Positions 1 through 64,000 of a DNA stretch of 64,000 nt are shown piece by piece (within the stretch, counting starts at the first letter, position 1; the number at the start of each line of letters is the position of its first letter). Source of the DNA: the human T2T-CHM13v2.0 reference genome, Homo sapiens; assembly GCF_009914755.1 (NCBI RefSeq), contig NC_060947.1; one strand, 5' to 3'. The notes under the pieces were generated by a model that was not told the origin of the DNA, did no database searches, and saw nothing but the letters and a program-made list of their open reading frames with translations. A program made the position numbers and the translations under genes.

Positions 1-529
1 ATGTACACAATAGCATTATGAGATCATAACAACCATTGTGAAAGGGGAAATTAATTTGTCTGCCTGATGCAAAATTATCAGGTTGATTAATTGATGGCTA
101 TATCCTCTGCCAGATAACAAACTTTTCATGTCATATAAGTTCAGGATTTTGAAAGTATTTTATTACTAATAATTATGAGAAAATAGGGATGACAGTTAAC
201 TACGCCCTTCTTTGAAGAGCTCATCTATATTGGTTTGGTATATTCTTCTACATGTTCTTCTCTTAATGCTCTGATTTTTCCTTTTTATATTCTTTAAGGA
301 CAACTTTTCACATATTTCATAACATTTGTGTTCCTCACTCCTCAATTCATAACTCTCATGTATATCTACTCCAATGACTGAAATTTAATAGTTTTATTTC
401 TTATTTACTTAAAGATTTATATATCTATATAGTTCTATATATTACCCTTTTATTTATTTCTGGACACTTCTTCATATTTATTTTATTTTTGCAATTTTTA
501 TGAATAAATCTGTAGAGTTCAAATTCTAT

Positions 530-1105
530 GTATAAAATCAAACACATCATTACTTCCCTCTCCACTTCTCCAAACCTGTATTCTTATGCTCTTATTTTCT
601 GTTATGATTTCACCATCTGCCCAGTCAGCACACATTACAAATTTAGCCCTCCTTATTATTATTTTTTCATATTTCCTCCCTTCCTCAAACAATCAATCAT
701 TCACAAAGTCTAACCTATTTTTCCCTTAACAATATTTTATCCATCTCCTCTTTCATGTTCCAATTATATCATTCCAGTTCTGGTTCTCATTTTCTCTCAA
801 CTATTCATTTCCCAGCAATGGCTATATATATGCTTTTTAGAAAATATCTTAAACTTCCCTCAAGGACCCACTCAAATGCATCTCCTCAGTAAATGCTAGT
901 AGAAGGCTGTCTTCTCTTTGCTCCTGTTTTCTTGGTTGTACACGTGCTATGATATCTAACTAGAGCCAATATATGCTTTCCACATTTGTGCAGAGATTTT
1001 AAGTTCTAAGATCGTATGGGCCATACCATATATTTTCCCCCATTGGGCCTACCTCTACACCTGTGTGGAGTAGAAATTGTATACATATTTGCTTAGATAA
1101 ACTGA
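530..1105 (+). mobile_element. L2 (LINE2) degraded fragments
   Basis: Pyrimidine-rich L2-like text ending in an L2-type 3' tail. Confidence 0.4.
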
Positions 1106-1751
1106 ACCCAGAAAATTTTTCATAGTAAAGAATTTCATTGCTTTGAGGAAATTGGTCTTTGTTTTATATGGAGAAAAATATATCAGAAATTATTTGATTG
1201 GGGAATATATATTTTCTATAAGATGAAATGTAATCGTTTTATGTCTTGTTTACAGGTTTACTCAGATTTTATTTGTCTCTTTTGTTTTACTTATTTGAAT
1301 GAACTCATCAAATAATAGTTATTGTTTTGCTCAGTTGTTGCATAAAACAGTAGACCTTTCAGATGATTATTACCATAAGGAATTACTGAATAACTGATGT
1401 TTCACAAAGATAACAAGGTACTGGGGTTAAGACTGTTCTGAAAATTCTGAAATGTTCAAAGTGCAGGCTTTTGCAAAATTCTGTTGGCAAAGTACATCAC
1501 TTGTGGGTAGCAGTCTTTCAAAAGAAATAATTGTAGTTAGCACTTTCAAAGTAGTCTAATGGCCTCTGAATGCCTTCCCAATGAGTGGGGTAATGTATTA
1601 CTGGACTACCAATGGTTTTGCCTTTTGTGTGACCTCACCCAGTTTTTATGAGATGAAAATCCCAGGATACTCATCATTATTCATGCATTACAATTGTTCA
1701 TTCTCTTTCTTTCTTTTTATGACAATTTCCCCTGCCGCTTTCACTATTCAG

Positions 1752-2052
1752 AGGAGAAGCAATCTTGGAATGAATTTAAAAACTGAGATTTCCTAATACA
1801 TGTGGGGCTTAACACCTAGGTGATGGGTGGATAGGTGCAGCAAACCACCATGGCACACATTTACCTATGTAACAAACCTGCACGTCCTGCACATGTATCC
1901 CAGAACTTAAATTTAATTTAACTTTTAAAAAACCCTTAGATTTCCACAGGGCCGCCCATCCAACTTTTATATTGCAGGAATTATCTATCCAAAATGAAAC
2001 AGTGGAATACTTCAGACAAGTGGACTTAATGCTCTTCACATTTTCAAACAGC
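1752..2052 (+). pseudogene. Pseudo-exon split by an L1PA insertion (exon parts 1752-1793 and 1946-2052)
   Basis: Acceptor tttcccctgccgctttcactattcag|; removing the L1 and one TSD copy gives EKQSWNEFKN(*/L)DFHRAAHPTFILQELSIQNETVEYFRQVDLMLFTFSNS; weak donor AGC|gtgaat; phase 1 to 0. Confidence 0.5.
1794..1929 (+). mobile_element. 5'-truncated L1PA 3' end (older L1PA)
   Basis: ggggcttaacacctaggtgatgggtggataggtgcagcaaaccaccatggcacacatttacctatgtaacaaacctgcac; imperfect TSD AAAAACTGAGATTTCC (1778-1793) / AAACCCTTAGATTTCC (1930-1945). Confidence 0.9.
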
Positions 2053-2559
2053 GTGAATAACACAGCCAATTTGGCTTTAAATGCATCTTGTTATAGATGA
2101 TTTGGCCATTAACCTTGGCAATGTCAATCTGTTCTCACCATCATATTCCATAAAATTAGAATTCTTGATAATAGTTAGAGATGTACTTTGTAAGGATTAA
2201 TGCACTACTGGATTCTGAAAACACAATAGGAGGGAGAGAGATAGAGGAGTGATGGGAGTAGAGGAAGAAAGAACTAAACAAGACAGAAAAAGAACAAGAG
2301 GAACAAATTAAACAAAGAATTAGACATATGAGGATAAGTATATGAAAAAGATGAAAGAATGACACAAACAAGTAGATATATGCTGATAAAAATACCCAAA
2401 ATCTATTAGGGCACAGATTACTGACTGGAATAGTGAGCTTGTAGTACTTCAGAAGACTGAAATCTCTTACATTGCTATAGTCATATAATATAGGACATAT
2501 ATTAAGTTCCTACAGCGCCTGCTAAAACAGTCTACTGAAGGAGCTGTGGGTTAGATGAC

Positions 2560-2860
2560 TTTCTCCTCTGGCCACAGTTGATTGAACCAGGAGCATACAT
2601 CCGTTCCAGAGAGAACCATTCGTATTCTCCATGCTAGGAGTTTGGAATTGGGTTATTGCAATTCCAGTTAATTTCTTTTGTGACTAACACTCAGTAACGG
2701 ACACTGAGAAGATCTAGATTTAGGAACTGAGGTTGTCATTTTGGATCAACCATGCATAGTTAACATGAGAAAATGGGTTTTCAGAGAGAGAGAGAGAGAG
2801 AGAATACTAAAGCAGCCTCACAGAGAGAATTGGAGACAAGCGCTTATATAGTTCCAGAGA
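2560..2860 (+). mobile_element. Ancient ERVL/MaLR LTR fragment (LTR33/MLT1-like) containing (GA)n
   Basis: ctggccacagttgattgaaccagg motif and GA-rich segment typical of these LTRs. Confidence 0.35.
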
Positions 2861-2889
2861 CAGGAAAATATCCTACATGATCTTTTAAA

Positions 2890-3225
2890 GTAACTATCTC
2901 CTTCTCCCCACAGTTAACTACCATGACTAAAGATATTTTTACTATTTTTGAACTTTATTTGAATATATGTATTATTTTATATGTTGTTTCATTGACTCTA
3001 CATTATGTTTGTGAGTTTTATCTATGTGTTTGCTTGTAGCAGTAGTTCATAAATTATCATCACTATTTAGTATTACATTGTATGAATTTTTACTATTTAT
3101 GGGTATTTTGGTAGTTTCTAGTTTCTAGTTTGATGACATTAAAAATTAAGCTGTTAAAAGCACTCTTATATATGTCTTATAATATATATGTGCACCAATT
3201 TCTGTTGGGTAAATACCTAAGAGTG
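2890..3225 (-). mobile_element. L1ME-type 3' fragment
   Basis: Degraded antisense L1 3'UTR motifs (gtagcagtagttcat, ggtaaatacctaagagtg). Confidence 0.55.
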
Positions 3226-3659
3226 AATCCTATTTTTTTGACTCAATCCAATTTAGATATCATTTTCTCTACGAAGGCTTATATGCCCCCAAATCAAATT
3301 AGGACAATTGATCTTCTCCTGTGTGGCCATAGAAGCCTCCACTTCTTTCTAAGAGAGCACTTAGCAACCTGTGATGTAATTTGTTTGCATCCATGTTTTC
3401 ACCAAGAGTGTAAGATCCTGTCTTACATAAAGGCGAGGACCTTGTCTTACTAATCCTTGGATCTTTGGTACATAGCAGAGTTGCTGGCACATGGGCAATC
3501 AATGTGTGTTTACTTAAGTGTAAATATTAATGCAACCATATAGGTAAAAGACCTATATTGATGGACTGACGAGTACTAGAGATCTGGAATTTATTATTAT
3601 TATTTATTTTTTATTTTTTATTTTTAACTTGTGTAGGTACATGGGAAAGTATTAATTTA

Positions 3660-4330
3660 ATAAATAAATTAGTAAAATTTATGAGCACATGCTGTATACC
3701 CAGACTAATGCTAGGTGATGTTGTGGATGACAAGTAATAAATGAGAAGATTCCTGCTCTCAAGTACTATGAAGTTTTGCTCAGGAGAATAAATTGATATT
3801 TTTGAAATTATCTTAAACCAATATAGTAAACTTTTTGGTAAAATGGCTATTAGTACAATTCAATTTCAGGGAGTGAAGAGATTACTGAAGTTGAAGAATA
3901 CTGAAAGATGAGCCAAGATGGTTGTTGAAGGAGGTTGTCCCTTAGTTTAGAAAGGAATGGAGAATAAAATAAATAGGACAATGATCTAAGATATGGTAAA
4001 TTTAAATTTCACAAGTCTCATAAATTCTGTGGAATAGAAAGTCTTTTAAGACATATTTGGTTTATTCCTAGACTAATAAAGATGTGACCTACTCACAGAG
4101 GCTTCAGGTGTTTTGCGAAGTACATTGGCTTTTATTCAACGTGCAGTGGGACTCCAACTAAAGTGTTTCAGGAAGGTAGGTAATATAGTTTTATATTTTG
4201 TACAAGTTATGAGGGTCTGAATCATGGCAGTGATGGTAAAAGCACTAAAGATACAGAAAAACGTGAACATTATTGAAAGGTAGAATAAATAGAACATGGT
4301 GGTAATAAGCTAAGGTGATGAGAGGGTGCT
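3660..4330 (-). mobile_element. L2 fragment
   Basis: tttatgagcacatgctgtatacccagactaatgctagg (antisense L2 3' end) followed by purine-rich L2 body. Confidence 0.5.
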
Positions 4331-4786
4331 TTTTAATAAACCAAATAGGGAACTATAGATATGCTTTTGAAAACAAGTATCAATGGCCCTAAATAGTTCA
4401 GTGGAGTAAGTCAATGTGTAATCACTTTTAATAATGATATCCTTCATATGGCTATGGGGATAATTTAGCTGTATTTAGAGTTTGACAACACAATTATTAC
4501 ATTGAAATAGTTCTTTGTTCTATTAAAAATACTTGCACTGAGGTCTCATCAAAGGCTTTATGAGTCATTTATTTATGTATCTTGGGCATAATTCGTACTT
4601 TGGAACAAAGGAGCAACAGGCAGTTTTCATTGACAGTTTCAGAAATGTCTTTACTGGAGTTCTTGGGCTTTAAGGGTTGTAATAACTCAAAATGACTTTA
4701 ACGCTACTGCCTTAGTAGTAGTGTCCCACTCTAGCTGTGCATGAGAATCACATGGGCAGGGACAGGCTTTAAAAATGAAATTGCCA

Positions 4787-7466
4787 GAGGTGGAGCTAGA
4801 GCACCAAACAGAAGCTTCCAGTGATCACTTCCCCTGCAGGAACAACAGATTGAACAACTATCCACACAAAAAAGCACCTTCATAAGAACAAAAAATCAGG
4901 TGAGCAATCACAGTACCTGGTTTTAACATCATATTAAGGAAAGAGGCACTGAAAATGTTAGGAAAGACAGAATTGTATGGCCTACACCAGCCCTACCCCA
5001 TCCCTTGGCAGTGGTTGCATGGCATGGAGTGCTTGGGGAAGAGAGAGTGTAGTGATTGTGGGAATTTGTTTTGGAACTCAGTACTGCCCTGTCACAGTGG
5101 AAAGCAACAAGGGGCAGAATTTAGCTGGCACCCAAGGAGGAAGCATTTAGACTTGCCCTAGTCAGAGGCAAATTCTCTCCCCAGCTGTCAGAGCCTGAGT
5201 TCCGGCAAGCCCTGCCACCATTGGCTAAACTTCTCTGGGGTCCTAAATAAACTGAAAAGAGCCTAGATCACAAGAACTGCAATTTCTGGGCAAGTCCTTG
5301 TGCTGTTCTGGGGTCAGAGCAAGTGGACTAGGGGTGCCTGTGACCTAATGAGACACCATCTGGGATGGCCAAGTGAGTGCTTGCTTACCCCACCCTCAAC
5401 CCCAGGCAGTGAAGACCGCAGCTCCAGGAGAGGGTCCTTCCTTCTTCTTGAGGAGAAGAGAGGGAGGAGTGAAGAGAACTTTGTCTTGCAACTTTGATAC
5501 CAGCAAAGCCACAGTAGAATAGGACAAAAAGCAGAGTCCTGAGGCCCCCATGCCAGGCCCCAGCTCCTAGATGACATTTTTAAACACACATTAGGCCAGA
5601 ATGGAACCTGGAGCCTTGAAGAAAAGGACTCAGTACAGGCAGGATTCATTGCCTGCTGACTAAAGAGCCCTTGCACCCTGAATAAGCAACAGTGGTATCT
5701 AGGCACTACTTGCCATGGGCCTTGGGTGAGAGTCAGAGTCAAACTGGACTCAGGTGTGGCCCAGCATATTCTCAGCTGTGGTGGCTACAGGGAGAAACTC
5801 CTACTTGAGGGATGGAGGAAAGAGTAGAAGGGGAGTTGTCTTGCAGCTTGTATGCCAGCTTGGTCACAAACAGTAGAGCACCTGGCGGGCTCCGGGAGTT
5901 CCCAGTTATTGGCCTTGGCTCCTGGATGGCATTTTTGGAACTGCCTTGGGCCTCAGGGGAGACTACCACCTGGAAGGGAGAGACTCAGGCCTGATAGCAT
6001 TTACCACTAGCTGACTGAAGAGCCCCTGGGCTTTGAGAAAATATTGGCAGTAGACAGGCAGTACTCACCATGGGCTTGGTGTGGTGGTGCCCATGGAGAG
6101 AGACTCCTTTGCTTAAGGAAAAAAAAAGGGAACAGTAGGAAAGACTTTGCCTTGCAGCTTGGGTACCAGCTCAGCCGCTGCAGAATAGAGCACCAGGCAG
6201 ATTCCTAAGGTCCCTGACTCTAGGCCCTGGCCCCCAGACAACATCTATAGACCAGGCCAGGGCTGGGGGAATATGCAGCCTTGAAGAGAAGGACACAGGC
6301 CTGGCTAGAGTTGCCACCTGCTAATTGTAGAGCCCTTGGGCCTTGGAATGTATATTGCAGGTAGCCAGGCAGTGCTCACCACAGTTCTTGGGCAAGACCC
6401 AGTGTTGTGTTGGCTTCAGATCTGAGCCAGCACAGTCCTAGTGGTGGTGGCCACAGGGCTTCTTGTGTCACCCCTCCTATAGTTCCAGGCAGCTCAGCAC
6501 AGACAGACTCCATTTGTTCACGAGGAAGTAAGGGAAGAGAACAAGAGTCGCTGCCTAGTAATCCAGGTAATTCTTCTGGATCGTACCCAAGACCACCTAG
6601 GTGGTCCCTCTATGAATCTGCAAGAGACACAGCATTACTGGGCTTGGGGTGCCACCTAACAGAGATACAGCAGCAGTGATCAAAGACTTAGATCACAACA
6701 CCCAAGTCCGTTTGAATATTTGGAAAGCCTTTCCAAGAAGGTTGGATACAAATAAGCCCAGACTCTGAAGACTACAATAAATACTTAACTGTTCAATACA
6801 CAGCCACTGACAAATGTCAACAAGCATCAAGACCATCCAGGAAAACATGACTTAACCAAATGAACTAAGTAAAGTGCCAGGGTAATAATCCTAGAGAGAA
6901 AGAGATATGTGACTTTTAAGATGGAGAAATCAAATAGCTGTTTTAAGGAAGCTCAACAAAATTCTAGATAACACGAAGACATTCAGAATCCTATCAGATA
7001 GATTTAACAAAGGCGTTGAAGTAATTAAAACAAATTAAGCAGAAATTCTGGAGCTGAAAAATTAAACTGACATGCTAAATAATACGTCAGAGTCTCCTAA
7101 CAGCAAAAATAATAAAGCAGAAGAAAGAACTAATGAGCTTGAAGACAGGCTATTTTAAAATACAGTCACAGAAGAAAAATGAAAAAAGAATAAAGCACAC
7201 CTACAATATCTAGAAAATAGCCTCAAAAGGGCAAATCTAAGAGGTATTGGCCTTAAAGAGGAGGTAGACAGAGATCAGTGTAGAAAGTTTATTCAAAGGG
7301 ATAATGAGGGAAAGCTTCCCAAATCTAATAAAAGGCATCGATATTCAAGTACAAGAAGGTTATAGAACACTAAGCAGATTTAACCCAAAGATCACCTCAA
7401 GGCATTTAGTAGTCAAATTCCCAAAAGTCAAGGATAAATAAAGAATCCTAAAGCCAGCAAGGGAAA
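4787..7466 (+). mobile_element. L1M1/L1MA-type 5'UTR and decayed 5' part of ORF1, 3'-truncated
   Basis: 5' end motif aaaagcaccttcataagaacaaaaaatcaggtgagcaatcacagtacctgg; GC-richer repeated UTR units; ORF1 remnants from about 6800. Confidence 0.85.
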
Positions 7467-8500
<1,034 letters not shown>

Positions 8501-8782
8501 CCATATTTTAAATAATTCAGCTTTACCTCTCTTGTTTATTTTTCCTTTGTCTGTATATAATGTCTAATAGGGCTAGCCTGCAAATTTCTCTTTTCTATGT
8601 AAGGTGTCACATAATATGTTTCATGCAGGGAATTTCCTAAATTTTAGTCTTCAGAGTTATATGAAATGAACTTGTTATGTGCACTAGATACGTTGTAAAA
8701 ATTCAATCTTGTATATCAGATTGACTTAGAACAATGATATATGCTTTTAGCATTTTGAAAAAATACATTGATTTTTTTCAAG

Positions 8783-8821
8783 ATAGTGAGAAACGTTTTT
8801 CTCTCAGAATCACTAGAGAAG
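8783..8821 (+). pseudogene. Candidate 39-nt micro-exon with GC-type donor
   Basis: tgatttttttcaag| IVRNVFLSESLEK AAG|gcaagt (consensus GC-AG donor); phase 0 to 0, compatible with neighbouring exons. Confidence 0.4.
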
Positions 8822-9833
8822 GCAAGTTAGGATAAATTATCTTTTAAAGGCTGAGGAATTTCTGTGATGCTAGCCTAATAGGTTTCTTTGAAAAATCGGC
8901 AAATTGATGTACGTCACTTCTCACATACCTAGTTCATATCCTAGGAAATGACCTTGGACAAAAAGTTTATAAATAATTTCTCTTGTTATTATTAGCTATT
9001 CCAACTCATTGCCTCTGGTAACTGCATAATAACATTGCAGCCCCAAAGTTGGTGTGTGTGTGTGTGTGCAGGTACACACTTGCACTTATGAAAGAACTAA
9101 ACTGATCTGCATGAAAGAGGGTACTTATGTTGCTCTCATGATGTTCTAGATTACCCAATACCTTGGGAGTACATTCTTTATAGAATGTATATTATTGGCT
9201 TTTCTCACTAATGTCAGAATCCTGAAAAGTCAACTGACCTAAATGACACATTAAAAATATATATATATTTATATATACTTACTATGTATTTGGAAAATGT
9301 AATAAAATAAATCACCCAAGGCTTCTGATTCAGCAGGCTAATTTTATAAAAATTATTAAATATTATGTTTTCAGTAATAGAATCTCAGATAAACGTAGTC
9401 ATATTTGTTACTGTACAATGATTGTAACAGAAAAGTTTGAAGTTAGATATAACTAATTATCATTTATTCATTAATTTCACAAATTTTTATTGAGCACCTA
9501 GTATATGCTATACCTAAGCTAAGAATATAAAGATCAATAAGACACTGAAGATGATGTTCAAGGGAGTAATTTTAATGTTTTAAATTAAATCATTAAAATG
9601 ATTTTAATGGGCAACACAATCTGCTAGTTCTCTTTTGCTCATTGAATTTGACCTATGCATTATGCAGTACATTTTCGTGCTACTAATGTATAGTACTACA
9701 AAGAAAAATTTTGCTAAGACATGAGCTAGATTTTGTGTTGGCTAGATTGGTTTTCTGTTTGAACTTTCTGTTTATTTGATTTCAGTGAGAAAGTTGATAC
9801 ATCGACAATATTAATGGCATTTTTGAATAACAG

Positions 9834-9873
9834 AAATTCTATAATCCTAATGGAACAGCTATTTTCATCCTGT
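9834..9873 (+). pseudogene. Pseudo-exon upstream of the U12 intron
   Basis: ttttgaataacag| KFYNPNGTAIFIL(+T) |GTATCCTTTT; an alternative acceptor at 9785/9786 gives another open frame. Confidence 0.55.
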
Positions 9874-10865
9874 GTATCCTTTTCTTACCCTTATCCACTT
9901 GGACACACACATTTTTACATAATTGCAATTTGCTGTACATATTGTTCTTTTTTTTTTTTTTGCTTTGCATTTAAAATGGTATAACTCTTAACCATGTTTC
10001 TTGTAAGGTAAAACACTCTGAATGGCTCCATAACAATATAACGTTTAGAGGTTTTATCTGCAAAAGGCCAAACAATAGATTTCACCATTTTTCTCTTAGT
10101 GAATTAATGTTGTTTTACATTTCACAAGTCATTTCCCTGAGGTGGTGTTTCAGCCTTGGGTGTGTATTATTTGGGCTGGTATATTAAAACGTTATGAGTA
10201 TAGGCTTTTCTCAGAATTCAAATGAGCTTAAAGTTCAGTCTGTATAGATGGATTGTTTCATTACCTGAAATAATATTGAGATGGATTGTTTCATTACCTG
10301 AAATAATAATATTCATGTTACAGTATCTCTATTGGACAAACTTGGGGATGGGATTTGCATAGGGATACTCTTCCTTGTTTTTTACTGTAGGATAATTCTC
10401 ACAATTTGAAATACTTTTCACCTTATCTTTTTGTACTTTATAAGGTAGCATTTCCTCATAACTGTGTTTTTGTTCCTGTTGTATAAATTAGATGCTTATC
10501 GTAATTAAGTGAATTGTGTTGAAAGTTAGTCTTTAATTGAAGGGCAATAAATCACACAGTTTCTGAATATTGCAACCATGGGATACAGGGATAATGTTAG
10601 TTACCAACAGTAGTGAATATTGGTCTCTACACTTTTATTTTCTTGTTGATTTTTGATAAAATAAATAACGTTATTAAGCTTCATAGTAATGCAGTTACTC
10701 AATGACTTGTCTCATTTCAATTAACTAGTTTCATTTAAGTGGAATTTATTAGAAAACAGTGAAATCTTCTATACTTGTCAATTCCAAGCTCTTCAACATC
10801 TAAATCACATTGTGTTGAGTTGTTTGCTTAATTTAATTTTTTTTCCTTGAATACCATACTTGGAG
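9874..10865 (+). other. U12-type (minor spliceosome) GT-AG intron, 992 nt
   Basis: 5' site GTATCCTTTT at 9874; branch-site-like TTTTCCTTGAAT at 10841-10852, about 15 nt from the AG at 10864-10865, with no intervening polypyrimidine tract. Confidence 0.65.
10246..10308. repeat. Direct tandem duplication, 30-nt identical unit, period 33
   Basis: agatggattgtttcattacctgaaataata at 10246 and 10279. Confidence 0.95.
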
Positions 10866-11057
10866 CCAACTTTGTAAACTGTCACCTCCCATTCTGCAAA
10901 TGAATATGATAATTACTGTTTTTTTTATGGAAGGATCTTGGATTTTAATGAAAGGATGAATTGCTTCTCTCAGCAATATTCCAGGGATATTAACTTGTAG
11001 AATCCTGATTAAAAATATGTCATAATATGTATTCCTGAGGAACAACGCTTCCTGCAG
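10866..11057 (+). pseudogene. Pseudo-exon downstream of the U12 intron, with stops
   Basis: 192 nt between the U12 acceptor and CAG|gtagaa; frame PTL*TVTSHSANEYDNYCFFYGRILDFNERMNCFSQQYSRDINL*NPD*KYVIICIPEEQRFLQ (3 stops; the 5' part may be frameshifted). Confidence 0.5.
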
Positions 11058-12032
11058 GTAGAACCTTGCAGAGGGTAGAAGAGAACTTTGTATAGCACTG
11101 CACTTGGATCCTCTTATTTATTTTATCAGGGAGGTAGCATAATACACTTTAAAATGGATCTGAACAAATTTAAAAAGGGAGATATTTGGTGCAATTTACT
11201 CCACCTAAACTTATTATGTGTATATGCTGTGTTATTGCCATATGGCCTTTCACACCAAGAAAGCCAACATTAACCCTATGCTCAGAACATCTAAGGAGAG
11301 GTCTTTTTCTTTCCTAGCTAAAATCCTAATTTTGTTTATCTAGGAAGCTGGTACTAAATTTTTGACCAGGTGGAAACTGTTCTCTGATCAAATTAATTTA
11401 CTGCTTTTCTCATTTTTAAAAAACTTGTGAGATTTATTGTTAATTGGACCTTAAGTCTCTTTATCAGTTAAAAAAAACTTGCTTTTTCAGCTGTCTAGAT
11501 TTAAAGTGAAAACGAAAGAAAATAAACAAGAACAGATAAATCATGAGATAGAGAGCTGAATGTACTAAAGGCAAAAGCAAATGGGGAACAGTGGGCAGGT
11601 TATAAATTTGTTTAATTATTATGACATTTATTAATTGTTCCAACGAATAAAATTGACTAGCATATTGGCAATACGAAGTCTGAACTAATGCAAGATTTTT
11701 ATTCGACCCAGGAATGAAGAGTAATTGCCACAGACATATTTTACTTGTGTTTATTAAGGGTCTCTTTGCACACAAGTTGCATGTGGCATGGTAAAATACT
11801 AAATTAAAGGAATATCCCTTCCCTTAGGGACATTCTAATCATCATTCCTCTCCCTCTGAATTGCGTCTAGATAATGACAAAGTGTTAGAATGTATATAGT
11901 GCTCTCTTGACAACAGATTTCTAAGCCAAGTATTGGACTAAACTGTACCATGAATTGAACATGATAAAAAAGTCATACTAATTAAATAAATTCTGAATAA
12001 TCTATGTATCATCAATCATCTATCCGTATATC

Positions 12033-12074
<42 letters not shown>

Positions 12075-12082
12075 ATAGATAT
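12033..12082. repeat. (GATA)n tetranucleotide microsatellite
   Basis: agatagatagat... run. Confidence 0.95.
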
Positions 12083-12170
12083 AAACCAGGAATCACAGTC
12101 AACTTTTAAAGCATACACAGTGAAAATGATTTTAAAATACAAATCATATACTTTGTGTAAGTTTAGAATA

Positions 12171-12722
12171 TGTGATGGTTAACTTTATCTGTCACCTTGG
12201 CTTGGCTAATAGATGCCCAGATAGGTGGTTAAACATTATTTCTGAATGTGTCTGTGAACGTGTTTCCAGAAGATATTGGCATTTGAATCAGTAGACTGAG
12301 TAAATAAAATCACCCTTACCAATGCAGGTAGGCATAATTTAATCTTCTGGGGGCCTGAATGGAAGAAAAAGGTAAAGAAAGGGAAAATTCACAGTCTGCT
12401 TGAGCTGAAGCACCCATCTTCTGCCCTTGGACATCAACACTCATTGTTCTCCGGCCTTTGAATTCACACCATTGGACCCTGATTCTTGGGGGCTTCAGAC
12501 TTTAGCTGGGACTTATATCATTGCCTCCCCTGGTTCTCAGGCATTCAGTTTTGGACTGGAATTGTACCATCAGCTTTCCTGGGCCTCCAGGTTGCAAACA
12601 ACAGATCATGAGACTTCCCGGCCTCCATAATCACATGAAACAATCACTCATAATAGATCTCTTTCTATATGTCTATGTATATCTTATTAGTTCTGTCATT
12701 TTGGAGAACACTGACTAATTCA
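12171..12722 (+). mobile_element. MLT2B-type (ERVL) solo LTR
   Basis: Starts tgtgatggttaactttatctgtcacc, ends ggagaacactgactaattca. Confidence 0.88.
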
Positions 12723-12884
12723 GAACTGGAATGAAACTGTGACTTTTATTAATAAGTAAATAAAATCAGAAGTAAATGACAAGTCATTAGGTTTTATCTA
12801 TCTTGGCTTTTTCTAGCTTATCTATACTTCCTTATGTAAACTTCCAAATCACTTTATCTTTATCTCTCTTGTACTTTTACTGTC

Positions 12885-13735
12885 ACTTTTTTAAAAGTTC
12901 GAATTTTATTACAGATTAAAGGGTACACATGCAGATTTGCTACGTGGGTAGATTGTGTGGTGCTGAGGCTTGAGATGCCAGCAATTCCCTCACCCAGGCT
13001 GTAAGCATCATACCTAACAGGTGGCTCTTCAGCCCATACCCCACTTTATCTAGTGATTCCCAGTGTTTATTCTTCCCATCTTTTTGTTCATGTGTATTTA
13101 ATGATTAACTCCCACTGGTAAGTGAGAACATGAAATATTTGCTTTTCTGGTCTTTTGTTAGGTCACATAGGATGTTGCTCCAAAGGGCATGATTTCCTTC
13201 TTTGTTATGACTGCATAGTATTCCATGGTGTATATGTAGCTTATTTTCTTTATCCAATCCACTCTTGATGAGCACTTAGGTTGATTCCACGTCTTTGTAT
13301 TGTGAATAGTGCTATAATAAACATATGAGTGCATTTGTCTTTTTGATAGAATGAATTATTTTCCTTTAGATATATAATCAATAATGAGATTGCTGGGTTA
13401 AATGGTAGTTATATTTTAAGTTCTTTGAGAAATCTCCAAACTGCTTTTTGCAGTGGGTGAACTAGTTTGCCTTCCCATAAACAGCATTCCCCTTTCTCTG
13501 CAGCCTTGCCAACATCTGCTGTTTTTTAACTTTCTAATAATCACCAGCAGTAATCTAACCAGTGTGAAATTGTATCTCATTGTGGCTTTGATTTGCGTTT
13601 ATCTGATGGTTAGTGATGCAGAGCGATTTTTATATGTTTATTGGCTGCATGTGTATGTCTTCTTTTGAGAAGTGTTTGTTCATGTCCTTTACCCATTTTA
13701 TAATCAGACATTTTGGTTTTTGCTTGTTGATTCAT
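12885..13735 (-). mobile_element. L1PA15/16-like 3' fragment
   Basis: gggtacacatgcagatttgctacgtgggtagattgtgtggtgctgagg and downstream antisense L1 3' text. Confidence 0.85.
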
Positions 13736-13739
13736 CCAG

Positions 13740-13895
13740 TAAGGTCCACCCAAATCATCTAGGAAAATTCCCCTTAAAGTCAACTAATATGGACTTTAGT
13801 TATATCTCCATAATATCTTTATAATAACATCCACTTTGTGTTTTATCAACTGGGGATTTTGTTAGCTAAGTTGACACATCAAAAAAGTCATCATG
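13740..13895 (-). mobile_element. MLT-type LTR fragment
   Basis: ccttaaagtcaactaatatggacttt...gctaagttgacacatcaaaaaagtcatca. Confidence 0.5.
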
Positions 13896-14165
13896 CTAGT
13901 AAGCATCAATAAATAAATGTTTGAATGGATTAAAAGTACTAATTACAAATAGACGATAATTTAGTACATTCCAAACTAAGACATAGATTAGACTTTGATC
14001 TAATTTTCAAAAGGCATTGAGATTAGACTTGATGTACATGCCACTCAGAGTTTAGAACACATATTTGTAATAAAACAATTTTTGTTCTGGAGGAAAAGAT
14101 CTGTAAATGACTTCACATTTTCTAGAAAGCTGACTAACTGTGATATGCTGCTTTCAGTTTAACAG

Positions 14166-14246
14166 CTTCTCTATTTAACATCAAGATATGTTAAATGATG
14201 GCTCAGCATGTGGAAAGAGAGGTTTCTCAGGAGGATAAGAAGAGGG
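14166..14246 (+). pseudogene. Candidate pseudo-exon
   Basis: Branch-point-like CTGACTAAC at 14130-14138, acceptor ttaacag|, LLYLTSRYVK*WLSMWKERFLRRIRRG, donor GGG|gtatga; phase 0 to 0; one TGA. Confidence 0.3.
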
Positions 14247-14850
14247 GTATGACCAACAAGAGATGGATTCGGTTTTGATGTTTTTGACTATGTTAGTTTC
14301 CTTATATTCGCTTCCAAAAATTCAGCTTCACTTTTTGATATATTTTTGAAAATCCTCTGGTAGGAGGTTTACACACAGATATTTAGCTTGGTCTATGCAG
14401 TGCTTGAATTATGTCTTGGATTTATGTTACAGATAACCTGTGAATAGTTCTGTAGGGAGATGTAGTTGTGAACAAAAACTGTGAGTGCACAGTTCACCAA
14501 GAGCAGCCAAGGATGTTAAAGTCCCTATTGCAGTGGAGATGTTGTGTGCATATGGTAGAAACTTCAGTTTGATGGAAGAAAATATCCAAATTATACAAAC
14601 CATAGAATAAAATACCACATGTGAAGTTTTTATTTTTTTAGAATTTTTCTAAACCACATTTAGAATCATGTGAAACTTGTTCTGGTTCAATAATACTTTG
14701 CAGTGAGTAATCCAGGGACAAACATTTAACTATTGTAAGAAGAATCCATGACCCTAGTCCTGAAAATATTATGGCTGTGAATTTTATAACCTACAGAATG
14801 TAATTCTAATCTCGGCTTTTAAGAGCTTGTGAAAAAGCAGAATTATTTCA

Positions 14851-15140
14851 CCGTAAGATAGTTTATAATACTGTATTTTTACAGTATCTTTTCTATGTCT
14901 AAATATGTTTAGGCAAACAAATACTTATCATTGTGTTACAATTTTCTGTAGTATTCAGAACACTAACACACTGTTCAAACATTTATATTAGGAGCAGTGA
15001 GCTATACCATATAGCCTAGGTTGATAGTAGGCTATACCATCTGGGTTTCTGTAAGTACTCTCGATGATGTTTGCACAACGGTGAAATCACCTAATGGCAT
15101 TTCTTAAAATATATCCCATCATTGAACGATTTGTGAATGT
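14851..15140 (+). mobile_element. Tigger3a/MER7-type DNA transposon, 5'-truncated
   Basis: gctataccatatagcctagg...gtaggctataccatctggg...gatgtttgcacaacggtgaaatcacctaa. Confidence 0.88.
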
Positions 15141-15989
15141 AATCCAGAGCAAAAGTCTGTTGTAATGAAGTAGAACTGTTGTGTTCAGAGGAAGGATTGG
15201 TAGAATCTTGGCTCTTAAGGGGTGCTTGGCATCTTAGTCTCTGGCATTTTCTCTACAGTTGGTTCAGGAAATGCTAATGCATGCTAAGCCATCTCATGTT
15301 GTAGTGCTCTAGATTAGGAAGCGGGCTTTGAGGTTCTTTGAGTTCTTTACAGTTTCCAGGAATAAGAAAGAAAAATGCAGCACTTACTGAATCATGTAAG
15401 ACTTAATATGCAGCATAATACTGGTTCTGTTTTATCTTCAAGTTTCAAAGTCTGAGGCAAGCCTTAACACAGTTCTAACTTTTCAAAGTGTTTTAATTCA
15501 GCAACACTCAGCCCCACAAATGTTAATCAATAGTCCTAGCTATGCCATAAGTAAAGCATGAGACTTAAGAAAAATGACTTGGGTCTCAGTTTCCACATAC
15601 ACACATAGAGTGAAAATAATAATGCCTGCATTCGTGGGACATTTCTGAAGATGAGAGTAGAACATTCAAAAGCTCTTCAAAAAAGTAACTTCATTACACA
15701 AATAATGATGCTGCTAATATCCGGGATCATTATCATCTAAGAGTGTACTTTGCAATTCCAATCCAATAGGTTGAGAAAAAGAATTTTCTTTGAAACGGAG
15801 AATTATAAGAGTAATTATCCAAAAATTATTTATGATTAGCACATAATCTACTAAATAGTGTGCTAGGCACTGGGGATACAGAGCTAATAATAACTTCACT
15901 AATTTTGTAGCCTTGTGTAAATCACGTGCTCTCTCTGAGATTGTTTTCTTATTTATAAACTGCAGCTAATAATTCTTTTCTTAAGAACG

Positions 15990-16658
15990 ATTTCAACAAC
16001 ATGGTGAAGTATAAAGTTTCAGTCTTCATTCTCCCACTGAAACTCCTACTTAACAATGATATGCAGTCCAAATACCTTTATGAGAGGCCCAGAATCCTGA
16101 TAAGAGGTTGTGGTAATCCAGAAGAGCACAAATCTGAGGATAGGTGCATTGAAATGAATAAGAAGAGTTTCACTTTATGCACATTAGCCCCTTCCCTAAG
16201 CTGACACAATTTAGCATCAAGGAAGATCACTTCAGTCTACAAATTCTCTTATGGTAAGGAAGAGAGAGTGGAGCATGCATTCAACATCCTGATTTTTCAG
16301 TGCACTGCCTAAGGGGCCTGTTTTTGTCTCGTCTCACATGGACAATTGACAAAACTGCGTAATTCAGATGCCAGGGAGCAGTTAAGAACAAAGGAAAAGG
16401 GATAGGAAGCTTTCTGTGGCCAGTGTGGCTCTATGAGATTTAGAGAAGGTGCAGAACCTGAGATTTCTCTCACAGGAGAGAGGGAAAGGAGTAGAGCATG
16501 CTTCCAAACTCCAACCTTACAGTGTGTTGCACAAGGGGCCAGTTTCTGTCTCACTGCACCTAGAACACCAACAAAGCTGACATAGTTTGGTGGGGGCAGC
16601 TATACATAAAGAAAAAGAAGATGGTGGCTTGTGATGCTTAGCATGACTCTGCTAGATT
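15990..16658 (+). mobile_element. Old L1M 5'UTR fragment
   Basis: caacatggtgaagtat...aatacctttatgagaggcccagaatcc and internal repeated UTR units. Confidence 0.55.
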
Positions 16659-16978
16659 TATGTCGTGCAAGGGTCCCAATGGGAGGTAAATGAATCGTGG
16701 GGGCGGGTCTCTCTCATGCTGTTCTCGTGATAGTGAATAAGTCTCATGAGAGATGATGGCTTTATAGAGGGGAATTTTCCTACACAAGCTCTCTTGCCTG
16801 CTACCGTGTAAGATGTGCCTTCCCATGTAAGAAGTGCCTTTGCTCTTCCTTCACCTTCCACCATGATTGTGTGGCCTCCCCAGCCATGTGGAAGTGTGAG
16901 TCCATTAAACCTCTTTCCTTTGTAAATTACCCAGTCTTGGGTATGTCTTTATTAGCAGCATGAGAACGGATTAATACA
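16659..16978 (+). mobile_element. THE1 (THE1B-like) MaLR LTR, 5'-truncated
   Basis: gctgttctcgtgatagtgaataagtctcatgaga...ttattagcagcatgagaacggattaataca. Confidence 0.92.
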
Positions 16979-17483
16979 CCCTCCAACTGACTGACTGGCC
17001 CCCTCCTCTCTGCCAAGGGGATTTCAATGGAACCTAAAAAAAACTAGTTCAGGCCATGGTGGATGAGGGAGTTGTACATGCCTCATTGTATTATTCTCCC
17101 TTTGGAATTCAGACACAACTGACAAACATTAACATTAAGACATAAATCTTAAGATTAACAAAACAGTCTCTTTGTAGCAATAAGATACCAAATTCCAACT
17201 TGAATCTAGTATAGTGTCACCTGATAGATGGCAGGCCCTGAAAGAAATGAAAGTATTTTACCCTAAAACGTATTCCTTTGACATATTTTGAAATGGCCCT
17301 GCAAATATTTAACTAAGAGTCTGGTACCTTTTAAGATCTGCAAACAGACATTGGCCATCTATTCTCCCTGAAGCCTGCTACCTTCATCTACATAATAAGA
17401 ACCTTGGCTTCCATAACCCCCTTATCTTAACCCAAGCATTTCTTTTTTTTTTTTTTACTTCCAATCTAGGCAAAGCTCAACTC

Positions 17484-17940
<457 letters not shown>

Positions 17941-18239
17941 TTCAACCAATTACCAATCAAGAAATCTTTGAATCCACTTATGACCTGGAAGCCCCACTTC
18001 ATGATGTCCTGCCTTTCCAGGCTGAACCAAAGTAAAATTTACATGTACTGATTTATGTCTTTGCCTGCAACTTCTGTCTCCCTAAAATGTATAAGATCAA
18101 GCTGTAACTCAACCACCTTGGGCATATGTTCTGAGGACCTTCTGAGGCTGTGTCACAGGTCATGGTCCTCACATTTGGCTCAGAATATATCTTTTCAAAT
18201 ATTTTACAGAATTTGGCTTTTTTGTTAACATTGAGTAGT

Positions 18240-18450
18240 AAGCTACCACTTATTTACTGCTAGGCTTTATGAAAGACATTGTACATATGTAATCTCAATT
18301 AATCTCACAACCATCAAGTAGAGTAGGTGGTATCATAATCTTCATTTTATAGAAAGTAAACTTAGGCATAGGGAAGTTAACTTGCTGGAGATCCTAAAGC
18401 TAATTAATTTGTGGCAGTTATCTGTCTCTTACTTCAAAGCCTGTATTTTC
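18240..18450 (-). mobile_element. MIR
   Basis: cattttatagaaagtaaacttaggcatagggaagttaacttgc MIR core. Confidence 0.65.
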
Positions 18451-19708
18451 ACCGGCTACTGTTTGAAAACAATTATTTTTTCCAAAGTTTTATCTTCATG
18501 ATAAAGCAATAAATGATTAATTTAGGACAAGACATTCTCTAACTAGAAGAAAGAACTCCCAGTAGGCAGTCTAGTAAGCAGATGGAGGTTTTCAAGTTCA
18601 TGGGGCCTATCCATTAGGTAGGTAGGACCTTCCGAACAATGTGTTCTCCATCTCTATCTCTCCCCTGACTAACTTGTCTAGATTTTGTACTCTCGTGAAA
18701 ATGTGGAGGACTCAGAAGTAATGACACATTCCCTATAGTTAAGAATATTATAATCTAGTTGCGGAGAAGACTTAAGAAGAAAATAGCACAAAGGGGATAT
18801 AGAATGGTAAGGAAGGGAAGGGCTGAGTAGGAATTGAGTATTAAATAGTATTTTTTGGAAGAGATGAGGCTTGAACTTGGCAGTGATAGGTAGAAGCAGG
18901 ATATAACACATCTGGAAATGTGTATAATGTGAACAAAGGCACAGAGGCATGACTATAAGCATGGTGTTTAGAGAAGGACTTTTATTTCGTTAGTTTTTGA
19001 TACTCTAGTGAAGTAAAAGTATTTGATCTATTTTGTAAGAAATGTTTTGTCTCCAGTAATCTCAGATGGTCCTAGATGGAATCTGAGTAATCGATATTTT
19101 GGCAACTACTCTAAGTTTCAACAATCTCTATGCAATGAACTTTTAAAGCAGTGTTAGTTTATTAGCAAGCACCAGCTTTCCTCATAAAAAGGGTCTATTT
19201 TAGAGAAATACCTTAATAAGCTTTCAGTTCCCAAGACCTCATAAGACAATAATTTTTTGAGTGTGTGTGTGTGTGCATGTACATGTATGTTTTATAGGAA
19301 AGTAGCCAAGGAATTTTTTATATTTGCTGTCATTAGGGAGAATAAGTGATGAGTAAGAGGGAAAGAGGGAAGCAAAAAGAAAGGAAAGTCAGAGAAGATA
19401 GAACTTTGGAGTGGGTGAGTTGAAGGGCCACTGAAACTCCACTGGTGGTGGAGTGCAAGTGTTGATATTTTAAGAGAGGAAGCAGGATCCTAGGCGTCTG
19501 TGGTAGTCAAGACATTACAATACACAAAAGAATTGCAAGACTGCAGTCAATAGCCATGGAAGAAAGAAGCTTATGACAACTTTACATAGATTTCAAGAAT
19601 CAGGGAGATCTCAACTGAAATTTGACCTACGTCTAAGTTTCTGTCACTTGAGATTGTGCATCCAGTCCCCAAATTTTTACACGTAACTCCATTTGTGTGT
19701 ATATGTAT

Positions 19709-20274
19709 TGTGATCGTTTATATTGATTGTCAACTTGATTGGATTGAAGGATGCAAAATATTGTCTCTGGGTGTGTCTGTGAGGGTGTTGACAAAGGAGA
19801 TTAACATTTGTGTCAGTGCACTGGGAGAGGCAGACCCACCCTTACTCTGGCTAAAGGGTAAGCACCATCTTATCAGCTGCCAGTGCAGCTATAATAAAGC
19901 AGGCAGGAGAAGATGGAAGAGAAGACTTACTGAGTCTTCTGGCCTTCATCTTTCTCCCATGCTGGATGCTTCCTGGCTTTAAACATCAGACTCTAAATTC
20001 TTCAGCTTTTGCACTCTTGGACTTACACCAGTGGGTTGCCTAGGGCTCTGAGGCCTTTGGCCACAGACTGAAGGCTGCACTGTCGGCTTCCCTAATTTTG
20101 AGGTTTTGGGACTGGCACTGATCCACCCCTGGCTTCCTTGCTCCTCAGCTTGCAGACAGCCTATAGCGGGACTTTACCTTGTGATCATGTGAGTCAATTC
20201 TCCTTAGTAAATTCTCCTTCATATAGACATATCTCCTATTTGTTCTGTCCCTCTAGAGAACCCAGATTAATACA
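19709..20274 (+). mobile_element. MLT2A (ERVL) solo LTR
   Basis: TG...CA termini tgtgatcgtttatattgattgtcaacttg / cccagattaataca; 5-bp TSD tgtat/tgtac. Confidence 0.92.
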
Positions 20275-21253
20275 TGTACATATGTGAAAATGTTTGTGTT
20301 TCCGGAACTGGCCTTTTGAGGATTAATTCGCCAATTTATTATTCAACTTGCCAGATAACACTTATTGTGTGATGCCTATTTTATAATAATAATTATGCAA
20401 GAGTAAAAGTTTCTTTCAGAGGACAGTAAATTATTAATGTATTTCTCAATAGTCCAGTGTATAAATATGCAGATTGTAGTCTGTTGAATTACTTTATTTC
20501 ATAGTTTTTTCTTTGGTGACAAGCTGCTCTTACTAGGGAAATTTCTTTTCTTTTGAGATAAAAAGAGCAATTTTTTTTCAAGTCAATAGTAAAGAAAGCC
20601 TATCCCCTTTCAAAATGTGTTTAATATATTTGCCATTGATATCCTGATGCAATGTATAATATATATTATAGCTGTACTCCTGAGCTTAGGTATTGGCATT
20701 AAATAGAAATAGCAAGTGTATTAAGTAATGCTATGGTCAACATCAGATTAGGTGGGCAAAAAGGAATGAAGCAATGAAATATTTTCAGCTATAATACTGA
20801 CAAGGGCTTGAAGTCAATCTCTTCATATTAGTTAGATACTGTTTTCTTGTTTAATTTTTGCCCCTTGAGCAATTACTGTATATTCCACAGGAGATAAATA
20901 TCATACACTGAGCTATGTGATGTGTAGCTATGGTGATGTGGCATTTGAGATATAAATTAAAGGTGGAATTAATCACTTGAATCAAGATTGCGTGCTTCTT
21001 CCACATTCTTCCTGGTCTCCTTCCCTAATCCACATTTGTTCACTGTTAACAAGATATTCTTTTTATGTCTATGAAAAAGCAGTATGGCCTGATAGATACT
21101 GTTTTTCAGAAGTTTCAGAATGGAAATGACAAATTTGGCAAAGGAAAAGATCCAGAATTAACTGACAACATAGAAAAAGAACTGCATGTTTTATTCTCTA
21201 ACTTCAAATAAGCTATCACAGAAGTGGTCATTTCAATTGCTAGTTGTGTAGAG

Positions 21254-21767
21254 CAAAGTTTCTCAACTTCATTATGCAAATGAATCACTGAAGTATCTGT
21301 TTAAATGCAGATTTCTATTCAGTAGATCAGAAATAGGGCCCGAGATTCTGCATTTTTTATTATACTCTAAGTTCTAGGGTGCATGTGCACAACGTGCAGG
21401 TTTGTTACGTATGTATACATGTGCCATGTTGGTGTGCTGCACCCATTAACTTGTCATTTACCTTAGGTATATCTCCTAATCCTTTCCCTCCCCCCTCTCC
21501 CCACCCCACGACAGACCCCAGTGTGTGATGTTCCCCTTCCTCTGTCCAAGTGTTCTCATTGTTCAGTTCCCACCTATGAGTGAGAACATGTGGTGTTTGG
21601 TTTTTTGTCCTTGTGATAGTTTGCTGAGAATGATGGTTTGCAGCTTCATCCATGTCCCTACAAAGGACATGAACTCATCCTTTTTTATGGCTGCATAGTA
21701 TTCCATGCATTTTTAACAAGCTCTGGGAGTGCTGATGCTGGTGGTCTGTGGACCACACTTTGAGTAG
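21254..21767. mobile_element. MER5-type hAT DNA transposon interrupted by L1PA
   Basis: gtttctcaac...gagattctgcattt / aacaagctc...tgatgctggtggtctgtggaccacactttgagtag. Confidence 0.8.
21358..21705 (-). mobile_element. Young 5'-truncated L1PA (L1PA4-6-like) 3' end
   Basis: Near-consensus L1PA 3'UTR; TSD tgcattttt at 21349-21357 and 21706-21714. Confidence 0.93.
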
Positions 21768-22102
21768 TTTATAGTAGTGTATGATATCACTTCTTTCTTA
21801 TTTGTTGAGATTTGTTTTATGGCTCATAATATAATCTATCTTTGTGCATATCCTGTGGGCCCTTGAATAAATTGGGTATTCTGCTGTTGTTTGGTGGAGT
21901 GTTCTGTAAATTTCAATTAGATCTTGTGATGATGCTATTCAATTCTTCTATATTAATGGTAATCTTATGTCTAATTGTTCTAGCCAACTGTTGAGAGAGG
22001 GTTTTTAAGGTACCAATTATAATTACATAGTTGCCTATTTTTCCTTCCAATTCTATCAGTTTTTGCTTCACATATTTGGACCTCTGTTTTTTTGGTTTGT
22101 AC

Positions 22103-22551
22103 TGTGAACCCCAAAAATCTGACACAGGTCTCAGTTAATTTAGAAAGTTTATTTTACCAAGGTTGAGGACATGCCAGTGACACAGCCTCAGGAGGTCCTG
22201 ATGACATGTACTAAAGGTGGTAGGGACACAGCTTGGTTTTACATATTTTACTGAGACACGAGACATCAATCAATATGTGTAAGATAAACATTGGTTCAGT
22301 GTGGAAAGGTGGGACAACTCAAAGTCGGTGAGGGGGCTTCCAGGTCATAGGTAGATAAGAGACAAATAGTTGCATTCTTTTGATCTTCTGGTTAGCCTCT
22401 CCAAATGAGGCAATCAGATATGCATTTATCTCAGTGAGCAGAGGGGTGACTTTGCAAAGAACAGGAGGCAGGTTTGCCCTAAGCATTCTCAGCTTGACTT
22501 TTCCCCTTAGTTTAGTGATTCTGGGGCCCCAAGATTTATTTTCCTTTCAGA
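22103..22551 (-). mobile_element. MER4A/MER4A1 ERV1 solo LTR
   Basis: tgtgaaccccaaaaatctgacacaggtctcagttaatttagaaag...ggggccccaagatttattttcctttc; TSD gtac/gtaa. Confidence 0.92.
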
Positions 22552-23420
22552 GTAAAAACTTAGGATTGCTATTTCTTGTGGGATTGACCCTTTTATAATT
22601 GTACAATGTTACCCTCTATCTCTGGTAATTTTCTTTGTTCTGAAATCTACTTTACATGATGTTAATGTATCCACATTATTTTATTTTGATTAATGTTTGC
22701 ATTATATAAATTTTTCCATTATTTCACATTAAACTTGACAATATCATCATATTTGAAGTGAATTTCTTGCAGACAGCATATGCAGTAGTTGGGTCATAAT
22801 TTTTAAACCCTTATGTTAATCTTTGTGTTTTAATTGGTATATTCAAACCATTAGCATTTAAAGCAATTATTGATCCATTTATTTTTTGTTTTCAATTTTT
22901 TTTCCTCTTTTTGGCTTCTTCATTTCCTTTTTCCACCTTCTTGTAAGTTTCTATAACTTGTTTTTTTTACAATTTTATTTTAACTTACTTATCCTGTTTC
23001 CACATGAATCATTTTGTGTAATATTTTTAGTGGTTGCTCAAGATAATACATTATGTATACACAACTTTTCAGTCTGTTGGTGTCATAATTTTACCAGTTT
23101 AAATGAAGTGTAGAAACTTCATCTCCATTTACTATTCCCCATTTATAATTCAATAGCCTTAAATATTTTCTGTGTATGTATTTAGAGCCACATCATACAG
23201 TGTTACAATTTCTTCAACATTTCATCATAATTTAGAAAACTCAAAAGAAAAGTCTATTATATTTACTCATTTCCATTTGGTTCTGTATAAATTCTACTTA
23301 TTTGATAAAAATTTCTTGTTTTCATTTAAGGTTATTAATAATTGCTTGTTGAAGCACGCTTACAATGCCTGCTTTAATGTCTTTATCAGATAGCTAACCT
23401 TTCTGTAACCTCAGCGTTGG

Positions 23421-23970
23421 GGTTGTGGGAATCAAGGGACAGGAGAGACCAATGGGTGGGACAGGAGGATTTTATTAGGTGGCCACCAGGTCAGCAGATT
23501 AACATCCAAAGGCTAAGCCCCAAACAAAGACAGGGCCTGACTTTTATACATGCAACCGAAGGGGGTTGGCCAGTTAGTGGTGCAAAACCTGCAGGGCGGG
23601 CAAGCAAGCTTACAGAAGCAGAACAAAGGCAGTTTATCAAACAGTGACAGGTGTTGCAACTCAGGAATGTCTTGTGACCTTCATCATACTGCACAGATGA
23701 GAAAACAGGAACTTACAAAATCCTTACAAACTTACAGAAGTAGTTAAAAAATAGTTATGACAGCAGAACAAAGAATAATAGTACGGGGAAAGAATTCAAA
23801 AGGGGGAAACTGATAAGAATAACTTGTTTTTCTCATCCCTGCTCCTGGAACCCATTCCTTCTGCCCCCCCGGCTCTGCTAATAGTGCTGTCAAAGCCCCG
23901 ACAGAGCCCTGCCTTAGAGTGAGACAGCCCAGGATAGAAAACTTGTTTTTCTTCCTTTTTTTATTTTACA
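23421..23970 (-). mobile_element. ERV solo LTR, family not determined
   Basis: Reverse strand begins TGTAAAATAAAA and has TATAAAA and AATAAA near its 3' end; abrupt GC shift inside the old L1. Confidence 0.7.
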
Positions 23971-24527
23971 TCTCCTGCTTCATTAGCATATATTGGTTTT
24001 ATTTTTTTCATTTGTTTCAAGATTCTACTGATCTTCAGATGCATTATTTTATTTTCAGACATTTACAATTTTGTACTGTGAGACTGTGGGTCTTTTTGAA
24101 ATATTCTGCTTACCTGGCTTTCACTAACATCTCTCCAACAGAGAAAGGGAGTGTAACAGTGCAGTAAGGGAGTGCTTGTTACACCCTAGTGGGGTTGAAA
24201 GTCCTAGTTATCTACTCAGTCTTCTCTGACACGATATGGTGGGAAGGTTGTGGTGATTTGTTACACCCTGGTGAAGGTAATCTTTTTGCTTCCCCACAAG
24301 GTGTTTGTTGTCATGGATAATGTTGAGGTCATAGTTTTTTTCCATGGTGTTTAGCTAAAGTAGAGCCATTAGGGCCGAAGAGTTTCTGTTCTTTCTGGGC
24401 TGCCTCTATCATAGCCTGTTGACCACAGAGAGAAGGGTTTTATCTTTGCTTTTTGTCTGCACTCATTGACATTTCCAGATTGCTGGCTTCTTCAACTACA
24501 CATCTGCAATATACATGACAAAACTGA

Positions 24528-25768
24528 ATTGCCATATACAGAAGAATGAAAGTGGACCTATATCTCTCACCATATACAAAAGTAAAGTCAAGATAGATTA
24601 AATACTTAAATGTAAGACTTGAGACTATAAAAATATTAGAGGAAAAACCTAAGGAAATCTCTTCTGGGCATTGGTCTAGGCAGATAATTCATGACTGAGA
24701 CCTCAAAATCACAGGCAACAAAAACCAAAAAAAAAAAAAAAACAACACCCAAATGGGACTTAATTAAACTAAAAAGCTTCTTGCACAGCAAAATAAATAA
24801 TCAGCACAGTGAATAGATAACTTGCAGAATGGGAGGCATCTGACAGGCCACTGATATCCAGAATTAATAAAGAACTCAAACAAGGCAAAAAAATTTCAAA
24901 TAATCCCATTAAGAAGTACACAAAAGACATGAATGTACATTTTTCAAAAGAAGATATAGTAATGACCAACAGGCATATGAAAAAATGCTCAACATTACTA
25001 ATCATCAGAGAAATGCCAAATAAAGCCATGATGAAATATGGTGTTATGCCAGTCAGAATGGCTGTTATTTAAAAGACAAAAAAATAACTGATGTTGGTGA
25101 GGATGAGGAGAAAATGGCATGCATATGCACCATTGGAGGGAATGTGAATAAGTACAACTTCTATGGAAAACAGTATGGAGACTTCCCAAAGAACTAAAAA
25201 TATAACTACCATCAGATCCAGCAATCACACTACTAGATATCTTCCCAAAGGAAGATAAATCATTATATCAAAAAGATACATGCACTCATATGTTTATCAC
25301 AGCATTATTCACAATAGCAAAGATATGGAATCAACTTAAGTGTTCATGAAGAGATGATTGCATAAAGAAAATGTGATAGACAGACACACAAAATTGTACA
25401 CTATTCAGTCATAGCAGAGAGTAAAATCATGTCTTTTGCATCACCATGGCTGAAACCGGAGGCATTTGTTTTAAGTGAAACAGCTCAGGTACAGAAGACA
25501 AATACTGCATCGTTCTCTCTTATAAGTAGGAGCTAAATAATGGGTCCAAATGGACATAGTTTGGAATGACAAACAACAGACTCAGAAGGGTACAGGGATA
25601 GGAGGGGTTGCATGATGAGAAATTACCTAATGGATACAGTATACATGATTTGGGTGATGGAGTGATGGATAACCCTAAAAGCCTTAACTTTACTGCTATG
25701 CAGTCCATGCATTAAAAGAATTATATTTGTATCCCATAAATATATACAATTAAAATTTTAAAAAAGAA
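24528..25768 (+). mobile_element. L1PB-type 3' fragment
   Basis: ORF2 3' end and L1PB-type 3'UTR (gatgagaaattacctaatggatac) with A tail. Confidence 0.85.
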
Positions 25769-26571
25769 AATCCAAATAACTTACCACTGTGTTCACTGTA
25801 TTGTTCCATGGGTCCTGAAGTTTCTAGCTGGTTTCTTCTCTTCACTCATGGGTTTTCTTATGTTTGCTAGATAGATATATATGTGTGTGTATATATATAT
25901 GTTATATATATTATATATGTCTTATGTATGTATTTATATATGTAAGTATCATATATAATTTCTAGGATTGTTGTACTTAGTGCTTGAACTTAGGGAGGAC
26001 TAGGAGAAAATTATTTTGGAAGTATAAATCCTTATTATCCAATTTTGTAGATGATGAACAGAGACTAAGATAAGGTCAACAACTTCCCCAAGATCATATT
26101 GCAAAGTAAGCAGAAGGGCTAGGCTTCTCTCCTTTTAATTTATCTTAATCTATCTTCCTCAAACAATGTTATAAATATCTTATAATGCTTTACTTCCCTC
26201 TTAGGTTCTTCAATTTTATCATCAATGAAAAATTTAGAAATAATATGTATTGTCACACTTGCTTTTAGAACTACATGGGCTGCTTTTAAATGTCCAATTA
26301 GCCACGGATTGATTATTACTGATTTAGAAAATTATAGTTTAAAAGTCTTGAAAGTTAATTTAATTTGATTTTTTTGCAGTTCAATCAAACATCAGCCTGA
26401 GTGCTAGTGTTTTAAACAGTTTTTTAATCATTTTTCCTTAATCATTAATTTTATGCATTGAATATTTTTATTTGCTGTGTTTTCAAAGTAGAGATTATTT
26501 AAGTAAGTTCCACTAGTATATTTAAATTATGATTCTATTTATAAACTACACAGAAAACTTTTTTGGAACAG

Positions 26572-26664
26572 GTACTGCCTAATGGTGAGTTGATAACACA
26601 ATTTTTCAAGCATGAAAGACAAGTCATTGTGCATTTCTCTTTGTGTGATGTGAAAGCCACTAAG
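26572..26664 (+). pseudogene. Open exon-like segment
   Basis: ttttttggaacag| VLPNGELITQFFKHERQVIVHFSLCDVKATK AAG|gtgagt (consensus donor); 93 nt, phase 0 to 0; an in-frame alternative acceptor at 26553 adds KTFLEQ. Confidence 0.7.
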
Positions 26665-27404
26665 GTGAGTATGATCCTTCATGCCATCATCTGTCATTTT
26701 CCAAACCAGTCCCACAAAGGAGTTTTCCTCTACTTCCTTCTCAAAATACAGTTTGGATCCATTAATGTTTTAGATTTATAACCCTTATTTCTTATCCTGC
26801 AGAGTAAAGAGCGAACTGTCATGTACCTGCAGAGAAAAGCATTTTGTATAATAAAGTAGAAAGAACTGACCCTCCGTACACTAGTCATTTCCCCATTCTC
26901 CATACTAAAGTTCCCTTACCTTTTAAGCAGCTATTTTAAGAACACATCAGACTATAACAACATTACCTAAGTGCTAGTGAAGCTCAAAGTTATAAACAGG
27001 CTTAAGTAAAAATTTATGTAAGATCACGGTAACTAGTGTATTATGAAAGGGTTATAATAAGAATGATATATTGAGCCTCTCATCCGTTAAGTGGCCTTAT
27101 AGGGCCTGGGATAGTCAAAGCCCCTAAACGGGTGACAATCTGGCTATAAGTGTCTACATGTATCATGATGAAATAAAGTTTGGGAAGAACTGATTTAGGT
27201 ACATTAACAGAGTCTTCATGTATTTATTTATTCATTCAACTTAGTTAATAAGCAAGCTCTGAGGTAAGCAGTCAAATCTTATTTTAATATCTAAGGAGAA
27301 ACTAGGGCACTTGAAGTAGGATACTAATATTTAAGGTTGTTGCCACATTTTCATAACATATTGCTTAGTACCACTTTTACAGACAAAATAAAACACTAGA
27401 GGAG

Positions 27405-27700
27405 CAATATATAGTATTGGATAAACCTAAGGCTCTGGAGTAAGGCAGAGCTGGGATTAAGTCCTACCTTGGCCATTTACTAGCAGAATAGAGCAGCAGT
27501 TAATAATATAGTCCTTGAAATCATCTGTGTGACCTATGATGAGTGATTCAACCTTGTTATGTCTCATCTACTAATCTCTAAAGTGGTACTAATGGTAATA
27601 ACACACTTCACAGGTCACTTTAAGATTAAAGGAGTAATATGTGGTAAGCAATATGAATAGAACCCGGCACTTAATAAGTGTTCAATAAGTATTGTTAATA
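27405..27700 (+). mobile_element. MIR fragments
   Basis: ggctctggagtaaggcagagctgggattaagtcc; tgtgtgacc...ggcacttaataagtgttcaataa. Confidence 0.65.
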
Positions 27701-28109
27701 AATGAAACTGTGATTTTAATTATTAGCTGGATTAAATAGACTATAAGCTAACTAATTGACCGATTTTATGGTTAGATGAGTAAACCCAGTGATAGTATTC
27801 TTTCAAAAAGCATGGTTTTTGTCATTAAGCGAGTGGAGTTGTGTGTTTGTGTTTTGGAAGTGGGTAGTATAGGAGGGAGGTGACAATCACATCCCTTAAC
27901 TCCTTTAAATTTTAATCAATTACATAGACACAAGGAGCCAGATTGAGATTAAAAAAAAATACCAATTCCATTTACAGAAAGCTGGACTGAATTCTACAAT
28001 TCAAGATCCTATGCATAAGTAACAAGTATGTATGTTCTTGTTTAGAATTGTTACAACTTCTGTGTGGAACCAAGTTTAATAAATTGGCTTTATATATTTA
28101 TTACCAAAG

Positions 28110-28238
28110 TATATTCACCTGGACGTGTTCTGTCATGCCTTATTAAATGTCAGTTCCACTCAAAGGAAACAGTTGCCACCTCAATATGAAAATGATATCC
28201 TTGGCTACATCTTGAAATCTTATCTTGAACAGGGCAAG
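28110..28238 (+). pseudogene. Open exon-like segment
   Basis: ttattaccaaag| YIHLDVFCHALLNVSSTQRKQLPPQYENDILGYILKSYLEQGK AAG|gtaaag; 129 nt, phase 0 to 0, in phase with the previous exon. Confidence 0.6.
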
Positions 28239-29868
28239 GTAAAGATAAAGGAATAATCAACAACTACCCCCAATACTGTGTCTTATTATTAAGTGTTTGC
28301 TCTATTAATCTTGTGAGCTTGTGTTATTATCTGAATCTCCAAGAGTGAGCTTATTCAGTAATGTCTAACTAGTGGATACTTTACTTTAGAGAAATACAAC
28401 TTTATACCAAGGTCAAGTTGGCCCTCTGTGTGGGCACCTCAAGTCTCCTTAAATTCACTAAGTTGATTAAGCTTTCTCTAGGAAATAGTCGTATCTTTAG
28501 ATGCTATGTCCCAGAGAGATTCCCTAATAAGAAAGACTGTATTTGGAAGACAATTGAATATAAGAAAGAACACATTTTTATGCACTTGCACCAAATCATA
28601 ATAACCAGAACCCATGTGTACAAAGGGCCAACTGTATATAGACAAATGCAGAATAATGTAATACTGTATTGGTGGTACACAAATCACATTTAATTTTAGT
28701 GTACATAGTAAAAGACAAAAGTATTAAGAATAATTATAAACAAAAAATTATGGATGGATATATACTATAAAAATAAGCAAATTATGAGATGAATAACATA
28801 GATTTTGTGGGGGGGAGAAGTAAAAGTGTACAGTTTTATATGCAATTGAAGTTAACTTGCTATCACCCTAAAACAGACTGTTATAAGAAGTTTTATGGAA
28901 GCCTCATGGAAACCACAAAGAAGAAAAAAAACTATAGAAGATACACATCAGATAAAGAGAAAGGAATAAAAGTATATCACTACAGAATATCATCAAGTCA
29001 CAAAGGAAGATGGCAAGAAAGGAACAAAGGTTACAAAGCAGACAGAAAATAACAAAATGCCAATAGTAAGTTCTTACCTATCAATAATTACTTTAAATGA
29101 AATGAACTAAACTCACTAATCAAAGACACAGAGTTGCTGGATGAATATATAAAACAAGATTCACCCATATGATGTCTAGAAGAGACTAACTTTAGATATA
29201 AAGACATATCCTGAAAATGAAGATATGGAAGATATTCCATGCAAATTATAATTGAAAGAGAGCAGAAGTGGCTACATTTCTATGAGAAACAAATGGCCTT
29301 TAGATAAAAAACTGTCACAAAAGACAAGAAAGTCATTACTTAATGATACAAGGGTCAATTCATCAGGAAGATAAAAGCAATTATAAATATATATGTACTC
29401 AACATAAGAACACACACATATATATACATATAGCAAAAATTTACAGATCTGAGGATAGAAATAGCAGTATAATAATAGTAGGAGACTTCAATACCTCACT
29501 TTCAATAATGGATAGATCATATAGACAGAAAATCAATAAGAAAGCAGCAGATTTGAACAACACTATAGACCAAATGAACCTAACAGACATATAAAAACAT
29601 TCCACTAAACAACAGCAGAATATACATTCTTCCTAAACACATAGACCTTTCTCTAGGATAAAAATCATATTTGGTCTCAAAACAACACTTAAAATTTTAT
29701 GACAATTGAAATCATACCCTGTTTTTTTACAATCACAAAGGAATGAAACAAGAAATCAGTAACGAAATAAAAATGAGATAGTTCACAACTACATAGAAAT
29801 AAACAGCACACTCTTGAACAAGCACTGAGTCAAAGTAGAAATCAAAAGAGAAATTAGAAAATATCATA

Positions 29869-30180
<312 letters not shown>

Positions 30181-33100
30181 CTAAATGTAAATGAAAACAA
30201 AACATACCTAAACTTATGATATTCAACAAAAGCAGTAATAAGAGAGAAGTTTATAGCAACAAACACCCACGTAAAAAAAGAGAAAAAATCCCAAATAAAC
30301 AGCCTAAATTTTAACCTTGAGCAACTAGAAAAACAAGTAAAAATTAAGCCCAAAGTCAATAGAAGGAAGAAAATAAGTAAGATTAGCATAGAAATAAATT
30401 GAGAATGGAAAAATAATATAAAAAATCAACAAAATAGGGGTTCTTTTCATAAAAAGATAAAGAAAATCAAGGAATCCCTAGCTAGATTAGTAAGAAAAAG
30501 AGAGAAAACTCAAATATATAAAACCAGAAATGAAAGTGGAGACATTACAAATGATACCACAGATAAAAAAGATCATAGAGGACTTTTCTGAACAATTATA
30601 TGCCTACCAATCAAACAACCAATTCTTTAAATTCTTAGATGCATACACATCATGAAGATTGAGCTAAGAATAATGGAAAGCCTGAGCAAACAAATAACAA
30701 GGAGATAGAAACAGTAATGAGAATCCTCCCAATAAAGAGAAGTCCAGGAGCAGATAGCTTAACAGGTGAATTCTACCAAATATTTAAAGAAGAATTAATA
30801 CTAATCCTAAACTCTTCACAAAAATAGAATACATAACACTTCCAAACTCATTTTATGAGGCCAGCATCATCCTGATACCAAACTAAGACAAAAACACCAC
30901 AACAAAACGAAACAAAAATAGGCTAATAGACCTGATAAGCATGGATGCGAAAATTCTTAACAAAATAGCACAACACATTCAACAGCACATTTAAAGAATC
31001 TTACAGTATGACCAAGTGGAATTTATCACTGGGATGCAAGGGTTCTTCAACCTGCAAATTAGTCAGTGTGACATATCACATCAACAGAATGAATGAGAAA
31101 ATTACACAATCATATTAATAAGTGCAGAAAAAGCATTTGGCAAAATTTAACACTTTTTTTATGAGAAAAACTCTCAGCCAACTAGGTATGCGTGGAACTT
31201 AGCACAATACAAATTATTTATAAAAAACCAACAGCTAATATAATACTCATCAGTGAAAAGCTGAAAGCTTTCCCTCTAAGATCTGGATGAAGGAAAAGAT
31301 GCCCATTCTCATCACTTCTAGTCAATGTAAGACTGGAAATCCTAGCCAGAGCAATTAGAGGAAAAAAGACATAAAAGATAACAAAACAGGAAAAGAAGAA
31401 GTAAAATTATTTCTTTATAGATGACATGATCTCATATGTGGAAAACCCTATAGAACCCAAAGGGAGGAGAAAACTGTTCGAATTAATAAATTTGGTAAAG
31501 TTTCAGATTACAAAATCAACATAAAAGTCATTTGCATTTCAATACACTAACAACAAAGTTAAAAGAAAATTGAGAAAACAATTCCATTTATTATACAATA
31601 GCATTAATAAGAATAATATGCTTAGAAAAATAACTAACCAAGGTGGTGAAAGACTTTTGCACTGAAAACTATAAAACATGAATGAAAGAAGTAAAACATA
31701 GCACAAATAAATAGACATACCGTGCTCATAGATTGAAAGAATTGATGCTGTTAAAATGTTCGTATGACTCAGCATATTCAGCAATCCCTCTTCTGGGTAT
31801 ATATCAAAAGAAAATGAAGTCAGCACTTCATATGTGTACACATGTATATAATGTTATATTTTTCAGCCTTAAGAATGAATTTGATCCTACCGTTTGGAAC
31901 AATGGTCTTGGAGGACATTATACTAAGTGAAATAAGCTAGAGACAGAAATAAAATTGCTGCATGATCTAACTTATATTTGGAATCTAAAACAAAGAGTAG
32001 AATGGTGGTTACCAGGGATAGGAGATAGAATAGGGAGATGCAGATGAAAGGGTACAAATTTGATATTATGTAGGATGAATAAATCTAGAGATACAATGTG
32101 CAACATGAGGACTATAGTTAGTTATATTGTATTGTATCCTGGAAATTTGCTGACAAATTTGCTGTGTTTTTACCACACACAGAAAAAAGTGGTAACTATG
32201 TGGGATCATAGATAATTTTATTGACTATATTAATCATTTCACTTTGTATATGTATATCAAACTTACACATTGTATATTTTAAATATATATACACCTATGT
32301 ATATATAATTTAAAAGGATATATACTACCCAACTAATCTACAGAGTTGATGTAATCACAATCAAATTCCAAACAGCAAATTTACTGATGTAGTAAAACAA
32401 TTTTATCATTCATATGGAACCACATAAAAGATCCTGAGCAGCCAAAGCATCTTTGAAGAAAGAGGAGAAAACTGGAGACATCGAACTTCCCAATTTTGAA
32501 ATATCATACACAGCTACAGTAATAAAAAAAGTATGGTGCTAGCATCAAAACAAACATATAGATCAATAATAAAAAATAGAGATATCAGAAATAGGCCTAC
32601 TCACGTGATAAACTAATTTTTGACAAGGGTGCCAGGAATACACAATACAAAAAATGTAATATTGACAATAAATAGTGTTGGGAAAACTAGATATCCAGAT
32701 GCAAAGGAATGAAATTGGATCCTTATCTTACACCATACACAAAAATCAACTCAAAACGGATTAAATAATTAAATGTAAGACCCATAAATATACAACATGT
32801 AGAAGTAAGCATAGGAAAAACTTCTTGTAATTGGCCTTGTCAGTGATTTTTTGGATATGATCTTGTATACGCCAAAGCACAATGAAGAGAAGTAAAAATA
32901 AACAAGTGCAGCTACATCAAAATAAAAATCTTCTGCACAGCAAAGAATACGATCAACAAAGTGAAAAGGCAACCTTTGAAATGGGAGAGAACATTTGCAA
33001 ACCATGTATCTGTTAAGGGGTTAATATCCAAAATACGTAAGAAACTTCTACAAGTTAACAGCAATAAAACAAATAACCTGATTTAAAAATGTACAAAGGA

Positions 33101-33887
33101 TTTGAATAAATATTTCTTTTAGAAGGACATACAAGTGGCTAGCAAGTATATGAAAAGGTCATCAGAATCATCAATTATCAGAGAAATGAAAACCAAAACC
33201 ACAATGAAATATCACCTTACATCTGTTAGGATGGCTTTTATCTGAAAAATAAAAACATAAAAGATAAGTGTTGGCAAGGATATGAAGGAAAATGAACACT
33301 TGTACACAGTAAATGAGGATGTAAACTGGTACAGCCACTATGAAAAACAGTACGGAGGTTCCTCAAAAAATGAGAAATATAACCTCTATATGATTCAGCA
33401 ATCCCACTTCTGGATAAATATCCAAAGAAACTAATTAGTATGTCAAAGAGACATAGGTACTCCCATGTTCACTGCAGCATTATTCACAATAGTCAAGACA
33501 TAGAAGCAAGTAAAATATCTATTAACATATGAGTGAATTAAAATGTGTTAAAGTATATAAACCTTTTTAAATATATCCTACAGCTAGATAATAGGACGAA
33601 ATTCCAGTGTTCTCTAGCACTGTAGGATGACTATAGTTAACAATAATATGTTATAATTCAAATAGCTAGGAAGAAGATATTAAATATTTCCAACAAAAAT
33701 AAAGTTTGAAATGATGGGTACACTAATTACTCTGATCTGATCACTCTAACTTGTATGTATTGAAAAATTACTATGTACCTCATAAATATGTACAAGTGTT
33801 ATGTATCAATTTAAAAACAATATATTTTAAAATGTAGTATATACATAAAATGCAATGGTATTTTGTCTTTAAAAAAAGAAAATTCTG

Positions 33888-34199
33888 GGGCTGGGAGCAG
33901 TGGCTCACACCTGGAATCCCAGCACTTTGGGAGGCCGAGGCGGTTGGGTCACCTGAGGTCAGGAGTTCGAGACCAGCCTGACCAACATGGAGAAACCTCT
34001 GCTAAAAAAAAAAAAAAAACAATACAAAATTAGCCGGGCGGGGTGGTGCATGCCTGTAATCCCAGCTACTCGAGAGGCTGAGGCAGGAGAATCGATTGAA
34101 CCCTGGAGGCAGAGGTTATGGTGAGATCGCGCCATTGCACTCCAGCCTGGGCAACAAGAGCGAAATTCCATCTCAAAAAAATTATAATAATAATAAATA
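33888..34199 (+). mobile_element. AluSp-like
   Basis: accaacatggagaaacc, gcaacaagagcgaaa; TSD aaaattctg. Confidence 0.93.
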
Positions 34200-35149
34200 A
34201 AAATTCTGCCATTTGCAAAAAGCTCAACCTGAAAGGCATTATGCTAAGTGAAATGAGCCAGACACAAAAGGACAGATATGACATAATACCACATATGCAG
34301 TTATTTCTGTTGGGCTATAACCTATTTTATAAGTGTATTAATTTATTAGATTACAATTTGCTTTTTTATGCTTACTATATTTTTTAATCTCCTCTAGTCC
34401 TTAATATTGTTTGCTGTGGTCTGCATTATCTCTGTCTTCGTTCCTTTATTACACGTACAAAAGTTTACATATTTTATTGCCTCTTTTTTACAGAAAAAAA
34501 CCTCTTGAGTTTACTTATGGTGCCACATTTTTCTAGTTTGTAATACAATTAATTTCTCTAATTATTTCATTACTATTCTCTCCTACTCCCCAAAAAGTGA
34601 TATTACTATTTTCTAATTTATTGATTGAATAAGCACTTTATTTTCAATTTTCTTATTTTATTATAAAGGCATTTAGAATTATTTATTTTTCATTTGTGAG
34701 TAGCTATGGGCCAAATATGAGTTTACAAGTTTTGTAGTCATCATTTTCATTTATGTTTTTTATTTATAACTATTTCAAACATGTGGACAGTCACAGAGAG
34801 AATATAGTAATAAACACAATGGTTTATAAAATCTTCTTGTTATTCCATATTTATTTCAAATAGATTTTGTTTAAGAACTGTAACCTTAGAGTTCAGCTGA
34901 GGTCCCATGCCTACCCTTGCCTAAGTTTAATTTTCATCCATGTCTTTCCTTAATATAAATTTTATGTTTATCTTTCACATGTATGGTATTATACATTTAC
35001 TATATGCTCAAATAGCTACACACAATATATAATGTTCTTTTATAGGATTTTATAACTTTATATAAATTGTATCATTCTGTAAGTTTTGTTTAGCAACTTT
35101 TTTCAGTTTATCTTTATTGATACACATGACTCTAATTTTTTCATTTTAA

Positions 35150-35225
35150 TGGAGATATACTATATTTTCATTAATGTACCACATTACAGTGGAGATATGC
35201 TACATTTACATTAGTGTACCACATT
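35150..35225. repeat. Imperfect tandem duplication, period 40
   Basis: tggagatatactatattttcattaatgtaccacatt / tggagatatgctacatttacattagtgtaccacatt. Confidence 0.9.
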
Positions 35226-35344
35226 TCATTTTAGAAATAAGAACATCAATCAATAAAATTGAAATGAAATGAAAATTTTAGAAATAACATTAATCAAGAA
35301 CATCATCAATTTTATTGATTAATGTTCTTATTTCTAAAATGAAA
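35224..35344. repeat. 39-bp inverted repeat (38/39 match) with 43-nt spacer
   Basis: 35224-35262 tttcattttagaaataagaacatcaatcaataaaattga versus the reverse complement of 35306-35344. Confidence 0.95.
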
Positions 35345-35787
35345 ATTCTTATTTATACTCCATATACACCTGTACAGTAATTTCTTTAGGGTATATTTCT
35401 ATATGTGTAATTGAAGATTCCTAAGGTAAAATCATGATGAACTTCATAAAACTTTTACAAATTATTGTGATAACATATACTCTTATGAGAAGTGTATGAA
35501 AATTCTCATTTCCTATTTCTTCACATCCCTGTACCAAAGTCATGGTGCAGGGAGTATATTAAAATACTTTGCCAAGCTATGGATGCGAAATGATATTTCA
35601 TTCTCTTGGATTTTGCATTCTCTTTACTAATAATGAAGTTATCCACTATTTGTATGTTTATAGGCCATACAGCTTCTTCTGTGAATTACCTGTTCATACC
35701 TGTTTGCCTATTCTCTCTCTCTCCCTACAACAAACTAACCATCTCCATTGTACTTATTTTATAATCAAAATTTAAAAATGCTGGTGA

Positions 35788-36650
35788 AACAACCTCATTA
35801 AAAAATGGGCAAAGGACATGAACAGACGCTTTTCCAACGAAGACATACATGCAGCCAACAAGAATATGAAAAAATGCTCAATATTACTAATTATTAGAGA
35901 ACTGCAAATCAAAACCACAAGGAGATACCGTCTCACACCAGTCAGAATTACTATTACTAAAAAGTCAAATAATGACAGATGCTAGCGAGGTTGTGGAGGA
36001 AAAAAATGCTTATACACGGCTGGTGGCAATATAAATTATTTCAGCCATTGTGGAAAGCAGTTTGGCAATTTTTCAAAGAACTCAAAGCAGAATTACATTT
36101 GATCCAGCAATCTTATTAATGGGTATATATGCAAAGTACTATAAATCATTCTGCCATAAAGACACATGCATGTGTATGTTCATCACCGCTGTATTAACAA
36201 TAGCAAAGGCATGGAATAAACCTAAATGTCCATCAATGGTAGACTGGATAAAGAAAATGTGGTACATATACTTCATGGAATAGTATACAGCCATGACAAA
36301 GAATGAGATCATGTCCTTTGCAGCAACACGGGTGGAGCTAGAGTCCATTATCCTAAGCCAACTAACACAGGAAAAGAAAACCAAATACCACACGTTCTTA
36401 CTTATAAGTGGGAGCTAAACATTGAGTACATATGGACACAAAGCAGAGAACAGCAAACACTGGGGCCTACTTGAGGCTGAAGGGAGGGAAGAGGGTGAGT
36501 ATTGGAAAACTACCTGTTTGGTACTCTGCTTTCCACCTGGATGATGGAATAATCTGTACATCAAACCCTCGTGACACAAAATTTACCTATATAACAGACC
36601 TGCACATGTATCCCTGAACCTAAAATATAAGTTATAGAAGAAAAAAAAAA
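35788..36650 (+). mobile_element. L1PA15/16-like 3' fragment
   Basis: ORF2 end, 3'UTR aatctgtacatcaaaccctcgtgacacaaaatttacctatataac, A tail. Confidence 0.88.
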
Positions 36651-37054
36651 GTTTATTATGAAAGTTTCAGACAACATAAAAGTTTGTATGGAAAAGCATG
36701 AAAAATTCACTCAAGTCTGTACTATACAACTACTCTTGTGTTTAGTGACCTCTAGCTACTCCAAAGTGACTTGGTAGTCCATACCTGATTTCTTCATGTC
36801 TACCTCTACGGTGGCTACCTCTTTTTCTGATATTCTGTCAAAAGTGAGACAGTTCATGTATTTCATCTCTCTTTGGTGAGACTTGTCACTTAATTTTTAT
36901 GGATGGTTTCCTTGTAAACCCAGGTCTCTGAAGGGCTCAAGAAAACTGAGAAATTTAAAGCTTATTTGGCTTTTTATCATTATTATTGGGGAACAATAAT
37001 CTATCCAGTTTTTTATGCTCTAAATGAAAGCAGAAGTACTAATTGTCATTATTT

Positions 37055-37680
37055 TGGTTATGCCTTTATTGAGATAGCATTCACATATCTAAAATTCCCA
37101 TTTAAAATTATGTAGTTAAGTGTGTTTTAATATTTTCACAGATTCATGCAGCCATCACTACCTTCCAATTCCAGAATATTTCTATCACCCCAAAAAGAAG
37201 CCCCCTACTCATTACCAGTTAGTCTCTATTGTCTGATAGCCCCATCACACTGGGAGCCACTAATCTGTTGTTTATCTTTATAGATTTGCCTATTCTAGAC
37301 ATTTTACATAAATGGAATTATACAATGTGATGTTTTGTGTTTGACTTCTTTCAGTTAACATGTTTCCAAACATGTTTCCAAGGTTTATCTATTTTGTAGT
37401 ATGTATCAATACTTCATCCCATTTTATGGCCAAATAATGTTCTATTATATAGATATACTACATTGTGTTTATACATTGATCAGTGGATGAACATTCGTGC
37501 TGTTCCCATCTTTTGGCTTTTATAAATCTGCTAAGAATATTTGTTTACAAGTTTTTGTGTGGACATATGTTTCCATTTCTCCTGGATATGTACCTAGGAG
37601 TAGAATTGCTAGGTCAAATAATAACTGCCTATTTAACTTGCTTTGAAGATATTCCAGACTGGTTTTTGAGGTAGTTGCCC
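37055..37680 (-). mobile_element. L1MB-type 3' fragment
   Basis: ctttattgagatagcattcacata...ttccagaatatttctatcaccccaaaaag. Confidence 0.75.
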
Positions 37681-37794
37681 AACATTTATTTTGAAGGATA
37701 TTTTTTCATTTTCTAAAGATCTAGGATGACAGCCTTTTTTTATCTTTCAACATTTTAGAGTTGCTCTTCCTTCTTTTGTTTTGTAGTGTACATG

Positions 37795-39136
<1,342 letters not shown>

Positions 39137-41250
39137 TTGTTTGTTTTTTAATACTAACTATCTGAACAGGTATGAGATAATATCTTGTTGTGGTTTTGAT
39201 TTATATTTCACGATGATTAGTGATGTTGAGCATCTTTTCATATACTTGTTGGCCATTTGTATCTCATCTTTGGGAAAGTGTCCACTCAAATTCTTTGCCC
39301 ATTTTTTAATAACCATTGTTGTCGTTTTTGTTGTTGAGTTATGAGTTCTTTATATACTCTGATTATTAACCCCTAATCCAATACACTGTTTGCAAATATT
39401 TTCTTCCATTCTGCAGGTTGTCTTTTTACTTGATTGTTTCTTTTTCTGCACTGAAGTTTTTAAGTTAGAGTTATTCCCTTATGTATATTTTTGCTTTTGT
39501 TACTCTGCTTCTTTTGTCATATTGAAGAAGTCATTGCCCATTCCAATGTCATAAGTCTTTTCCTTATGTTTTTTTTTCTAGTCTTATAGTTTTGGTACTT
39601 ATACCTAGGTCTTTAATCTATTTTGAGTTAGTTTTTATATAATGTAAGAAAAGGGTCCAATTTCATTCTTTTGTATGTGGATATACTTTTCCCAATGCTA
39701 TTTGTTAAAGAGACTATCTTTTCCTCATTGTGTGTTCTTGGCATCTTTGTTGTAGATTAGTTGCCCATATATATTGAGTTTATTTCTAAGCTCTCTATTT
39801 TGTGGTATTGATTTTTATGTTTGTCTTCATGCTAGTAGCATACTCTTAATTACTGTAGCTTTGTAATATGCTTTGAAATAAGGAAGTGTGAAACCTCCAG
39901 CTTTATTCTTCTTTCTCAAGATTGTTTTGGTTATTTTGGATCATTTGAGAATGCATATACATTTTAGGATGATTTTTTTTCTATTTCTGCAAAAGAAAAA
40001 AGACCTTTGTGATTTTATACAGATTGCATAAATTTGTAGATTGCTTTAGTTAAGATGAACATTTTAACAGTATTAAGACATCTAATCAATGAATACAGTA
40101 TGTATTTTTATTTATTGATGTCTTCTTTAAATTATTTTAGCAATGTTTTGTAGTTTATGATGTACAAATCTTTTGCTTCTTTGGTTATGTTTATTCCTAA
40201 ATACAGGTATTTTCTTCTTTTTGATGCTATTGTAAATGGAATTATTGTTGAATTTCTCCATTTGTATTGTTCATTGTTAGTATAGAGAAGCACAACTGAT
40301 TTTTCAGCATCGATATTGTATCCTGCGACTTTGCTGAATTTGTTTATTAGCTCTAACAGAGTATTTTGTGAAATACTTAGGGTTTCTGCACATAAGAACA
40401 TGTCATATGCAAAAACAGATAAATTTGTTTCTCCCTTTCCAATTTGTATTCCTTTTATTTCTCTTTGTTTCATAATTACTCTGGCTGTGAGTTCCAGTAT
40501 TATGCTGAATGGAAGTGGTGAGATAAAACATCATTGCCTTGTTCCACATCTTGGAGAAAAACTTTTAGTTTTTTACCATTGAGTATAACATTAACTGTAG
40601 CCTTTTCGTATATGACTTTTATTATGTTGAGGTGATTTTTTTCTATTCCTAGCTTGATGTGTTTTTCTTTTAACATGACGTGTCAGATTTTTTGAATGCT
40701 TTTTCTGCATCAGTTGAGATGATCACATATTTTTCCTTCATTCTGTTAAAGTGGTGTATTACATTGATTGATTTTCATATGTTAAAACATCCTTGTATCT
40801 CGGGTAAATCTCATTTGGTCACAATATATAATCCTTTTAATGTGCTGTTGAATTCAATTTGGTAACATTTTGCTGAGGATTTTGGCGTCAATATTCATCA
40901 GGGATATTGGTCTGAAATTATTTTTCAATTTTTAAAATTCTGTTTATTTATTTATAATTGGCAAATGATAATTATGTATATTTATGAAGTAAAATATGAT
41001 GTTTTGATGTATGTATACATTATGGAAAGATCCAATCAAGCTAATTAACATATCCATCACCTCACTAATTTTTCATTTTTTCATGATGAGTTCATTAAAA
41101 TTCAATTCTAGCCACTTTGAAATATACAATACAGTCCTGTAGTATCTTTGTCTGGCTTTGATATTGGTAATGTTGGTCTCATAAAATGAATTTGAAACTA
41201 TGCTTTCCACTTAAATATTTTGGAAGAGTTTAAAGGTTTGGCATTAATTT
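39137..41250 (-). mobile_element. Old L1M ORF2 fragment with a nested short L1MA tail (about 40925-41135)
   Basis: The antisense ORF at 40132-40473 translates to decayed RT (EIKGIQIGK...FAYDM...ELINKFSKVAGY). Confidence 0.85.
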
Positions 41251-41254
41251 GTTT

Positions 41255-47295
<6,041 letters not shown>

Positions 47296-47342
47296 ATTGA
47301 GTGTCTTTTTTTACACACCCTTTCCTACCTGGAGTTTTTGCA

Positions 47343-47410
47343 TTTTTTTTTTTTAGACACCATATCACTGTAGCATCCAAGCTGGAGTGCAGGGGCATGA
47401 TCACTGCATT
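47343..47410 (-). mobile_element. Truncated Alu/FLAM 3' fragment
   Basis: T tail followed by ccaagctggagtgcaggggcatgatcactgca. Confidence 0.7.
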
Positions 47411-47694
47411 CTTTTTAATCTCTGTCATTCCTATATGCAAAAGAAGTCCTATTAGTTGTTTATAATGACTAATGCAACATACCTCATAATATGTATATTC
47501 AACATTTGTATTTCTTCTTTTGTAAGTGACCATGCTTGCAAAAATGATGTCTTTATTTTTTCTTAAGATTAATAATAGTAGGCTTGTTGTTTGACATGTA
47601 CATTGCATTTTTCCTACTTTGTTAGCTATCTTTCATATATATATGTATATATACATATGTGTGTGTATATATTTGATTGTTTTATTTAAAAAAT

Positions 47695-50600
47695 TATGAT
47701 TTTAAAAAATCTTTGTGGGTATTTAAGGTGTATATATTTATGGGGTACATTAGATATTTTGATACAGGAATGCAATGTAAAATAATCACATCATAGGGAA
47801 TGGGATAGCTGTTCCCTCAAGCATTTATCCTTTGAGTTACCACAATCCAATTACATTCTTTATTTTTAAATATATAATTTAGTTATTATTAACTATAGTT
47901 ACCCTGTTGTGCTATCAAAGACTAGATCTTATTTATTCTTTCTTTCTTTTTTTTTTTCTATCCATTAACCATGCCCACCTCCCTCCCAGCCCCTACTACC
48001 CTTCCCAGCCTCTGGTAACCATAAATCTATTCCCTATGTCCATGAGTTCAATTGTTTTGATTTTTCGATCCCACAAGTAAGTGAGAACATGCAATGTGTG
48101 TCTTTCTGTGCCTAGCTTACTTCACTTAATGTAACGATCTCTAGTTCCATCCATGTTGTTGCAAATTATTGGATCTCATTTTTTTTATAGCTGAATAGTA
48201 CTTTGTTGTCATTATCTCTTGATGGACACTTAGGTTGCTTCCAAATCTTAGCTATTATAAACAGTGCTACAACAAACATAGGAGTGCAGATATCTCTTTG
48301 ATATACTTATTTCCTTTCTTCTGGGTATATACCCAGCAGTGAGATTGTAGGATCATATGGTAGCTCAATTGTTAGTTTTTTGAGGAACCTCCAAACTGTT
48401 CTCTATAGTGGTTGTACTAAGTTACACTCCCACCAAGAGTGTATAAGTGTTCCCTTTTCTCCACATCCTCACCAGCATCCTGTCTTTTGGATATAAGATA
48501 TTTTAACTGGGGTGAGATAATTTCTCATTGTAGTTTTGATTTCTATTTTTATGATGATCAGGATACTAAACACCTTTTTATATGTCTGTTTGCCATTTGT
48601 ATGTCTTTTTTTGAGAAATCTCTATTCAACATTTTGCTCATTTTTGATCAGATCATTAGATTTTTTCTTAAAGAGTTGTTTGAGCTACTTATATATTCTG
48701 GTTATTAATCCCTTGTTAGATGGGTAATTTGCAAATATTTTCTCTCATTCTGTGTGTTGTCTCTTCACTTTGTTCATTGTTTCCTTTGCGGTGCAGACAC
48801 TTTTTAACTTGATTTAATTCCATTTGTACATGATTGCTGTGTTTGCCTGTGCTTGTGGGGTATTGCTCAACAAATCTTTGCCCAGATCAATGTCCTGGAT
48901 ATTTTCCCCATTGATTTCTTGTAATAGTTTCATAGCCTGAGGTCTTAGATTTAAGCCTTTATTCCATTTTGATTTGATTTTTGTATATGGTGAGAGATAT
49001 GAGTGGGGTTTTATTCTTTTGCATATGGCTATCCAGTTTTCCCAGCACCATTTATTGAAGAGATTGTCTTTTCCCCAGTATATGTTCTTGGCACCTTTGT
49101 CAAATATGAGCTCACTATAGGTGTTTGAATTTGTTTTGGGGTTCTCTATTTTGTTCCTTTGGTCTATGTGTCTGTTTTTATGCTAGTCCCGTGCTGTTTT
49201 GGATACTATAGCTCTGTAGTATAATTTGAAGTCAGGTAATGTGATTTCTTCAATTTTGTTCTTTTTTCCCTAAGATAGCTTTGGCTATTCTGCATCTTTT
49301 GTGGTTACATATAAATTATAGGGTTGTTTTTTCTATATCTGTGAAAAATTTCAATGGTGTTTTAATAGGGATTGCATTTAATCTGTAAATTACTTTGGGT
49401 AGTATGAACATTTTAACAATATTGATCTTTCCAACCCATGAAGGTAAAATATTTTTCCTATTCCTATTTTTGGTGTCCTCTTCAATTTCCTTCATCAGTA
49501 CTTTATAGTTTTCATTATAGAGATCTTTCACCTCTTTGGTTAAGTTAATTCCTAATATTTAATTTCATGTGTGTCTACTGTAAATGGGATTACATTTTTA
49601 TTTCTTTTTTTGGATTGTTAACTGTTGGCATATAGAAATGCTAGTAATTTTTGTATGTTAATTTTGTATGCTGCAACTTTACTGAATGCATTTATGAGTT
49701 CTAGTAGTTTTCTTGTGGAGTCTTTAGGTTTTTCCAAATACAAGATCATATTATCAGCAAATGAGGATAATTTGACTTCTTCCTTTCCAAATCATGTGGT
49801 CTTTATATCTTTTTCTTGTCTGATTGCTCTAGCTAGGACTTCCAGTACTATGGTGAATAACAGTGGTGACAGTGGGCATCTTTGTCATGTTCCAGATCTT
49901 AGAGGAAAGGGTTGCAGACTTCTGTGTGCATCACCACTATGATTGCACTGGGTCATACCTGAAGCCAGCACAGCACTGTGTCTCACTCAAGGCCTGCTAT
50001 AACCACTCCCTGGCTATAGCCTACATTTCCTGAAGGCCCTGGAGCTCCATGATTAGCAGGTGGTAAAGCCAGCCATGCCTGTTTCCTTCCCTTCAGGGTG
50101 GTGAGGCCCCACAAGCCTGGGCAGGATCAGAAGTGCTATCCAGGAATCAGGGACTAGAGCCAAAAATCTTAGAAGTCTACCAGGTATTCTGTTGTATTGT
50201 GACTTAGCTGGCACTCAAACCACAAGACAGAGTTCTTCCCACTCTTGCCTCTCCTTTCCAAAGGCAGGGGAGTCTCACTCATAGCCACTGTAACCTCTGG
50301 CCATGAGGAGGACTGCCAGATTATTGCCAATATTTCTTTAAGGCCCAATGGCTCTTAAGTCAGCTTGTGGTGAATGCTGCCTGTAGTGGGACTCACCCTT
50401 CAGGGAAATGGGCTCCCCTCTGGCCCACAGCTGGTCCAGAAATGTCATCCAAGAGTCATGTCCTAGAATGAGGGACCTCAAAAACTTGCTTGGCACCATA
50501 ACCAACACCTATTGGTATTGGTTCCTAAAATGCAAGACAACACCCTTTTTTACTTTTCCCTCTGCTTTTCTAAGCGGAAGAGGTTTTGATTTGTAGTCAC

Positions 50601-51605
50601 CACAGCTGGTAAAGTGCTGAGTCTAATCTGAAGGCAGCATGTCTCAGTGGCTCACCAAGGCCCTTGATGTAATACTTGAGTATTACTGCTGGTTATTTAA
50701 GGCCCAAGGGCTCTTCAGTTAATGGGTATTGAAGGCTGGCAGGATTGATTTGTTTTCTTTAAGGAATCAGCTTATCTTCTGGCCCAGGGTGTGTCTAGAA
50801 ATGTCCTCTGGGAGTTAGTGCTGGGAACGTGGGCCTGGTAACTCTGACCAGTGCTCTTTATTTCTGTGGCTGAGCTGGTATCCAAGATGCAAGACAAAGT
50901 CCTCCCCACTCTTCCCTCTCCTCTCCTCAAGCAGAAGGAAGTAATCTCTTTTGGAGCCACGAGCTGTACAGCCTGAAAGTAGGGAAGTGGTGATGCCAGC
51001 CCTCTCTTGGCTGCCTCATCTGGTGCCTCAGTATGTCACATGTTCCCCCAGTCCACTGTCTAGGCTTAGTTCAACATTAGGAGTTGCCTAAGAGTTGCAG
51101 TCCTTATGGCCTACACTGTCCTTCAAGTTTACTTAGAGGCCAAGAGCACTTTGACTCTCGGTGGAGAGGTTTGCAGGCATTCAGATTCTGACCGCTGGTA
51201 TCAGCAATTCCCCTCTGGCTATGACTGGTTTAAATGCTCCCTTTCTGGGAGGGCATCAGCTGAATTTGGTCTGGTTTTCCTTTCTGCTCTAATGGAACAG
51301 TACTGAGTTCAGTGCCTCACAATTACTGTGCTCTCCCTCCACCATCACCCAGAGATATTCTCTGCTTCATGCTACTGCTGCCAGGAGGTGGGGGAGGGAT
51401 GGCGTTGGTGATTCAGTACTGGCTTTTCTACTTCTTTAGTGCCTCTGTCAGCGATACGAAGTTAAACCAGGTACTGTGAGTGCTCATCTGATTTTTAGTT
51501 ATTATGAAGGCGTTTTTTTCTGTGTAGAGAGTGGTTTACTTGGTGTACTTGTGGGCATGGGGAACAAACGGTTGAGCTTTCTATTCACCCATGTTGCTCC
51601 ACTTC
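47695..51605 (-). mobile_element. L1MA1/2-like element with a large internal deletion (5'UTR fused to mid-ORF2 at about 49910)
   Basis: L1MA 3' end at 47700, ORF2 to ...cagatcttagaggaaagg, then directly 5'UTR text homologous to 4787-6480. Confidence 0.85.
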
Positions 51606-51619
51606 TCCTGATTGTATTT

Positions 51620-52730
51620 TTCCTACATATTCTTAACATTTCTTTTTAGTCCAATTTATCAAACATTACCAGTTATTTCTGATTTTAATATTTTTCATAT
51701 TTACAAATGACTCAAATCATATCAGTAAGAAAGATCACCTAATTTTTTTCTAGTGTGTTTATGTTTTATTTTGTACTGAAATCTTTGAATGATCTGGAGG
51801 TTGTTTTCATAGTAAGGATAGAAGCATTTCCTGTTTGTTGCTACATGACTGCTTTTCCCCCTCAATACCATTTATTGCATACATTTATTTTTCTTTGTTG
51901 ATTTGAAATTCTACAATTAGCATACATAAACGTTTGGTGTATCCTTAATTTTATTTCAAAAGCCTATACTGTTCTATTGATGTGTCTGTTCTCGTACCAG
52001 TAACAGTTTGTTTCAAGTAATGTCACTAAATAATACATTTTGATATCTGTCAGGACCAGTAGTTTTCTACTTTTCTCATTTGTTATCTGTTTTTTTAAGA
52101 ATAGGTAGGGATGTTCTTTCACTTACAGTAATAAAAAGTCACATTTTCCTAGTAGACATTATAAATTATAAAATATTATAGAAGGGTAAATATGAACTTT
52201 AAACCCACTTTGTTAAATTTCAAGTTGTAATCCATAGAAATTTCAATAGAGAAATACAGGAAAATGGAATTTACTATATGAACACCTCCATCCAAAAGTA
52301 AATATTGCCTTTGATTTTTTCAAGCTTTTAACTTCAAAAAATATGGTTTTATTACTTTTAAATAGAAACTATGTTTTTATGGGTTTTTGTGTTTTATCTC
52401 ATTAGCTTTTTGCTGCTCCTGTGGGTTATTATCATTTGTTGCCATGATATTTTTCATTTAGTTACTGTCAACTTATAGGAAAGCTGTTAATTTTGTAATT
52501 ATTTTTCTTACAGCTAACCATATAGAATTTTATTTTCTCTAATAGATTTACATTTCAATATATTGGGTTTTTCAGGTAAATAATACTATATTGTGCAATT
52601 ATTACAACCTTGCTACTTTATTTTAAAAATGTAACTTCTATTTTGTTCTATCTTTAGAAGTACTAAAAATGCAAATGCTAGTAATTAAGAGAAGGGAATG
52701 TTATCTTGCTTATGATTTTAATGGGTAGTG
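51620..52730 (-). mobile_element. Highly degraded L1ME-type fragment
   Basis: caataccatttattgcat, ctgttctattgatgtgtctgttctcgtaccag and similar antisense ORF2 remnants. Confidence 0.5.
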
Positions 52731-53049
52731 AGGTGAGGAAAGGGACAATTGGTGTACTGCACTCAATCTACCATCTTACTAGTGCATTGATCCAACTATT
52801 GTCAACTATTAATTCAGCTTTTCTTCCAAATGTTTTATATTAAAAGTAAATTTCTGGAGCCGATTCTTTGATATGCTTTCAGATGATCAAGGTCACATCA
52901 TACATTTGAGGGCACACATTTCTGGTCTGCTAGGATATATTATCAAAAGGAAGAAATGGATATTTGGGATAAAAGTCTAAAAGTTTAACATATAAGACAT
53001 ATAACATGTAAGACATCCAAAAGTCTTCTATGTTGGATATGAAACTATT

Positions 53050-53650
53050 AAAAATAAACAAAACTGACAATAGCGAGTAATGGCAAGTATCTAACGGTAC
53101 TGAAACCCTCCTACATTTCTGGTAGGAATACAAAATGGTAGGGCAGCCACTCTAGAAATGAGTTTGGCACTTTGTTATAAAATTAAACATACCCTTTCAA
53201 TATGACACGGCAATCTGACTCCTGGGTATTTTCCCTAGAGAAATGAAAATTTATATTCACACAAATAACTGTACATAAGTGTTTATAGCAGCTTTACTCA
53301 AAATAGTGGCAAACTGGAAACAACTCAAATGTGTCTCAAGTGGGAGATAGTAAAACTGGCACAACCATACAATGGAATACTACTCAGTAATAAAAGTAAT
53401 TGAACTCCTGATACCCATAACAACATGCATAGATCTCAAATACGTATGCTAAGGGCAATAAGCCACATTCAAAAGTTTACATATGATTACATAAGATTCC
53501 ATTTATGTGTCACTCTGGAAAAAACAAAACTACAGGGATCAAGAACAGTGTGTTGCCAGGAGTTGGGGTAGGGGTAAATCTTTACTATAAAAGTACAGCA
53601 CAAAAGTGAATTTTTCTATATGCAAATTTAACAATAAATTTTAAAAATCC
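53050..53650 (+). mobile_element. L1MB/ME-type 3' fragment
   Basis: gcaatctgactcctgggtattttccctagagaaatgaaaa...aatggaatactactcag. Confidence 0.75.
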
Positions 53651-54156
53651 TGTAAGCTAATACTTGCTTCTCTATTTGGTAATTTACCTGCTAGGAGCAG
53701 AGGCCAACTTAAACACATCTGTGAGAAAAGTCTGAATTGGAAATTTTCTGCTTAATGCATAAGGCATATGAAACTTTAACATTTTCGTTTCATCCAGACA
53801 TTTTTCATAAAAATTATTAAGGTTTTAAAATGATATAAAAGATTTAATGAGAGATAAAACAAAGTGTAACTGGCCTGTAAGTGTGAGAAATTGAGAACAT
53901 GTCCTATATTGGGCTGAAATTTAGGTATCAGCTTACATTAGATATAAGGTTTATTTTTCATTAATTGGATTTAAAGTTCTGCAAATTCCTATGTTACAAT
54001 TTACACCGCTATTCAAATAATAATAGTAATACCTATAGAATAATCATCGACTTCTTTTGAATCGTTCCTTTGTGTCATTTTTAGCATGATAACATTTTAA
54101 ACTATTGACATTAGAGCACAGTTTAGTTTCTTCCCTCTTAATCTTCTCATTCAAAG

Positions 54157-54265
54157 GAAATTAAAAGATGTTTGCCATACACTTCTTATAAGTTTTGGAG
54201 ACAGCCCAGTCGAATGTCTTGGACCACTCTACATTATCTCATTTGGGATGCTCTCATTTTCCTTG
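54157..54265 (+). pseudogene. Candidate pseudo-exon, frame and donor ambiguous
   Basis: Strong pyrimidine tract ttcttccctcttaatcttctcattcaaag|; two frames open (EIKRCLPYTSYKFWRQPSRMSWTTLHYLIWDALIFL or KLKDVCHTLLISFGDSPVECLGPL...); weak donor TTG|gtatat. Confidence 0.3.
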
Positions 54266-55279
54266 GTATATTCTGTAACCAGAAAAATATGTCGTGTTTC
54301 CATCCAGATAATCAATCCCCTTCTAGCAGGCAACCTGAAATTCCAACATTGTACAGTCTCCTGAAGCAATAATGCATACATCTTGCTCAGTCTTTCCAGA
54401 AAACAGATATTCTACCTGGAATTGTCAGGAAATAAATGTGTTACAATAGCTGTAACAAAAAAGTAATCATTTCAACCTCCTTCCTTTAGAAAGAACTATT
54501 CTTTTAACAACCGAAATCAGAAATTTATAAAGGAATAATCTTTATTGGTTGCTGTCAAGAGTCATAGTAGAGCATATAAGTATAGTAGCATTCTCTTTTG
54601 GAAAACAGAGAAATTCTTCCTGAAAGCAGGTTACATGTTTTTACACTTCTATACAAAGTATAAATTCAGGAGGAAAAATAAGTAAATATGCTACCACTCG
54701 GCTGATATGGTAGAGATAGTCTCATCAAGTTATTAGAATTTAGATTTTCTCTTAGGAAATTTTATGTTTGTTATGCATATGATTTTTAGACTTATCTTTA
54801 TGTTATAGCTCATATGCAGATAAATGTATGACTAGTGGGGATCTTACATTTTTCTCTTTGAATTGTGGTGATAGAGCATATTTTGGAATAAACAAAACCA
54901 GATGTAGTAGTAAAGTTTATAGTCAAAAAGGGCATTCATTGCTGAAACTCTAGAAAGGTGCTGTGGAAGCAGGGGATCAAAATAATATAGAGATATAAAA
55001 TGGAGAAGACTAAGGGCAGGGAGTTAGGATACAAAACAGAAGACATCTCCTCTTCACAGCCAAGTATCTTTAAAATTTTTCTTACTGTCTCTTCCACACT
55101 TATTCTTTCTTCATTGGATTGCAATATGACTTCCACCCTTACCCATCTAATAAAATTGTTCTTGCTAAGATCACCATTAATCTCTAATAGACACATCAGA
55201 GTCCTTATTTTACTTTATAGCTCTGTGGCATTTAACATAGTTGATACTGTCTTTGCGCTTGCAACTTCTAATTTTTGCA

Positions 55280-56080
55280 CTAATTCAACAACTATTTAAA
55301 AAGCACATACTATGTGATATACCCAGTTCAGAGTCTAGGGGTATGGTATAGTAGGGCCCCAAACAAGCAATAATATCTGCCTTTACAAAGCTTTATGTTC
55401 TAGGGAAAATACAAATACAAACAAGACATACAAGTAAAACATTAGTATTTTAAATAGTTTAAGTACTAAGAAGAAAAAAAAATGAAGCAAGGAAGAGAAA
55501 ATAATTGATAAGGATTGTAATTTGAAATAGGATGTTCAAGGAAGCCCTCACTTAGCTTTGAGCAAAAAACTCAAAGAAGGAAATAGTTTGGGTTTGAGCA
55601 ATGTGACTATCTGGGACAAGAGCATTCCAAGCTGAGGGAAAGGCTCGGCTAAAGACTCGAGGAAGGAAAGGTGCCTGTTGTGTTCAAGGAACAGTAAGGA
55701 GGCCAGCATGATTGAAACAGAGAGGAAAGATGAGTAGTAGGAAATGAAGTAGGATATATAACAATGCTAGGGGAAAGGCGAATAGATAATGGGTGAAATG
55801 AGAAGCCATTTTAAGATTTTGAGCAGAAAGGACAAGCTTTGACTTACTTTTTACTCTTAGCAGGAGGGACAAGCTTTGACTCATGTACTTTGACTACTAT
55901 GTTGATAATTAACTGAGGGAAGATAAAGGTATAAGCAGAATGACCAGTCAGGATGATATTGCATTAATCCAGACAAGACATGATGGTAGATCAAAGAAGG
56001 GTAGAAGTTGTGTAAGTAATTAGAAGTTATTAGGTTCTGCTTATATGATATTTTGAGGTCATAGCCACAAAGTTTCACCC
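55280..56080 (-). mobile_element. L2a fragment
   Basis: agcacatactatgtg...gaacagtaaggaggccagcatgattgaaacagag. Confidence 0.7.
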
Positions 56081-56222
56081 CTGAAACTAGAAATAATATA
56101 ACATAAAATACTGATATACAGTTTTTACAAAATATGAAGAAATGGGCAGTATCAAGTAAACTGCTGGGAGTGTGAATTGCTATAATCTTTTGGTAAAGTG
56201 ATTTTTAGCACATTAATATTAA

Positions 56223-56705
<483 letters not shown>

Positions 56706-57224
56706 TAAGATACACATTTTTGATTCAGCATTTCCACTGTTAGCAATCTATCTTTCCTAAATGAAGTGTAGGTAAGATGTATACCACAACACTATTTTGA
56801 AATGAAAACAAGTGAATATTTTCCTTTTGTAAGGGAATGGGCAACAAATTATGGTATAGTTATGCATAATTTTAAAGAGAAATCATTATAACTATGTCTA
56901 ATAACCCAGGAAGGTTTGTTCCCAAAACAATAGTTATGTGGAAAAAATTGTTGAAGAGCAATGAATACAAGATTTTGTATCCACATGAAGTGTGGAGAAC
57001 CTAAAAATTGGCATTTTGGCATTTTGATGTATGTATATAATATGATAGAGACAGGCATCGAAGTGGTGATGATCACCATTGGAGTAGGGGTTGTTTGCTT
57101 GCTTAAACGAATCAACTAAAATGTTAACTTGTATGATGATAAAGATATGGGAGTGGGGAGAATACACATCACACTCATTGCTAAACAGGGTGATTGCTTC
57201 TTCTACTTTGTGACATTCAAGAAC

Positions 57225-57500
57225 CAGTACAGTGTAGCTATTAAGAACACATGGTCTGTACTATGTATATGTATATGTACTATGTATGTATATGGTTTGA
57301 ATCCTGGCTCCACTATTTACAGGGGTGTGATCTCAGTCAACTTTAGTACATCACTGAGAACTGCAGTTCCCTCGTCAGCAAAGCCAGGATAATTATACCT
57401 GCTGAATAAGGTGGTTGGAAAGGTTATATGAATTATAATAAGTTTAATGCTTAGAATATTCTCTGGTACAAAGTAACCATTCATATTAATGGCTACTGCA
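57225..57500 (+). mobile_element. MIR
   Basis: ggtttgaatcctggctccactatttac...cagttccctcgtcagcaaa. Confidence 0.7.
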
Positions 57501-57585
57501 GAATAACAGGATTTATATGGATATCTCACTTACTGGAACATGATATTTTAAAAGAAGCATATATGTAGAGATCCAGTTTATGTGT

Positions 57586-58006
57586 TGTGAATGGAAAATA
57601 TCTGGGGCCCCTTCAACCTGGGAGCCCCTCAGGCAAATCTGCCTCTCATTCAAAGTCATCCCTCTGCTCACAGAGATGGATGCATATTCTGATTGCCTGC
57701 TTTGGAAAGACTTATCAGAAACTCAAAAGAATGCAACCATCTGTCTCTCATCTACCTGTGACCTGGAAGCCCCCAGTGGGGGAGGGGGAGCTTACTTTGA
57801 GTTGTCTCCACCTTTCTGGACGGAACTAATATACTTCTTACATATATTGATTGATGTCTCATGTCTCCCTAAAATGCATAAAACCAAGCTGTGCCCTGAC
57901 CACCTTGTGCACATGTCATCAGGACTTACTGAGGCTGCATCCTCAACCTTGGCAAAATAAACTTCCTAAATTAACTGAGACCTGTCTCAGATTTTCGGGG
58001 TTCACA
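57586..58006 (+). mobile_element. MER4A/MER4A1 ERV1 solo LTR
   Basis: tgtgaatggaaaatatctggggcccc...cagattttcggggttcaca; TSD gtgt/gtat. Confidence 0.92.
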
Positions 58007-58250
58007 GTATGTCATATTAATCAATAATTTACCATAAGAATAGGATCGTGGCAGCTTATTTTATTATTTTTTATAATTTAGAAAATTAATATTTATTATT
58101 CAGAGAAAAAGCAAAAACGTATTACAAATAATATATGCCTGCTATCGGGGTAAATAAAGACAAATGACCTCCAACTTACCATACAAACATATCTAAGGCC
58201 AAGTCCAAGATCTTAGCCAAATTCATTTCCACATTTCTTCAGCTATAACT

Positions 58251-58376
58251 AGAATGACTATGTAATTGATTATCCAAGCAAGGGCACTTTTTAGAGAGAA
58301 ATAGTGCTTTGCAATTACACCTAGACAACAGATATTAATAGGGGCTTTAAATAAATTGGAACACATGGTCAGCCTG
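58251..58376. mobile_element. MER81-like hAT MITE
   Basis: tgactatgtaattgattatccaagcaagggcacttttt...acacatggtcagcctg. Confidence 0.55.
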
Positions 58377-58479
58377 GCCCCAATATAATCTGCTTTGACA
58401 TACCTGCATTCACTTACTATAGCCCACTATATCTATGCTTGCCTCAGATTCACAATGGCCACTAAGGACACCCTGATTG

Positions 58480-59150
58480 AGACCACCATCACTCCTCATT
58501 TGGATTATTCCAATAGCTTTCTAAAAGACCTCCCTTCTTCTATCCTTGCTTCCATTCACTCATCACAGTAGCCAGAGTCATATCATTTTTCTGCTGAGCT
58601 TTCTCCAGTGACTTTCTATATCACTCAAAGTAAAACACAGAGACCTTGCAAAGGTTCTTACATGGCCTGCCTCTGATTGTTCCCTACCTCCAACTTGGGT
58701 CCCATTGCCTCACAACCTTATTTCCTACTATTTCTTCATCATTCATTTGGCTACAAAATACAGGTCCCTTTTCTATTCTTCAAACATGACAGACGTGCTC
58801 CTACCTCAGGTACTTTGCACTTTCTGTTTCCTCTGCTTGAAGTGCTCTTTCTGCTAATATCTATGGAGCTTGCCCCCTCATATATTTCAGTATTTTTCTC
58901 AAATGTCTTCTTCCTCCTTATGAAGCCTACATGACCACTTTATTTTAAATTGCAAATCAATTGCTCCTCTGATACTCCTCATCCCCTTTTTCTGTTTAAT
59001 TTTATTTCTTTATGTTCTCTTGCAATTCACTAGAATGTAAGCCCCTATTAAGTTAATAATTTTTGTGTTTTGTATTCACTGTTATATGCCTAGTATCTAG
59101 AGAAGTGCCTTCCATGTAGTGAGTGCTTAGTACATATTTGTTGATTGACA
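58480..59150 (+). mobile_element. L2a fragment
   Basis: ccaccatcactcctcatttggattattccaatagc...gtgcttagtacatatttgttgattga. Confidence 0.75.
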
Positions 59151-59200
59151 AACTTCACCTGCTTCCTCAATTTTGTAAAGCACACACTTGTGCTTTACAG

Positions 59201-59352
59201 AAACTAAACTGTGTTCTTTTGGGGCCATGCCTAATGACATAATTTCTATGTACATATTGCCTGTCCATTTTGAAAAAGCTCATGAGCCTAGTAAGATCCG
59301 AGAGCTATGTGGTATACCTATTTGCCTATTTGAAAAAGAAAAAGAAACAATG
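59201..59352 (+). pseudogene. Open exon-like segment
   Basis: gtgctttacag| xTKLCSFGAMPNDIISMYILPVHFEKAHEPSKIRELCGIPICLFEKEKETM ATG|gtaagt; 152 nt, 50 open codons, phase 1 to 0. Confidence 0.7.
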
Positions 59353-59450
59353 GTAAGTATTTAGAAGCTTCATCTCTCACATGCTTTTAAATAGGTGAGG
59401 TAAAAAATGGGAGTCTGTTATCTGCACTGGTGCAGATCTTTATTTTATAG

Positions 59451-59567
59451 CCACTAATTCCTCAGAGGAGTAATGAAGGATGACAGCACGAGAAGAGGGA
59501 TCTCCAGACTCATTTTTGTGTGAGGCTTTGCCAAGAACAACATTTATCAGGGCAGTGCATACACCAC
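59451..59567 (+). pseudogene. Pseudo-exon with one stop
   Basis: ctttattttatag| PLIPQRSNEG*QHEKRDLQTHFCVRLCQEQHLSGQCIHH CAC|gtaagg; 117 nt, phase 0 to 0; separated from the previous exon by a 98-nt intron. Confidence 0.55.
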
Positions 59568-59992
59568 GTAAGGGTGGGGTGGGAGGGCTGGGCAATGTGT
59601 GATTTGTTGCCACCACCAAATTAACTCTGCTCAATTGTGTTGTCTTTCCAATTTTACATCCTTGATTACACATTCATAAAACTGTCTCTTCTTTTAAGCA
59701 TAAATACAACTGTTTTGAAAATATAATATAATTGTGCATGTTTATCAAGCACCTAATTTGTTTTACTTGCCAGTTACTAATTACATATGAAATATAAAGG
59801 AATTGCATGCCGTATATTCTTTGTAACTACTGCAGGAAACATTTTTGGTAGATTCCAATCAACATTGAAGTTTCAGGAAGTAATAGCCTGGTGTTGAACA
59901 ATCCTGATAAACTCTTATCAGCTTGAACATCCAGGAATATGCAATTAATAGTTTTAATTGCTCTTTATATTCATCTGCAAAATATGGCACAG

Positions 59993-60043
59993 CAAGAACA
60001 TATCCCATGTCTATTGTCGTCTGAGTTTTCATGCTAGAAACAA
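59993..60043 (+). pseudogene. Frameshifted pseudo-exon
   Basis: cacag| QEHIPC, then restoring 1 nt gives (P)IVV*VFMLE; donor CAA|gtattt. Confidence 0.4.
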
Positions 60044-60129
60044 GTATTTTAGCCTAACTAGCTCTAGGTTCGTTAACTTTATCTATTGAGAGACTAAACT
60101 TCTTATGTCAGTATTCAAGTTCATCATTT

Positions 60130-60619
60130 GATACCTAGATTTACGTTTCCCAGGGTTATCCTCACAGTTTACCACAAACTCTGTGGCTTAAAAGAACAGA
60201 AATTCATCCTCTCACCATTCTGGGGGCCAAAGTCCAAAATCAAGGTGTCAGTGGGGCCACATTTCCTCAAGAGGCTCTGGAAGAAAATCTTTCCTTGCCT
60301 CTTGCAAAATCTGGTGACTGCCCAACATTCTTTGAAACTATTTGGGTTGTTCTCACTTCACCCCAATCTCTGCCTCTTTCTTCACATCACCTTTTCCTCT
60401 GTGGGTGAGTCCAGACTCTCAAAACTTCCTCTACTGATTTCTTGTAAGGATACATGCCATTGCATACACATATGCCAGATAATCCAGGATAAATTCCTCT
60501 CATGTCATTTGCCATATAAGGTCATATTTACCATTTTGGCATATAAAGTAATACTTACAAGATTCTAGGAATTAGGAAATGAATATATCTTTGAGCAATA
60601 TTTTGTTCAGCCTACCACA
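60130..60619 (-). mobile_element. MLT1 (MLT1B/C-like) MaLR LTR
   Basis: taccacaaactctgtggcttaaaagaacagaaattcatcctctcac...ttcagcctaccaca. Confidence 0.85.
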
Positions 60620-60977
60620 CTAAAGTAGGGCCTGACACATAATAGAAATGTGATAAATCTACTGACTTACAGGACTTGAGCAAGTTCTCTCTCACTCTCC
60701 TTCCCCCCTCCCATCTTTACTAAAAGAGGGTTGAATGGGATAATTTATCCGACTTGAAATAACGAAAGAACAATGATAAAGAAAGAAAAACACATGACAT
60801 ACCGATTAGGCCGTGTACAGGCTTGAGTTTGTTGTGTTTCATTCCACATCTCAGTCACTCATTACAAGAGACACGTACATATCTTTGCATTTCTGAGTTG
60901 GCTTACTGTAGCTTACTGTCAGTGCTTTAAAGGCAGTAGAATACAATTTGATAGACTTAATTTGCTAATTATTTAAG

Positions 60978-61136
60978 AAACGCAAATGTTGTCATTGCAA
61001 GTACATATGTGAAGTGGAGGAAATATCTGTAACAGAATACTTGCAATATATATGTTACTAGTACAGAGCCCAACACTTCTAACCATGAAGAACAAGATTT
61101 TAATAGTTTTCTTCAAATATTATGAAAAAAAACACT
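60978..61136 (+). pseudogene. Frameshifted pseudo-exon
   Basis: atttaag| KRKCCHCKYICEVEEISVTEYLQY, 2-nt slip in the ATATATAT run (61046-61053), then MLLVQSPTLLTMKNKILIVFFKYYEKKH; donor ACT|gtaagg. Confidence 0.55.
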
Positions 61137-61494
61137 GTAAGGAATGTAGACTATCACACCACAGAAAACACTTTTGGTAGCTAAAATCCTAATCAAGTGT
61201 AAATAGTTTGCAATAATTATTATTTCAGCACTTATACTTGTAATAATTAAAAGGAAACATATCACTTTAAAATGCATTTGATGAAATCTAAATGCCATCA
61301 AAATTTGATACCTGTTGTCATCTATTTTTAAAAATATGAGAATTCTTCTTTCAGAATTTCTTTATAGGAAATTCCTCCTTGAACTCATGTTTTCATTCAA
61401 CTACTCTGAAGATTTTTGTCCTAATTTAATACGTTTGCATTAAAATCTTTTATTGGTGACCTCCTCACTGCTCTCTGAAAAAAATAAGTATTTA

Positions 61495-61851
<357 letters not shown>

Positions 61852-62460
61852 TAAATAACAACATTTAAAAACTCCTATGACCATAAGATCCTAAGTGTTT
61901 AACCTTTTTCGAGTGTTATCATTACAATTATAATTATTATACAATTGCTCAAATAACTTAAATATATTAAACATTTAGTAAATGTTACTAAACAAGCCAA
62001 ATAAGATTTTTTGAAAATGCTTCCACAAATGAGATAGTAGGTATTTTACTTTCAATTCATGTGTTTGTGAATGTTTAATATTTATTATTAGAAAGAAAGA
62101 GGGTTTAATGGAAATTAACAGCAAGAAGGAGAGGGTATTGGGACACTAGTAAGCATGGCCTTTGAAAAGATCTAATATGGATTCTATTTAAGTATGCTTC
62201 ATTTACAGAGGATTCACAATAAAATTCTGTTAATTTTAATCTAACAAGTACATGACAGGAATGAATAAATGAGCAGATAAGTCATTGAGGAAAGAGCAAG
62301 CAGGAGACTCATGCCCAAGTTTCAAAAATAAATAAAGATTTACAGTATTCAAAAATCTTTCACCAAAACGTAGTTTCTTATGAGTCTTAAGTCTTTAAAA
62401 TATAAAATGCTACATTTCCAGACATATCCTTCACTAAAGATGTTTTTTTTTCATCACAAG

Positions 62461-62922
<462 letters not shown>

Positions 62923-63074
62923 TTAAAAGAGCATGCTTTATGGCAGATCTGTATTATCCATGATGCCTTTACAGTTCTTAAATATTTTAATTATAAAATA
63001 GATTACTAAGACACAAAGCTTTGCAAATGTTTGTAACTTGGATATAAAAATACTACCACCTTTTATGATTGCTT

Positions 63075-64000
63075 TCAATTTTTACTTTTCATTATTTTGG
63101 GTATATAATAGTTGTGAATATTTATGTTGCACATGCAATTTTTACAGCATGGGAAAATGTGTAATGATGAAATCAAGGTAATTATGGTATACATCATCTT
63201 AAGCATTTATCATTTTTTGTTTAGGAACATTCCAATTCCACCCTTTCAGTTACTGTAAAATATAAAATAAACTATTGTTAACTATAGTCAACCTATTGTG
63301 CTACCAGACACTAGATCTTATTCATTCTACCTAACTGTAGAATGCATTACCCATTAACCATCCACATTTAGCCCCCCACTTCTTGCTATGAATCCCAGAT
63401 TCTGGCTGGTAACCATCATTCTACTCTTTATATCCATGAGTTTGATTTTATTTTTAGGTCCTCAATAAAACTGAAAACGTGATGTTTCTGTTACTGTGCT
63501 TGGAGTATTTCATTTACCGTAATGTCCTCCAGTTTTATCTGTGTTTTTGCAAATGACAGGATTTCATTCTTTATTATGGCTCAGTAGTATTTCATTGTGT
63601 GTATATACTATATTTTCTTTACCCATTAATTCACTGATGGACATGTAGGTTGATTTCTTATCTTGGATACTGTGAATTTTGCTCCAACGAACATGGGCAT
63701 GAAGACATTTCTTTAATAAATTGATATAATTTATTTGAGATATATACCCAGCAGTGGGATTTCTGGATTGTATCGTAGTTCTATTTTTAATTGTTTGAAG
63801 AACTTCCATAGTGGCTATACTAATTTACATTCCCACCAACAGTGTACAAGGGTCCCCCTTTCTCTGCATCCTCACCAGCATTTGTTATTGCCTGTGTTTT
63901 GGATAAAAGCCATTTTAACTGGGGTGAGATTATATCTCATTGCAGGTTTTATTTGTATTTATTTAATGATTAGTGATGTTGAGCAGTTTTAAATAGACTT
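63075..64000 (-). mobile_element. L1MA-type 3' region, runs off the window
   Basis: aagcatttatcattttttgtttaggaacattccaattccac...catttgttattgcctgtgttttggataaaagcc. Confidence 0.85.

What the first reader, a model, noticed from the sequence alone, without database searches (positions are those of the whole stretch)
9874..10865. U12-type minor-spliceosome intron in apparently gene-free DNA
Seen: GTATCCTTTT immediately after an exon-like segment. 992 nt later, TTTTCCTTGAAT sits about 15 nt upstream of an AG with no pyrimidine tract in between. Established: RTATCCTTT and TTCCTTRAY are the U11 5' splice site and U12 branch-site consensuses; such introns are rare and their positions are conserved within gene families. 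A correctly spaced pair of both signals supports a real ancestral gene independently of the ORF evidence, and its position can fingerprint the family.
Basis: partly seen in the sequence, partly recalled or inferred. Interest (0 to 1): 0.7.

Follow-up and report, generated by a model that had tools for sequence, protein, structure and literature searches.

The report
Likely chance minor-intron look-alike signals
Two short strings in a gene-free stretch of the human X chromosome resemble the signals of rare minor-spliceosome introns, but such pairs are common in shuffled DNA, so they are likely a coincidence, with a smaller chance that they are the worn remains of a dead gene of the testis-expressed ERICH6/C3orf20 family.

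Summary
Both motifs are there: GTATCCTTTT at 9874 and TTTTCCTTGAAT at 10841-10852, with AG at 10864-10865. The branch site misses TTCCTTRAY by one base and the acceptor is GAG. The pair is not above chance: 31 of 150 shuffles hold one within 1 kb, 139 of 150 within 5 kb if an A start is allowed. It is therefore no independent evidence of a gene.

The family lead is real: ERICH6, ERICH6B, C3orf20 and a fourth locus on chr12 share a phase-2 U12-type intron. The window's flanks resemble that junction weakly: one frame runs across the splice, 14.5 bits against 37-91 for the true introns and 7.3 for the next chance pair. But the junction is 5 nt off and in phase 1, the YPSG start is missing, and the two sides match different subfamilies (same-member test p 0.14). 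No other exon was found in 104 kb and no homologue in any search.

Verdict: probably chance (0.75); FAM194-family relic 0.15. Cross-species alignments and junction reads would settle it.

The parts
9786..9873 (+). Exon-like segment, 88 nt, after a U2-type acceptor (TTTCAG ending at 9785); one frame has no stop, another carries KFYNPNGTAIF from 9834 behind three stops
   Evidence: the family exon is 86 nt in ERICH6 and ERICH6B
9874..9883 (+). U11-type 5' splice-site look-alike GTATCCTTTT
   Evidence: 0.9 GTATCCTTT expected per shuffled window, both strands
9892..9936 (+). Segment inside the proposed intron that scores better against the C3orf20-type downstream exon (10.8 bits) than the proposed exon does (7.0 bits); rival placement
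10824..10832 (+). Second branch-site-like string TTGCTTAAT (one mismatch); no AG follows at the usual distance
10841..10852 (+). U12 branch-site look-alike TTTTCCTTGAAT, one mismatch to TTCCTTRAY, putative branch A at 10850
10858..10865 (+). Two candidate intron ends in the same frame: AC (10858-10859) and GAG (AG at 10864-10865)
10866..11057 (+). Proposed downstream exon (to a weak CAG/GTAGAA donor, 192 nt; family exon about 153-156 nt); 10868-10900 weakly resembles the C3orf20-type CQIPTC block; stops in all three frames

Best explanation
The two motifs are likely a chance pair in AT-rich, single-copy intergenic DNA and likely not the ends of an intron that is or was spliced. Shown: the stretch is 32% G+C and single-copy, and pairs of this quality arise in a fifth to over half of shuffled windows. 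Inferred: the faint FAM194-like words on either side are the best of very many such pairs in the genome, picked after the fact.
For: Pair at chance level. PF14977 over the whole genome: 16 of 16 candidates scored, none on chrX. tblastn with 120 and then 147 family proteins: best overlaps with the finding E 1.2 and 1.6. A frameshift- and intron-aware profile alignment recovers ERICH6 302, ERICH6B 238, C3orf20 118 and the broken chr12 locus 56 (their antisense strands 20-26), but gives the window 26 on + and 41 on -. No colinear exon from 20 kb before to 20 kb after the window. When both flanks must match the same family member: 2.0 bits, reached by 14% of 200,000 random pairs; the chr12 locus gets 46.7. 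0 of 1080 simulated decays of real family exons gave an upstream score this high with a downstream score this low. Two rival placements of the downstream exon score alike. Junction 5 nt off and phase 1. Three stops in the first 15 codons of the motif-bearing frame. About 2 such pairs per 64 kb extrapolate to roughly 100,000 in the genome, so 5-40 would reach the window's family score by chance (inference).
Against: The end of the upstream segment fits the family profile at the donor: corrected p 4.5e-4 of 166,802 positions, a score equal to that of the chr12 locus (10.7 against 10.5). The downstream segment fits the C3orf20-type profile at corrected p 0.011. One frame runs across the splice, and a mixed profile scores it above all or all but one of 20,000 random joins. 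Among 1072 donor-acceptor pairs from 70 donors in 486 kb, it is the best pair that does not use a real family exon: 14.5 bits against 7.3. The acceptor gives 88 nt against 86; an acceptor this good falls in a given 7-nt slot with probability 0.013. The decay simulation used genes whose relatives are in the profile, so it flatters detection.
Confidence: 0.75

Rival explanations
1. Relic of a fifth human FAM194-family gene (ERICH6/ERICH6B/C3orf20 kind) that died long ago. U11 would have read the donor at 9874 and U12 the branch site at 10841-10852, joining the 88-nt exon to an exon starting at 10860 or 10866. All steps are inferred; no splicing is shown.
For: The family has a U12 intron here and has left at least one broken locus in human (chr12). 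Anchored flank scores, frame continuity across the splice and exon length as listed above. Recalled, not tested: Xq24-26 is paralogous to 13q14 and 3q25, where ERICH6B and ERICH6 lie, so a lost third copy could be expected near here; two paper searches did not document this.
Against: Wrong phase and 5-nt offset; no YPSG start; the best score needs a mix of subfamilies, and with one subfamily it is 5.7 bits, tied with a chance pair at 22667; the downstream side resembles C3orf20, not the ERICH6 pair that the paralogy argument predicts; no further exons; no homologue for two downstream frames.
Confidence: 0.15
2. A real minor intron of an unannotated non-coding transcript, or of a dead gene of some other family, with the FAM194 likeness incidental.
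For: A donor that matches the consensus, with T at -1; MIDB scores similar 12-mers in the 90s (ELOF1 94, WDR41 98; the window's own score was not computed). MIDB counts 15 human lincRNAs and 34 pseudogenes with minor introns. A U2 acceptor lies upstream.
Against: No gene in RefSeq (hub note). None of the 41 human chrX rows of MIDB file 8 is 992 nt long or lies between MCTS1 and THOC2. No CpG island in the window. Pfam 0 of 6 frames, PDB 0, Atlas nothing at 0.9, own-genome protein searches only self at E < 1.
Confidence: 0.06
3. A processed or intron-collapsed fragment of a C3orf20-like gene: the downstream exon starts at 9892, and the 'donor' is a remnant or an echo of the Tyr-Pro codons, so that the 992-nt intron does not exist.
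For: The C3orf20-type profile scores 10.8 bits at 9892 against 7.0 at 10851; upstream plus downstream with a 0-30 nt gap gives 16.6 bits, the top peak for that model in 327 kb.
Against: Only 1 bit above the next peak; other places reach 16-17.6 bits under others of the 54 model variants, and same-subfamily C3orf20 models score only 5-9 bits here. The match stops after about 15 codons.
Confidence: 0.04

Closest known systems
U12-type (minor) GT-AG introns, as listed in MIDB (Olthof et al. 2019, PMC6717393; passages and supplement rows seen)
   Same: Donor RTATCCTTT; branch-like string close to the 3' end; no pyrimidine tract between them; ordinary length.
   Different: Not in an annotated transcript; branch site one mismatch off; 15 nt to the AG against the 11-13 nt optimum; GAG acceptor; pair not above chance.
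The U12 intron of the FAM194 family (PF14977): ERICH6 4504 nt, ERICH6B 185 nt, C3orf20 9387-9388 nt
   Same: A P-N-G-T motif like the family's P-D-G-T shortly before the donor; upstream exon 88 against 86 nt; a Cys-x-x-Pro-x-Cys block after the acceptor as in C3orf20; the same ten donor bases as C3orf20.
   Different: The family junction is phase 2, 23 nt after the P codon, and is followed by YPSG; here phase 1, 28 nt, no YPSG. Family junctions score 65-91 bits, this one 14.5. No other exon is found.
Broken C3orf20 paralogue on chr12 (G000:C12, about 95.29-95.39 Mb, minus strand)
   Same: A human FAM194 locus with an in-frame stop that keeps a U12-type intron at the family position; upstream-exon score like the window's (10.5 against 10.7).
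   Different: It keeps YPSG, phase 2, a consensus branch site and several colinear exons, and is found by every method used; the window is found by none of the unanchored ones.

Membership tests
U12-type intron | 5' splice site RTATCCTTT | tested here: met
   GTATCCTTTT at 9874
U12-type intron | Branch site TTCCTTRAY | tested here: inconclusive
   TTCCTTGAA, one mismatch; 38 sites this good with an AG 9-20 nt on lie in the window, both strands; no PWM score computed
U12-type intron | Branch A about 11-13 nt from a YAG or YAC end | tested here: inconclusive
   15 nt to GAG, 9 nt to TAC; optimum quoted
U12-type intron | Signal pair in excess of chance | tested here: not met
   31, 85 and 139 of 150 shuffles, by pattern and distance
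U12-type intron | Spliced from a transcript, dependent on the minor spliceosome | not testable with these tools
   No RNA-seq here; absent from the MIDB chrX rows
U12-type intron | Signals conserved at the orthologous site | not testable with these tools
   No other vertebrate genome is held (no relatives)
FAM194 family (ERICH6, ERICH6B, C3orf20) | Match to PF14977 or to family proteins | tested here: not met
   (the last three with a stricter first look)
FAM194 family (ERICH6, ERICH6B, C3orf20) | U12 intron in phase 2, 23 nt after the (P)DG codon start | tested here: not met
   28 nt, phase 1 in the motif-bearing frame
FAM194 family (ERICH6, ERICH6B, C3orf20) | Downstream exon opening with YPSG | tested here: not met
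   Broad profile p 0.28-0.44 at the acceptor; only the C3orf20-type profile fits, corrected p 0.011
FAM194 family (ERICH6, ERICH6B, C3orf20) | Upstream exon ending in a PDGT-like motif, about 86 nt | tested here: inconclusive
   PNGT motif, corrected p 4.5e-4; 88 nt; three stops in that frame
FAM194 family (ERICH6, ERICH6B, C3orf20) | Colinear further exons | tested here: not met
   None in the window plus 20 kb on each side
FAM194 family (ERICH6, ERICH6B, C3orf20) | Intact orthologue in another vertebrate | tested here: inconclusive
   Two downstream frames blank (length-limited, exact 5-residue words needed); the upstream exon and the third frame were not searched in that database

The most novel reading that the evidence does not exclude
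An unannotated fifth human FAM194 locus: a long-dead X-linked sister of ERICH6, ERICH6B and C3orf20, recognisable now only by its minor-intron signals and the few codons beside them, with both intron ends shifted 5 nt and possibly a GT-AC end. Minor-intron motifs would then serve as fossils for genes too decayed for homology searches.
Probability: 0.15. Interest if true: 0.45.

Novelty: not a real feature. Interest (0 to 1): 0.14.

Why it matters
If chance, it is a calibration: a U11/U12 motif pair in AT-rich intergenic DNA carries almost no weight unless transcripts or conservation back it. If the relic reading held, it would add a lost X-linked member to a poorly studied testis-expressed family (testis-biased expression) and show that minor-intron signals can outlast recognisable coding sequence. 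The by-product, a broken C3orf20 paralogue on chr12 with an AT-AT U12-type intron, is much better supported than the finding itself.

Tried and rejected
Pfam on six frames of the two segments: 0 families; a Pfam scan of the first half of the window did not run, so the window was scanned only with family profiles built here. Nucleotide alignment of paralogue exons to the window: 7 of 8 within the range of 200 shuffles, C3orf20 downstream exon 38 against a maximum of 36.5. An ERICH6B-like reading of frame 10867, seen by eye: 14% of tiles score as high; rejected. Window 2462-2605, the best tile for the ERICH6B downstream exon (58): at noise with the ERICH6B-type profile and upstream of the donor; rejected, as is a 7-residue match to P0256 at 2599-2670 (not colinear). 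Candidate further exons at 14166-14359 and 15675-15818: noise. A start at 10851 with an upstream branch site (p 3-7e-4 of 3000 before correction) needs two or three frameshifts and leaves no AG; kept only inside the relic reading. Old repeat: sensitive blastn of 9400-11400 against 245 kb gave only 24-63 nt low-complexity matches; no repeat library was on hand, so this is not excluded. Own-genome DNA searches: only self. Atlas, PDB: blank. Paper searches (listings and abstract starts only) showed nothing on this locus or on an X-linked FAM194 gene; two papers on ancestral X genes were not held, and their supplements could bear on synteny. bioRxiv supplements (TOGA2) were not seen. No structure or complex job was run: there is no intact protein.

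Full report
Observation. The donor-like string GTATCCTTTT is at 9874-9883, the only RTATCCTTT on the + strand. TTTTCCTTGAAT is at 10841-10852, its tenth base (A, 10850) lies 15 nt before the AG ending at 10865, and the span is 992 nt. The branch string misses the quoted TTCCTTRAY by one base, the acceptor is GAG, and an AC ends at 10859 in the same frame. A U2-type acceptor ends at 9785, giving an 88-nt upstream segment. The region is 32% G+C and single-copy by DNA search of the whole genome.

Chance. In 150 dinucleotide shuffles made in 2-kb blocks and read on both strands, a GTATCCTTT with an equally good branch site and AG within 1 kb appeared in 31; with either purine first, in 85 (1 kb) and 139 (5 kb). 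The window itself holds 38 such branch sites. The pair therefore gives no independent support for a gene.

The family check. PF14977 (FAM194) finds four loci in this genome, on chr3 (two), chr13 and chr12, and none on chrX among 16 candidates scored. All four have a U12-type intron at one place, in phase 2, just before YPSG, of 4504, 185, 9387 and 2410 nt. The MIDB supplement of Olthof et al. 2019 (PMC6717393; passages and supplement rows read) lists ERICH6 4504, ERICH6B 185 and C3orf20 9388 with the same splice-site strings, which identifies three of the loci. The TOGA2 preprint (10.64898/2026.06.30.735536; passages read) describes the C3orf20 intron as U12 and splitting a Tyr codon. None of MIDB's 41 human chrX rows is 992 nt or lies between MCTS1 and THOC2; that the window lies in that interval rests on recalled gene order.

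Is the window a family member? Unanchored tests say no. tblastn with 120 named and 147 unnamed family proteins gave E 1.2 and 1.6 at best over the finding; HMM scans of six frames listed nothing there. A frameshift- and intron-aware alignment recovered all four true loci (302, 238, 118, 56; antisense 20-26) but gave the window 26 on + and 41 on -; with a lax intron penalty the chain does pick up the motif at 9834, at another model position and still below the antisense score. Block scans with a full-length C3orf20-type profile found no colinear exon from 20 kb before to 20 kb after the window. Searches of the 5.8-billion-protein set with two of the three downstream frames were blank; these need exact words and were length-limited, and the upstream segment and third frame were not searched there.

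Anchored tests give a weak positive, told here in full. The last codons before the donor fit the broad profile (10.7, equal to chr12's 10.5; 3.2e-4 of 127,602 positions; 4.5e-4 after correcting for 12 model variants). The segment at the acceptor fits the C3orf20-type profile (corrected p 0.011) but not the broad or ERICH6B-type ones (p 0.2-0.44). Spliced in silico at either end, one frame continues across the junction for about a dozen codons to a stop, and a mixed profile scores it above all or all but one of 20,000 random joins; single-subfamily models give p 5e-4 to 0.06. Among 1072 donor-acceptor pairs from 70 donors in 486 kb, the four true introns score 37-91 bits, two pairs that borrow a true downstream exon 29-30, this pair 14.5 (AC end), and the next 7.3; restricted to one subfamily it scores 5.7, tied with a pair at 22667. 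The acceptor spacing (88 against 86 nt) has probability 0.013 for a 7-nt slot.

Why this is not enough. The junction lies 28 nt after the P codon and in phase 1, against 23 nt and phase 2 in the family. YPSG is missing, and the motif-bearing frame has three stops in its first 15 codons. Requiring both flanks to match one protein gives 2.0 bits, reached by 14% of 200,000 random pairs (120 proteins; those lacking the upstream exon, including the best downstream match P0136, were left out), against 46.7 for chr12. In 1080 simulated decays of real exons, none combined so good an upstream score with so poor a downstream one, though the profile contains relatives of those genes. The same C3orf20-type profile scores higher at 9892, inside the proposed intron, than at the proposed exon (10.8 against 7.0), and that reading sits only at the top of the noise. 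Finally, about 2 motif pairs per 64 kb imply roughly 100,000 in the genome, so a per-pair p of 5e-5 to 4e-4 leaves 5-40 chance hits for this family alone, fewer than one to about one if the acceptor spacing is also required (inference; this window is AT-rich, so the count is high-side). The prior for one more relic that keeps all its splice signals yet loses every other exon is lower still. The recalled paralogy of Xq24-26 with 13q14 and 3q25 raises it, but predicts an ERICH6-like, not a C3orf20-like, sequence.

Verdict. Most likely (0.75) a chance pair with no splicing role. A FAM194 relic with a shifted U12 intron is not excluded (0.15); a real minor intron of some other unannotated transcript (0.06) and a collapsed or processed fragment (0.04) are less likely. 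It resembles a U12 intron in sequence but fails the tests for membership that could be run; splicing and conservation could not be tested.

Noticed in passing
G000:C12:95,292,062-95,389,000, minus strand (loci L008, L021-L024): Fourth human FAM194 locus, a C3orf20 paralogue about 100 kb long, with a 2410-nt U12-type intron at the family position that starts AT and ends AT and has a consensus branch site, and an in-frame TAG in the exon after next. No 2410- or 2411-nt row in MIDB file 8. Its annotation status was not checked.
   Followed up: partly
L009, L014, L017/L018, L023: In all four family loci the downstream exon begins (C/T)TATCC, echoing the intron's own 5' end (G/A)TATCC; Tyr-Pro codons thus mimic a U11 site.
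   Followed up: no
window 2200-2700 +: Purine-rich stretch followed by the best tile in the window for the ERICH6B downstream exon (score 58) and a 7-residue identity to P0256; at noise with profiles; perhaps an old repeat remnant.
   Followed up: partly
window 14166-14359 +: Exon-like, purine-rich segment with acceptor and donor, 194 nt; no family match.
   Followed up: partly
window 10246-10308 and 12033-12081: 33-nt tandem duplication (1.9 copies, 100% match) inside the proposed intron, and an (AGAT)12 microsatellite.
   Followed up: no
window 100, 4437, 28195, 51939, 62424 (+) and five sites on -: Further RTATCCTY strings; none that paired with a branch site scored above 5.7 bits against the family junction.
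   Followed up: partly
P0123 residues 638-682: An unnamed C3orf20-like predicted protein includes a stretch that matches repeat copies throughout the window; Alu-like by recall, probably a gene-model artefact.
   Followed up: no
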